64,000 nt of DNA. Source: Pristiophorus japonicus (taxonomy: Eukaryota). Positions 1 to 64,000 of the stretch are shown one piece after another. How positions within the stretch are numbered: the first letter of the stretch is position 1; every line of letters starts with the position of its first letter. The stretch is taken from the NCBI RefSeq assembly GCF_044704955.1, contig NC_091987.1, positions 181,722,001 through 181,786,000 on the forward strand. Reading direction: 5' to 3'. Below the pieces are notes generated by a model. The model searched no databases. It was not told the origin of the DNA and saw nothing but the letters and a program-made list of their open reading frames with translations. The position numbers and the translations under genes are program-made.

Positions 1-524
1 AGTCCTACACTCCTGATCTTTGGACACCCTATGCAGAGGGGAGCGGGTAGGTCCGAAGGCCTCCTCGTAGGACTGCTCCTGGGCACAGCCAAGCGGACCA
101 TCAGCCGGTCCAGGCAGCGGGCGGTCGAGGGGGTCGTTCAACCTGACTGCCTGCCTCTCTTCCGTGCTTACATCCGAGCCAGGGTGTCCTTAGAGATGGA
201 GCACACGGCCTTCCACGAGAGGTGGCCAACGGAGGAACTGGAGCGCATTATTACCTCCGGAAACCAAATTTAAATTTGATTTTATATGTTTTAAAGCTTA
301 ATTTGTTTTAACTGCCGGTTTTAGTGTCCCCCTCCCCTTTTATAGGGGGCACTTGTAAAATATGTGGTTTTGATGCCCCCAAAAGAATCACAAAAAAATC
401 CACAAAAAAAACCCAAAAAACATTTAAAAAAATAAAGGGGCAATTAAAAGTGTCTGGAGTGTCCCCCAGATCGGGGGGCACTTGATCTAATGTTTATTTT
501 GTTTCCCCCCACCGAAAAAAGAGT
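1..524 (+). mobile_element. Tx1-clade (L1 group) LINE 3' fragment, array unit 1
   Basis: ORF2 C-terminus (GLLVGLLLG..AISRSRQRAVEG..RARVSLEMEH), a 3' UTR with two GTGTCCCC..GGGGGCAC hairpins, and terminus AAAAGAGT followed by TGTAGAGC. Similar to the longer copy at 52172-53144, which has a zf-RVT-like C-x2-C..ES..H..C motif. Confidence 0.8.
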
Positions 525-534
525 TGTAGAGCAG

Positions 535-3500
535 TGTAGAGGATTCCGTGTTCCATGTTTTTATTGAATAGAAACATAGAAACATAGAAAATAGGTGCAG
601 GAGTAGGCCATTCGGCCCTTCGAGCCTGCACCACCATTCAATGAGTTCATGGCTGAACATGCAACTTCAGTACCCCATTCCTGCTTTCTCGCCAAACCCC
701 TTGATCCCCCTAGTAGTAAGAACGACATCTAACTCCTTTTTGAATATATTTAGTGAATTGGCCTCAACAACTTTCTGTGGTAGAGAATTCCACAGGTTCA
801 CCACTCTCTGGGTGAAGAAGCTTCTCCTCATCTCGGTCCTAAATGGCTTACCCCTTATCCTTAGACTGGTTCTGGACTTCCCCAACATTGGGAACATTCT
901 TCTTGCATCTAACCTGTCTAAACCCATCAGAATTTTAAACGTTTCCATGAGATCCCCTCTCATTCTTCTGAACTCCAGTGAATACAAGCCCAGTTGATCC
1001 AGTCTTTCTTGATATGTCAGTCCTGCCATCCCGGGAATCAGTCTGGTGAACCTTTGCTGCACTCCCTCAATAGCAAGAATGTCCTTCCTTAAGTTAGGAG
1101 ACCAAAACTGTACACAATATCCAGGTGTGGCCTCACCAAGGCCCTGTACAACTGTAGTAACACCTCCCTGCCCCTGTACTCAAATTCCCTCGCTATGAAG
1201 GCCAACATGCCATTTGCTTTCTTAACTGCCTGCTGTACCTGCATGCCAACCTTCAATGACTGATGTACCATGACACCCAGATCTCGTTGCACCTCCCCTT
1301 TTCCTAATCTGTCACCATTCAGATAATAGTCTGTCTCTCTGTTTTTACCACCAAAGTGGATAACCTCACATTTATCCACATTATACTTCATCTGCCATGC
1401 ATTTGCCCACTCACCTAACCTATCCAAGTCGCTCTGCAGCCTCATAGCATTCTCCTCGCAGCTCACACTGCCACCCAACTTAGTGTCATCCGCAAATTTG
1501 GAGATACTACATTTAATCCCCTCGTCTAAATCATTAATGTACAATGTAAACAGCTGGGGCCCCAGCACAGAACCTTGCGGTACCCCACTAGTCACTGCCT
1601 GCCATTCTGAAAAGTACCCATTTACTCCTACTCTTTGCTTCCTGTCTGACAACCAGTTCTCAATCCACATCAGCACACTACCCCAAATCCCATGTGCTTT
1701 AACTTTGCACATTAATCTCTTGTGTGGGACCTTGTCAAAAGCCTTCTGAAAGTCCAAATACACCACATCAACTGGTTCTTCCTTGTCCACTCTACTGGAA
1801 ACATCCTCAAAAAATTCCAGAAGATTTGTCAAGCATGATTTCCCTTTCACAAATCCATGCTGACTTGGACCTATCATGTCACCTCTTTCCAAATGCGCTG
1901 CTATGACATCCTTAATAATTGATTACATTATTTTACCCACTACCGATGTCAGGCTGACCGGTCTATAATTCCCTGTTTTCTCTCTCCCTCCTTTTTTAAA
2001 AAGTGGGGTTACAGTGGCTACCCTACACTCGATAGGAACTGATCCAGAGTCTTTGGAATGTTGGAAAATGACTGTCAATGCATCCACTATTTCCAAGGCC
2101 ACCTCCTTAAGTACTCTAGGATGCACACCATCAGGCCCTGGGGATTTATCGGCCTTCAATCCCATCAATTTCCCTAACACAATTTCCTGACTAATAAGGA
2201 TTTCCCTCAGTTCCTCCTTCTTACTAGACCCTCTGACCCCTTTTATATCCGGAAGGTTGTTTGTGTCCTCCTTAGTGAATACCAAACCAAAGTACTTGTT
2301 TAATTGGTCTGCCATTTCTTTGTTCCCCTTTATGACTTCCCCTGATTCTGACTGCAAGGGACCTACGTTTGTCTTTACTAACCTTTTTCTCTTTACATAT
2401 CTATAGAAGCTTTTGCAGTCCGTCTTAATGTTCCCTGCAAGTTTCCTCTCGTACTCTATTTTCCCTGCCCTAATCAAACCCTTTGTCCTCCTCTGCTGAG
2501 TTCTAAATTTCTCCCAGTCCCCGGGTTCACTGCTATTTCTGGCCAATTTGTATGCCACTTCCTTGGCTTTAACACTATCCCTGATTTCCCTTGATAGCCA
2601 CGGTTGAGCCACATTCCCTTTTTTATTTTTACGCCAGACAGGAATGTACAATTGTTGTAGTTCATCCACGCGGTCTCTAAATATCTGACATTGCCCATCC
2701 ACTGTCAACCCCTTAAGTATCATTCGCCAATCTATCCTAGGCAATTCACGCCTCATACCTTTAAAGTTACCCTTCTTTAAGTTCTGGACCATGGTCTCTG
2801 AATTAACTGTTTCATTCTCCATCCTAATGTAGAATTCCACTCTACATATTATGGTCACTCTTCCCCAAGGGGCCTCGCACAATGAGATTGCTAATTAATC
2901 CTCTCTCATTACACAACACCCAGTCTAAGATGGCTCCCCCCTAGTTGGTTCCTCGACATATTGGTCTAGAAAACCTTATGAATGCACGAGGTTGCAGCCC
3001 CTGTTCCATTATTTAAAGGGGCTGCTCCTGAATTTCTGGCTGCACTTCAGTCCCACACTCCTGACCTTTGGGCACCCTGTACGGAGGGGAGTGGGTAGGT
3101 CCGAGGGCCTCCTCGTAGGACTGCTCCTGGGCATGGCCAAGTGTGCCATCAGCCGGTCCAGGCAGCGGGCAGTCGAGGGGGTCGTTCAGCCTGACTGCCT
3201 GCCTCTCTTCCGTGCGTACATCCGCACCACGGTGCCCTTAGAGATGGAGCACGCGGTGTCCACCGGTACGCTCGTGGCCTTCCGCGAGAGGTGGGCGCCG
3301 GAGGTACTGGAGTGCATCGTCACCCCCGGCAACCAAATTTTAATTTGATTTTATATGTTTTAAAGTTCAATTTGTTTTAATTGCCGGTTTTAGTGTCCTC
3401 CTTTTATAGGGGGCACTTGTAAAATTTATGATTTTAGGGCCCAAAAAAAAACACAAAAATAACCCACAAAAAACAATTTAAAAAAAAGGAAAAAAAGGCA

Positions 3501-3578
3501 GTTGAAAAGTGTTTGGAATGTCCCCCAGATCAGGGGGCACTTGAATTAATGTTTATTTTGTTTCCAACCAGAAAGAGT
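535..3578 (+). mobile_element. Tx1-clade LINE 3' fragment, array unit 2, split by a CR1 (pieces 535-569 and 2976-3578)
   Basis: TCCGTGTTCCATGTTTTTATTGAAT at 545-569 continues as TTATGAATGCACGAGGTTGCAGCCC at 2976, matching the contiguous sequence in unit 3. Confidence 0.8.
570..2975 (-). mobile_element. CR1 LINE, 5'-truncated, ORF2 decayed
   Basis: RT motifs ([37 protein letters not shown]) in ORFs 1089-2882; (ATAGAAAC)n tail at the left end; imperfect TSD TTATTGAAT/TTATGAAT. Confidence 0.95.
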
Positions 3579-3592
3579 TGTAGAGCTGTTGA

Positions 3593-4249
3593 CTCCCAGG
3601 CCGTCTGTAATTTCAGCGGTCTAGAGAAGTCCGTGTTCCATGTTTTTATTGAATGCATGAGGTTGCAGCCCCTGTTCAACTATTTAAAGGGGCTGGTCCT
3701 GAAATTCTGGCTGCACTTCAGTCCCACACTCCTGATCTTTGGACACCCTGAGCAGAGGGAAACGGGTAGGTCCGAGGGCCTCCTCATGGGACTGCTCCTG
3801 GGCATGGCCAAGGGTGCCATCAGCCGGTCCAGGCAGCGGGCGGTCGAGGGGGTCGTTCAGCCCGACTGGATGCCTCTCCTCCGTGCGTACATCCGCGCGA
3901 GGGTGTCCTTAGAGATGGAGCACGCGGTGTCCACCGGTACACTCGCGGCCTACCGTGAGAGGTGGGTGCCGGAGGAACTGGAGTGCATTGTCACCCCCGG
4001 TAACCAAATTTTAATTTGATTTCATATGTTTGAAAGTTTAAATTGTTTTAATTGCTGGGTTTTAGTGTCCCCCCTCCCCTTTTATAGGGGGCGCTTGTAA
4101 ATTATGGTTTTAGTGCCCAAAAAAACCCCAAAAACTACAAAAAAACCCAAAAAAAACCTCAAAAAAGGGCAGTTGAAAAGTGTTTGGAGTGTCCCCCAGA
4201 TCGGGGGGCACTTGATTTAATGTTCATTTTGTTTCCAACCAGAAAGAGC
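3593..4249 (+). mobile_element. Tx1-clade LINE 3' fragment, array unit 3
   Basis: ORF 3513-4019 matches the same C-terminus; bounded by TGTAGAGCTGTTGA (3579-3592) and TGTAGAGCTATTGG (4250-4263). Confidence 0.85.
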
Positions 4250-4263
4250 TGTAGAGCTATTGG

Positions 4264-4804
4264 CTCCCAGGCCGTCTGTAATTTCTGCGGTCTGGAGGAG
4301 TCCGTGTTCCACGTCTATGTTCAATATGTGAAACTGCAGCCCCTCTTCCAATATTTGAAGGAGCTGATCCTCAAATTCTGGTTGCACTTCAGTCCCACGC
4401 TCCTGATCTTTGGGCACCCTGTGTGGAGGGGAGCGGGTTTGTTGGAAGGCATCCTCGTAGGACTGCTCCTGGGCATGACCAAGGAGGCCTTCAACCGGTC
4501 CAGACAGCGGGTGGTCGAGGGGTCGTTCAGCCCGACTGCCTGCATCTCTTCCACGGTTACATCCGAGCCAGGGTGTCCCTGGAGATGGAGCACACGGTGT
4601 CCACCGGTACGCTCGCAGCCTTCCATGAGAGGTGGACACCGGAGGGACTGGAGTACATCATCACCCCCGGCAACCAAATTTTAATTTGAACTACGTGTCT
4701 AAAGTTTAATTTGTTTGTCGGTTTTAGTGCCACCCCCCCCCCCTTTTAGCCAGGGGGTACTTGATTTAATGATTCATGTTTTTACAGGTACAACTCAAAG
4801 TAGT
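4264..4804 (+). mobile_element. Tx1-clade LINE 3' fragment, array unit 4 (short 3' UTR variant)
   Basis: CNFCGLEESVFHV motif, single-hairpin 3' UTR, ends AAAGTAGT then TGTCGAGCTGTTGAG. Confidence 0.85.
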
Positions 4805-5044
4805 TGTCGAGCTGTTGAGTTGGGAGTGGCTTAGTCAGTCACGTGATGTTCACAAGACTCAATAAAACCCCAGCCAGTTGGGTTTGGGGGATCCACGATG
4901 AGGCAGATAGTTGTGAGCCTGGTGGATGAACTGGTAATGTGTAGTGCGATTGTTAAACCTTTTGCTAATAAACGAACTAGTTCTTAATAGCAATGTGTTG
5001 CTATGAATTCTTAAGCAAGGAACCCATGACGCAAATATATTACA
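4805..5044 (+). mobile_element. 3' part of a small LTR (family A) that hosts the Tx1 array
   Basis: Aligns with the uninterrupted copy at 20080-20348 and with 25469-25708; contains AATAAA and ends ATTACA. Confidence 0.8.
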
Positions 5045-5724
5045 CAATGGAAGTTGACTGTTTCCCGATGATCGGAGCTCCATTCTCTGGATCTACAAGA
5101 AGTTGGGTTCCTGGTGCCTTTGGGAGCGGGGAGGTCAGCCTGTGCTACTGAAGTAGAGAGTAACATGAGCTTATTATCGATAGTTTGCGATTAGTGTACC
5201 AAATGTTTTTCGAATTACTCCCAGGCATTATTTTGCCTTTCCCCTTTGGGTCTGTGCTAAGCAGTAGTTCAGAGTGAAATAGGAAACAGAAATAGATTTT
5301 AATGACTGGTCTTTAACTGCTGCCCACACAGGAACTAACAAGCTGATTCAGAAAAATATCAGTGAGGAAATGACTGTCAGTGCTCCCCAGTCAATAGTTT
5401 GTGCAAAGAATGATTTTATTTTTGCTTCAACACCTTTGAAAAGGGGAATGAAAAAGGTTCTTTATCCAGCTGTAAATGTGGGGCCAGCGTATGGTCAGTG
5501 AAAGGAGCAGAGATTTGGATGAGTTGCTGGAAGATTGCCAGCCTGGGCAGGGGGCGTTCGATTGCGATGGGGAAATGCCCGGGAGAAATTGGGAGGGAAA
5601 AAAAAGCAAACCAAAAAAAAGTAAATATCATCTCTCATTCTCATTAACGTTATCCAATCTCGGAATATTTAGTTAAAGATTATAGCCTCGGAATGACGGC
5701 GGGTGATATCAGCAAACACTTTAA

Positions 5725-5915
5725 AAAAGAAAGACTAGTTTTTATATCAGCCTTTCACAACCTCAGGGTGTCCCTAAGTGCTTTCACAGCTAATGAGCTA
5801 CTTTTTGAAGCATATTCACTTGTAATGTAAGAAATGTGGTCGCTGATCTGCACACAGCAAGCTCCCACTAACACCAATGTCATAATGCCCAGTTAATCGG
5901 TTAGAGGTGTTAGTT
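5725..5915 (-). mobile_element. Deu-domain SINE 3' fragment
   Basis: Reverse complement of the 3' tail of the SINE at 10961-11420. Confidence 0.6.
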
Positions 5916-6997
5916 GGCATGCATCAGTATCTGTCGGCTGTGGGGAAAGGGAAACCAGCATTCCCATTCCTGACTAAGGTGAGTGACCTCCCTGCTGGAA
6001 ACAGCGTAGGTGAGGACGGGATCGGGCGCAGTGGTAATACCCTCCATGGCGGAATGGCCTGCTGACACTCAATGTCTGATGACTGATGAACACTTGGTCG
6101 AGTTACCCTCAGGCTTCAGAACCATCAAGAAATAAGCAGAAAACGTAGAAAGAAGCGGGGAATAAAAATGGCAGAGAAATGGGTGGGTGGGGCATGGGCG
6201 GGGCTGTGGGGGGGGGGGGCGAGACAGACAGAAAGTTGGAGAATCAAAAAAGGTTGAATTTTGAAATAAGCTGAGATCCAATCAATGTCCGATCCAAAGG
6301 AATTATTTATTTTCCAGCCATCGTTTATCTTAGCTTTACACGGTTCAAATTAGATTGAAATTCTCAAACAGCCAGAAGCTGCCCTGGGTACTGAGCAAAC
6401 AAACTTTCTTTTTCTGATCTCAATGCAGTGAGCGACAGAGCAGGAGGTCGCGGTCACTGGTCACTGCCAGACTCCAGTGTTACACATGGTAACTCACCGA
6501 GAGACGCCACTCCCCTCCTGTGCAGCAGCCCCATCTCCCCAGTATCTTCCTGTCGTTCTAACCAAGAAAGCTTGCAGGCTTCCTGCTCTCAAACAATGTG
6601 CCCAGTGTCACTCCCACATCTGGCTGCCTCTTGAGTTCATTCTTGTACCTTCCCATCCCCTCCCCCAAAATGTGAAGCCTCCTTCCTCTTCATGTACTCG
6701 ACATACTGATGCAGGATAACAACCACTGCATTTCTGTTCCTTTGAGGAGGAAAAGTATATTCTGGCCCCACATTTTGGAACATTCTACCCACGCCCCTCT
6801 GCCTTGTTACTTCTCTCTCTTCCTTCTAACCCTACATCTTCGATCCTCCATTGAGCCACCTCCATTAATCATTTTTCCTCCATTTGCCAGTCTCTGGTTA
6901 TCTTCCGACTTTGTGAAGTACCTTGGTACATGTTGTTATGTTAAACGCATCATAGAAGTGTATGTTTTTGTTGTTACCTTAATTAGAGAGAGGGAGA

Positions 6998-7450
6998 GAG
7001 AACTTGCATTTATATAGCACCTTTCAAAACCTCAGGACATCCCAAAGTACTTCAAAGCCAATGAAGTACTTTTGCAGTGTCATCACTGTTGTAACGTGGC
7101 AGCCAATTTGCCCAGAGCAAGGTCCCAGAAACAGCAATGAGAGACATGACCTGATAGTCTGCTTTGATGGTACTGAGTGAAGGATAACTATTGACCAGGA
7201 CACCGCAAGAACTGCCCTGCTCTTTTTCGAATAGTGCCATGGGATCTTTTACGTCCACCTGAGAGAACAGGTGGGACCTCTCAGTTTAACATCTTATCTG
7301 ACGAACGGCAACTGCGACAGTGCAAGATTCTCTCAGTATTGCACTAGAGTGTCAGCCAAGATTATGTGCTCAAGTCCTGGAGTTGGGGCTTCAAACCATG
7401 ACCTTCTGATTCATGAGGTGCGAGTGATACCGACTGACCTAAGGCTGACA
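6998..7450 (-). mobile_element. tRNA-derived Deu-domain SINE (SacSINE1-like)
   Basis: Diverged reverse complement of 10961-11420. Confidence 0.8.
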
Positions 7451-7769
7451 CAAAGGGGTGGTGCAGACTCAGTTCTACAGCAGGCCCCTCGAAGCAACAC
7501 TGTATTGGCTGCTGAATTAATATTCACAATGTGCTTGGTATATGGTGAACTTTACATACTGATACACTGGGGTGTTGCTGTCATAGTTTTTCGGTTCTCC
7601 AATGGTTCAATTGGTAACTGCACCAACTGCTGAGCTATACAGACCTGGATGGTTTGCTGATCTTAGACAGGACTATGGCATGCATACTGGCCTCAGCACC
7701 CGTGAGCTAAGGAGGGGACATTCAAAATTAGGAATTGTGCCTGATAGCTCTTGAGCTCATTTTCCAGGC

Positions 7770-8128
7770 GGACACTCCAGTGCTGTACTGAGGGAGCGCG
7801 CCATTGTTCGAGGCGCCGTCTTTTGGATGAGACATTAAACTGAGGCCCCGTCTGCCCATTCCATTGGTTCAGACAGATGTTGACGATTTCATGGTATTAA
7901 TCCGAGAAAAGCAGGGGGTTCTCCTAGTAGTGGAAGTCTGGAATTCTTTTCCCTAAAAGGCTGTGGATGCTGAGTCAATTACATTTTCCAGACTCAAACC
8001 GGTAGATTTTTGTTATCGAGAGATATGGATCAAAGGAGGGTAAATGAAGCTGAACTATAGATCAGCCATGATCTAACTGAATGGTGCAACAGGCTCGAGT
8101 GGCTGAATGGCTTCCTCCTGTTCCTATA
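7770..8128 (+). mobile_element. SINE core fragment followed by an old CR1 3' end
   Basis: GCTGTACTGAGGGAGCG..GCCGTCTTTTGGATGAGAC Deu core, then CR1 3' UTR ATCAGCCATGATC..GAATGG..CTCCTGTTCCT. Confidence 0.65.
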
Positions 8129-8684
8129 TCTGGGAGACATCCCCCCTCAACCAAACACTCAGAAACAGATTTGTGCTTTTTGTGGGACAGGGCAGGCATA
8201 GAAAAGCTCCCGTGTTTGCCTATAAAATAACTGTCACTGTACTCCAAAGAGTGACGCATTGTGTGAAGTGCAGTGAGATATTTCACTGCTGTGATAAGGC
8301 ATTTATATAGAGTCAAGTAGCAGGAACTCGGCTAGAAATGGCAACCCCGGTCCAAGTTGCAACCCTGTGAGCTAAACAAGATGGCATAGACTCCCATGGT
8401 CAAGTCCCACCTAAGAAATGGTCGCAAATCTCTGTTCTCAAATAACCACACGTAGGTATTGCTTTTCTGTTGTCATGGTGCTGCGGAATCCATCCTCGTG
8501 TGCACAGGGACAGACTTCACAACTCCAGGAGCTTCATCCAATGAAATACATAAAAGCAACACAAGATAATGCATAAGAATCTCTGTAACTATGATCAAGG
8601 TTCCCAGAGACTGTCCATGTTCCACATGGTATAGTATAAGCCCCGCAAAGAACGGCCTGTAGCTCCCACAGCTTACTGTAAACA

Positions 8685-8952
8685 TTTAAAACTGAGATGA
8701 GGAGAAATTTCTTCTCTCTGAAGGCTGTAAATCTATGGAATTCTCTGCCCCAGAGAGCTGTGGAGGCTGGGTCATTGAATATATTTAAGGCGGAGATAGA
8801 CAGATTTTTGAGCGATAAGCGAGTAAAGGGTTATGGGGAGTGGGGCAGGGAAGTAGAGCTAAGTCCATGATCAGCCATGATCTTATTGAATGGCGGAGCA
8901 GGTTCGAGGAGCCAAATGGCCAACTCCTGCTCCTATTTCTTATGTTCTTATG
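8685..8952 (+). mobile_element. CR1 3' end
   Basis: GAGATGAGGAGAAATTTCTTCTCT through a (TTCTTATG)n tail. Confidence 0.9.
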
Positions 8953-9269
8953 TACTTATTTTCGACCAGCCTATTCAATTTTGATCTCAACCCCATCTAC
9001 CCACCTTCTCGCCAAATGTTTTAATACTCTCTCTCTCCTGAAACACATCCAATACTCTTGAACTCTCACCCACCATTCACTCCAATGGCTTTCCCTGTTA
9101 ACTCAATGCACAAATCTATTACCTTTGAGTGATAAAGTTCCACCTGGCCTCCATCCTTAACATTTGACTTGTGTCCCCTTTGAATTTGAAGCCCTGTCCT
9201 CACCATAGTGAATCAATGCACCTGCATCAATGTGGCCAAAATATCTTTACCTGTCTATACATATTATTA

Positions 9270-10440
9270 AAGAAAAAAAGGTTTGCATTTATATATCGTC
9301 AGTCACGACCACCAGACACCTCAAAGCGCTTTATAGCCAATGAAGTACTTTTGGAGTGTCTTCTTCTTGGGCAGTCTCCCAAAGTCGAGGATGACTTGCT
9401 TCTGCACTAGAATAAGTTCGAAGGTGACTGATAAGACCAATGCTGGACCTACAGTCTCTGTCACAGGTGGTGTTTGAAGGGATGGATGGGTGGGGAGCTT
9501 GATTTGTCGTACGCTCCTTCCGCTGTTTGTACTTGGCTTCTGTGTGTCCCGGCGAAGTGACTCGAAGTGTTCGCTGCCTTCTCGGATGCTTAACCTCAAC
9601 CTTGAGCGGTCTTGAGCCAAGGATTCCCAAGAGTCGGTGGGGATGTTACATTTTTTTCAAGGAGGCTTTGAGGCTGTCCTTTAAGCATTTTCTCTGCCCT
9701 CCTGGGGCTCGCCTGCCATGACGTAACTCGGAGTAGAGCGCTTGTTTCGGGAATCTAGTATCGGGCATGCAGACAATGTGGCCTGCCCATCGGAGCTGAT
9801 TGAGCATGGTCAATGTCTCGATGCTGGGAATGTTGGCCTGAGAGAGAACGCTGACGTTGGTGCGCCTATCCTGCCAATGGATTTGCAGGATTTTGTGGAG
9901 GCAGCGCTGGTGTTACTTCTCTAGTGCTGACTGTACATAGTCCATTTCTCTCAAGCATATAGGAGGGCGGGTATTACTACTGCTCTGTTGACCATGAGCT
10001 TGGTGTCGGGTTTGAGATCCTGGTCTTCGAACATTCTTTTCCTCAGGCGGCCGAAGGTAGCACTGGCACATTGAGTGTGATCAGTGCAGCTTTTTGGAGT
10101 GTAGTCACTGTTGTAATGTGGAACAGGCAGCAGCCAACTTGCGCACAGCAAGCTCCCACAAACAGCAATATGATAATGGCCAGATCATTTTCTTTTTTTC
10201 AATTATGTTGATTGAGGGATAAATATTGGCCAGGACATTGGGGATAACTCCCCTGCTCTTCTTCAAAATAATTCCATCCACCTGAGAGAGCAGACAGGGC
10301 CTCGGTTTAGCATCGCATCCAAAAGACAGCATCTCTGACAGTGCAGCACTCCCTTAGCACTGCACTGGAGTGTCAGCCTTGATTTATATGCTCAAGTCCC
10401 TGGAGTGGAACTTGAACCCATAACCTTCTGACTCAGAGGC
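9270..10440 (-). mobile_element. Deu-domain SINE interrupted by an RTE LINE
   Basis: SINE halves 9270-9359 and 10092-10440 join at the TSD. Confidence 0.85.
9360..10091 (-). mobile_element. RTE-clade (BovB-like) LINE 3' fragment
   Basis: ASATFGRLRKRMF..TKLMV.RAVVIPALLYA peptide, (GAA)n tail, TSD TTTTGGAGTGT at 9349-9359 and 10092-10102. Confidence 0.85.
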
Positions 10441-10960
10441 TTTTTCCTATCCTATTTTCTGTTGTTACAATATTGGTCGCATTTTCATGTTAATATTTAA
10501 CATGCTGAAACTGGGTATGTAAACAATTAGAATGGTAATCTTGTATGTAAACAGTTGCCTGTAACACCATTGTCGCGGAAAGGTTCTGGCTAGTAGATGG
10601 ATCTATCGATCAAGGTTCTGAAGGCTCTCCCCAACTCTCTCGCCATTGGGTAGATCAATAAATTATATTTGTCAACTGACTGTAAGCAATATCACGGGTA
10701 ATTTACTAATAATCTTGAAACCTTCAAATAGGTCAACTAAAAGCTCCCACTTTACGAAAGAAAACCAGAAGAACCTTTCGTCCTAAAATAAATTTCTGGT
10801 CCCTGTGCTGTTTGCCCAGCTCTGTACTCTGACACTGGTCATTTTCGATTTTCAGGGGGAACCGGATGGAATCACAGAAAGTGATCCTCAAAGTAGCAGT
10901 AAAAATCCTGGGTTTCATGTAAAAAAAAGAATGTGACTTTATTCAATCACTGTAAACTAG

Positions 10961-11420
10961 TGTCAGCTGTGGCTCAGTGGGTAGCACTCTCGCCTCAGAG
11001 TTAGAAGATTGTGGGTTAAATTCCCACTCCAGGGACTCGAGCATATAAACCGAGGCTGACACTCCAGTGCAGTGCTGAGGGAGTGCTGCACTGTCGAAGT
11101 TACCGTCTTTCGGATGAGACGTTAAACCGAGGCCCTGTATGCCCTCTCAGGTGGACATAAAAGATCCCATGGCACTATTTCGAAGAAGAGCAGGGGAGTT
11201 ATCCCCAGAGTACTGCCAATATTTATCCCTCAATCAACATAATAAAATCAGTTTATCTGGTCATTATCACGTTGCTGTTTGTGGGAGCTTGCTGTGCATA
11301 TTGGCTGCCGCGTTTCCCACATTGCAACAGTGACTACACTCCAAAAGTACTTCATTGGCTGTAAAGCGCTTTGAGACATCTGGTGGTTGTGAAAGGCGCT
11401 ATATAAATGTAAGTCTTTCC
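10961..11420 (+). mobile_element. Full-length tRNA-derived Deu-domain SINE (SacSINE1-like)
   Basis: A-box TGGCTCAGTGG, B-box-like GGTTAAATTCC, Deu core (CCGTCTTTCGGATGAGACG..AAAGATCCCATGGCAC), L2-like tail AAAGGCGCTATATAAATG. Confidence 0.85.
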
Positions 11421-12949
11421 TTTTTATTTCTTAGTGAGCTGCAGATGGTCCAAGCAATATTGATCTTTACGGCAATGTTTTTAGAACAGAAAGTGGTGTT
11501 GGGGGGAGGAGAGAGATTTTCTTTGCAATTCTTTTTGTCTGAAATAACCTGCAATCATTGTTTGTCGGTGGCGGGGGAGAGAGAGAAACAGGTACAATGT
11601 ACAAGCTGCTGTACAACGTTTCAATGCGGAATTCACACACTGATCTTTAATCCTCCTCACTGCTTGTAGTGATTGAGGAGGATTAGTGAGGATTCCTTCC
11701 TGGCTGCATTCCTCTACCTCGCACCCATTAAATTTAATTCTTCTTGACATTTGTCTTGTGATTATCTCTCCACAAACTGAAGCAGCACAGTCCTGACAGA
11801 GAAGGCCCAAAGATCAAAGGTCAGCTGCCTCAAAAAAAAGGTTGTTTAAATTAAAGTTACCAATTAATGTTTTGCACGCCTTTGTTTTAAGAAGGGCGGG
11901 GGTCATAGGTTATGCTTACAAATTGACTATGTTTTTGTGTTTGTGTATGGGTTTGCATGTGTGTATGTGATATGTGTATGCGATGTTCCAATTCACAACT
12001 GACATTTAAAAACACTTGTGCTTTTGCATCAGGTGTGAGAAGCAGAGGACAGTGAGCAGCCTCCATGCTACGCGCGTTGCAACAGACATATCGAACATGA
12101 CTCTCCCATTTTAGCAACAATATAAAAAACACAGCAATTTCTTCCACAGCCTCTGACTGAAAATAAACAGAGCCCCGCGCCTTTGAATAGCTTTGCAATC
12201 TGCCTCCCTCTATTATATTGGTGCTCAGGCCCCCGCTCTGTAGTGACTGCTACATGGACAAAGCTGTCATTGTTTTCCACTAAAGAGCTCTTGTCAGCCA
12301 CGGTCGATCATGGTTTACTGTTGCTGATGGTTTACCCACATGTTCTCCTTGGTGTGGTTGGTTGCTGATGAACTCCTTTGTCAAGCTCGAACTGCATTTA
12401 TGTTGGGAGGAAAGGTAAAGAATATCAGTTTGTTTTCTTTGGAAAAAGAAGAGGATACCTTGGGGTAAGCTAACCGAAGATTACATGGGCAATTGACAAG
12501 CCGTTCACTCCGGTGAAGGATTCAACCAGCAGAGGACATAAAGTTAGGAAGTCGGAATAAGAAGGCCAGTCAAGCAAAACTTTTTCACCTGAAGGGCAGT
12601 TGAGTTATGGAATAAGTTACGAGGGAGGTTCATTGAAGCAGACCATGGAAATGGGCTGAGGAGAAAATTGGAGGTGTTCCTGGAGAGAAAAGGCATTGAG
12701 GGACATGAGGAGAAGATGGGATTGATTAATGTAAAAGGGAGGAGTTTCTTGATCCAAATGGCCGTTTCCTGTTATTAAAATGTCTTACGGTGTTAGAGCA
12801 GGATCTGCAAACCCAGCCTGTGAGAAACTCACTCATTTATAACATATGAACATGTTTAAAACTCAACTTGTTTAATCAAGAATTGATTCGAGATATCAAG
12901 CTCAAGACTGTGTTTGTCTACACTGTCACTGGAAAATTACTGGTATCGA

Positions 12950-13117
12950 TTGGTATCAATCAACATTACAAAAAACAGATTATCACATTGCTGTTTGTGG
13001 GAGCTTGCTGTGCACAAATTGGTTGCTACGTTTCCCACATTACAACATTGACTACGCTCCAAAAGTACTTCATTGGCTGTAAAGTGCTTTGAGACATCCG
13101 GCAAGTCTTTCTTTCTT
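12950..13117 (+). mobile_element. Deu-domain SINE 3' fragment
   Basis: Matches 11230-11420. Confidence 0.75.
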
Positions 13118-13769
13118 TTAACGTGTGTGTGTGCATACACGAGGATGAATGTCTTACTCAAGTACATAACAATACAAGGGAACCCAGGAAGCTCTATTCA
13201 CCTGCTGTATGGAGGCTGGCTGTGCCGTCTCTGCCCACGTATTCTCACTATCCAAGTATGAGAAACTGTGGATGCATGAGATTCCTGCCAAACATGGGCG
13301 AGTTGGTTGGACTGCACTTCGGACTGAAGAAGCATGTCTTATTTGGTGGTGGAGGGGGAAGGAATGAAGCTATTTGATACTTGCACCACTTCCCCTTGTT
13401 TCTGCTCCCTGCACAGTTCTCAGGCTGAAAAGGTGGTCAGAAGGTGGCCATGCATTGGTGCTACACCACCAGAGGCATCAGAGCAGATCAGGGTATCTCC
13501 AGTTTCTCCACCCACCCTGCCAGGGATGCACCCGGGTTCCACTCAGCAAGTACCCCTGATAACATGACGAGCTAACTCACTGTCCATTGACCTATATATC
13601 AACGTGGGTAATGCCAACTTCATTTTGTGTTCAAACCAGGTGATTTTCACAGCTAAGTGAAAGTGACTCAACTCAGCAGGAGGCTTGAGCATCCCAGCAC
13701 AGTTATAGCCTGCTGCAGTTTGGGGAGTGTGGAAAGGAGCACCCTAGCTCGACTTATCTTTTTCTAACT

Positions 13770-14055
13770 TCTGCCATTACCATCTCAAATCGGCCCATCA
13801 TCCCATTTGTCTCTCTAATCTCTCCTGCCTTCCACCCTATCACAGACCTTCCCTTTTGTTCTTTCCTCCCCTCCCCCTTTCAGTGCTCCTTCAGAATCTG
13901 TTAATGTCGAACTTTCGCCAGTTCTGACGAAGGTGCATCGACCTGAAACGTTAACTTTGTTTCTCTCTCCACAGATGCTGCCTGACCCGCTGAGTATTTC
14001 CAGCATGCTCTGTTTTTCATTTCAGATTCCAGCATCCGCAGGATTTTGCTTTTGT
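13770..14055 (+). mobile_element. Penelope-like element terminal repeat (solo fragment)
   Basis: Matches 58930-59130 at the end of the Penelope element. Confidence 0.8.
13920..13956 (+). ncRNA. Minimal type-I hammerhead ribozyme motif
   Basis: AGTT-CTGACGA-AGGT(gcatcg)ACCT-GAAACGTT-AACT: stem I AGTT/AACT, intact CUGANGA and GAAA boxes, 4-bp stem II, palindromic stem III AACGTT. This is the arrangement known for Penelope terminal repeats. Confidence 0.7.
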
Positions 14056-14928
14056 GTTTGTGTCGTTGCAGAATTGCCTCTTGAAAGGGTTAATCAGAAT
14101 CCAGCTACACACCCTTTTAAGAGTTTAGTAATTACAGAGACCGGATGTAGGGACTGCCGATGACAAGTGGTTTGGGTTTCAGCATTTTATGGAGTTAATG
14201 TAAAATCCACATGTATTAGAGACGTACTTAAGCCCAAATAACTGTATTTATTTGCTCGAGGTAATTACTAAGCCTGCTGCTGTTTCCTACTCTCTTCGCT
14301 CCATCCCTGTGCTGCTGTGTGAAATCCACAGGAAGAGGCAGTCAGCCTTGTGTCCCCGATGCTTCACCCACCGGTGTTAGAAACCTTGAATGTGAGATGA
14401 GACCCAGCTGAAATCCTACCTTTCGGTTTCCTGATATAGAATGTTCCGAAACAGGGTTGTGATTCATTGCCATCTCTGACGATGTCATTGCAGGGGCAGA
14501 ACCCCCAGTGACGTGTTATTTTTAGCTATTCAGTCTTATTATTATGGACCTGGGACTCGTAATAGCTGCAATTACATGGAGGGGCTGACAATGCCTCACC
14601 TGTGGACAACTATTCCAACTCCTTCTTTCTCAGGGCCTCTAAACTGTGCAACTTCTCACTCTGCCCTTCCTGCCTCTTTCAGCTAATTGAAGCTTTCAGT
14701 CCCATAAGCATTGCTGTTTGATTCCTCTCATTACATCTCCTATTCTTCCCAGCCTTCTGCCAGTCCTGCACCAGAGGCCCGAGGCTTTATTTGTTCAATA
14801 AAAGGTTAGAAGGCCTCTTTCCAATTATTGAATGGACTTTAACTAAACTGTCTATTTTACATGCGTTGCCCAGGCTCCCAGCTAATGTGCTTTTAATTGT
14901 GCCTGTACCTAAATAAGGCAAAATCCTA

Positions 14929-15593
14929 GAGGCTATAAATCTATTTGCCTAGTGCCACTCGTTAGCCCCGAGGGGCCGCTAAGCACTTCCTGCCCGAGCA
15001 CCGAGCTGTCAGTGCCTCCCGCGAATGACAACGGAGGTTTAGCGGCGGCGCTGACAGTGAGCACGGGGCACTTTAGCGCCACCCACTGGACGACGTCACC
15101 GAGTGCGCAACGCCCCTGTAGCACAACGGTCGCAAACTTGACTGCTTTCGCCTGCCATCGCACCCGTCGATACTTCCCTCAGGGAAAGCAGGCATCACGG
15201 AGAAGCTGCTGGGGCGATATGTCCGAGGGGAAGCAGGCGGGCAGTTACAATGAATGTTTTTCCATTAATGCATCTCCCCTAGATGCTCCACTCTGTGGTT
15301 TGGCTGCCTTGGCTTTTCTGTAACTTTTCGGGTGGTCAGCTGACCTCCCCTTTAGGCGCTGGGACGGCGGTTTCCGAGCGGCAGAACTTCAGTCACGCTC
15401 CCGCGATAGCGGCCCAGGAATCAGGGTTAGCGCCCTGAGAGGAGAGTGGAACGCTTCCCTTAGCGCTCTACTCCCCTCTTGGGGTGCTAAAAGTGAATAT
15501 CCCGGTTCGAGGCGGTAAACATCGCCCGGCGCTAAAGTTAACGACCAGGCGGTGTCACCGCCTCACACCGGGCCATACTGAATTGATAGCCCC
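14929..15593. mobile_element. CpG-rich MITE-like DNA transposon (possibly PIF/Harbinger-related)
   Basis: Imperfect TIR GAGGCTATAAAT vs reverse complement GGGGCTATCAAT (10/12); abrupt CpG-rich block; related motifs at 43766-44438. Confidence 0.5.
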
Positions 15594-15887
15594 GAGAGCC
15601 TAATTCTGCTGCAGTCCTAAACTCTGAGCCCTCAGGCCACATCATGTGATTCTATATGCAATGTATGCCCAATACATAAATCATTCCATTCAATAGCTCC
15701 ATTAAACATTCTTATCAAGTTGCATCCTTATCATTTGATTGTGAAATCCTATGGCTTAAACACAACATGAAGATGGAACAGCCAACAATAAATGGTGGAA
15801 TGGCTCAGAGCTCTGAACTGAAACCAGGTGTTTCTTCACAGGCAAGGAGAGGAACTTGAAGAATGACGTACTCTTGTCTGCCCTTGT

Positions 15888-16310
15888 TAGGAACCTAAGA
15901 ACAGGAGAAGACCCTTCAGCCCCTCGAGCCTGTTCCGCCATTCAATGAGGTCACGGCCGATCTGTATCCATTTACCCATGTTGGCTCCACATCCATCAAT
16001 TCTGTTGGCTAGCAAAAATCTAGCGATCTCAGATCTAAACATTAATTGAGCTCGTATCTACTGCCTTTTGTGGGAGAGAGTTCCACACTTCCAATACCCT
16101 TTGCTTAAAGAAGTGTTTCCTAACTTCTCTCCCGAATGGCCTGGCTTTGGTTTTAAGTTTATGTTCTCTTGTCCCAGACTCCCCCATCGTGGAAAATGTT
16201 TCTCTCTGTCTACCCCCTCAATTTCTTTCAAAACCCTAAAAAGCCTCAATCAAATCACCCCTTAACCTTCTATATTCCACGGAATACAAGCCTTGTTTAT
16301 ATAATCTCTC
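15888..16310 (-). mobile_element. Old CR1 3' fragment
   Basis: GLYSVEYRRLRGDLIEAF peptide and CR1 3' UTR. Confidence 0.8.
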
Positions 16311-16430
16311 TCTGTGATTTTCCCCTTGGAGCCCTGTTTTTATATAACACTTGTAAACAACAAAGAGATTATTCTTTGTGGTAAGGACGTCAAAGGATAC
16401 AAGGTATAAAATGACCAGCACCATAGTCTG

Positions 16431-16930
16431 ATCATCATCATCATAGGCAGTCCCTCGAAATCAAGGAAGACTCGCTTCCACTCTAAAAGTGAGTTCTCAG
16501 GTGACTGTATATCCAATACGGGAATTATAGTCCCTGTCACGGTGGGACAGACAGTCGTTGAAGGAAAGGGTGATTGGGACTGGTTTGCCGCACGCTCCTT
16601 CCACTGCCTGTGCTTGTTTTCTGCATGGTCTCTGCAACGAGACTCGAGGAGCTCAGCACCCACCCGGATGCACTTCCTCCACTTAGGGCAGTCTTTGACC
16701 AGGGACTCCCAGGTGTCGGTGGGGATGTTGCACCTTATCAAGGAGGCTTTGAGGGTTTCCAAGAAACGTTTCCTCTGCCCACCTGGGGATCGCCTGCCAT
16801 GTAGGAGTTAAAGGTGGAGATGCCTGTGCGTGAGTTATTTTAACGTGGGGCAGCCGTTGTACACCGGCTTCCACACAGGCTTTACAGAGCAAGGTCTTGG
16901 TCCAGTGGCAAGGGGGTCCAAGACGATTGC
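16431..16930 (-). mobile_element. RTE LINE 3' fragment plus an adjoining RTE-tailed SINE piece
   Basis: TLKASLIRCNIPTDTWESL..KWRKCIR peptide and (GAT)n tail; 16810-16930 matches the family at 24022 and 34416. Confidence 0.8.
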
Positions 16931-17344
16931 AGTCTGATATCTAACACATGGCCATCAATCACAATCCTTGCCTCTGAGGTATGTGTTCTACCATCGCTCG
17001 ATGATTCTGTGTACACAGGAACATCCATTGTAGGCCAATCACCTTGTTTAGCATCTCACTCTCACATGCATTGTCTAGTGTTGTTTAATTTTCCAAAACC
17101 CATTATTCAGCTCCTGGATGGGCGATCTCATCATGAAATGAGACTGAGGAGCTCATCGAGGGAAAATAAATCCTAGCGGGTGTGGAAATGTATGGGATTA
17201 TTCAGCTGGTAGAGTTCTGGGTTGGTAAAATGGGCACCACCAATACAGCAAATACTAAACGCAACACTGAAAATATGTGAACCCCTGGTTTAAAGTTCGA
17301 GAAATGGATCTGAGCACCAGCCCTTAGTGGAAGGGCTTCTGATA

Positions 17345-17950
17345 AATAAGAACATAATAAATAGGAACAGAAGTAGGCCATACAGCCCCTCGAGCTTGCT
17401 CCCACTCAATAAAATCATGGCTGACCTCACCTCCATTTTTCCATCCAATCTCCATATCCCTTCATTCCACTAGACTCCAAAAATCTATCTATCTCAGCCT
17501 TGAATCTATTCAGGGATTCAGCATCCACAGCCCTCTGTGGCAGAGAATTCCACAGATTCATAACCCTCTGAGTGAAGAAATTCCTCCTTACTCTGTCTTA
17601 AATGGCCTACCCATTATCCTGAGTTCTAGACACTCCAGCCAGGAGAAACAACCTCTCAGCATCTACCCTGTCAATCCTCTTCAGAATCGTGTATGTTTCA
17701 ATGAGATCATCTCTCATTCTTCTAAACTCCAGAGAACATAGGCCCATTCTACACAATCTCTGCGCATAAGACAACCCTCTTATCCCAGGAATCAATCTAG
17801 TGAACCTCCGTTGCACCGCCTCAAAGGCAAGTTTATCCTTCCTCCGATAAGGAGACCAAAACTATGCACAGTACTCCGGGTGTGGTCTCACCAAGGCCCT
17901 GTACAATTGTAGCAAGAATTCCTTACTCTTATATTCCAACCTTGCAATAA
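17345..17950 (-). mobile_element. CR1 3' fragment
   Basis: QRRFTRLIPG..GLCSLEFRRMR peptide and ATAAGAAC tail. Confidence 0.9.
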
Positions 17951-18199
17951 ATCCACCAAAATTCATTCTAACTTCCTTGTAGGAAGGTAGTAGGTATTAT
18001 CTATCCAGTGTCCGACAGAGGACATGATGGGGAGGGGCACGGAGATCACTGCAACCTCCATTGCTAACACTGACAGAGAGCAGGTTTACACTATGTCGAG
18101 GTTCATTGCTGGCAGCGTTTTGGAAGCTTGCTGTGTAGAACGGCTGTTACTGATCTTTTGACTAAATTCATTGTTCACTCGCCAACTTGAACTTTAACT

Positions 18200-18659
18200 A
18201 AAGAAAGACTTGCATTTATATAGCGCCTTACAGCACCAGAGGACATCTCAAAGCATTTACTGCCAATGAAGTACTGTTTGGACAGTAGTCACTATTACAA
18301 TGTGAGACATGTGGCAGCCAATTTGAGCACAGCAAGTTCCCACAACATGATAATGACCAGATAATCTATTTTTGTGATGTCGATTGAGGGATAAATATTG
18401 GTCAGGACAACGGGGATAACTCCCCTGCTCTTCTTCAAAATAGCACCATGGAATCTTTTACATCCACCTGAGAGCAGACGGGGCCTCGGTTTAACATCTC
18501 ATCCAAAAGACAGCACCTCCAACAGTGCAGCGGAGGCTCCCTCGACATTGCACTAGAGTGTCAGCCTAGATTATGTGTTCAAGTCTCTGGAGTGTGACTT
18601 GAACCCACAACCTTCTGACTCAGAGGCAAGTGTGCTATCCACTGAGCCACAGCTGACAC
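18200..18659 (-). mobile_element. Full-length Deu-domain SINE
   Basis: Reverse complement of 10961-11420, including the tRNA head. Confidence 0.85.
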
Positions 18660-18861
18660 TATAAGAAATAAATCTTTTAAAAAAAGAATAAAGTTGGACT
18701 TTGATTTAAATGAGGGGCTGGTCAGAAAGGCTGGGATAAGGTACGCCAGCTTTCAGAGAAAGAAACCAGTGGGACACCGAGTGGGAGTGGGAGTGGGAGT
18801 GAGGTGAGTCTGGGGTCCGGGGACTGGGCCTGCCACCTGACGCCTGATTGTGTGCCGCCCG

Positions 18862-18980
18862 ATGGTGATGCTGAGGTGTTTCCCGCCCCCAGCCCAGGGG
18901 GTCCGGCTCCAGCAGGCCGACATCGTGGCGGTACTGAACGGCCAGGAGCTCGGCACCGGCACCCTGTACATTGCCGAGAG
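18862..18980 (+). CDS. CLNS1A: First coding exon of CLNS1A (methylosome subunit pICln)-like; functional gene or orphan fragment unresolved
   Basis: Manual translation MVMLRCFPPPAQGVRLQQADIVAVLNGQELGTGTLYIAE(S) matches the recalled vertebrate pICln N-terminus (FPPP..QQPDTEAVLNGKGLGTGTLYIAES). It ends in phase 2 at the donor AG|GTGAGG (GT at 18981). It is not in the ORF track. Confidence 0.85.
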
Positions 18981-18984
18981 GTGA

Positions 18985-19312
18985 GGGGGCCTGGGGGGGA
19001 GGGCGCGGGGGGGAGAGAGAGAGAGAGAGAGTGGAGGGAGAGAGAGAGTGTGGGGGGGGGGGGAGAGAGAGTGTGGATGGAGAGAGAGAGAGTGTGTGGA
19101 GGTGGGAGAGAGAGAGTAGAGGGAGAGAGAGAGTGAGTGTGGGGGGGGAGAGAGAGTGTGTGGATGGAGAGAGAGAGAGTGTGTGGAGGTGGGAGAGAGA
19201 GAGTAGAGGGAGAGAGAGAGAGTGAGTGTGGGGGGGAAAGAGAGACTGTGGGGGGGGGGAGAGAGAGAGAGAGTGGAGGGAGAGAGAGAGAGAGAGTGAG
19301 TGTGGGGAGGGG
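18985..19312. repeat. G/A-rich compound microsatellite with higher-order repetition
   Basis: (GA)n, G-runs and repeated GTGTGGATGGAGAG/GTGTGGAGGTGGGAG blocks. Confidence 0.95.
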
Positions 19313-19319
19313 GATAGAA

Positions 19320-19497
19320 TTAGATATATTCAAGAGGGAGTTAGATATGGCCCCTACGGCTAAAGGGATCAAAGGGTATGGAGAGAAAGCAGGAAAGGGG
19401 TTCTGAAGGAATGATCAGCCATGATCTTATTGAATGGTGGTGCAGGCTCGAAGTGCCGAATGGCCTACTCCTGCACCTATTTTCTATGTTTCTATGT
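19320..19497 (+). mobile_element. CR1 3' end
   Basis: GATATATTCAAGAGGGAGTTAGATATGGCC through a (TTTCTATG)n tail. Confidence 0.9.
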
Positions 19498-20079
19498 TTT
19501 AATGAATATATGGAAAAACTGGGGATTTAGGGTGAAAGGCAGAAGGATTTAAGGCAGACAGGGCTACTGTTTTATAGTGACTGATTAAGTCCCGTTTCCT
19601 TTTTGTTGCTGAATAGATTTTTTTGATGGGTACAGGGTATTGTGATTCTGATTAGGCCCCTGGGTTTCTGGTGATTGTGGAAGTCAAACTCTGTGAGGTA
19701 TTTTTACATGGGATTTTCCTGGATTTTTAACCGGTATTTTGGGGATCATGTTACACCGTTCCATTCATTTTTCCATGAAAACCACAAGTCAGCAGCCTTG
19801 GAGATAGTGGGAGGAACAGACTTGTGGCTGCATGCTAGCTCGCGTTTGTTGTCAGCCTCATCAAAGCTAGAATGTGAGTTGGATTTTCCAGCTTTGCTCA
19901 ACATACTCCCTCTGCTGGTTAGATATAAAATTACAATATATATTTTTAAACATGAGGCAGTCCTCCACAAATTCCCTAAGTTATAGTGATTAAACTTCAA
20001 AGTACACTTCAAATGTGAGGTTTGAGAAAGGCTCTGTATAAATGCAAGTCCTTTCTTTCCAAATGTAATGCATTCTGAA

Positions 20080-20348
20080 TGTAATGTATTGGTTCATGGA
20101 TTCTTTTCTTAAGAATTCATAGCAACACATTGCTATTAAGAACTAGTTGGTTTATTAGCAATGGTTTAACAATCACACTACACATTACCAGTTCATCCAC
20201 CAGGCTCGCAACCACCTCATCGTGTATTCCCTCAACCCAACTGGCTGGGGCTTTATTGAGTCTTGTGAATACGACGTGACTGACTAAGCCACTCCTAACT
20301 CAATAGCTCTACAGACCTGTGAGCATCCTCACAGGTGCATACATCACA
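20080..20348 (-). mobile_element. Solo LTR, family A (empty Tx1 target site)
   Basis: TGT..ACA termini, 5-bp TSD CTGAA/CCGAA (1 mismatch), AATAAA on the minus strand, single TGTAGAGCTATTGAG at 20299-20313. Confidence 0.85.
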
Positions 20349-20431
20349 CCGAACATTTTGCACCATTTATTGAAACGTTTAAAAACTCCTGCTAGTTTCT
20401 ACTTTTAAACCATTCTGAAGATCAGGACGGT

Positions 20432-22082
20432 AAACATAGAAACTTAGAGACATAGAAAATAGGTGCAGGAGTAAGCCATTCAGCCCTTCTAGCCTGCACC
20501 ACCATTCAATAAAATCATAGCTGATCATTCACCTCAGTACCTCTTTCCTGCTTTCTCTCCATACCCCTTGATCCCTTTAGCAGTAAGGGCCATATCCAAC
20601 TCCCTCTTGAATATATCTAACGAACTGGCATCAATAACTCTCTGCGGAAGAGAATTCTACAGGTTAACAACTCTCTGAGTGAAGAAGTTTCTCCTCATCT
20701 CAGGCTTACCCCTTATCCTTAGACTGTGACCCCTGGATCTGGACTCCCCCAACATCGGGAACATTCTTCCTGCATCTAACCTGTCCAGTCCCTTCAGAAT
20801 TTTATATGTTTCTATGATATCCTCTCTCATTCTTCTAAACTCCAGTGAATACAGGCCCAGTCGCTCCAGTCTCTCCTCATATGTCAGTCCTGCCATCCCG
20901 GGCATTAGTCTGGTGAACCTTTGCTGCACTCCCTCAATAGTAAGAACGTCCTTCCTCAGATTAGGAGACCAAAACTGAACACAATATTCCAGGTGAGGCC
21001 TCACCAAGGCCCTGTACAGCTGCAGCAAGACCTTCTGCTCCTATACTCAAATCCCCTAGCTATGAAGGCCAACATGCCATTTGCTGCCTTCACCGCCCGC
21101 TGCACCTGCATGCCAACCTTCAATGACTGATGTACCATGGCACCCTGGTCTTGTTGCACCTCACCTTTTCCTAATCTGCCGCCATTCAGATAAAATTTTG
21201 CCTTCATGTTTTTGCCACCAAAGTGGATAACCCCACCTTTATCTACATTATACTACATCTGCCATGCATTTGCCCATTCACTTAACCTGTCCAAGTCACC
21301 CTGCAGCCTCTTAGCATCCTCCTCACAGCTCACACTGCCAGCCAGCTTAGTGTCATCTGCAAACTTGGAGATATTACTCTCAATTCCTTCATCTAAATCA
21401 TTGATGTATATTGTAGGTAGCTGGGGTCCCAGCACTGAGCCCTGCGGCACTCCACGAGTCACTGCCTGGCATTCTGAAAAGGACCCATTTATCCCGACTC
21501 GCTGCTTCCTGTCTGCCAACCAGTTCTCTATCCATGTCAATACATTACCCCCAATACCATGTGCTTTAATTTTGCACACCAATCTCTTGTGTGGGACCTT
21601 GCCAAAAGCCTTTTGAAAGTCCAAATACACCACATCCACTGGTTCTCCCGTGTCCACTCTACTAGTTACATCCTCAAAAAATTCTAGAAGATTTGTCAAG
21701 CATGATTTCCCTTTCATAAATCCATGCTGACTTGGACCAATCCTGTCACTGCTTTCCAAATGCGCTTCTATTTCATCTTTAATTATTGATTCCAACATTT
21801 TCCCCACTACTGATGTCAGGCTAACCGGTCTATAATTCCCTGTTTTCTCTCTCCCTCCTTTTTTAAAAAGTGGTGTTACATTAGCTACCCTCCAGTCCAT
21901 AGGGACTGATCCAGAGTCAATAGACTGTTGGAAAATGATCACCAATGCATCCACTATTTCTAGGGCCACTTCCTTAAGTACTCTGGGATGCAGACTATCA
22001 GGCCCTGGGGATTTATTGGCCTTCAATCCCATCAATTTCCCTAACACAATTTCCTGTCTAATAAGGATTTCCTTCAGTTCCT
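20432..22082 (-). mobile_element. CR1 LINE, 5'-truncated
   Basis: RT ORF 21253-22047 with FADD; ATAGAAAC-type tail. Confidence 0.95.
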
Positions 22083-22209
22083 GATGCCAACCACTCCGTC
22101 ATCACATTGTGAAAGCTCCCCCAGAACCCAAAATAAAACTCCGTGCAAAAAAAGCCAAAAGAAATTCCAACTGATTCCGCTCGGTGTCTGACTTGGAGAG
22201 GGCTCTGCC

Positions 22210-22500
22210 CAACATGGTACTGAGTCGCACAGGCCAGACATTGTCCTGATCTGCACTGTTCGCTGTACTCAATCGAGGCAGCAGTGAGACGCCACCATTG
22301 TTCTCAATGCCCCCTGGGCGTAAGAAGGGAAAATACCAACCCGGATTACTGAGCCCGATCCTACAAGAGATCCCCAGGAAATGTATGGATGTCCAACGAG
22401 GACAGCATCAGCATCAGGCTCAGCGGTGACACCCCCCACGACTGAATGACCTGCTGACACCTACTGTCTCGGCACTCGCGTGATGAATAGCCACCTAAAG
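22210..22500 (+). repeat. Unclassified old interspersed repeat (related to 5940-6110)
   Basis: Shared GAGGAC..ATC.GGC.CAG.GGT.A.ACCC.CCA.G..GAATG.CCTGCTGACAC block. Confidence 0.45.
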
Positions 22501-22544
22501 GGCCGCAGCTCAGCAAAGTACACCGCCCGCGGGAGAGAAAAAAG

Positions 22545-22998
22545 AAATGAAAACATGTGTTTATACAGCGCATTTCATGACCACCGGACGTCTCAAAGCA
22601 CTTGACAGCCAATTAAGTACTTTTGGAATATAGTCACTGTTGCAATGTGGGAAACGCAGCAGCCAATTTTTCGCACAGCAAGCTCCCACAAACAGCAATG
22701 TGATAACAACCAGATAATCTGTTTTTGTTATGTTGATTGTGAGATAAATATTGGCCAGGACACCGGGGATAACTCCCCTACTCTTCTTCAAAATAGTGCC
22801 ATGGGATCTTTTACATCCACCTGAGAGAGCCAGCTTAACGCTTCATCTGAAAGACGGTACCTCCGACAGTGCAGCACTCCCTCAGCACTGCACTGGAGCA
22901 TTAGCCTAGATTTTTGTGCTCAAGTCTCAGAAGTGGGACTTGGACCAACAACCTTCGGACTCAGAGTCAAGTGTGCCACCCACTGAGCCACAGCTGAC
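22545..22998 (-). mobile_element. Full-length Deu-domain SINE
   Basis: Reverse complement of 10961-11420. Confidence 0.85.
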
Positions 22999-24021
22999 AG
23001 AAGAGGAGTAAAAGGGCCAAAAATAAGTTCCTGTCAGAAGAGTATGTAAGATTCAATTGAACAAAAGACGTCACAGTTGTGGGTGTTTTCGAAGTAGGGT
23101 GGTTGAATGCAAAGGGTCGATGTTTTGCGGTTGCTCTCTCAGTAGAAAGCCTGGCCCACCAGTTCCGCCCAATCAGAAAATCACGCCGCACTGTCTGCAA
23201 GATTGTGGGCAGCCCACCGGCGATTTCCGACAGCAGGGCACCGATACTTCACACTGTCGTTACACCTGCAATTAGACTTGACGTCAGAAAGCTATGTCGC
23301 CCGTACTTCTGGGTTCCAAGGGTTTAACCGAGGCTTGTGAGGCAGCATGGTCTGTGATTGGCCCTGTCTTTTCTCAGTGCTTTGTCAGCTCTCCATTGGC
23401 CTGCGGTGTGCAAGAGCACAAGCGAATGCTAACTCAGAGAAATGGCATTTTTGCAGCGGGCAGTTTAATGATTTAACAGGAAGAGATTGTAAAACATGTG
23501 GAATCAGAGACTGCATCTTTGGTGCTCCGCTTTAATGGTCAGAAATCCCCAGCGCAAAGAAAACAGTGCAAGTGAAGGAACTCTCAGTTAAAAACACCTC
23601 ACTACAGCGTCACCTGAAACCTCCATTAATATTGCAGCTGGAAAACTGCACTTGACAAATGAGCTGATTTGCTGTGAAAGAGCGACTGTAAAGACAGGGG
23701 GACAACGACGTGTGAATAACACGTGAGTAGACTCACCCTGGGGGACTGGGCCTGAATAAAGCCCACATTGACGGCATGGAAAGCTCCTCTTGGCACGAAC
23801 TGCCGATGAAACGTGGCATCTTCGCGTCCGTCTAGTTCAGCATTACGCCGAGCACAGCCTTTACCTACTGGGCCTCTGGGGAAACCGTAACGCACTAAGG
23901 TGGAGCGCCCCTCAAGAATTCCGCGGCACTCCCAGACCTGCAGAACCTGCGGCAGGTTTCACCGCACAGAAGGATCCCAGTTGTCCGGTTGTCAGTATGG
24001 TGATCGCCTGCCAACAGCGTT

Positions 24022-24634
24022 GTCATAGGCGGTCTCTCGAAACGAAGATGACTTGCTTCCACGTCAAAAATGGATAAGTTCACAGGTGTTTCATTGAAGG
24101 ACCTAATATTCCAGATCCCGAACTACATCTTGAAGGGTGGAAGACGCCTGTGCGTGAATTTTTTTAACATGTGGTGACCGTTGCACATCAGCCACCACAC
24201 AAGCTTGGCAGAGCTACATCCAGTGGCAAGGATTAACCAAGACAACTAGAGACCTGCTCTGCTGCACGGTCCTAGTGCGCACACATATCGCAGTGTGGAC
24301 TGGCCCGTGCTGTCCCTGGGTCCTTGGCTCTTCTGAGCCCCGAACTCACGCCTCTCCTGGGCCCCGATTATGTCCCTCTACAAACTCTTGCCGCTCCTTT
24401 GCCCCTGCCCACACTGCAATCAGCGACCTGGATTTGGGTAATGTCAAATCCATTCATCCTCTTCGCAGCCGTCGCTCTCCTGCAGCAGCACACGCTGCTC
24501 CCTACAGTGGTTCGCCGTCGCACACTGCTCCCTCTAACGATCCCGGCCTGCTGATGGTCTTGCAGGCCGGGACCGTACCGATTTACGGGTCGGGCCGCCG
24601 CACGTTGCTCGCTCTAATGGCCCCGGCCTGCTGA
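24022..24634 (-). mobile_element. RTE-tailed non-autonomous retroposon with a GC-rich repetitive 5' part
   Basis: Terminus TCATAGGCGGTC.CTCGAA..GATGACTTGCTTCCAC resembles RTE 3' ends; body shared with 34416-34980 and 42130-42340. Confidence 0.65.
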
Positions 24635-25005
24635 ATTGCATATCGGAGAGGCTAGTGGTGGTGGTGCGGGGGTGACCCCAACATTGCAGAGGTGATCCAC
24701 ACTGTGCCTGGGTGCCCGAGATTGGCGCAGGGAGCAGAAAGTAACATTCTAACCCAACATCTTGCAGCTACAGAGGATGCAGTGGTGAAGCCCACTCCTG
24801 CAAGGGAATTCTTCACCAGGAGGTGGTCACCATGATGTTCAGCCCATGGGAGTGGATGCTAGCCCATTCATGAGGTGCTGTGGCTGGGACCTGCTCAGTA
24901 CTCAGTTCCTGCTCAGTGTGCGCACAATATGCACCCACAATGCCAAGCTACTGATCCCATCACTCTCTTCCCCCTCCCTCCTTGGCAACCCCCTTACACT
25001 AAAAC

Positions 25006-25708
25006 TGTAACGTATGCACCGATGAGTATTCTCACAGGTTTGTAGAGCTATTGAGAAGGGGCTGCTCCTCAAATTATGGTTGTACTTCAGTTCCACGCTC
25101 CTGATCTTTGGGCATCCTGTGCGGAGGGGAGCGGGTAGGTTGGAAGGCCTACTCGTAGGACTGCTCCTGGGCATGGCCAAGGGGGCCATCAGCTGGTCCA
25201 GGCAGCGGGCGGTCGAGGGGGTTGTTTAGCCCAACCGCCTGCCGCTCTTCCATGGGTACATCTGAGCCAGGGTGTCCCTGGAGATGGAGCACGCGGTGTC
25301 CACCGGTATTCTCACAGTCTTCCGTGAGAGGTGGGCACCCATGGCAACCAAATTTGAATTTCAACCATTATTGTTAAAAGTTAATTTATTTAAATTTGCG
25401 GTTTTAGTGCTCCTTTAATAAGAGGTAATTTGATTTACATTTGATTTACAGGTGCAACCAAAAATAGTTGTAGAGCTGTTGAGTTGGGAGTGGCTTAGCC
25501 AGTCACATGATAGTCACAAGACTCAATAAAACCCCAGCCAGTTGGATTCAGGGGATGCACGATGAGGCAGACGGTTGTGAACCTGGTGGATGAACTGGTA
25601 ATGTGTAGTGTGATTGTTAAACCTATTGCTAATAAAGCAACTAGTTCTTAACAACAATGTGTTGCTATGAATTCTTAAGCAAAGAACCCATGAAGCAAAT
25701 ACATTACA
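25006..25708 (+). mobile_element. LTR family A interrupted by one Tx1 fragment (25056-25468)
   Basis: TGTAACGTATGCACC..CTCACAGGT start; TSD TGTAGAGCTATTGAG (25041-25055) and TGTAGAGCTGTTGAG (25469-25483); ends ATTACA. Confidence 0.9.
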
Positions 25709-25730
25709 CAATGGAAGTTGACGGTTTTCC

Positions 25731-26350
25731 ATCACAACCGTAGCATAACCTTTGACCCTGAGCTGAGGGGCCACCATATCCTCTCCATCACCAAGTCCAC
25801 TTGCTTCAACCTCCACCACGCTGCCAGCGTCCTGCCACTGAAACCCTTCTCCATTCTCTTGTCCCTTCCAGATTCCATTTCTCTACTGCCACTGCACCCT
25901 GTCCCAAATTAGACTCGCTTGTCCATTCCCCCCCCCGTCCCCCACCCCGCCCTCGCTGACTGCATCCAATTTAACATGGTTGCCATGATATTCAAATTCT
26001 TCACAACCTTGCAACCCCCGACCTCCGCAAACTGTACTTTGCCTCCCGAACCTTTTGACTGTCAGACTCGAGCCCCCTGTACACCCCCTCCCCATCACCC
26101 GACCATTGGTGGCAGGGCTTTCAATCGTCGCGGCCTAACTAAGCAGAACTGCTCCCTAAATCCCTCTGCATCTTTACTTCTCTTTCCTCCCACAAAAACC
26201 TCCTCTAAACCTACCTTTTTCAACCTAGCTGTCACCTCTGCTAACCAATCCCCCTTGGTTTGGTGTTTGTTGACATTATTTCCTCCGTGTAAAGCACCTT
26301 GTGATGTTTTGCAAGCTGAAGGGAGTTATATAACTGCAAGTTGTTGCAGC
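25731..26350 (+). mobile_element. Old L2-clade LINE 3' fragment
   Basis: TTTGACCCTGAGCTGAG..CTCGCTGACTGCAT..ACCATTGGTGGCAG..AAAGCACCTTG..GCAAGTTGTTG tail. Confidence 0.6.
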
Positions 26351-27055
26351 TGGTGCTACCTGTGGTGGTGACAAGTCGGGTCAGCAAATGGACAGAGCAC
26401 TGATACTGCAAATACAATTGGCGAGTTAGTCACAGCACCCACAGCATGTAATTCCCCACCACTCCCAGAATAAACCGACAGGAAGACATTGGGTGGTGGT
26501 TTCCATGGTTATATATAATTATATATAATCCAGCCCGATAAGCCCTCTGGACATCTGCACTCCACCTATTCTGGCCTTTTGAACATCCCTGATTTTAAAT
26601 GTTCCACCATTGACGGGCGTGCCTTCAGTTGCCTAGTTCCTAAGCTCTGGAATTCAACTCGCTAAATCGCTCTGTCTCTCTGTTTCTCTCTCCTACTTTA
26701 ATACACTCCTTAAAACCTATCTCTTCGACCAAGCTTTTGGTCATCTGTCTTAACATCTCTTTATGTAGCTCAGTGTCAATTTTTTTGTTGCTAATGTCAT
26801 GTATCCTACATGGCTACTGTTGGTACTATCACATTGTATGCCACAGAGGGCACAGCAGTGAGAGACTTGTAGGTTACTTGTACAGGTGTGCCTGGCCTAG
26901 TACAAAAGGCAGGCCACCAGGTGTGATCCTCACTCTGGAGTTAACTAATAAAGGACAAAGGTCACTACAGTTCAAGTACATTGCCTCATGGAGTCATTAT
27001 TAGAGCAGCTAAGGACACAACAATTGGCGACGAGATTACGAACTTTCACACGAAA

Positions 27056-28270
27056 ATGGCTACCCTTGGTATGTTGCAGCAGTTCGCTGATGGTGATGGT
27101 TGGGACGCCTTTGTGGAGAGGTTCAACTATTTCTTTACAGAGTCGACCCGGCCACACTGGCTGATAAGCGCAGAGCTATCTTGCTAACCAGTTGTGGACC
27201 CACCATCTATGGCCTCGTCAGGAATTTGCTGGCACCAGGAAGACAACGACCAAGACGTACAAGGAGCTTGTAACCCTGATCCATGAGCAACTCAAGCCCA
27301 AGGAGAGCATCCTCACAGCCAGATACCGGTTCTACACCCACCGACGCCCCGAAGGCCAGCAGATCACGAGATATGCCGCAGTCCTCAGGAGGCTGGCGGC
27401 ACTGTGCGAGTTGAGTAACCACCTCAACGAAGCGCTGCAGGAGATTTTTGTCATTGCAATTGGTCATGAGGGCCTTCTTCATAAGCTACTGTCGCCGATA
27501 CCACAGTCACACTGCAGAAGGCCATCTCCATGAGCCAGGCATTCATGACCTCGACCTGCGGCTCTAGGCAGATGACTCACCCTCAGGACTCAAACCCGGC
27601 AGGTTCTGTGCACAGAGTGGCGCTGTTTAGAGGCTGGACTGTAGAGCGCGAACCCTCTCAGGTAAGAGAGAACAGGCCTCTGAGTCCCTTAACTCAGAGT
27701 CCGCTGAGGGGGCCTAATCGAATAGCTCCATGCTGGCGATGTGGAGGGAATCACAGGGCTCATAAGTGCTGCTTTAAAGACTATGTTTGTAAAGGCTGCA
27801 ACACAAAGGACCACCTCCAGCGAATGTGTAAGTGAAATATGACTCACTGTGTTGATGAAGCGTCTGCAGATGGCCATGCATCCAGCGCGGATTATGAAAC
27901 GATAGGCAGAGAGGCAGTTCAGCCCCACAATGAGGTATATTGCATGTTTACCTGCAATACCGAGTGTTCTCCGCTGAAGATGGAAGTTGAGATAGATGGC
28001 GTTCCATCTTAATGGAAGTGGACACGGGGGCGAGCCAGTCAGTAATGAATCAAGAAGCCTTTGAGAGGCTATGGAACAATCAAGCTGAATGGCCAAAGCT
28101 GCACACCTACACCGATGAACTTATCCCGGTCGTTGGTAGTGCAAATGTAAAGGTACTCCATGATGGCGCGGTGCACAAGTTACCCATGTGGATTGTTGCA
28201 GGTGATGGACCAACACTGCTCGGCAGACGGTGGATGGAGAAGATCCATTGGAAGTGGGAAGACTTCAACC
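27056..28270 (+). pseudogene. Frameshifted gag (two zinc knuckles) and aspartic protease
   Basis: MATLG..WDAFVERF; RYRFY..R..GQ; CWRCGGNH...C and CKGCNTKDHLQRMC; MEVDTGASQS..TLLGRRW. Confidence 0.85.
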
Positions 28271-28829
28271 CTCCAGCGATCGACATCCTCCGCGCTCGGA
28301 GGCACAGCAAGACCTCACTTGAGGGTGGACCCGGCACCAGAGAGCAGACCAGCACAGCACCCGAGGCACAGACCGCTCAGCACGACTGCATCGAGACGAT
28401 GCAGCTGAGACGACCCGAGTGCACCTTCCAGGCTACAGTGGCTGGACTCCGGAGGAAGAAAATCGGATCCAGAGGCGACTTCCCAGCTTCGGTGGCAGAA
28501 CCCGGGGAGAAGAGGATCACCGCAGTCGATATCATGGATGGAGGAAAGATGGCGCCCAAACCTCGAGGCGCTGAAGGAAAAGATGGCCGCAGCCAGAACA
28601 CGAGGTGCTGCGCTGATGGAGCAACACCTGGCACCAAGTGAAGAAGAGGATTAGGGTAAAGTAAGCAAGGCTCTCTTAAAGGAGAGGCCTGCAACCCACT
28701 ACAATTAAAGGGACAGTTCCACACACTCAAGCAATGTAATAGCAAATGTAAGTTAGAGAAAAATGTGTAAGTGATGATCAGAGTTGTGTACATACAATAA
28801 GCAAGGAAAAGTTGCGCGATCGCAATCGG

Positions 28830-31800
28830 TTACTCAGGTAGCGAGGGAATGGGTGACCATCAGGAAGAGCAATGGAAGGAAGGTAGTACAGGGGTCCCCT
28901 GCGGTCATCCCCCTCCAAAGCAGATACACCGCCTTGGGTGTTGTTGGGGGGGATGACTCATCAGGGGAAGGCAGCAGCAGTCAAGTTCATGGCACCATGG
29001 GTGGCTCTGCTGAGGAGGGCAGGAAGAAGAGTGGGAGAGCTATAGTGGTAGGGGATTCTATTGTAAGGGGAATAGATAGACGTTTCTGTGGCCACAATCG
29101 AGACTCCAGGATGGTATGTTGCCTCCCTGATGCAAGGGTCAAGGATATCTCGGAGCGGCTGCAGGACATTTTGGAGGGGAAAGGTGAACATCCAGTTGTC
29201 GTGGTGGGTATTGGTACAAACAATATAGGTAAAAAATGGGATGAGGTCCTACAAGCTGAATTTAGGGAGCTAGGAGTTAAATTAAAAAGTAGGACCTCAA
29301 AGGTAGTAATCTCAGGATTGCTAACAGTGCCACATGCTAGTCAGAGTAGGAATTGCAGGATAGCTAAGATGAATATGTGGCTTGAAGAATGGTGCAAGAG
29401 GGAGAGATTCAAATTCCTGGGACATTGGAACCAGTTCTGGGAGAGGTGCGACCAGTACAAACCGGACGGTCTGCACCTGGGCAGAACTGGTACCAATGTC
29501 CTAGGGGGAGTGTCTGCTAGTGCTGTTGGGGAGGGTTAAACTAATATGGCAGGGGAATGGGAACCTATGCAGGGAGACACAGAGAAGTAGAATGGGGGCA
29601 GAAGCAAAAGATAGAAAGAAGAAAAGTTAAAGTGAAGGGCAGAAAAACCCAAGGCAAAAATCAAAATGGGCCACATTATAGTAGAATTCTAAAGGGGCAA
29701 AGTGTGTTAAAAAGACAAGCCTGAAGGCTCTGTGCTTCAATACAAGGAGTATTCCTAATAAGGTGGATGAATTAACTACACAGGCAGCTATTAACGAATA
29801 TGATATAATTGGCATTATGGAGACATGGCTCCAGGGTGACCAAGGCTGGGAACTCAACATCCAGGGGTATTCAACATTCAGGAAGGATAGGCAGAAAGGA
29901 AAAGGAGGTGGGGTGGCGTTGCTGGTTAAAAAGGAAATTAAAGCAATAGTAAGGAAGGACATTAGCTCGGATGATGTAGCATCTGTATGGGTAGAGCTGT
30001 GGAATACCAAAGGGCAGAAAACGGTAGTGAGATTGGGGACAGCAGTAAACAAGAAATTAGGGATGCATGCAATAAAGGTACAGCAGTTATCATGGGCGAC
30101 TTTAATCTACATATAGATTGGGCTAACCAAACTGGTAGCAATACAGTGGAGGAGGATTTCCTGGAGTACATTAGAGATGTTTTTCTAGACCAATATGTTG
30201 AGGAACCAACTAGAGGGCTGGCCATCGTAGACTGGGTGATGTGTAATGAGAAAGGACGAATTAGCAATCTGATTGTGCCAGGCCCCTTGGGAAAGAGTGA
30301 CCATAATATGGTAGAATTCTTTATTCAAAGACTAGGGTCCTGAACTTAGGGAAAGGTAACTTCAATGGTATGGGACGTGAATTGGCTAGAATAGACTGGC
30401 GAACGATACTTAAAGGGTTGACAGTGGATAGACAATGGCAAACATTTAAGGATCACATAGATGAACTTCAACAATTGTACATCCCGGTCTGGAGTAAAAA
30501 TAAAATGGGGAAGGTGGCTCAACCGTGGCTAACAAGGGAAATTAAGGATAGTGTTAAATCCAAGAAAGAGGCATATAAATTGGCCAGAAAAAGCAGCAAA
30601 CCTGAGGACTGGGAGAAATTTAGAATTCAGCAGAGGAGGACAAAGGGTTTAATTAAGAGTGGGAAAATAGGGTATGAGAGGAAGCTTGCTGGGAACATAA
30701 AAACTGACTGCAAAAGCTTCTATAGATATGTGAAGAGAAAAAGATTAGTGAAGACAAACATAGGTCCCTTGAAGTCAGAATCAGGTGAATTTATAATGGG
30801 AATAAAGAAATGACAGACCAATTGAACAAATACTTTGGTTCTGTCTTCACGAAGGAAGACACAAATAACCTTCCGGAAATATTAGGGGACAGAGGGTCTA
30901 GGGAGTAGGAGGAACTGAAGGAAATCCTTATTATTCGGGAGAAGGAGGAACTGAAGGAAATCCTTATTATTCAGGAAATTGTGTTAGGGAAATTGATGGG
31001 ATTGAAGGCCGAAAAATCCCCAGGGCCTGATAGTCTACATCCCAGAGTACTTAAGGAAATGGCCCTAGAAATAGTGGATGCATTGGTGATCATTTTCCAG
31101 CAGTCTATTGACTCTGGATCAGTTCCTATGGACTGGAGGGTAGATAATGTAGCACCACTTTTTAAGAAAAGAGGGAGAGAGAAAACAGGGAATTATAGAC
31201 TGGTTAGCCTGACATCAGTGGTGGGGAAAATGTTGGAATCAATTATTAAAAATGAAATAACAGCGCATTAGGAAAACAGTGACAGGATCGGTCCAAGTCA
31301 GCATGGATTTAGGAAAGGGAAATCATGCTTGACAAATCTTCTAGAATATTTTGAGGATGTAACTAGTAGAGTGACCAGGGGAGAAGCAGTGGATGTGGTG
31401 TATTTGGACGAGGTCCCACACAAGAGAGTGGTGTGCAAAATTAAAGCACATGGTATTGGGGGTAATGTATTGACGTGGATACAGAACTGGTTGGCAGACA
31501 GGAAGCAGAGAGTTGGGATAAAATGGTCCTTTTCAGAATGGTAGGCAGTGACTAGTGGGGTGCCGTGGGGCTCAGTGCTGGGACCCCAGCAATTTACAAT
31601 ATACATCAATGATTTAGATGAAGGAATTGAATGTAATATCTCGAAGTTTGCAGATGATACTAAGCTGGGTGGCAGTGTGAGCTGTGAGGAGGATGCTAAG
31701 AGGCTGCAGGGTGACTTGGACAGGTTAGGTGAGTGGGCAAATGCATGACAGATGCAGTATAATGTGGATAAATGTGAGGTTATCCACTTTGATGGCAAAA

Positions 31801-32554
31801 CCACAAAGGCAGAATATTATCTGAATGGCGGCAGATTAGGAAAAGGGGAGGTGAAACGAGACCTGGGTGTCATGGTACATCAGTCGTTGAAAGTTGGCAT
31901 GCAGGTTCAGCAGGTGGTGAAGAAGGCAAATGGTATGTTGGCCTTCATAGCTAGGGGATTTGAGTATAGGAGCAGAGAGGTCTTACTACGGTTGTACAGG
32001 GCCTTGGTGAGGCCTCACCTGGAATATTGTGTTCAGTTTTGGTCTCCTAATCTGAGGAAGGACATTCTTGCTATTGAGGGAGTGCAACGAATGTTCACCA
32101 GACTGATTCCCGGGATGGCAGCACTGACCTATGAGGAGAGACTGGATCGACTGGACCTGTATTCACTGGAGTTTAGAAGGATGAGAGGGGATCTCATAGA
32201 AACATATAAAATTCTGACGGGATTGGACAGGTTAGATGCAGGAAGAATGTTCCCGATGTTGGGAAAGTCCAGAACCAGGGGATACAATCTAAGGATAAGG
32301 GGTAAGCCATTTAGGACTGAGATGAGGAGAAACTTCTTCACAATTCTCTGTTGCAGAGAATTGTTGATGCCAGTTCATTGGATATATTCAAGAGGGAGTT
32401 AGATATGACCCTAGTGGCTAAAGGGATCAAGGGGTATGGAGAGAAAGCAGGAAAGGGGTACTGAGTTGATGATCAGTCATGATCTGATTGAAAGGTGGTG
32501 CAGGCTCGAAGGGCCGAATGGCCTACTCTTGCACCTATTTTCTATGTTTCTATG
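28830..32554 (+). mobile_element. Near-full-length CR1 LINE (ORF1 esterase plus ORF2 APE-RT), decayed
   Basis: ORF1 SGNH motifs GDSIVR, GTNN, DGLHL; APE motifs IIGIMETWL, MGDFN, SDHN; RT FADD; (TTTCTATG)n tail; several stops and frameshifts. Confidence 0.95.
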
Positions 32555-34415
32555 GAACTACAGAGTATCCATCATAAGTAACGAAAAGTTGTGTGATGTA
32601 GGATTTCAACTGCATGCAGCCAATGCTACCCAATGCTGTAGCCTGCGTACCAGGGACCAGAGTTATGCACCATGGAGTGTGGCCACAAGCAGCCAACACA
32701 CACGAGCTGCAGAGCAAGCGACCTCAGCAGGGCAATGGCACCGGTATCGATACCCTGCCCCTGATCGGCTCCACCGCTCAGGTACCCAATGGCACTGACC
32801 GCCACGAGCCTGAAAGAGCAAACCATGCTAAGGCGCAGTCCCCAGACCCCATCGCCACCAAAGCCATACCTGCAAACAAAGGGTCACCCGCTACAGTCCC
32901 CCAAAGGGGAGCTGGACCAACCAGGATTCCAAACCAAACAACGCCCAGGCTAGCGAGTCAGCAGTTCCCTCAGGGAGCAGCAGCGACCCAGGGCGCAAAG
33001 AAAGGACAGGGAGGTCACAGGCATCTGTGAACCTGCCCGACGCTAGGAACCACAGCAACAGCCCCAAGAGCAGGCAACCCGAGCCAACCGGGTTCCCACT
33101 GCCAGCACTGGGCACTGCGCCACCATCAGACTGCAGGGACACCATCCCGCAATTCTGGAACTAGTTTGCCCTTACGCACTGGTCACTGCATCGATAATGT
33201 ATCTCACCAGTCTAACATACTTGCCTCACAACGGAACCACAAATGTAATGCAACTTTGTTTTTCTGAACTTGAATGTATATGAATGCAATGAGCCTCTGG
33301 CATAATCTATATGTGGGGGGGTCCGGGGGGGGGGCGGGGGGGAGAATGGAGTGGTCAGGGACACACACAAACAGCAACCACCAGCACTCTACTGCACCAA
33401 CTACTCACCCAAGATTGAAACGACCTGCCAAGGTCAATCAGATAGAGCCCAGATAGAGCTAAGCCCAGAGCACAATCAATGCATAGGCGACTTGCATTAA
33501 AGGCTTAGGGGAGAGTGATGTCATGTATCCTATATGGCTACTATTGGTACTATCACAAGGTGTGCCACCAGAGGGCACAGCAGTGGGAGACTTGTAGGTT
33601 ACCTGTACAGGTGTGCCTGGCCTAGTATAAAAGGCAGGCCACCAGGTGTGATCCTCACTCTGGAGTTAGCAAATAAAAGACTAAGGTCACTACAGTTCAA
33701 GTACAACACGTTGCATCGTGGAGTCATAATTAGAGCATCTATGGACACAACAGTTGATTAAACCCCTGTGAAAAGCCTTGGGATGTTTTATTACATGAAA
33801 GGCACTATATCAATGTAAGTTGTTGTTCTGAATCACAGAACCACTTGGGGCCCCAGCTGAATTGCTTATACTGCTATCTAATGGCTGAAGAATAACACGA
33901 TGTATCGTTGATCTGGGTAGTGTAAGGGGTTCGTGGGAGCTGGGAGGCCAGAGGTATGTGGAATAACAAATCCTCGTTGATGTTCAGAATGCTGCCTGCT
34001 CCGTCCTTACCAATATCACCAAGACAGTCCAGGAACTGATCTCTGTCAGAGCAGCAATGAGGCAGTACAATTGTTCTTGGCACACCTGGGTGAAAGCCTC
34101 ATTGCCTTCTGCCCTGACAAAGCTTTGCCCAACACCCCCTTGCTGTAGTGAGGGGAACCTGAATCATTGCCTGCATAATAAAGCGGCCTGGACCTTGAAT
34201 TGCCCCACCGAATGTGAGAGGGAATGGGACATGACCTCCCCTTGTAATGGGCACCTCTGCCTCTCTGTGCAAAGAGCTGAATCTCACATCCCCGCCCCTG
34301 GAGCTCTGAGCTCACTTCTGTGTAGTAGGGCCTGGATCTTAATTCTTCCCACACTGAGGAGGGCCCTGAATCGACATTTCCTCAGTTGTACAGGAGGTGT
34401 GGTCTAACACTTGTC

Positions 34416-34980
34416 TCATCATCATAGGCGGTCCCTCGAATAAGGATGATTTGTTTCCACAAGAGTTCACAGATGTTTCAATGAAGGACCCGATATTCCA
34501 GTCCTGAACTCCAATTGAAGCTGAGGAAGATGTCTGTGCATGGATTTTTTTAACATGTGGTGACCGTTGCACACCAGCCACCACGCGGGTTTGACAGACC
34601 TAGGCCTTTATCCAGTGGCAAGGGTTAACCAGGACGACTGGAGATCTGCTCTGCTGCATGGACTTAATGCGCGCAGAGTGGGCTGGCCCGTGCTACCCCT
34701 GGGCCCTCGGCTCTTCTGGGCCCCGTACCTTCATTTGCCGCACCTCCACCACAATCTCTTCCCACTCCTCCGCCATGATCTCTCGCCACTCCTCCGCCAC
34801 AATCTCTCGCCGCTCATCCGCCCCGTTCTTCCCTCCGCTGTACCTGGGCCCCGCCGATGTTCCTGCCCACGCTTGAAACGACGATCTGGGTTTTGAGGAC
34901 GTCACCCAGTCACACACCTCAAAATCGTCACACACTTGGAACAGCTCGCACTGGAAGTTGTAGTGGTACGTAGTGGTAGA
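34416..34980 (-). mobile_element. RTE-tailed non-autonomous retroposon with a 24-bp internal tandem repeat
   Basis: (GAT)n tail; body matches 24022-24330; about 3 copies of a CTCCGCCAC.ATCTCTCGCC.CTC unit at 34744-34822. Confidence 0.65.
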
Positions 34981-35129
34981 AAACACCTCCACAAGTCGGA
35001 CTATAAAAGAGCTGGAGCGGCGGGCCTCGAACATCGTGGCCCCCTGACCTGCAAGAGAACACACTAGTCTATAGGCCCCCAAACAGTAACAACTCTGATG
35101 GTCGGAGCATAAACCAGGAAATAGTGGGG

Positions 35130-37635
35130 GCATGTAAAAAGGGAACAGCAATAGTCATGGGTGATTTTAACCTCCATATTGATTAGACAAATCAAATTGG
35201 TCAGGGAAGCCTTGATGAAGAGTTTATAGAGTGCATAAGTGACGGGTTCCTTGAGCAGTATGTAACAGAACCAACCAGGGAGCAGGCTATCTTAGATTTT
35301 GTCGTGTGTAATGAGACAGGATTAATAAACAATCTCCTAGTAAAGGATCCCCTTGGAATGAGTGATCATAGCATGGTTGAATTTCAAATTCAGATAGAGG
35401 GCAAGAAAGTTGGATCTCAAACCAGCGTACCAATCTTAAATAAAGGAGACTACAAAGGTATGAGGGCAGATTTGGCTAAAGTGGACTGGGAAAATAGGTT
35501 AAAGTGTAGGACAGTTGATGAACAGTGGCATACATTTAAAGAGATATTTCACAACTCTCAAGAAAAATATATTCCAGTGAGGAGGAAAGGGTATAAGAGA
35601 AAAGATAGCCATCCGTGGCTAACTAAAGAAATAAAGCATGTTATTCAATTAAAAACAAGGGCATACAAAGTGGCCAAGACAGAAGATTGGGAAGCTTTTA
35701 AAAGCCAGCAAAAAATGACTAAAAAAATGATTAAGAAAAGGAAGATAGACTATGAAAGTAAACTAGGACAAAATATAAAAACAGATAGCAAGAGTTTGTA
35801 CAGGTATATAAAAAGGAAGAGTGACTAAAGTAAATGTTGGTCCCTTAGAAGCCGAAACCAGGGAATTAGTGATGGGGAACATGGAGATGGCAAAACACTG
35901 AACAAATATTTTGTACACGGTATCAGTGTTTACGGTAGAGGATACTAAAAATATACCGCCTGTGGATACTCGAGGAGCTATAGGGGGGAGGAACTTAACA
36001 CAATCACAATCATTAAAGAGATGGTACTCAGTAAGATAATGGGACTAAAGGCAGATAACTCCCATGGACCTGATGGCTTACATCCTAGGGTCTTAAGAGA
36101 AGTAGCAGCAAGGATTGTGGATGCATTGTTTGTAATTTACCAAAATTCCTTGGATTCTGAAGAAGTCCCAGCAGATTGGAAAACTGCAAATGTAACACCC
36201 CTATTTAAAAAAGGAGGCAGACAAAAAGCAGGAAACTATAGACCAGTTAGCCTAACATCTGTGGTTGGGAAAATGTTGGAGTCCATTATTAAAGAAGCAG
36301 TAGCAGGACATTTGGAAAAGCATAATTCGGTCAGGCAGAGTCAGCATGGATTTATGAAGGGGAAATCATGTTTGACAAATTTGCTGGAATTCTTTGAGGA
36401 TGTAACGAACAGGGTGGATAAAGGGGAACCAGTGGATGTGGTGTATTTGGACTTCCAGAAGGCATTTGAAAAGGTGCCACATAAAAGGTTACTGCACAAG
36501 ATAAAAGTTCATGGGGTTGGGGGTAATATATTAGCATGGATAGAGGATTGGCTAACTAACAGAAAACAGGGTCGGGATAAATGGGTTATTCTCGGGTTGG
36601 CAATCAGTAACTAGTGGGGTGCCGCAGAGATCAGTGCTGGGACCCCAACTAATTTCAATCTATATTAACGACTAGGATGAAGGGACTGAGTATAACGTAG
36701 CCAAGTTTGCTGACGATACAAAGATGGGAGGAAAAGCAATATGTGAGGGGGACACAAAAAACCTGCAAAAGGACATAGACAGGCTAAGTGAGTGGGCAAA
36801 AATTTGGCAGATGGAATATAATGTTGGAAAGTGTGAGGTTGTGCACGTTGGCAGAAAAAAATCAAAGAGCAAGTTATTATTTAAATGGAGAAAAATTACA
36901 AAGTGCTGCAGTACAGCTGGACCTGGGGGTCCTGGTGCATGAAACACAAAAGGTTAGTATGTGCAGGTACAGCAAGTGATCAGGAAGGCCAATGGAATCT
37001 TGGCCTTTATTGCAAAAGGGATGGAGTAGAAAAGCAGAGAAGTCTTGCTACAATTATACAGTGTATTGGTGAGTCCACACTATTGCATACAGTTTTGGTT
37101 TCCATATTTAAGAAAGGATATATTTGCTTTGGAGGCAGTTCAGAGAAGGTTCACTAGGTTGATTCCGGGGATGAGGGGGTTGATTTATGAGGAAAGGTTG
37201 AGGAGGTTGGGCCTCTACTCATTGGAACTCAGAAGAATGAGAGGTGATCTTATCGAAATGTATAAGATTATGAGGGGGCTTGACAAGGTGGATGCAGAGA
37301 GGATGTTTCCAATGATAGGGGTTACTAGAACTAGGGGGCATAATCTTAGAATAAGGGACCACCCACTTAAAACTGAGATGAGGAGGAATTTCTTTTCTCA
37401 GAGGGTTGTAAATCCTGGAATTTGTTGCCTCAGAGAGCTGTGGAAGCTGGGTCATTGAATAAATTTAAGACAGAGAAAACAGTTTCTTAAACGATAAGGG
37501 ATTATGGGGTTATGGGGAGCAAGCAGGGAAATGGAGCTGAGTCCATGATCGGATCAGCCATGATCGTATTAAATGGCGGAGCAGGCTCGAGGGGCCGTAT
37601 AGCCTACTCCTGCTCCTATTTCTTATGTTCTTATG
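35130..37635 (+). mobile_element. CR1 LINE, 5'-truncated (TTCTTATG-tail subfamily)
   Basis: APE end (MGDFN, SDH) and RT ORFs 36021-37458; tail at 37620-37635. Confidence 0.95.
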
Positions 37636-37817
37636 ACCTCACTTCCTCCTGCACAGGGGGGGGTGACCTCACTTTCTCCTGTACAGGGGGGTGACCTCAT
37701 TTCCTCTGTACAGGGGGGGGTGACCTCACTTCCTCCTGCACAGGAAAATGACCTCACTTCCTTCTGTACAGTGGGGATGATCTCACTTCCTCCTGTACTG
37801 GGGGTCTGACCTCACTT
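37634..37817. repeat. About 30-bp tandem repeat, 6-7 units
   Basis: TGACCTCACTTCCTCCTG(C/T)ACAGGGGGGG repeated. Confidence 0.9.
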
Positions 37818-38509
37818 GCTCTGGCCATAGTTAGTTCTGTGATTTAGAATGACCTGGACAGCCTGATTAGTTGTGAAAATCATTGTACACGGAGCCTGTA
37901 TCCCCGCTTCCTTTTCCACAACAGTTACTTTGTACTTCTGCTGAGATTAATGACCCCTTTAATGTTGCTCGCAAGTGCTGACAGTTCAGGGAGCTCTCAG
38001 TTCTGGTTAAGTCAAATGAGTTGACTCAATGGCAATCAATATGCTTAAACTAAGCTGAGATAAGCATGCTGATAAAGCAGAGCTGGATATTGGCCATGAC
38101 TTAATACATACAAACTAGAGTCACATCTTTCCACTGTCACCCTTAATACATGGGCAGGAATACCTGATCTGACCTTTTGTGGACTGGGTGGACATAATCT
38201 CAAACTGGATTATAAGGTCATTACCTCCCCTCCCAACTTTTCTTTACCTACCTCACCTCTAGGCTCCAGTTCTCTTTGGATCACAACCGTTCCAGCTGTT
38301 TCTCACCCTCCGTGTACAGAATTACTTGCTGGATTCTCTCCTAAACTAGCCCTTCACAAACCGGAACCTGCACCATCTTGTCCAGTGGGCTGACATCTCT
38401 CAAAGTATTTGGGATGAATTTCCTCAGAGCTGCTCCCGCTCCACCACCGTAACCTCACTGTAAGTACGGCGGAAACCCTGTTTATGTACATAAGCATCTT
38501 TCATGCTCC

Positions 38510-38950
38510 AGTAACTTGAGCTCATCCAAGATTATGCTGTGCCTATTGTAACTCACACCAAGTCCTTTCATCCATCATCCCTGTGCTCGCCGACCTACAT
38601 TGGCCCCTGGTCCAGAAATACAATTCTTACAATTCTCAGCCTCATGTTCCGATTCCAGCATGGTCTCTCCTTGCCTTATCTCTAACCTCCTCCAGCCCTA
38701 CAACCTTTTGCAAACTCTGCCTTCCTCCAACTCTGGCAGCCTTGCCTTCAGTTGCCTGGGCCCTAAACTCTGGAATTCCCTCCCTCGACCTTTCCGTCTC
38801 TCTACCTCTCTCTCTCTCCTTAAAATCAGCCTTTGCACTAATATCTCCTTATGTGGCTCGGTATCAATTTTTTTTTATGACGCTCTTGTTTTTATGGGCC
38901 TCGGGATGCTTTACTAATTTAAAGGTGCTATATAAATGCAAGTTGTTATT
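38510..38950 (+). mobile_element. L2 3' fragment
   Basis: CCTGTGCTCGCCGACCTACATTGGC..CTCTGGAATTCCCTCCCT..GGTGCTATATAAATGCAAGTTGTT. Confidence 0.75.
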
Positions 38951-39186
38951 GTGTGAATGGGGCTTCTGTCGCATATCTGGTGAAATTACGGCAGTGGAGA
39001 TGGGAGGAGCTGTGAAGAAATTCTCAGCCATTGTTTTGAGTTTAGGTTATCTATTCCCTGACCTGGAGGTCTCTGAAGGCCCCCCCAACCCCGCCCGCCT
39101 CCCACCTCACCCCCATCCCCCCACCACCTCACCCCCATCCCCCCACCATGTCACCATGACTAGAGCTGTAAGCTTTGCTACAAGTG

Positions 39187-39620
39187 CATAGAATCATAGA
39201 ATCTTACAGCAAAGGAGGCCATTAGACCCATCATACTTGAGCCAGCTCTTTGAATGTGCTTTCCACTTCACCCCTCTGCACTTTACCATAGCCCTATATT
39301 TCCTTTTCACGTATTTATGAACGTTACTATTGAATCTGTTTTTAACAGCTTTTCAGGTCGTGCATTCCTGATCGTAACAACTCGCTGCGTAAAAAAACCC
39401 ATCTCCCCTCTGTTTTATAAATTTGTTTCCTTTAGTTACCGACCCTCCTGCCTGTGGAAACCGTTACTCCTTATTTACTCTATCAAAACTCCCCCATAAT
39501 TTTGAACACCTTTATTAAATTTCCCCTTAACCTTCTCTGCTCTAAGGAGAACTATCCCACATAACTGAAGTCCCTGATCCCTGGCATGATTCTGGTAACT
39601 CTCCTCTGCACCATGTCCAG
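39187..39620 (-). mobile_element. Old CR1 3' fragment
   Basis: (CATAGAAT)n tail and CCCCTTAACCTTCTCTGCTCTAAGGAG. Confidence 0.65.
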
Positions 39621-40027
39621 GTACAGCGAACACAGTTCTGCTTCAGCATGACATCTGGAGATCTGAACCCAACCCAATATAACCCAGCACGTGAATCACT
39701 TTGTTCACTGATGCTACATTTTGACCGTATTTTCACTGTAGATGAATTTTTGCTTCAGTGTTTCAAACTACTCTTGTAAGTGATCCCTTGTTCCCTATGT
39801 TCTCAAAAGTGTTTACGCTTGCCCTGATAACTAATTAAGTTTGATAGTGTTGCAGGATAATGAACCGAAAACCTTTCTTTTGACTACATTAGTTACTGGT
39901 TCTATCCAATGCACCCACAGGATCGCCCTGGCATTCAACCAGAAGCAGAATGACAACACTAGACATTGTCTAAGGCTTTTATAACCAAATGAATTTATTG
40001 AACATTAAACGAGCAAGTGAATAACGT

Positions 40028-40771
40028 ATGGCTCTAAACTTGCGGCTTCCTGCGGGGAAATGCCTCCGATCCGAAACTAAAATGCCGGCGTACCTGGTGG
40101 TCTGGGGGGTCCTGGGCCTCTCCGGGTACCCGCGGGTAGAGGCCCACATATCTCGGGAGCGCAGGCGGTTCGAGAACACCCCTGGGATCACGTGGGACAG
40201 CCCAACTAATAAAAGAAGGAAATCCCCATTCATGCTTATGGGGATTCTGTATGTACGGAAATCCCATGAGCATGAATGGGAATACCCCAAAAATACATCT
40301 ACACATCAAATAAATAAGAAAAAAACCATTACATATTTAAACTGAATTAAAATGCTATTTCGTTTGAAATAAAAATTTAATTTTTTGAAAATAAATTTAC
40401 ATGTTTTAAAGGGGCTAAAAATAACCTTACCTTATTTCACAGGTTTTTTTAATGTGTAAATGATTGAAAAAAATTATTTTAATGCTTTTTTAAACTCTTA
40501 TGCTGTTAAAAGCAGGCCTTATGCTTACTTTTATCAGGCCTAAGAATTTCACGTGCATTCACTGGGCAGAAGTTGGGCAAGTAACCCAACGCTCCACCCA
40601 CAGAGGCCCTTTACCTTCGGATGCGTGCGATCTGTCAATCGGATTCTTGACAGATCGCAAGTTCCGGGTTTTTGCACATACGCTTCACGTGTGAAACGTT
40701 GGAACTTGTGCGGGCCTTACGGGCGTGTGTGCACCTCGTACGCGCCTGTAGGAGCTACAAATCAAGGCCCA
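40028..40771. mobile_element. MITE-like element with CpG-rich ends and an AT-rich core
   Basis: Weak TIR TGGCTCTAAACTT vs AAATCAAGGCCCA; internal hairpin at 40225-40280. Confidence 0.4.
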
Positions 40772-41597
40772 TTATATATATATAAGAAAGAAAGAACTTG
40801 CATTTATGTCCATTGTGCTTGCACTAAGTTTCAAATATGTGTCACCAAAACTATCATTGCCAAGGGTTCCCTTGTGGAAGGGTGTTAGCTGGTTGCAGGT
40901 TTCACTAACAAAGGCTGGTATTCTGGTGACACTAAATATCCCTGAGCGTGACATTACGGTTCCTTTCTGATTGGCTAGCCCACTGTGTGGGAGAGAATAC
41001 TAAAAAAATAAACATAATGTGTGAACCAGCAGCAAATTTTCCCCGAGATGTAACCCAAAGCTTGTCCGTATTCAAGCGATGGCACCTCTGAGAGTGCAAC
41101 CCTCCCTCAGTACTGTCAGTGAAGCGTTAACCTAGATTAGGTGCTCAAATGGCAACATCTGGGACTGTTTTGGCTGAGTGGTGCTGCCTGCTTTAAGATA
41201 TCTGTGCCTTAGTAGATCAGGTGCTTCTGGGGAGGGAATGGAAAGGATGAGCACCAGTCCCTTTAAATATGGATCTTCCCTCCCTGAGCCCTTGCAGAAG
41301 GGTTTCAGCCCCTGGCCAATCCAATTGGCTTTTCTCAGACTGTAATGACATAAATCTATCTCAGGTTGGTGAGCAATCAGCTAGCTCTGCCTCCCCACCG
41401 CTTAAGCACAGAGCTGCGTTAATGCAGCGCCTTTCTGATTGGCTAGCCCACTGTGTGGGAGAGAATACTAAAAAAAAATAAACATAATGTGTGAACCAGC
41501 AGCAAATTTTCACCGAGATGTAACCCAAAGCTTGTCCACAAGGGACGGCATTAGATGCCTAGTGAGGGAAGCGTTAGATGCTCAGCAAGGAGTGGTG

Positions 41598-42078
41598 TTC
41601 GAGCCTAGCGAGGGGCTGAGGCCGAGCCCAGCGAGGGGCTGAGGCCGAGCCCAGCGACAGGCGGACGTTGAGCCCAGCGAGGGGAGGCACTCGAGCCCAG
41701 CGAGGGGCGGAGGTTGAGCCCAGCGAGGGGTGGAGGTCGAGCCCAGCGAGGGGAGGCACTCGAGCCTAGCGAGGGGCTGAGGCCGAGCCCAGCGAGAGGC
41801 GGAGGTTGAGCCCAGCGAGGGGAGGCACTCGAGCCCAGCGAGGGGAGGCACTCGAGCCCAGCGAGGGGCGGAGGTCGAGCCCAGCGAGGGGCGGAGGTTG
41901 AGCCCAGCGAGGGGAGGCACTCGAGCCTAGCGAGGGGCGGCGTTCGAGCCCAGCAAGGGGCGGCGTTCGAACCTAGCGAGGGGCTGAGGCCGAGCCCAGC
42001 GAGAGGCGGAGGTTGAGCCCAGCGAGGTGAGGCACTCGAGCCCAGCGAGGGGCGGAGGTCGAGCCCAGCGAGGGGAGG
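41598..42078. repeat. GC-rich minisatellite of about 20-21 bp, about 23 units
   Basis: GAGCCCAGCGAGGGG(CGGAGGTT/AGGCACTC/CTGAGGCC) variants. Confidence 0.95.
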
Positions 42079-42340
42079 CGCAGTATTTAACAGCAGTGGG
42101 GTCGTGGTTCAGGGGAGGTGCATCAGAGCTTGGTCTCCAGTTGTATTGGTCAATCCTTGCCACTGGACCAAGACCTAGCTCTGTCAAACCCGTGTGGTGG
42201 CTGATGTGCAACGGTCACCACACGTTAAAAAAATCCACGCACAGGCATCTTCCACTCTTTAAGATGTAACTCATTGTAACACCTGTGAGCCCATCTTTTT
42301 TTGGTGTGAAGAGTGTCATCCTTGTCACGAGGGACTGCTT
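42079..42340 (+). mobile_element. Body and 3' end of an RTE-tailed retroposon
   Basis: CCTTGCCACTGGA..GTGTGGTGGCTGATGTGCAACGGTCACCACACGTTAAAAAAATCCACGCACAGGCATCTTCCAC..GAGGGACTGC, the reverse complement of the 24022/34416 family. Confidence 0.7.
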
Positions 42341-42924
42341 CATCGCAGTAGTTCTCATACGCACACTAATCTTCACACTTGTACATTTTCATGTATATTT
42401 TACAATTTATAAAAGGCGGAGTCTACATACATGACGAACCTACCCTGTCAACCCTGCACATCAACCCTACCAAATACCAACCAACACATCAATACAAACA
42501 TAGGCATTCAGGGAATCAAAGGGTGGCAAATATAATTCCTCTCACTTCCCAGCGTGGGGCAAAGTCATATCTAAAATTGCCACAACGCAGCATTAACTTA
42601 GACTTTCTTACTGTTAGTCAGAAGTACTTACCTGTCGACGCTCCATTCTGTAGACCACCTCACTCCTGCACCTGGAGCAGCTAGTCATGTACCCTGCAAG
42701 GTGGAGCTGGCCAACAGATCCAACAAGCCCTCAAAATGTTTTTATAAATCATTCTGATTTAAATAATTGCAAATTAATGAAATTAGTGAAGGAGGGATGT
42801 GGCAAGCAAAGGATGGCTCCCTGACAAAACTATATTGACCCTATTCCCTCTATTTCATTAGGTTGTGGGGGCTGGCAGAGGGGAGACCATGATGCTGAGA
42901 TGTGATAGACAGCCTGGTTAAAGA

Positions 42925-43515
42925 ACGAAAGAACTTGCACTTATATAGCGCCTTTCACATCCTCAGCAGTTCCAAAGCCAATTAATTATCTTTGAAGTGT
43001 AGTCACTGGTGTAAGTTCTCTTCTTCTTAGGTGGTCCCTCGAATCGAGGATGACTTGCATCTTCGCCAAAAAGGGATGAGTTCAATGAGTTCACAGGTGT
43101 TTCAATGAAGGACCTAATATTCCAGGTCCTGATCTGCATATTGAAGGGTGGAAGATGCCTGTGCGTGGATTTTTTTAACGTGTGGTGGCCGTTGATTTAG
43201 GCAAATGCAGGAGCACAGTAAGCTCCCATAAATAACAATTAGATAAATGACCAGCTAATCTCTTTTAGTGGAGTTGGTTGAGGGATAAATGTTGGCCAGG
43301 AGACCTGGAGAACTCCCTCGCTCTTTGAATAGTGCCATGGGTCGTTTACATCCATCTTGAGTATGCAGGTGGGGGTCACATTTTAACATCTCATTCAAAC
43401 GATGGCACCCCTTGACAGTGCAGCCCTCCCTCAGTACTGTCAGTGAAGCGGTAACCGAGATTAGGTGCTCAAATCTCAGGAGTGGGACTTGAACTCATGT
43501 GCTACTACTGAATTC
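42925..43515 (-). mobile_element. Deu-domain SINE with a nested RTE-tailed fragment (about 43018-43193)
   Basis: SINE halves flank a (GAA)n-tailed insert. Confidence 0.75.
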
Positions 43516-43765
43516 AGGCATGTAGCTAATTGTCTGTCCATAGGGCAGATTTGAAAGAGTAAGAGAAAATATGAGATAAGTCAAGAATTAAGTAATGCCA
43601 AGTTCTAGAGGCCTACATACTATAGGAGAAAGACTGAGGGATGCAAGGAGTTGAACAGTTTTGAGGTCTGGGAGAGAGTAAGTTAGAGGAGGAGGTAGTG
43701 TGATGAACCTTGGGATCAACATCATGGAAGTACAGGAAGGAGGGGCGATCAATTCAAACACTCTC

Positions 43766-44438
43766 TGGCCTAGAACTTCGGGTCATTAGCGCCCCCCGTT
43801 AGCATCACCGGGGGGCGCTACAGGACGCAATGACTATTCGCAGTATCGTTAATGACTCCTGTTAAATTCCGTTTAGCGGCTGCAGTAACCCGTAGCGCCC
43901 ACTCCACTGCACCGGTGATGACATCATCGCCGTGCGCGGTGCCCCGTTATCACCCCAGCCCCTAACTTGGGCGATGCTAGCAATAGCTTCAGGGGACGTG
44001 TACTGGGCTGCCGGCCGCTCGTGGGGCGATAGGAAAAGGGGAGGCGGCGAACCTTGGAAAACAAATTCCGATGATTTTTGTCGAGCGCTTTGCACGCAGT
44101 GTCCATGCCGCGATCGGTCAGTTCAGCACTCTGCTGCTGGCGAGGCACCCCCGCTCCCTGGTGGTCCGTGCAGTGCAGAGTTTGCAGCTTGGGCCCTTCC
44201 CTGTTATGAAGGGAACAGCCCTCCCTACACGGCAGTGCTATGCGGCCCAGTGCGTATCGCTACGCCCGCTCCCGATCTGTCCGTCCCGCTAGTGCCCCAG
44301 AAAGGAAGTGGGGGTGCGTTATTTTGCGCTCCACTTCCATTCGGGGGCGGTAACCCCAATTTAGCGAGTGGGGCGGGACTTCAGTGCCTGGTGCAAAAGG
44401 TACCGCCCCCTTGGTGAGGCGCAACGGAATTTTTCCCC
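43766..44438. mobile_element. CpG-rich MITE-like element related to 14929-15593
   Basis: TTAGCGCCCC/GGGGCGCTA subterminal motifs; ends GGCCTAGAACTT and AATTTTTCCCC. Confidence 0.45.
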
Positions 44439-45404
44439 GAGTGTGTTTCTTGGTCTCTTTTCATAATTTCTGTAACCTTTAACTGCAGTGACAAAAAATA
44501 TTCAGTACTTGTTGGATTACTTCTTGCTGGCCAAGTATACACAGGGTTAAAGTTAAATACTGTGAGGTGGTTTTTCACGCTGCGGAGAATATACGTCCAC
44601 TATGCACCTCAGGACAAGGCAGGGCTGTGCATAATTCAGCAAGGCCCTGGTCAGCATGTTTGATTGCCGCCATTGTACTTGTATGGGGATCCATCTAACG
44701 GGGCATTCCGTGTTGGGCCCAGACCAAGGAGTCAAACCACCCCATTCGATTCAAACATTCCAGTCATTTAAAGTAGTGCGCTCAAACATTTAAAGTAGTG
44801 GGTTGCATTGACAGTTGTCCTGAGGTGAAGAAGTGAGTCAGATTGTGAGGGCAACAGAAACATGATCCTTCGCAGTCCCTTTGGCAGACAGCAGCTTCTG
44901 ATTGTGGGCTCCTGTTTGGCCACCTGAGCCCAGCTCACCAGGCAGTCTGAATCCAACAGCGATACAGGGCGCATCAGAGGTGGTAACACACAGCCACGTA
45001 AGAAGTAGAGATCTTTCAATCGCTAATATTATGTTGCTAGCTGGTGCACTAAAAGGATCTTTATTGGTTGAGAATAGTAAAGTTTGTAATTACTGTGGAT
45101 AAATTCTGTGTGTGTTGAGGACTGTTCATTTACCTGTTTAATGTTCAATCAATTTGTGTGGTGTTTTATCGACTGAGTCTCGGTCTGATTGAATGTTCAC
45201 TCTACTCATCATCCAAAGTCAAGGAGATTGGATGGTGGCTCATAATATATTCAGTTGGAAGGAGTCGACCATCAAGGGTTCTCCTCCATCCCTGGGTCTC
45301 ACTACATTTATCTGGGTATTGGGCAGTAAAGCACAATCTGCTCTGGAGTGACACAAAGTCTGTGCACAGGGCTAGTTTGTGACACGGAGCCCAAGGAGAA
45401 TATC

Positions 45405-46118
45405 TAATATCACCAATCACCCCTGTGCTCGCTGAACTACATTGACTCCCAGTTAAGCAACGCCTCGATTTCAAAATTCTCATCCTTGTTTTCAAATCCC
45501 TCTATGGACTCACCCCTCCCTATCTCTGTAACCTCCTCCAGCCCAACAACCCCCCCCTCCCCCGAAACATCTGTGCTCCTCTAATTCTGCCATCTTGAGC
45601 ATCCCTGATTATACCGCTCAACCATTGGTAGCTGTGCCTTCTGTTGCCCAGGCCCCATGCTCTGGAATTCCCTGTCTAAACCTCTCCGCCTTGCTACCTC
45701 TCTTTCCTCCTTCAAGATGCTCCTTAAAACATATCTCTTTGACCAAAATTTTGGTCACCTGCGCTAATTTCTACCTATGCGGCTCGGTGTCAAATTTTTT
45801 ATCACATACTTTTCCTGATGCGCACGTGAGACTCACATCGGAGAGATCAAAAATAATTCCACGAGTTTGACAACATGCTGATGACCTCACAAGTTCAGCT
45901 TCCCCTGATTCTTTTAGCCTACAATCACTTCAAAAATTGGAAACATCTTTGACTGAAAATACAAAACACAGTAAGAAAGGTAAAAAACAACATGAATTTA
46001 TATAGCGCCTTTAACGTAGTAAAACGTCCCATGGCGCTTCACAGACTCGATGTCAAATTTTTATCGCATAATACTCCTACATTAAAGGCGCTATACAAAT
46101 ACAAGTTGTTGTTGTTGT
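45405..46118 (+). mobile_element. L2 3' fragments
   Basis: CCCTGTGCTCGCTGAACTACATTG..CTCTGGAATTCCCT..GGCTCGGTGTCAAATTT; tail AAAGGCGCTATACAAATACAAGTTGTTG. Confidence 0.75.
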
Positions 46119-46306
46119 TAAAAACTGCAAAAAGTAACAAGTACCAGAGTGCCAACATGTCTGTACCAGTGGCACTGCGCATAGGACTTGTACAAGTTAC
46201 CTGTAAATCTGCTTGGGACAAGCCCATATAAAAGTACAGCGTGTACAGAATCTCCATCCCACAGTCATGGCATCTCCTTCCCAAATCCCTTGGAATAACA
46301 GTATTT

Positions 46307-47672
46307 CATAAGAACATAAGAATTAGGAGCAGGAGTAGGTCATTCGGCCTCTCGAGCCTGCTCCGCCATTCAATAAGATCAAGGTTGATCTACCTCAACT
46401 TCTTCCCGCACTATCCCCATATCTCTTAATTCCCTTAGTTCTCAAAAATTTATCGACCTCTGTCTTGAATATACTCAACGACTGAGCATCCACTGCTCTC
46501 TGGGGTAGAGAATTCCAAAGATTCACAACCCTTTGACTGAAGAAATTTCTCCTCATCTCAGTCCAAAATGACTTGCCCCTAATTCTGAGACTATGACCCG
46601 TGTTCTAGACTCCCCAGCCAAGGGAAACTTCTTCTCAGCATTAATCCTGTCAAGCCTTGTAAGAATTTTATATGTTTCAATTAGATCACCTCTCATTCTT
46701 CTAAACTCTAGGGAATACAGATCTAGTCTACTCACACTCTCCTCATGGGGCAATCCCTTTATCCCAGGAACCAGTCTAGTGAACCTTCGTTGCGCTCCCT
46801 CGAAGGCAAGCCTGTCTTTCCTCAGGTAAAGAGACCAGAACTGCACACAGTACTCCAAGTGTGGCCGCACCAATGCCCTGTATAATTAAAATAAGACTTC
46901 TTCTAATTCCTTTGTAACAATAGCTAACAAGACTATTTGCTTTCTTAATTGCTTGCTGTACCTGCATGTTAACTTTCAGTGATTCATGTACAAGGACACC
47001 CAGGTCCCTCTGAGTACAAACTTTTCCCAATCTCTCACCATCCAGAAAATATTCTGCTTTTTTGTTTTTCCAACCAAAGTGGATAACTTCACACTTCCCC
47101 ACATTGTATTCCATTTGCCATGTTCTTGCCCACTCAGTCAACCTGCTATATCTCCCTGCAGCCTCCTTGTGTCCTCCTCACAGCTTGCTTTACCACCTAA
47201 CTTTGTACCATCAGCAAACTTGGATACTGTTATATATGTACACTATAGATATACTCTCTGTGTAATCACTGTATAGTTGCATAAGATGGAGACTTGTTTA
47301 CTGGAGGTACCATCAATAAGGTTCACACTGTATACACTATACTGGAACCACCAGAGGGTGCAATTGGTGGAGGTCCAGGGGTCACCTGTACACCACAAGT
47401 ACCCAGGTATCAAAGGGAGTCCACAATGTGGTATCCTCACTCTGGAGTTATATTAAATGGACTAAGGTCACTACAGTTCAAATGCAATACTTTGCCTCGT
47501 GGAGTCATTATCAGAGCATCTAAAGGCATAACAGGTACGTTACTCTCAGTCTCTTCCTCCATGTCATCAATATAGATTGTGAATAGCTGGGCCCCAAGCA
47601 CCGATCTTTGCATACCCCGCTAGTTGCGGCTGGCCAATCCGGGAAAGTCCCGTTTATTCCTACTCTCTGTTT
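46307..47672 (-). mobile_element. CR1 fragment interrupted by a solo LTR
   Basis: RPHLEYCVQFW and EWARTWQMEYN peptides; ATAAGAAC tail. Confidence 0.9.
47228..47533 (+). mobile_element. Solo LTR related to the Gypsy LTR at 26795
   Basis: TGTTA..TAACA termini, TSD GATAC/GGTAC, 3' third shares ATCCTCACTCTGGAGTTA..AAGGTCACTACAGTTCAA..TGGAGTCATTAT. Confidence 0.85.
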
Positions 47673-48007
47673 TCATCCAGGGGGTTTGAGCACCCAGTCA
47701 AGCTAATTGCCAGCTATATGCCTACCCAGGTAAGTGCTGCTGGTTGTGGGAGTATTTGTTAAGGAGCCATCATTCTGTTTTCTGCACATCATGCTGAAGA
47801 AACAGGAATGAAAGAGCCCAGTGTCCTCAGCAGGAGAGCAGCACTGCAGCGCCACCCTGTGTCCAGAATGTCACAATACACCAACACAGTCCATGATTAT
47901 AATTTAAGGCATGGAAACCCTTATTGCTTCTGGGATTCTCCCACTCCATTACGTAACTTTGACAGTATTTTGGGGGCATTGTCTAAGAATAAGGGATTGT
48001 TCGTTTA

Positions 48008-48274
48008 GAATTGAGATGGGGAGGAATTTCTTCTCTCAGAGGGCATAAATCTGTGGAATTCTCTGCCCCAGAGAGCTGTGGTGGCTGGGTCACTGAATAT
48101 ATTTAAGGTGGAAATCGACAGATTTTTGAACGATAAGGGAGTGAAGGGTTATGGAGAGTGGGCAGGGAAGTGGAGCTGAGTCCATGATCAGATCAGCCAT
48201 GATCTTATTAAATGGCGGAGCACGCTTGAGGGGCCAAATGGCCGGCTCCTGCTCCTATTTCTTATGTTCTTATG
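48008..48274 (+). mobile_element. CR1 3' end
   Basis: Matches 8685-8952. Confidence 0.9.
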
Positions 48275-48334
48275 TTTGGCACAAACCTCAGTTATGGCAG
48301 GGGAATGGGAGAAGCTGAATGGAAATTCAACAGC

Positions 48335-48710
48335 AAATATATATAGCGCCATTAACGTAACAAAGGCACTTCACAGGAGCTTTACCAAACACAATTTGAC
48401 ACTGAGCCACATAAGGAGATATTAGGTCAGGTGATCAAAAGCTTGGTCAAAGAGGTAGGTTTAATGAGAGTCTTAAAGAAGGAGTGAGAGAGGTAGAGAG
48501 GCGGACAGATTTAGGGAGGGAATTTCCAAAATTTAAGGTCTAGGCAGCTGAAGATACGAACCCCAATGATGGAGCGATTAAAATCGGGGATGCTCAAGAG
48601 GCCAGAATTGGAGGAGCACAGAGATCTTGGAAGATTGTAGGGCTGGAGGAAGTTACAGAGATAGGGAGGCCATTGAGGGATTTGAATGCAAGGATGAGAA
48701 TTTTAAATTC
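48335..48710 (-). mobile_element. L2 3' fragment
   Basis: Reverse complement of the 45460-45800 family. Confidence 0.75.
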
Positions 48711-48794
48711 ACTCCCTTAGTAACCGATGTCTTTGAGCAGGGGTCCCTGACTACCGAGCAGGATCAGATATTCCGAATGTTTTCTACTCCCTGG

Positions 48795-50056
48795 TGTAAG
48801 AATGTATCTTTGCGTTCACTGTATTGTTTGCTGTAAGAATCTGTAAAACTTGACAAAAATGGCAAAACTTGACCAAAGATTTAACCAGCATGCTTTGCGA
48901 GGCCAGGAGACGAGTTGCTGCGAAGCTGTCTGATCAAAAGAAACTGCTGAACTCTGCAGGCTGCCTTTCTCACAGATAGAAGGAGTAACCGACCTTAGAC
49001 AGACGGTGGAGATATCCCGAGAAATTGATAAGACCATCTGTGGACAATGAGGTTTTTTGCGGATATTTAAGTAAACATTTAATTAACTGAGTTTTAATGG
49101 AAAAAAAAACAACTGCCAGTCTAAAGTGGGCAAGTGACCAAGACTTTAGGTATAAACCGAGCTGCGAAAAGACACACGTTACTGCAGTCAAGAGAGAGAG
49201 GGCAACTTAATCAGTTGCCAGTTAAAGTCATGTGTCTAGCCATCAACAAACCGACCACTCGCAGGTGTCAAAGGTTTTGGGGAGCGGGCAGGGAAGTGGA
49301 GTTGAGGCCAAGATCAGATCAGCCGTGGTGCTATTAAATGGCGGAGCAGGCTCAAGGGGTCAAATGGCCTACTCCTGCTCCTATTTCTTATGTTCTTATG
49401 AATTCGATGTTTGCTTATCATCACATGATCTGAGAGTACGGGGATATTACTGTGTGCGGAAGTATAATCAGGGCTATTATATGCTACAGTTCTGTGTGAC
49501 CTTATTTGTATTTCCCTGCTGTCTTTAGATAAAAGAAGTTTTGTTTTACTGCAGTGTCACCGATGGTCCCCAGCGGAGGGTCTGGTGTGGCCCAGAGGCT
49601 TTTCTGTTGTTTGTTGTGTGGGTCTGAACTTTGGAAACTGTCGGATGGGGCAAGGTGGGGCTACCGTAGTCCTACAGGCGGACGGGGGAGGGGTGGTTCT
49701 ACCACGACTTGGATTCTGGCCCATAGATTCTGAGACCTGTTGCGGTGCTCCTGATGCCAGCCAAATCTACAGAGACCAGATCTGTGCCACACCTCACAGG
49801 ACAGTCCCCCACTGGAGCACAGTATTCTGCGTATATTCAACACTCAACATTCAATCCTCTTTTGAAGCCTCCTTTTTGATCAACGATTCCACGTTGCCCT
49901 GGCCATAGTTGCTGCTGATGCTGGTTTGCCGTGTTTTACTGTCGTGTCACCGATGGTCCTCAGCAGAGGGTCTGGTGTGGTCCACAGAGACTCTGGAGCC
50001 AATCCTCGGACCTTCAGATACAAATTCAGAATCCCAAGAAAACCTATTGATCTACA
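48795..50056 (+). mobile_element. Putative long LTR-like sequence with a nested CR1 tail (49271-49400)
   Basis: TGTAAG..CTACA candidate termini, TATAAA at 49151, ATAAAA near 49529; no convincing TSD. Confidence 0.35.
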
Positions 50057-50280
50057 ATACTGGGAGGAAGATTTCTCTTGTGCACAATGCGTCGCAAAAT
50101 TGTAAATACATTTCTACAGGAACAGGTTTCAGTTTTCATTGCACGCAGCGATTGAACTTGCGCCATTCTTTGGACTGAGCTGGACTGCCTGTGTCTGAGT
50201 GCCACCTGCTGGACTATATGTGGTATAACTACCAGCCAGTGCTGTAACCCTTTCTCACCATTTCCAGCTCACTCCTGTGT

Positions 50281-50692
50281 CATCATCATAGGCAGTCCCT
50301 CGGGATCGAGGAAGACTTGCTTCCACTCCTGAAGTGAGTTCTTTGGTGGCTGAACAGTCCAATACAAAAGCCACAGACCCTGTCACAGATGGGACAGATA
50401 GTCGTTAAGGGAAGGGGTGGGTGGGACAGGTTTGCCACACGCTCTTTCCGCTGCCTGCGCTTGATTTCTGCAGGCTCTCAGCGATGAGACTCAAGATGCT
50501 CAGCACCCTCTCCGATGCACTTCCTCCACTTCGGGCGGTCTTTGGCCAGGGACTCCCAGGTGTCAGTGGGGATGTCGCAGTTTATCAGGGAGATTCTGAG
50601 GGTGTCCTTGTAACGTTTCTGCTGCCCACCTTTGGCTCGTTTGCCGTGAAGGAGTTCCGAGTAGAGCGTTTGCTTTGGGAGTCTCGTGTCTG
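50281..50692 (-). mobile_element. RTE LINE 3' fragment
   Basis: Matches 16431-16800; (GAT)n tail. Confidence 0.85.
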
Positions 50693-51450
50693 TGTGAAGG
50701 CACCTAACTCTTCATAGGAATTTAACCTAAAAAAGGAGCCTGATCCTAAGGGTGCAGGGAGCAGTGGCGTAACTAATACTGCGGCATTGGGGCCCTCACC
50801 TGAAGGGGGGCCCACCACCTGCTTCCTCGCGAACTCGTTGGCGGTGTGGTTCAGCTGGAAAACGCTCTCGTCCGTCCGCTTGGTGAAAGTTTTGAACCCG
50901 TCGACTCTGCTCTCCCCCCTCCTGTAGGTCGAGGGGGCTCTGCGGGTAGCTGAGCATCAGGAAGAAGTTGTCCCCCACCATGTCGTCCTTCTCGGCTTTC
51001 CTCTTGCCCTGCTTCCAAGCCTTCTCGCCGTTGCGGGTGAGGAGGTGCTGGAAGGTGTCGCAGTGGGCCAGCACTGGGTGGCTCGTCATGTGGATCATCC
51101 ACAGGGTCAGCCCTTTCTTCCGCTTGGAGATGAAGTCCTCCTGGAAGCGGCCGGTGGTTTGCTTCTCGGGGACGTGGGGCACCGAGATGACGGGGAACTT
51201 CTCCACAAGCCGGCCGAACAGCCATTCGAAGTGTTTGTAGCGCCGGGTTCTCCTGCCACTCGGGGCCGTGCGGGCCGGCCGCCACGAAGATCTTGTCACC
51301 GTCCTTGACGAAGCCGGCCGCCTCACCCAGGATGAACGCCTCGCCGCTCGACTTGGTGAAGGTGGAGAATGGTTGAGGTCCTTGCTGACCGTGGCCGTGC
51401 TCTTGGAGGAGGAGGCGGTGGCCGAGGAGGAGGAGGACACCGACCCCCCG

Positions 51451-54121
51451 ACATAAGAACATAAGAACATAAGAATTAGGAACAGGAGTAGGCCATCTAG
51501 CCCCTCGAGCCTGCTCCGCCATTCAATAAGATCATGGCTGATCTGGTCGTGGACTCAGCTCCACTTACCCGCCCTCTCCCCATAACCCTTAATTCCCTTA
51601 TTGCTTAAAAATCTATCTATCTTTGACTTGAAAACATTCAATGAGCCAGCCTCAACTGCTTCCTTGGGCAGAGAATTCCACAGATTCACAACCCTCTGGG
51701 AGAAGAAATTCTTTCTCAACTCGGTTTTAATTTGACTCCTCCGTATTTTGAGGCTGTGCCCCCTAGTTCTAGTCTCCCCCACCAATGGAAACAACCTCTC
51801 TGCCTCTATCTTGTCTATCCCTTTCATGATTTTAAAAGTTTCTATAAGATCACCCCTCATCCTTCTGAACTCCAAGGAGTAAAGACCCAGTCTACTCAAT
51901 CTATCATCATAAGGTAACCCCCTCATTTCTCGAATCAGCCTAGTGAATCATCTCTGTACCCCTTCCAAAGCTAGTATATCCTTCCTTAAGTAAGGTGACC
52001 AAAACTGCACGCAGTACTCCAGGTGCGGCCTTACCAATACCTTATATAGTTGCAGCAACACCTCCCTGCTTTTGTACTCCATACCTTTCGCAATGAAGGC
52101 CAACATTCCATTTGCCTTCCTGATTATCTGCTGCACCTGCAAACTAACCTTTTGGGATTCATGCACAAGGAGACGGAATTCCTCATCGGCGCCAAACCCC
52201 GGAACCTCCCTCAAGGGCCGGCGCCTCACAACTTGAGCTGCCTCGGGGAAATCCCCTCCGTGCCTTTCAGTTCCGCGCGGAGGGGTTTCCTGTACGGGCT
52301 GCTCCTGCACACTCTCAACTTTGCCATCCTCGCCGGCCGTCCGGACACGCCATGGCGTACCATCTTGCCGTCCGGAGGAGGCGGGGGTCCCCGATGGAGA
52401 GCACTCTACGCAGGGGTCCTCCCACTATTCATCGGGGACTTGGCCTGGAGGGTGGTGCACGGAGCAGTGCCGTGCAACAAATTTTTAAGCCGGTTCACGG
52501 ACTCCCAGGCCGCCTGCAATTTCTGCGGTCTGGAAGAGTCCGTGTTCCATGTTTTTATGGAATGCACAAGGTTGCAGCCCCTGTTTTATTATTTGAAGGG
52601 GCTGCTCCTGAAATTCTGGCTGCACTTCAGTTCCACTCTCCTGATCTTTGGGCACCCTGTGCGGAGGGGAGCGGGTAGGTCCGAAGGCCTCCTCGTAGGA
52701 CTGCTCCTGGGCACGGCCAAGGGTGCCATCAGCCGGTCCAGGCAGCGGGCGGTCGAGGGGGTCCTTCAACCTGACTGCCTGCCTCTCTTCCGCTCTTACA
52801 TCCGGTCCAGGGTGTCCTTGGAGATGGAGCACGCGGTGTCCACCGGTACGCTCGCGGCCTTCCGCGAGAGGTGGGCACCAGACTGGAGTGCATCATCACG
52901 CCCGGCAACCAAATTTTAATGTGATTTTACGTTTTAAAGTTTAATTTGTTTTAATTGCCGGTGCTTTTAGTGTCCCCCTTCCCTTTTATAGGGGGCACGG
53001 GGGAAAAATTGTGATTTTAGCGCCCGGAAAAAAAAAACCACAAAAAAAGGAAAAAAAAGGGGCCTTGAAAATGTCGGCCGTGTCACCCAGGCGGGTGGCA
53101 CGGTTTAATGTTTATGTTTTTTTTTCAGGTAAACTCAAAAGAGTTTCATGCACAAGGACCCCCAGGTCCCTCTGCACCACAGCATGTTGTAATTTCTCCC
53201 CATTCAAATAATATTCCCTTTTACTGTTTTTTCCCCAAGGTGGATGACCTCACACTTTCCGACATTGTATTCCATCTGCCAAACCTTAGCCCATTCGCTT
53301 AACCTATCCAAATCTCCTTGCAGCATCTCAGAGTCCTCCATACAACCCGCTTTCCCACTAATCTTAGTGTCATCTGCAAATTTTGTTGCACTACACTCTG
53401 TCCCCTCCTCTAGGTCATCTATGTATATTGCAAACAGTTGTGGTCCCAGTACTGATCCCTGTGGCACACCACTAACCACTGATTTCCAACCGGAAAAGGA
53501 CCCATTTATCCCGACTCTCTGCTTTCTGTTCGCCAGCCAATTCTCTATCCATGCTAATACATTTCCTCTGACTCCGCGTACCTTTATCTTCTGCAGTAAC
53601 CTTTTGTGTGGCACCTTATCGAATGCCTTTTGGAAATCTAAATACACCACATCCATCGGTACACCTCTATCCACCATGCTCGTTATATCCTCAAAGAATT
53701 CCAGTAAGTTAGTTAAACATGATTTCCCTTTCATGAATCCATGCTGCGTCTGCTTGATTGCACTATTCCTATCTAGATGTCCCACTATTTCTTCCTTAAT
53801 GATAGTTTCAAGCATTTTCCCCACTACAGAGGTTAAACTAACCGGCCTATAGTCTGCCCCCTTTTTTAAACAGAGGCGTTACATTAGCTGCTTTCCAATC
53901 CGCTGGTACCTCCCCAGAGTCCAGAGAATTTTGGTAGATTATAACAAATGCATCTGCTATAACTTCCGCCATCTCTTTTAATACCCTGGGATGCATTTCA
54001 TCAGGACCAGGGGACTTGTCTACCTTGAGTCCCATTAGCCTGTCCAGCACTACCACCTAGTGATAGTGATTGTCTCAAGGTCCTCCCTTCCCACATTCCT
54101 ATGACCAGCAATTTTTGGCAT
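51451..54121 (-). mobile_element. CR1 LINE nested in the SNX18 fragment
   Basis: (ATAAGAAC)n tail at 51451-51475; RT ORFs 53204-54056 and 51555-51926. Confidence 0.95.
52172..53144 (+). mobile_element. Tx1-clade LINE 3' fragment nested in the CR1
   Basis: DLAWRVVHGAVPCN..CNFCGLEESVFHVFMEC (zf-RVT-like); perfect 14-bp TSD TTCATGCACAAGGA (52158-52171 and 53145-53158); ends AAAAGAGT. Confidence 0.9.
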
Positions 54122-55424
54122 TCCGGCCGCCAGACCCGTGCTCACTCGATAACGGCCCGTCCCGTCGAAACCTGAGAACCCACCGCCTCCCCTGCTCCCA
54201 CCGCACCCAGACAGCGGCTCGTCCGTCACGGTTGAGTTGTTGTCCCGGTCATCGTCATCGCTGCTGCCCGACACCTGGTGCTGCAGCCCTGCCAGGACCA
54301 GCCCCCACCCCCCCCCCCCCCGAGTCTGCCGCCCGTTTGGGCGAGAGGCGGGGGCAGGAGGTGTTGGCGGCAGGGCAGGCCGGCAGGGGGAAGCCGCTGG
54401 GGGTCTGAGGCTGAGGCGGCGCGGGGCTGTCGTAGCCGCCGGTCGGCACGTTGGCATAGCGGGAGGCTCGGCAGCGGCGGCACAGACACTGAGCGCTGCG
54501 TCGCCCCTGCTCCTGGCCCGCAGGATCTGCACGTACGAGGCCGGGAAGAGGCCCCTCTGGCTGTGGCTGTTGGCCTCCTCCAGCCAGCCCTCGATGTCGT
54601 GCTTGCTGTACACAGTCAGCACCTTGTCCTCCCGCACCGAGATCTCACCCACATTCTCGCTCTGGCAATCGTACAGAGCCCGAGCCTGGAGTACCATCGT
54701 CCCGCTGTTCGCACCCGGCTCAGCTCCGCTCCCGGACTTAGCAGTAACCCCCCCACCCCATAAATCCTCCCTCACACCGGTCCCGTTCCCCCTCACACCA
54801 GCTCCCCTAGACCCTGAACTCCCTCCAGCCCCCCGGACCCCCCCTTCGCTCGAGGGGTGGCTGCACGGGGTCTTCCCTGGCCGGCTGCACTTTTCCCGTC
54901 GTTCTGTGATTTTTTTAAATCTATGTTTTCATTGGGGCCCACATCCTCTCGTTACGCCACTGGCAGGGAGGGAGAGAGATGGGAGGGGCGCGGGAGGAGG
55001 GGGGGGATGGTGAACGGGAGGGTGGGGGCTAAGGGACCAGCAGGACACAAGGGATCAAATGCAGCAAGAGGTAGAGAAATGTTGGAGGGTTTTGCACGAG
55101 GACAGTAACTGGGCCAAGGGAGGTGGAACTTTTCAGGAATATTTTGGATGTCCTCTGATAGTGTAGGATAGCTTCCTTTCTAATACAAGGATGAACGTGT
55201 TCATGTTACACTGGTGGCTGTACAGTTATTTTAGCACAGATATTTCTACATTACAACAGCGGCTACACTTCAAAAGTACTTAATTGGCTGTAAAACACTG
55301 TGGGACATCTGGCGGTCGTGAAAGGTGCTATATAAATGCAAGTCATTTTTTTTTTTAACCTTATTAATAATTACATTACAATATCACCAGACAGGAATTT
55401 AACAGACACAAGTGCACTGGAGAC

Positions 55425-55627
55425 AGCAGAGAGAGAGAGAATGAGAGAGAAAGAGAATGAGCTAGAAAGGGAATGAGAGAGAGAGAGATTGAGAGAGCGA
55501 ATAAGAGAGAGAGAATGAGAGAAACAGAGAATGAGGGAGAGAATGTGAGAGCGAATGAGAGAGAGATTGAGAGAGAGATAACGTGTGAGAGAGAGAATGC
55601 AAGAGAGATTGAGAGAGAATAAGAGAC
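55425..55627. repeat. Degenerate (GA)n/GAAT microsatellite
   Basis: Direct inspection. Confidence 0.9.
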
Positions 55628-55707
55628 TGAATGCTGCAACCTTTCCCCACAGCAGTGTAAATCTCACACTGACGCTCACAGTGCCATCTGCCGGAACAGT
55701 ATCCAGT

Positions 55708-56014
55708 ACTCAAAGCCTCCCTGATAAAATGCAACATCCCCACTGACACCTGGGAGTCCCTGGCCAAAGACCACCCTAAGTGGAGGAAGTGCATCCTGGA
55801 AGGCGCTGAGCTCCTCGAGTCTCGTCACCGAGAGCATGTAGAAATCAAGTGCAGGCAGCGGAAAGAGCGTGTGGCAAACCTGTCCCACCCTCCCTTACCT
55901 CAACGACTGTCTGTCCCACCTGTGACAGAGACTGTGGTTCCCGTAAGAACTCACTTTTAGAGTGGAAGCAAGTCTTCCTCGATTTCGAGGGACTGCCTAT
56001 GATGGTGATGATGA
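55708..56014 (+). mobile_element. RTE LINE 3' fragment
   Basis: CTCAAAGCCTCCCTGATAAAATGCAACATCCCCACTGACACCTGGG through a (GAT)n tail. Confidence 0.85.
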
Positions 56015-56236
56015 TTGCCTCTGTCCTCTAACAGTACCCAGGGGTTTTCCACTCCTCTGCTCCCCAGCCTGTAATTTCCCGCTCCTGAAAGCGAGTGGAA
56101 GATGGCGGTCAATGCCGGAGTGGGAGAGGGAATACCTCCAGCCGGTGATCCAAAAGGGTTTTTTCTGTTTCGAAGTTAAATTTTTTCCCACGATTTCCAC
56201 TGGGTTCTATTTTTTCCTCTTTTTCTTACCTCCTTT

Positions 56237-56970
56237 CATAGGACCAGGAGTAGGCCATTCAGCCCCTCGAGCCTGCTCCGCCATTCAGTTTGATCATAGC
56301 TGATCTGTACCTCAACTCTATTTACCTACCTTTACTTTACATCCCTCGATATGCTTATGTAACAAAAATCTATTGATCACAGTCTTAAAAGCTCTCATTT
56401 TCCCCCAGAATCCACAGCATTTTGGGGCGCTGTCTGCCACCCTTTGTGTGAAGAAGCGTTTCCTAATTTCCCTCCTGAACGACCTTGCTCTAATTTTAAG
56501 ATAATATTCCCTTGTTCTCGATTTCCCCACCAGAGGAAATGTATCTAACCTATCGAATGCTTTTCACATTTCAAGCACCTCGATCAGATTGCCCCTCAAC
56601 CTTCTAAACTCAAGGGAAGTCCTGATCTGGTGCCCTTCAATGGTTCCAGCACCTCATCCAAATAGCGTTCTTCCCATGTGGGCCTGATCAGTCTTTAAGC
56701 GTTTGACCTCAGACACTGGCAACCAGAGGGGAGATGAGAAGAATGTTGTTCTTACGCAGGAGGTTATGATCTGGAACCCAACTGCCTGAAAGGTTGGTGG
56801 AAGCAGGTCCAATAGTGACTTTCAAAATGGAATTGGATATATAGTTGAAAAGGAAACATTTTCAGGGCTACAGGGAAATTGCGGGGGAGTGGGACTAATT
56901 GGATTGTTCTTTCAAAGGGCCGGCACAGGAACGATGGGTCGAATGGCCTCCTTCTGTGCAGTATGATTCT
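56237..56970. mobile_element. Two old CR1 3' fragments (56237-56617 minus, about 56730-56970 plus)
   Basis: CR1 3' UTR motifs in opposite orientations. Confidence 0.7.
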
Positions 56971-57214
56971 AAGATGTCACCCGATGCCCAAACACGCAAC
57001 CTCCAGATGAAGTCACCGGATGAAGTTGGGTTTAAAGATCTTGGTTAATTTCTCCGCTCCTCAGCCGGGAGACCTTGTGGTCCAGTTGTTGCCTCCTCAC
57101 TGCCGCCGGCTGAGATCAGTCAACCGGCCAGGTCGAGGACTGAACCGAGGGACCTTCCAAGTCTGCATGGCTCAACGCCACACCATGAGACCCCCTGGAC
57201 CCATGAGACTCCTT

Positions 57215-59132
57215 GGGCCCACTATTTCCTCTGACCTTCCCCTCTCTGACCCCGAACGATTAGTTTTCAGCAAAGGCCTGAGCTTCGTCCCCTTACAACC
57301 CCACCTCAGTGAATTTCAAGCTCGGCACGACGCAGAGCTCTTTTTCCATCACCTTCGTCTCCATGACTATTTCTTTGGCCAGGAGTCTTCCCCCCGCACA
57401 GCAGACCCTTTCATCCTGTTTTTAGAATTTTCGTTCCACCTGGACCCCTCTCTCTGGCCTCTTAACCTCTGTAGATCTCTTCATTGCAAACTGCCGACAG
57501 GACATCGGCCGTTTCAATTTCTCTGATCCACTCACTCACTCCAAGCTACCTCCCTCCGAACTTGCAGCACTCTGTTCTCTCAGATCCAACCCCAACCTTG
57601 TCATCAAACCTGCTGACTAGGGTGGCGCTGTTGTTGTTTGCGTATGGGTCCTAGCTATGCCTGCCTTTTCATGGGATATGTGGAACATTCCTTGTTCCAT
57701 CCTACTCAGGTCCCCTCCCTCACCTCTTTTTCCGGTACACTGATGACTGTATCGGTGCCGTTTCCTGTTCTTGTCCTGAACTAGAAAATTTCATTCACTT
57801 TGCATCCAATTTCCATCCTTCCCTCACCTTTACATGGTCCATCTCCGACTCTTCCCTACCCTTCCTCGACTTCTTTGTCTCCATTTCTGGGGATAGGTTA
57901 TTGACAAACATTCATTATAAGCCTACTGACTCCTGGACTACACTTCCTCCCACCCCACTTCCTGTAAGGACTCCATTCCATTCTCCCAGTTTCTCCGTCT
58001 CCATCGCATCTGTTCTGATGACACCACCTTCAATACTAGTGCTTTAAATATGTCTTCCTTTTTCCTCAACCAAGGGTTTCCCTCTACTGTGGTTCACAGA
58101 CTATGTTTGTTCCATTTCCCGCATTTCTGCTCTCACCCCTTCCCCTCCCACCCAGAACCACGATAGGGTTCCCCTTGTCCTCACCTTACACTCCCACCAC
58201 CCTCTACATTCAATGGATCATCCTCCATCAATTCTGCCACCTCCAGCATGATCCCACCACTAAACACGTATTCCCTTCTACTTTCAGTATTCCGAAGGGA
58301 TCGCTCCCTTCGCGACACCCTCGTCCACTCCTCAATCATCCCCAGCACCCCCTCCCCTTCCCATGGTGCCTCCCCATGCAAGCGCAGGAGATGCAACACC
58401 TGCCCTTTTACCTCCTCCCTTCTCACTGTCCAGGGTCCCAAACACTCCTTCCAGGTGAAACAATGATTTGCTTGTACTTCTTGCAATTTACTATACTGTA
58501 TTTGCTACTCACTACGTGGTCTCCTCTACATTGGGGAGACCAAAAGCAGATTGGGTGACCACTTTGCGGAACACCTCCGTTCAGTCCGCAAGTGTGACCC
58601 CGAGCTTCTGGTCGCCTGTCACTTTAATTCTCCGCTCCAATCCCACTCTGACCTCTCTGTCCTTGGCCTCCTATGCTGTTCCAATGAAGCTTAACGTAAG
58701 CTCGAGGAACAGCGCCTCATCTTTTGATTAGGCACTACCAGCCTTCTGGACTCAACATCTAGTCCAACAATTTCAGACCATGACATTTGCCCCTATTTTT
58801 CCACACGGCAGCTGTAGATGATTCTGCCATTCCCATTTACACATCATCTAGACTCATTTTTTGTTTTTACTTGTCCCATTACTATCTCCTTTTGCTTTGT
58901 ACCATCATACCTTTGTCTTTTAACCACTCCTGCCTTCCACCCTATCACAGACCTTCCCTTTTGTTCTTTCCTCCCCCGACCCTTTCCCTGCCCCTGCACT
59001 TCCTTAAAATCTGTTACATCTCTAACTTTTTCCAGTTCTGATGAAGGGTCATCGACCTGAGATGTTTACTATGTTTCTCTCTCCACAGATGTTGCTTGAC
59101 CTGCTGAGTATTTCCAGCATTTTCTGTTTTTA
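57215..59132 (+). mobile_element. Penelope-like element, decayed RT plus GIY-YIG endonuclease and terminal repeat
   Basis: LVFSKGLSFVP, KPAD*GGAVVV, MGPSYACLFMG, FRYTDDCIG, CKRRRCNTC, LYIGETKSRLGDHFAEH; internal deletion near 57640; hammerhead relic CTGATGA..GAGA at 59038-59062. Confidence 0.88.
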
Positions 59133-59149
59133 TAATAGACAGTGGGATC

Positions 59150-59647
59150 ATTAATGTGTCAAATGTCAGTACAGTACCGAGAGAGCATTGCACGGTCTTT
59201 CTGATGAGATATAAAACTGACGACCTGTCTTTCATCATAGGTGGTCCCAAGGCACTAGTCAATGAAGAGCAGGGCAGTTCTCTGCCTTACAGCCAATGAA
59301 GTACTATCTGAAGTGTAGTCACTGTTGTAATGTAGGAAATGCAGCAACCAATTTGCGCACAGCAAGCTCCTACAAATAGCAATGTGATAATGACCAGATA
59401 ATCTGTTTTTTTTAATGATGTTGATTGAGGGATAAATATGTCCAGAACACTGAGGAGAGTTCCCCAGCTCTTTTTTGAAATAGTGCCAAGAGATCTTTTA
59501 CGTCCACCCGAGAGAGCAGACGGCACCTCAGTTTAATCTCTCATTCGAATGACGGCACCTCTGACAGTTCAGCACTCCCTCAGCACTGCACTGGAGTGTC
59601 AGCCTAGATTTTTGTTCTCAGGTCTCTAGAGTGGGACTTGATCCAAC

Positions 59648-59690
<43 letters not shown>

Positions 59691-59696
59691 GCTGAC
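59150..59696. mobile_element. Deu-domain SINE (59288-59696, minus) abutting a plus-strand SINE core fragment
   Basis: Match to 10961-11420 in both orientations. Confidence 0.75.
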
Positions 59697-61124
59697 TTAT
59701 CTCATGCCTCTTCTGATGGTCATGAACCGCCGAGTTTAAGATACGTTGATGGGCAAGTACGCGATGCCCTCTCGGGCGATGGCGCGCTGGGACCTGGCGG
59801 AATCCGACACCCACATCTTCTTCTGTCTCAGCAGCTGTAGCTGGCACTCCTCTTCAGTGTGAAACATACGGAGCAAATAACAGGGCAATGTCACATCCTC
59901 AAATTCCCGATACGTGCACCGGTCACCCGAGACCATAAAATGCGCCTCAGAAATTTTCGGCTCCCAGCGAATGTCAATCTAGTATAGCAGGCCAAAGTGA
60001 GCTGGCTGCATTCAATTGCCCATGGTCAGCTCATCTGCAACTTACTTATAGCTCCCGTACAGTTTTGTTCAGTGTGCAAGGGGTACGGTTAATGGGGAAG
60101 GGAGAGGGAACCAAAAATCGGACATATTTAACAGGATGTGGCCACTTAAAGGTAAGTGGCTGCGTAAAAGAACAAAAGTTCTTAGTGCTTTTGACTAAGA
60201 TCAAAAGGTCTTTAAACTGATGGCAGCTTTTAATGACTGAAGTGGGTGGGGGGAGGTGGTGGGGGCGGTCAGAGGTGCTCGGTAAAAATGAAATGAAATG
60301 AACAGGGTTTGCACGCAAGTGACGGAGCAGATCAGCAAACAATTCCCGTGTTAGGGCTGGCAAAATGGGCACAGTGGGTGCGTGGTGGGCTGCCCTGTTT
60401 GATACTCCTCGGCGCCCACTCCGAAGGGCGACAGCGCCTGAAAGGAGCACGAGACCTAAGGGCTGAAGTGACTTTCACAGCAACTGGCAGTGCTGTGCCT
60501 TTGGTGAAAAGTGATCATAGCCCACATTTTTGCTCCATTACCGTCTGATTGTGTCCGTTTTGGAGTGAGACGGAAGTGCCTCACCCAATTATGGATATTC
60601 AAGTCATACACAGATGTGGGCTTTAAATACATGTCTCTCTATATATTAAAAGTTTTGGGTCGGGTGTGCACTTCCTGTTCACAAACCTTATTTCCTGTTG
60701 CTGTGATATTTGGTCACACTTCTGTGTCAACATTTCCCATTCAGTTTTGCTATGTCAACTGTCACAATGCAGTTCCAGACTCTGGCCTGTGGGTGGCTCT
60801 ATGGAGTGACTTTCTGAAGTCTCTCTCCTTACTTAGTCATCATCACATGTGTATATATAAACAACTTACATTTATCAACTGTTTGTGGGCAATGTCACAG
60901 GCAATTTACTTGTCATTTATTAAAGACTTGTGTCTAGCGACACATTTCTTGTTTTTTGCACTTTTCTCATCGCACTTTCATTTTATTTGATAATATTAAT
61001 ATATTAGGCATTTGTTAATCATTTGCAATGGAGTAGGGAGTTAACGAGGCTGTACCATCCCAAGCTAGAGGAATGGTCTTCACAAGTGCGACAGTAGACC
61101 AGCTGCAAATGTCAGACATTCCTG

Positions 61125-62212
61125 AGGATCCACTGCAAATATTAACGCATTCCCAGAGACCCCCTGCAAACACTGACACACTCCCGGACAACCCCCGTAA
61201 ACATTGGCACACTCCCAGGGACCCCCAGCAAATACTGACACACGCCTGGACAACCCCCGTAAACATTGGCACACTCCCAGAGACTCCTATAACCCCAATA
61301 CATTCCCGGGCAACCCCTGCAAACATTGACACACTCCCAGAGACTCCTATAACCCTGATACATTCCCGGGCAACCCCTGTAAACACTGACACACTCCCAG
61401 AGACTCCTATAACCCCAATACATTCCCGGGCAACCTCTGCAAACATTGACACACACCCAGAGACTCCTATAACCCCGATACATTCCCGGGCAACCCCTGT
61501 TAAAACTGACACACTCCCAGAGACTCCTATAACCCCGATACATTCCCGGGCAACCCCTGTAAACACTGACACACTCCCAGAGACTCCTATAACCCCAATA
61601 CATTCCTGGGCAACCCCTGCAAACATTGACACACACCCAGGGAATCCTATAACCCCAATACATTCCCGGGCAACCCCTGTAAACATTGGCACACTCCCAG
61701 GGAATCCTATAACCCCAATACATTCCCGGGCAACCCCTCTAAACACTGACACACTCCTGGACAACCCCTGTAAACATTCACACACTCCCAGAGAATCCTA
61801 CAACCCTGATACATTCCCGGGTAACCCCTCTAAACACTGACACACTCCCGGACAATCCCTGTAAACATTCACACACTCCCAGAGAATCCTATAACCCTGA
61901 TACATTCCCGGGTAACCGCTCTGAACACTGACACACTCCCGGACAACCCCTGTAAACATTCACATACTCCCAGAGAATCCTATAACCCTGATACATTCCC
62001 GGGTAACCCCTCTAAACACTGACACACTCCCGGACAACCCCTGTAAACACTGACACACACCCAGGGATCCCCAGCAAATACTGACACACTCCCGGACAAC
62101 CGCTGCAAACATTGACACACTCCCAGAGACTCCTATAACCCCGATACATTCCCGGGCAACCCCTGTAAACACTGACACACCCAGAGACCCCCAGCAAATA
62201 CTGACACACTGC
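61125..62212. repeat. Minisatellite, 60-bp unit built from two 30-bp subunits
   Basis: AAACACTGACACACTCCCAGAGACTCCTATAACCCCAATACATTCCCGGGCAACCCCTGT in register over consecutive 60-nt lines; switches to a 90-bp period after about 61740. Confidence 0.97.
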
Positions 62213-62215
62213 CAG

Positions 62216-62350
62216 CAATGTTCCCTCTAATTTTATTTGGGCCACGCCTGTGTATGTGCGTGTTTTCCGTTTAGAAGCCGGTGAGCTGGCTGCGCGGGAA
62301 CTGCAGAACGCTGTATCGCTGTGTGGCCACGCAACTTAAAAGGAACATCG
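62216..62350. mobile_element. 135-bp hAT-type MITE inserted in the minisatellite edge
   Basis: TIR CAATGTTCCCTCTAA / TTAAAAGGAACATCG (imperfect); 8-bp TSD ACTGCCAG/ATTCCCAG (6/8). Confidence 0.65.
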
Positions 62351-62626
62351 ATTCCCAGGTAACCCTGCAAATATTGACACAGTCTTTGTCTAACCCTCTG
62401 CAAACAATGACACAATCCTAACCCTAATGATGAAAAGATAGTGTCAGCTATTCAAAGGAAAGCAGCATAAATTTAAAGTTAAAAATAGAAAATAAACAGA
62501 AACACACTGTAATATCTGAAAGGAGAAAAGCCATTTCGAAAGCTTCAGCTGTGTGCCCTACATAAGAACGGTTCTAATGAAGGGTCACATCTTCAACATT
62601 AAACGTTTTATGATGCTGAAAGATCT

Positions 62627-63191
62627 CATCTCCTGACTCTCCAAATCCTCCATTTACAAGACACAGGTCAGGAATGTGATGGAATACTCTCCACTTGCCT
62701 GGATGAGTGCAGCTCCAACAACACTCAAGAAGCTCGGCACCATCCAGGACAAAGCAGCCCGCTTGACTGGCACCCCATCCACCACCTTAAACATTCACTC
62801 CCTCCACCACCGGCGCACCGTGGCTGCAGTGTGTACCATCTACAAGATGCACTGCAGCAACTCGCCAAGGCTTCCTTGGCAGCATCTCCCAAATCCGCGA
62901 CCTCTACCACCTAGAAGGACAAGGGCAGCAGGTGCATGGGAACATCACCACCTCCAAGTTTCCCTCCAAGTCACACACCATCCTGACTTGGAAATATATT
63001 GCTGTTCCTTCATCGTTGCTGGGTCAAACTCCTGAAACTCCCTCCCTAACAGCACTGCAGGAGTACCTTCACCGCACGGACAGCAACGGTTCAAGAAGGC
63101 GGCTCACCACCACTTTTTCCAGGGCAATTAGGGATGGCCAATAAATACTGGCATTGCCAGTGACGCCCACATCCCATGAATGAATAAGAAA
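62627..63191 (+). mobile_element. CR1-group LINE 3' fragment (distinct family) inserted in a decayed Penelope terminal repeat
   Basis: MEYSPLAWMSAAPTTLKKL..IQDKAARL..SLHHRR peptide; (TGAA)n tail; TSD AAAGATCT at 62619-62626 and 63192-63199; flanks resemble 13920-14050. Confidence 0.75.
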
Positions 63192-64000
63192 AAAGATCTG
63201 TTGCGAATTTCCAGCATTATCTGTTTTCGTTTCCGATTTCCAGCATTTGTAGTTTTTCTGTTCTTATTTTTAATTTACAACAGAAACGCTGGGGGTCATT
63301 TTAATCTAACTCGCTGGGAGGGAATCCCATGGGATCACGTACAACACTGGTTTTACACTCCACCCAATCTTACTCACCACTGACTTCAGTAGGGAGTGAA
63401 ATCGTTGGTCATCGTTGCATGTGATATTGTCAGTCTCCCAAGGGGCGGGTTAGTCTAACATTGGCCCCAATATCTTGCCAATATTGATGGGACTACTGAG
63501 GGTGACACAGGGTTACATGGTCCCTCTCCAGGGCCACTCTGGCACGGACAAAACAGTGAAAGGCAAAGCTCCCACATATTCAACAAATACAGAAATGTGA
63601 TGACCTCAGGGAACCCTTAGAAAGCCCTTGCGATCCCGCTAGGAGATCAGTAGGAATGTGATGCAGGTGCTGGTGACACTGCCCTTTATTCTAGGCTTCC
63701 TCTGGCTCACCTTTTGGGCAAGGTCCATGGCAATATTGTGCTATCCAAATAGAAGAACTGCAACATCAACATCAAAAGCAGGCACCAATTCTGGTTGTTC
63801 TTTGACAGGATAAATTGGAATGGTGTTAAGCAGGAGGCCTGGCATCCCTTAGGTTGGCATCCTATTTACCTGTCCAAAAATGTAGATTGTATCTGTGTGA
63901 CCACATTGAAAGATAAATGTTGCAAGGTGCCACTCCTTGAGCATTGTGAATTGGGTGTGTTCATTACCACACTAATTCTCCAATCTGTGTTTCTATTGCA

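Follow-up and report, generated by a model that had tools for sequence, protein, structure and literature searches.

In crocodilians, the Tx1-clade LINEs Tx1-8_Crp and Tx1-4_AMi were found to prefer specific LTR retrotransposons (Kojima 2015, PMC4494074), and the same report describes two preferred Mariner-N4 regions that are without recognisable similarity to each other. LINE arrays that grow at their 5' end have been described for R1 (PMC2718515). LTR-targeting by Tx1 elements (PMC4494074) and 5'-growing LINE arrays are both in print already; a first, sequence-only reading of this DNA had not recognised its target as a described one. With respect to second-strand synthesis, R2 provides a precedent for annealed 5' junctions (PMC11331408, PMC6895275); whether APE LINEs use such an intermediate is left undetermined in PMC6895275. 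Here we describe a Tx1 array at the start of a window of 64,000 nucleotides (the whole stretch of DNA that was analysed) from Pristiophorus japonicus, and compare it with copies of the same LINE elsewhere in the genome.

The array in the window

The window opens within a solo LTR-like element that holds Tx1 units arranged head-to-tail, and the array runs on upstream of the window. The 5' start of the LTR-like element, which had been predicted to lie upstream, was found about 870 nt before window base 1. Next come one extra whole Tx1 unit and then the first part of the unit whose end is at position 524, and the array therefore consists of five units. Its features are as follows.

G000:C11 (L031:9032-9773), upstream of the window: unit 1 and the 5' part of the LTR-like element
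1..524, plus strand: 3' part of Tx1 unit 2 of 5, with a long 3' UTR; the shared junction, where the unit begins, lies 126 nt before window base 1
525..535, plus strand: degraded target-site copy; the local deletion also takes the first bases of unit 3
530..3578, plus strand: Tx1 unit 3, with a long 3' UTR, interrupted by a LINE that inserted later
~569..2971, minus strand: RT-bearing LINE of 2.4 kb inside unit 3 (Pfam RVT_1), putatively CR1-like
3579..3592, plus strand: target-site copy at the boundary of units 3 and 4
3593..4249, plus strand: Tx1 unit 4, comprising the C-terminal end of ORF2 and a long 3' UTR, beginning at the shared junction
4250..4263, plus strand: target-site copy at the boundary of units 4 and 5
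4264..4804, plus strand: Tx1 unit 5, with a short 3' UTR and the shared junction, probably the oldest unit
4805..5044, plus strand: last target copy and the 3' part of the solo LTR-like element
5045-5049: 5-bp flank repeat following the 3' part of the LTR-like element

The target copies that had been read at 525, 3579, 4250 and 4805 are all present, the first of them in degraded form, and a search for target copies with at most 2 mismatches returned 7 matches where 0.89 were expected, a number reached in 0 of 100 shuffles. The sequence-only reading needed correction: it had left out the minus-strand LINE that splits unit 3, and it had each Tx1 fragment followed by the rest of the LTR, which is true of the last unit only, the other units running into the next one. 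It had also described the units as differing in sequence, in the form of the 3' UTR and in 5' truncation. The first two differences hold (pairwise identity is 84-91%), but the third does not: a single start base is common to four of the five units (the two upstream ones and those beginning at 3593 and 4264), and the fifth, unit 3, carries a short local deletion at the shared junction. The 3' end common to units 3 and 4 has just 14 occurrences genome-wide; a duplication or conversion of that pair would fit.

Further copies are found elsewhere in the window.

20080..20348, minus strand: empty LTR-like element with an intact CACCTG (20332-20337) and a single target (20300-20313)
25006..25708, plus strand: LTR-like element in which two target copies (25041 and 25469) flank a single short-UTR Tx1 (25055-25468); the upstream motif (25017-25022) has decayed
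52134..53157, plus strand: Tx1 of a sister subfamily (~52171-53144) within another LINE; CACCTG (52134-52139) is followed by 18 nt and then by a different, duplicated target (52158-52170 and 53145-53157)

The first two of these confirm what had been read from the sequence, namely that the site is single in the empty element and duplicated around one Tx1.

Identity of the LINE and of its target element

Judged by its sequence, the LINE is a member of the Tx1 clade, as had been proposed. Xenopus Tx1L ORF2 matches with 54% identity across the entire 751-aa query, which spans APE and RT, and among the 120 matches listed the Xenopus Tx1 ORF2 is the sole one with a family in its name; to the C-terminal 502 aa of ORF2, Xenopus Tx1L is 41% identical. 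ORF2 has the layout expected of a Tx1 element, with an N-terminal APE endonuclease, an RT and a C-terminal cysteine motif. Pfam identified Exo_endo_phos (2e-10), RVT_1 (1e-36) and, below the cut-off, zf-RVT (5e-5) in sister-subfamily copies (L098), and RVT_1 and zf-RVT in a full-length copy at the LTR site (L083). The two-ORF plan is also present, in that a 630-aa frame with a weak zf-CCHC (E=0.004, below cut-off) lies upstream of ORF2. The fold predicted for the C-terminal 506 aa of ORF2 (pLDDT 83.7) matched L1 ORF2p only (TM 0.50-0.56), the human protein being 11-12% identical. Pfam detected no extra DNA-binding domain in ORF1 or ORF2, and the C-terminal fold model contained no motif-reading domain.

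The target element is about 275 bp long and has TG...CA ends, 10-bp inverted ends, an AATAAA and, in 30 of 46 end pairings, a 5-bp flank repeat. These are the end features of a solo LTR (TG...CA, a short inverted repeat, a TSD of 4-6 bp and a poly(A) signal). The designation of an LTR family is putative, and the element may also be MITE-like: all copies examined are solo, and no internal region was recovered, since no common flank was found among 67 right and 70 left ends, nor among the 30 of 54 LTR-like ends that are followed by a TGG word. Tx1 had filled 19 of 30 LTR-like elements, with 18 different 5' starts and unrelated flanks. Tx1 insertions into this family are independent and repeated at one site, and did not hitchhike with the element.

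The target rule

That Tx1 targets one site of this family, with diverse 5' ends, was borne out: the LTR site accounts for 16 of 40 held-out loci, that is, 16 of the 33 that are classifiable (classification by eye gave 11 of 28), and the loci have many different 5' ends among them. This exceeds the 20% of flanks in one repeat type that Kojima used as a criterion. The 15-mer that had been proposed as the determinant of specificity did not fare as well, because about half of the insertions are located elsewhere, most of them with just TGT and a CANNTG 17-20 nt upstream. The target of this Tx1 is CANNTG, N17-20, TGT(R), which the LTR-like element carries within its first 50 nt. The motif lies upstream of 14 of the 17 held-out non-LTR sites, against a background rate of 2.2% and 0-1 occurrences in each of eight other 4-offset control windows. 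In the discovery set it was present at 10 of 20 non-LTR sites; a perfect motif at 17-20 nt is missing from the other 10 and from 3 of the 17 held-out sites. For the sister subfamily, 30 ends yielded the motif at 9 of 9 resolvable sites, 5 of which lie outside its main target. Within the LTR-like family, the motif is intact in 21 of 26 filled versus 7 of 23 empty elements (p=5e-4). At one locus (L020), a deletion lies between motif and site, and the cut is displaced downstream, to 18 nt from the motif. The cores at the 25 perfect sites are GC (8), CC (6), GG (5), GA (2), TC (2), GT (1) and CT (1). The motif has one mismatch in the window array (CACCAG) and two in the 25-kb copy, so decay after insertion must be assumed there.

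The motif alone does not explain the preference for the LTR-like element. By rough estimates, there are ~16,000 such elements versus ~1 million CASSTG-type sites, and Tx1 units genome-wide number ~11,000 or more; the LTR bias exceeds what the motif accounts for, and an extra preference for the LTR site is real. Of 40 randomly sampled 10-kb stretches, 2 contained Tx1 and none the LTR-like element, and the sample is so sparse that it is kept as background only.

CANNTG is most likely read by ORF2p itself, to which we give slightly better than even chances; the analogy is with L1 ORF2p and its thumb, wrist and C-terminal domain. A close alternative, which falls somewhat short of even, is that a host E-box factor reads CANNTG and holds the Tx1 particle a set distance away, the rest of our model being unchanged. 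Such a factor would presumably be a bHLH dimer or a Snail/ZEB-type protein. In targeting of the Ty3 and TRE5 type, a motif-bound host DNA-binding protein recruits the integration machinery. Symmetric use of the motif, as expected of a dimeric binder, its position 18-24 nt from the nick, its constancy while the nick-site word differs across subfamilies, and the lack of an extra DNA-binding domain in ORF1 and ORF2 by Pfam or fold would all agree with a host factor. On the other hand, the tight spacing (18-19 nt in 20 of the 25 perfect sites) is easily explained by a single protein that acts as a ruler. Furthermore, L1 ORF2p holds the upstream duplex with its thumb, wrist and C-terminal domain (PMC7617806), a region that the C-terminal model of the Tx1 protein resembles (TM 0.50-0.56).

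Growth of the arrays

Arrays grow mainly at their 5' end, by re-insertion at the duplicated target. After an insertion, the motif remains at the right distance from the upstream target copy only (it was found at the right spacing at 0 of 108 junctions between a Tx1 end and a target), and the older units lie 3'. The earlier idea that the TSD regenerates the target so that insertions stack up is correct in that re-insertion mainly drives growth, but full regeneration takes place at the 5' end of the array only. As in 5' growth of the R1 type, the units are separated by TSDs. CpG content was higher in the first than in the last unit of 28 arrays, lower in 4 and tied in 4, and held-out arrays gave 12 versus 2. 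The polarity of the last pair is 28:5, and the last target copy is seldom used. Where the last unit is left aside, the polarity is weak (19:10, p=0.14), and inner target copies are therefore used too. Nested mutations in the target copies, at 5 versus 1 of 26 arrays, are consistent but weak evidence; a misplaced last or first copy underlies one case on either side.

Adjacent units have an identical 5' start in 48 of 100 pairs, and in 34 of 51 held-out pairs, versus 261 of 15,880 pairs from different loci. A "ratchet" by which newer units would be shorter was unsupported (26 shorter versus 24 longer; held-out, 12 versus 5). A candidate SINE in the site of the sister subfamily (L255-L258) proved to be a single 35-nt Tx1 tail that was amplified with its surroundings.

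Chimeric units

A new unit has the 5' junction of its downstream neighbour and, over tens to ~200 nt, the private variants of that neighbour, to which neither its body nor its 3' UTR is related. In 76 pairs, the proportion of rare non-CpG variants held in common with the upstream neighbour fell from 47% near the junction to 5% past 400 nt, the control being 1-2%. By distance from the junction, the shared variants were:

0-25 nt: 27 of 58
25-50 nt: 15 of 42
50-100 nt: 16 of 81
100-200 nt: 20 of 149
200-400 nt: 24 of 222
>400 nt: 21 of 455

In 14 two-unit arrays, 35 of 97 variants were shared up to 200 nt versus 5 of 115 farther away. Of 36 pairs, 4 had the neighbour as best match beyond 200 nt, where mean identity to it was 0.927 versus 0.928 to other loci; for the 3' UTR, it was the best match in 1 of 35. 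Two loci (L072 and L070) have ~92 and ~241 nt of front end fused to a shorter piece. At least 25% of the distal variants are common to both members in 5 of the 76 pairs, and roughly one in ten units resemble later duplications or long conversions. Neighbours with different starts share 9 of 187 variants, above the ~1.5% control, so some ordinary conversion occurs. A tree (99 rows, 249 columns) has a star-like shape, with good support for 9 of 96 branches, and settles little; it rejects "one clade per array" for 2 of 8 arrays, with p=0.37 for the window array. The sequence-only reading had named one 5' junction together with one clade as what would speak against it: the junction is indeed common within the array, but the units are not copies of each other.

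It is conceivable, though improbable, that the insertions at the first target copy were ordinary and independent, and that local conversion or deletion imposed the junction later. Chimeric units and polarity would follow from this, and the excess sharing between different-start neighbours and the longer upstream unit in 24 of 100 pairs are in keeping with it. However, the left side of the first junction of an array offers only ~14 nt of homology, the same precise secondary event would be needed in half to two thirds of the pairs (48/100 and 34/51), and the tracts begin exactly at the junction. Marginally less credible again is tandem duplication, in which the 14-bp target copies would have allowed slippage or unequal crossover, followed by conversion from dispersed copies. 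The common 5' junctions and the few pairs that look like true duplicates (4/36, 1/35, 5/76 and window units 3 and 4) speak for it, and the tree test has little power. However, sharing is 47% near the junction but 5% far from it, and the fall is also seen in two-unit arrays, which lacked long homology for unequal crossover; 3' UTR forms differ within arrays; and duplication gives no reason to expect the younger unit at the 5' side, where it nearly always lies. As the main route, duplication is largely refuted. Finally, the original version in which the endonuclease reads the 15-bp LTR word, all copies are equal targets and each unit has its own truncation agrees with about half of the loci being at the word, with most sampled elements being filled (19/30) and with the real LTR-site preference beyond the motif, but is refuted in that form and deserves hardly any credence, since half of the loci have just TGT in common with the word, elements with the word but without CANNTG are mostly empty, truncations are common to the units of an array and the last target copy is seldom used (28:5).

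Proposed mechanism

Taken as a whole, the model that we regard as probable is that Tx1 inserts at a TGT ~18 nt past CANNTG, half the time in the LTR-like element, that it re-inserts there, and that the junction is inherited through cDNA annealing. The APE endonuclease would nick the bottom strand at the target, and reverse transcription would begin from the 3' end of the RNA. Re-insertion would likely take place at the first target copy. There, before second-strand synthesis, the new cDNA would pair with the top strand of the resident. The top strand would then be cut inside the resident and prime the second strand, so that the real duplication would consist of the target plus the front end of the resident. 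Array copies have one common truncated 5' end, likely because the newcomer pairs with the resident during insertion. The combination in which a host E-box factor tethers the LINE 18 nt away and the cDNA also pairs with the resident before the top strand is cut appears rather doubtful.

Comparison with known systems

For an APE-type LINE, these results give a targeting rule that is concrete and open to mutation, composed of a distal CANNTG, a fixed spacer and a short nick word that varies with the subfamily. Because of this rule, apparently unrelated targets (an LTR-like repeat, another LINE and unique DNA) are used, and it may hold for other Tx1 families whose targets reportedly lack similarity. 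A distal, modular specificity element is also of interest for gene insertion with site-specific LINEs. The arrays give a relative chronology of Tx1 subfamilies. If the reading with tethering and pairing is true, thousands of loci would hold successive Tx1 subfamilies in order, as leader-proximal tapes, and would document in vivo, for the first time in an APE LINE, a second-strand mechanism in which pairing comes first (4-way junction). The copied front-end tracts bear on the question raised in PMC6895275, namely whether the cDNA of an APE LINE pairs with the top strand before cutting.

Like the LINE described here, Tx1-8_Crp, Tx1-4_AMi and Tx1-Mar/SINEU-3 (PMC4494074) are Tx1-clade LINEs with a preference for LTR elements. 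They likewise form tandem insertions that sandwich the TSD, read as sequential insertion, and small-RNA heads joined to Tx1 sequence are a further likeness. Unlike here, the parts of that report considered contain no distal motif, polarity test or shared truncation junction. The literature searched, which did not extend to Repbase reports or the supplementary target alignments of PMC4494074, contained no description of either the distal motif or the inherited junction. Tx1L of Xenopus laevis (UniRef YTX2, P0030; PMC1950540) also targets another transposon, but one of the DNA type, and the site that its endonuclease nicks in isolation is a local one.

R1 in the 28S rDNA of Drosophila (Stage and Eickbush 2009, PMC2718515) resembles the present LINE in being of the APE type, in having a TSD (14-bp) between units, in arrays that grow as new copies enter the TSD at the resident's 5' end, and in that annealing of the cDNA to the top strand has been proposed for some junctions. 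However, R1 has a single rDNA target and not a dispersed bipartite motif, and the parts of that report considered here mention neither an inherited neighbour junction in truncated units nor long copied tracts. The "anneal" junctions of R2 and the open 4-way junction model (PMC11331408, PMC11371274, PMC6895275) concern an element with a restriction-like endonuclease, whereas the present LINE uses APE; in R2 the homology is supplied by rRNA in the RNA, and here by a resident copy, across stretches of tens up to hundreds of nt. Finally, tandems of transposable elements formed by double insertion (McGurk and Barbash 2018, PMC5932611) share with our arrays the TSD in the junction and the re-use of preferred sites. 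Tandem LINE copies with identical 5' truncations are usually read as duplications; here they are mostly separate insertions. Distinct 5' truncations are evidence of independent events in PMC5932611, whereas in the arrays described here independent events leave identical ones.

Independent insertions into a single LTR-like site

Positions 1-5044 of the window contain four fragments of Tx1 3' sequence, and after every one of them comes a copy of the target (at 525, 3579, 4250 and 4805). The sequence-only reading had predicted that the start of the host LTR lies upstream of the window, and it is indeed present about 870 nt upstream, in the neighbouring assembly stretch, which also carries a copy of the target, another complete unit and the beginning of the one whose end is at 524. 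The array thus consists of the LTR start, five target-plus-unit blocks, a final target copy and the remainder of the LTR, and is bordered on either side by a 5-bp flank repeat. Its third unit is interrupted by the following element:

RT-bearing LINE, 2.4 kb, inside unit 3 of the window array

The host repeat is about 275 bp long, with TG...CA ends and a 10-bp inverted repeat. Of 46 end pairings, 30 show a 5-bp repeat in the flanks. Since no internal region was found at the element ends, its identity as a solo LTR is likely but unproven. Near one array, an RT fragment (Pfam RVT_1; L082:7500-8480) is retroviral or LTR-type in look. A full-length Tx1 copy of 6.66 kb (locus L083) sits within the same LTR-like site, and near-intact copies of a sister subfamily (locus L098) encode a zinc-knuckle ORF1 and an APE-RT ORF2; ORF2 shares 54% identity with Xenopus Tx1L ORF2 across 751 aa, and 41% across 502 aa in its C-terminal part. 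Rough copy numbers, extrapolated from 13/69 and 12/120 exact motif matches, are 16,000 LTR-like elements and 11,000 Tx1 units.

A 27-mer from the long 3' UTR has 1,142 exact genome matches. Among the first 30 listed (28 loci, judged by eye), the LTR-type target word was present at 11 loci and absent from 17. The held-out set, 40 of the next 42 listed matches (one row was omitted by oversight and one as belonging to the same array as its neighbour), comprised 16 LTR sites, 17 non-LTR sites, five loci cut by the locus edge and two without detectable duplication. When LTR-like elements were anchored at their 5' part, 19 of 30 were filled, and the Tx1 copies in them begin at 18 different positions, which upholds the earlier proposal that Tx1 has inserted into this site repeatedly and independently rather than hitchhiking with it; anchoring at the 3' part placed a Tx1 end at the site in 15 of 30. 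Tx1 families that favour LTR elements, and tandems around a TSD, are already described (PMC4494074), as is double insertion in general (PMC5932611). Our literature search, with subscription papers and Repbase reports outside its reach, found no LINE for which a distal CANNTG at a fixed distance is described as a determinant, and no account of tandem insertions that are independent and inherit a truncation junction.

Two LTR-like copies 20 kb apart in the window have right flanks (5045-5066 and 25709-25730) identical at 20 of 22 nt. The genome contains this exact junction a single time, the matching left 5-bp repeat is found only at the first copy, and their LTR parts resemble each other no more than other copies do (219/240); local conversion is perhaps responsible for the flank likeness. 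The window also contains arrays of tandem repeats that include long open frames (61116-62215 and 41540-42080).

A distal CANNTG motif

At the nick of non-LTR sites, TGT is the sole common sequence. In the discovery set, CANNTG was noticed upstream of these sites, perfect at 17-20 nt in 10 of 20. In the held-out set it ended 17-20 nt ahead of the nick in 14 of 17, with the CASSTG form in 10 of 17, and each of eight other 4-offset ranges contained it in 0-1 sites; the background ahead of any TGT is 2.2% for CANNTG and 0.45% for CASSTG. At L216, one of the three held-out sites without the motif, an inner unit had been misread as the first. Among 25 perfect sites, in which the core is used symmetrically, the spacer was 18 nt in 14, 19 in six, 17 in two, 20 in two and 21 in one.

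The LTR-like element has CACCTG at the same distance. The motif was intact in 21/26 filled versus 7/23 empty elements (p=5e-4; elements picked by LTR sequence), and in 53/65 versus 12/32 over all loci. At locus L020, where sequence between the motif and the site is deleted, the cut is shifted downstream and once more lies at 18 nt from the motif. Against the rule, the motif of the window array has one mismatch and that of the 25-kb copy two. Moreover, about 16,000 LTR-like elements receive about half of the insertions, and CASSTG-type sites number about a million, so that the motif alone cannot account for the preference. Read-through RNA pairing with the target word, an upstream hairpin-forming inverted repeat or chromatin could provide the remainder. 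Between motif and nick site, and overlapping the motif, is an inverted repeat of 8 bp around a 4-nt loop (for example, window 20318-20337), which may contribute. Three non-LTR loci (L211, L218, L220) have in common a further host repeat, in which the motif precedes TGTGG by 18 nt; it is possibly a third target repeat family. At L147, L206 and L213 the insertions lie in Tx1's own 5' region (full-length copy positions ~6-11 and 867).

The sister subfamily, which is younger, has 3,935 exact 3' ends in the genome and a different nick word. One site in another LINE holds 24 of 30 ends, four of which represent one amplified event, and CANNTG was found at 18-19 nt in 9/9 resolvable first junctions. 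Its full-length copies form tandems with 3' ends ~6.55 kb apart. It was observed at:

Window 52134-53157, Tx1 copy of the sister-subfamily type
L098, sister subfamily site
L255-L284, sister subfamily sites
G000:C1:131.79-131.81 Mb, sister subfamily site

Junctions and variants shared by neighbouring units

It had been claimed that the window units differ in 5' truncation. This is not the case: a single start base is common to four of the five, and at that point the fifth carries a short deletion. All five have in common a rare variant 11 nt in, and the four upstream units another 30 nt in; otherwise 0-2 are common per pair, from 11-26 in each unit. Starts of adjacent units lay ≤8 nt apart in 48/100 pairs of the array-enriched discovery set and in 34/51 held-out pairs, including in non-LTR arrays; between loci, 1.6% of pairs match. 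In 76 pairs, the upstream neighbour carried 47, 36, 20, 13, 11 and 5% of the downstream unit's rare non-CpG variants at 0-25, 25-50, 50-100, 100-200, 200-400 and >400 nt from the junction (held-out alone, noisier: 8/24, 3/12, 2/29, 2/48, 12/78 and 7/105); sharing in unrelated copies is 1-2%. Fourteen two-unit arrays, in which no long homology was available for unequal crossover, shared 35/97 rare variants within 200 nt and 5/115 farther away. Beyond 200 nt the neighbour was the best match in 4/36 pairs, and in the 3' UTR in 1/35, where end-calling is imperfect. Loci L072 and L070 have front-end segments of ~92 and 241 nt fused to a shorter piece. Other results count against inherited junctions: one clade per array was rejected in just 2/8 tree tests, distal variants were common to both units in 5/76 pairs, and window units 3 and 4 have in common a 3' end that occurs 14 times in the 5.9-Gb genome.

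Some short units (L072 unit 3, L076 unit 3, L144 unit 5, L192) are preceded by an LTR-type target word unlike the local one and resemble 3' transductions whose source elements are themselves within arrays. Inside the L141 array, whole 5S rRNA copies (1573-1705 and 2503-2633; Rfam RF00001, 77 and 73 bits) are fused to a short Tx1 3' tail and flanked by target copies. By eye, 5S-like pieces also occur at Tx1 junctions in the L004 and L142 flanks, that of L004 without an Rfam match; these joins look like recurrent 5S-Tx1 chimeras.

Array growth and comparison with other LINEs

The motif was absent at 17-20 nt from all 108 Tx1-end/target junctions, and therefore only the first target copy stays a full site. 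In 28 arrays CpG was better retained in the first unit than in the last; the opposite held in four, and four were tied (held-out: higher in 12, lower in two). Split by position, this polarity is strong in the last pair of an array (28:5) and weak in the inner ones (19:10, p=0.14), so insertion sometimes also uses inner target copies. Growth at the 5' TSD has a precedent in Drosophila R1 (PMC2718515).

The simplest account would begin with a bottom-strand nick at the first target copy, from which target-primed reverse transcription would proceed. The cDNA would encounter and anneal to the homologous top strand just beyond the target, and the top strand, cut inside the resident, would then prime the second strand. 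The true duplication would be the target plus the resident's front end, and the newcomer would therefore obtain the junction and nearby private variants; longer tracts spanning a short unit would yield the repeated short-long patterns of L141 and L144. For R2, PMC11331408 and PMC11371274 report seamless junctions through annealing of as few as 11 bp, and PMC6895275 proposes a 4-way junction in which pairing comes first, leaving the question open for APE LINEs.

The motif reader could be either ORF2p or a host E-box factor. The predicted model of the Tx1 ORF2 C-terminal part matches the thumb/wrist/C-terminal region of L1, with no extra domain seen; in L1, according to PMC7617806, the thumb, wrist and C-terminal domain hold upstream DNA, and the structures show, unlike the pairing-first scheme, early top-strand nicking, within about 20 nt. 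The present data cannot separate host-repair copying from late cleavage. If Tx1 nicks early like L1, the long tracts would have to arise through strand invasion, with the host's repair machinery doing the copying.

Follow-up and report, generated by a model that had tools for sequence, protein, structure and literature searches.

We report that a 64,000-nt stretch of sawshark DNA (hereafter the window) contains one copy of a non-autonomous hAT transposon in which about 1.5 kb from exon 1 of the host gene SNX18 has taken the place of the original interior, likely through one event, and which very probably then reached more than 100 new sites, likely mobilised in trans by the transposase of its own hAT family. 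Descriptions of gene capture by this transposon class in vertebrates likely include no spread of comparable size, and the family shows that most of a conserved coding exon of a vertebrate can be multiplied more than 100-fold by a cut-and-paste transposon. The preliminary description of the window knew of no account of such gene-carrying hATs; as far as the accessible text of PMC8277862 goes, they are already described in animals, and the novelty lies in copy number, cargo size and lineage (no function is shown). A titles-level literature search, with subscription papers largely outside it, returned no report of an SNX18-carrying hAT family or of gene-carrying shark hATs.

The element is bounded by a perfect 12-bp terminal inverted repeat (TIR), CAGTGGCGTAAC, at 50762-50773 (plus strand) and 54951-54962 (minus strand), and by an 8-bp target-site duplication (TSD), GCAGGGAG, identical at 50754-50761 and 54963-54970; both had been claimed and proved exact. 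With at most one mismatch, CAGTGGCGTAAC has 2 matches in the window versus 0.15 expected, a number reached in 0 of 100 shuffles. The parts of the element are as follows:

50754..50761, no strand: left TSD, GCAGGGAG, same as 54963-54970; other copies carry their own 8-mers
50762..50810, plus strand: left hAT end, the 12-bp TIR (50762-50773) and a subterminal part with two GGGGCCC motifs
50811..51454, minus strand: SNX18 cargo, 3' part, with a low-complexity end, PX (113-bp private deletion) and the BAR start
51455..54118, minus strand: nested LINE fragment, presumably CR1-like, a later insertion with RVT_1, a CATAAGAA-type tail and CAT on both sides
52172..53145, plus strand: inner LINE 3' fragment (zf-RVT), which we take to be Tx1/L1-like, between two copies of the 14-bp repeat TTCATGCACAAGGA (about 52158-52171 and 53146-53159)
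54119..54697, minus strand: SNX18 cargo, 5' coding part, with the ATG at 54697, SH3 and the linker (frameshifted)
54698..54918, minus strand: SNX18 cargo, likely 5' UTR (about 220 bp), with blocks now missing from the resident gene
54919..54962, minus strand: right hAT end, about 44 bp, 12-bp TIR at 54951-54962
54963..54970, no strand: right TSD, GCAGGGAG

The hAT-derived ends exceed the TIR on both sides (left about 45 bp in the window copy and about 66 bp in most copies, right about 44 bp), and the TIR itself, 12 bp and perfect here, is 14 bp long in most copies; with respect to the transposase gene, as oriented from element L085, the left end is the 5' one. When 51451-54121 is removed, 1530 bp remain with a GC content of 65% (47.5% in the whole window), in which, on the minus strand, Pfam recognises SH3, PX and positions 2-50 of BAR_3, bearing out the claim of an SNX18-derived interior of about 1.5 kb. 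The nested insert, with RVT_1 and zf-RVT, is real, but its outer LINE spans 51455-54118, so the wider cut first proposed loses 4 cargo bases. Both LINEs are later arrivals, since they are absent from other copies, and a 113-bp deletion at the PX start is found in the window copy only; full copies measure 1.59-1.67 kb. The reading of the interior as ATG, SH3, PX and BAR start holds for the coding part, but the non-coding 5' part, formerly called upstream sequence, most likely belongs to the 5' UTR and not to the promoter. Inverted LINE-like 3' fragments, 87-91% alike, lie on either side of the element (50280-50700 and 55680-56010) and are likely separate insertions of one common repeat. By eye, the 3' end of the inner LINE (52900-53145) is closely like a stretch of intron 1 of the parent gene (L069:6590-6830), again likely a common repeat.

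A left-arm search of the genome gave 137 candidates on many contigs, 40 of which were scored. A 22-mer spanning the left transposon/cargo junction had 96 matches at ≤ 2 mismatches versus 1 for its reversed control, and a BAR profile search found 94 loci besides three real genes; the union of the two comprises 119 loci, and capture-recapture puts the number at 127 if false hits are left in. Of these 119 loci, 104 were examined: BLAST finds the cargo at 97 of them, and the other seven consist of 2 truncated copies and 5 pattern matches due to chance. Six further copies (L046, L049, L052, L053 and two among the left-end matches) were verified, giving at least 105, a count that leaves out 15 loci known only from Pfam BAR matches; the total is estimated at about 120-130, on most large contigs.

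Both ends could be read in 63 copies, with 0 TSD mismatches in 23, 1 in 24, 2 in 7 and ≥ 3 in 9; a recognisable TSD is absent in 9 of the 63. The 47 TSDs with at most one mismatch are all different (cross-copy control 9/3906). The left transposon/SNX18 junction is the same in 63/63 and the right one in 58/63 of these copies, which points to one capture. No pair of copies has a common abutting flank, and for 15 of the 47 copies the flank, one TSD and the other flank run continuously end to end in sister copies of the interrupted repeat. Distinct TSDs, unshared flanks and continuous pre-insertion sites together show that the element inserted again and again, as opposed to one locus being duplicated. 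The preliminary description had proposed counting copies with the same TIRs and junctions and different TSDs, which these are, and had reasoned that a single genomic copy would speak against mobilisation; the element is multicopy with distinct TSDs.

The parent SNX18, whose existence had been presumed, is one intact gene without TIRs at C2:114.73 Mb, on a contig other than the window's, and its protein is 100% identical to the public 'sorting nexin-18a' of the sawshark Pristiophorus japonicus. Its exon-1 frame covers SH3, PX and BAR positions 1-158, and exon 2 lies about 68 kb downstream; the cargo comes entirely from within exon 1 (likely 5' UTR, SH3, PX and BAR start), its 3' cut falling mid-exon at parent position L069:6199. 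In the 30 kb examined around the parent there is no TIR match and no hAT remnant, and no copy sequence reaches into the donor locus beyond either junction. SNX18-locus homology past the TIRs, which would have indicated segmental duplication, is thus absent on both sides. The captured span (L069:4797-6199) appears to match the CpG island, with GC of 58-78% inside and ≤ 53% in the bins read outside, and GC3 of 0.80-1.0 within the span, falling to 0.48 and 0.32 immediately beyond the 3' junction while still inside that exon. A paralogue on C21 was rejected as donor, being only 71% identical over 396 bp. By the definition of a Pack-TIR, then, the element holds internal non-TE sequence within 100-5000 bp that has an identifiable parent (SNX18, C2:114.73 Mb) unflanked by a TIR element; regarding retrocopies, it spans no splice junction and has no poly(A), and with the cargo in one exon both template types are compatible.

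As to how the gene piece was acquired, a hAT element left with an excision gap, or with a fork stalled inside it, may have been repaired by template switching onto the open SNX18 CpG island and back, after which the transposase of the same hAT family would have moved the loaded product in trans, with copies gained through gap repair or through transposition during replication. Against such a route, microhomology at the junctions is weak, amounting on the 3' side to GCC followed by a mismatch and on the 5' side to a T/A tract, and there is no hAT remnant within the 30 kb around the parent. The earlier claim that the cargo was probably both captured and moved at the DNA level stands for the movement, given the distinct TSDs and many copies; for the capture, a DNA template is a candidate, the cargo being confined to one exon. 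It is conceivable, if unlikely, that the cargo was copied into the hAT from SNX18 RNA, as truncated cDNA or in RNA-templated repair, and only then transposed as DNA: all of it is exon 1 sequence, the start site probably lies upstream of it, LINEs are abundant near the copies, and the intron test of the template is inapplicable because a single exon is involved. However, poly(A) and an inner TSD are lacking, the 3' end breaks off inside the exon with no exon 2 sequence after it, the hAT interior was replaced rather than interrupted, and the cargo ends coincide with the edges of the CpG island. The poly(A) tail, intact 3' end and own TSD of a LINE-made processed pseudogene are not found, and cargo with its own TSD and poly(A) inside an otherwise empty element, the other observation that the preliminary description would have taken against itself, is likewise not what the junctions contain. 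Template switching at the DNA level stays our preferred route.

Elements with the same ends and AT-rich interiors are present in the genome, and longer ones contain broken frames with DUF4371 (E 1e-16) and Dimer_Tnp_hAT (E 5e-10). Elements L085-L095 have both ends in common with the cargo element, transposase-bearing ones carry their own TSDs (e.g., L087 and L092), and L086 spans about 3.8 kb. The family combines short TIRs (12 or 14 bp, within the 10-25 bp range of hATs), an 8-bp TSD that differs per insertion and ends in common with a transposase-coding hAT, as expected of the hAT superfamily, and appears Tip-like from its domains and ends rather than from a transposase tree. The autonomous partner envisaged earlier is represented by these transposase-bearing relatives, but an intact transposase was found in 0 of the 12 same-end relatives fetched, all of them decayed, so trans-mobilisation is what we infer. 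One transposase-bearing element is 88-94% identical to 8 others over its 3' end, and such elements are similar in age to the cargo copies (cargo 7.9% pairwise at non-CpG sites). Among the 100 of 107 left-end matches listed, 74 lead into SNX18 (72 at known cargo loci and 2 read) and 26 into a plain hAT interior (13 by position near transposase-derived loci and 13 read), a ratio of about 3:1, and no other cargo occurs between these ends in the same 100. The cargo, antisense to the lost transposase gene, leaves about 66 bp and 44 bp of hAT ends in place, a natural experiment indicating that this much is enough for mobilisation. A plain hAT 3' part followed by one and the same right flank, TTTGAGGG, is present at 8 sites spaced about 60 kb apart on C4 (132.27-132.71 Mb) and also at C13:148.75 Mb and C18:40.85 Mb (L073-L082 and L096 for all of these); it has been carried along within a larger tandem or segmental repeat.

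In only 5 of 885 coding columns do the copy majority and the resident gene disagree, and the majority contains the residues GQR, QCP, GLTL and PQSP, which are private to the resident among 10 chondrichthyan proteins. A linker block found in 48 of 63 copies is absent from the resident and is similar to GLVQLAG of galeomorph sharks, a resemblance from which it follows that the resident lost the block. About 125 bp of UTR kept by the copies is also missing in the resident. In another organism, a contig extends over the UTR block in question (L213:1886-1909) and stops at the transposon junction (one contig, from depth and difference tables), and the runs of organisms B and C have zero cover over the UTR and transposon end, a blank that is not evidence of absence. 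Compared with the cargo, the resident 5' UTR has 3 deletions of ≥ 10 bp versus 0.4 per copy (P about 0.008), an excess that exceeds the prediction of a simple same-age model. Judged from these alignments, the cargo is best read as a fossil of an older SNX18 allele of the sawshark's own lineage. Arrival of an already loaded element by horizontal transfer from another shark, with that species' SNX18, is very improbable: several indels do separate the resident UTR and linker from the cargo, and the listed relatives of the transposase are mostly from insects, hydra and coelacanth (the best one 68% over 65% of the query), but the few differing coding columns, the shared private residues, the galeomorph-like linker lost in the resident, and the single contig that covers the UTR block and stops at the junction all argue against it.

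A further scenario can be considered, although we regard it as rather unlikely. Capture of a CpG island may have been advantageous, with host-like sequence blunting silencing and so bringing the loaded form to 3:1 over its parent family, while small-RNA conflict from more than 100 antisense copies may have led the resident to lose the UTR and linker blocks it had in common with them. If true, the epigenetic conflict that gene capture causes in maize would have a counterpart in vertebrates (bioRxiv 10.1101/777037, in its accessible part).

Over 59 copies, divergence from the column majority is 4.2% at non-CpG and 15.6% at CpG sites. The raw pN/pS is 0.59, the N/S corrected for mutation class is 1.06, and the copies contain 46 stop codons; the corrected ratio and the stops show that the copies decay neutrally and are dead as protein genes. 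They preserve an older SNX18 state and offer a neutral, CpG-rich clock for sharks. Dating with a mutation rate of 7e-10 per generation (from the available text of PMC10587355) would turn the 4.2% into about 6e7 generations, which was rejected as too old to be credible. Internal deletions with the same breakpoints recur in 19 loci (CDS 551-929) and in 9 loci (about 870-1270), and as they are common to many loci, the shortened derivatives must themselves have been mobile. Pairwise distances, which are not a tree of copies, are equal within and between these subfamilies (7.9-8.0%), as in one burst.

We also find it highly doubtful that some copies are functional truncated SNX18 genes, acting as SH3-only or SH3-PX competitors. 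The copy L137 (C4:194.006 Mb) is 100% identical to the public 143-aa 'sorting nexin-18-like' protein P0148, the deletion derivatives L138 and L168 keep frames of 331 and 341 codons from the SNX18 ATG, and in organism A the contigs of one small run, of unrecorded kind, span the junction; a look-up listed no RNA data set with the sequence. Against this stand the N/S of 1.06, a value pooled over copies and not assessed for single ones, the early closure of the frame in most copies, and a captured span that probably has no promoter upstream of the UTR. Annotation of L137 as a gene in public records is itself an instance of how transposon copies inflate gene annotation. Separately, a Myotis brandtii entry (P0143, not in the window) joins the PCNA N-terminus to an SNX18 PX and must be either chimeric or mispredicted. 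An origin by segmental duplication of the SNX18 locus, or by independent retrocopying into places that happen to lie between TIR-like motifs, has nothing found in its favour and is extremely improbable for a family with identical junctions, distinct TSDs, unshared flanks, empty paralogous sites and no homology past the junctions.

Among known systems, the carrier resembles BuT2 of the hAT Tip group, which in the accessible sections of PMC3942097 has 12-bp TIRs, an 8-bp TSD and a partner transposase with DUF4371 and the hAT dimerisation domain. With the Pack-MULEs and Pack-hATs of plants, as presented in the accessible part of PMC8903248, the family has in common that it is non-autonomous, contains internal gene fragments and, for hATs, makes an 8-bp TSD. 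Many different cargoes are carried by those plant elements, as far as that text goes, whereas the sawshark family carries one (74/100 listed left ends, 0 others). Helitrons are rolling-circle elements without TIRs or TSDs. In bats they provide, within the accessible text of PMC4224331, the vertebrate precedent for gene capture amplified to high copy number, with 5' gene parts and 12,382 copies in all, so that such amplification is already known, via another mechanism than that of TIR-type hATs. Drosophila Ssk-FB4, as summarised in the available portion of PMC8277862, is alike in its one capture, repeated transposition and cargo of 5' region plus coding sequence; however, it is MULE-like, young, translated and under selection with 4 copies, while the sawshark family is an old, high-copy, neutral hAT.

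The closest comparison is with animal Pack-TIRs, of which the accessible text of Tan et al. 2021 (PMC8277862) gives 370, with hAT as the commonest carrier (208). Only 4 families there are multicopy (3 in frog and 1 in alligator, the illustrated frog case having 3 copies of 291 bp), the median cargo is 224 bp, and the elephant shark (calMil1) has 0 Pack-TIRs; in that survey, then, almost all such elements are short and present once, and the sole cartilaginous fish covered has none. The survey's unique-top-hit filter would likely miss a high-copy family. Like these Pack-TIRs, the sawshark element has host sequence between the ends of one TIR element, a TIR-free parent and a GC-rich 5' cargo and, like the multicopy ones, distinct TSDs; unlike those in the same text, it forms a family of at least 105 copies, has secondary subfamilies and carries about 1.5 kb of cargo, most of it coding.
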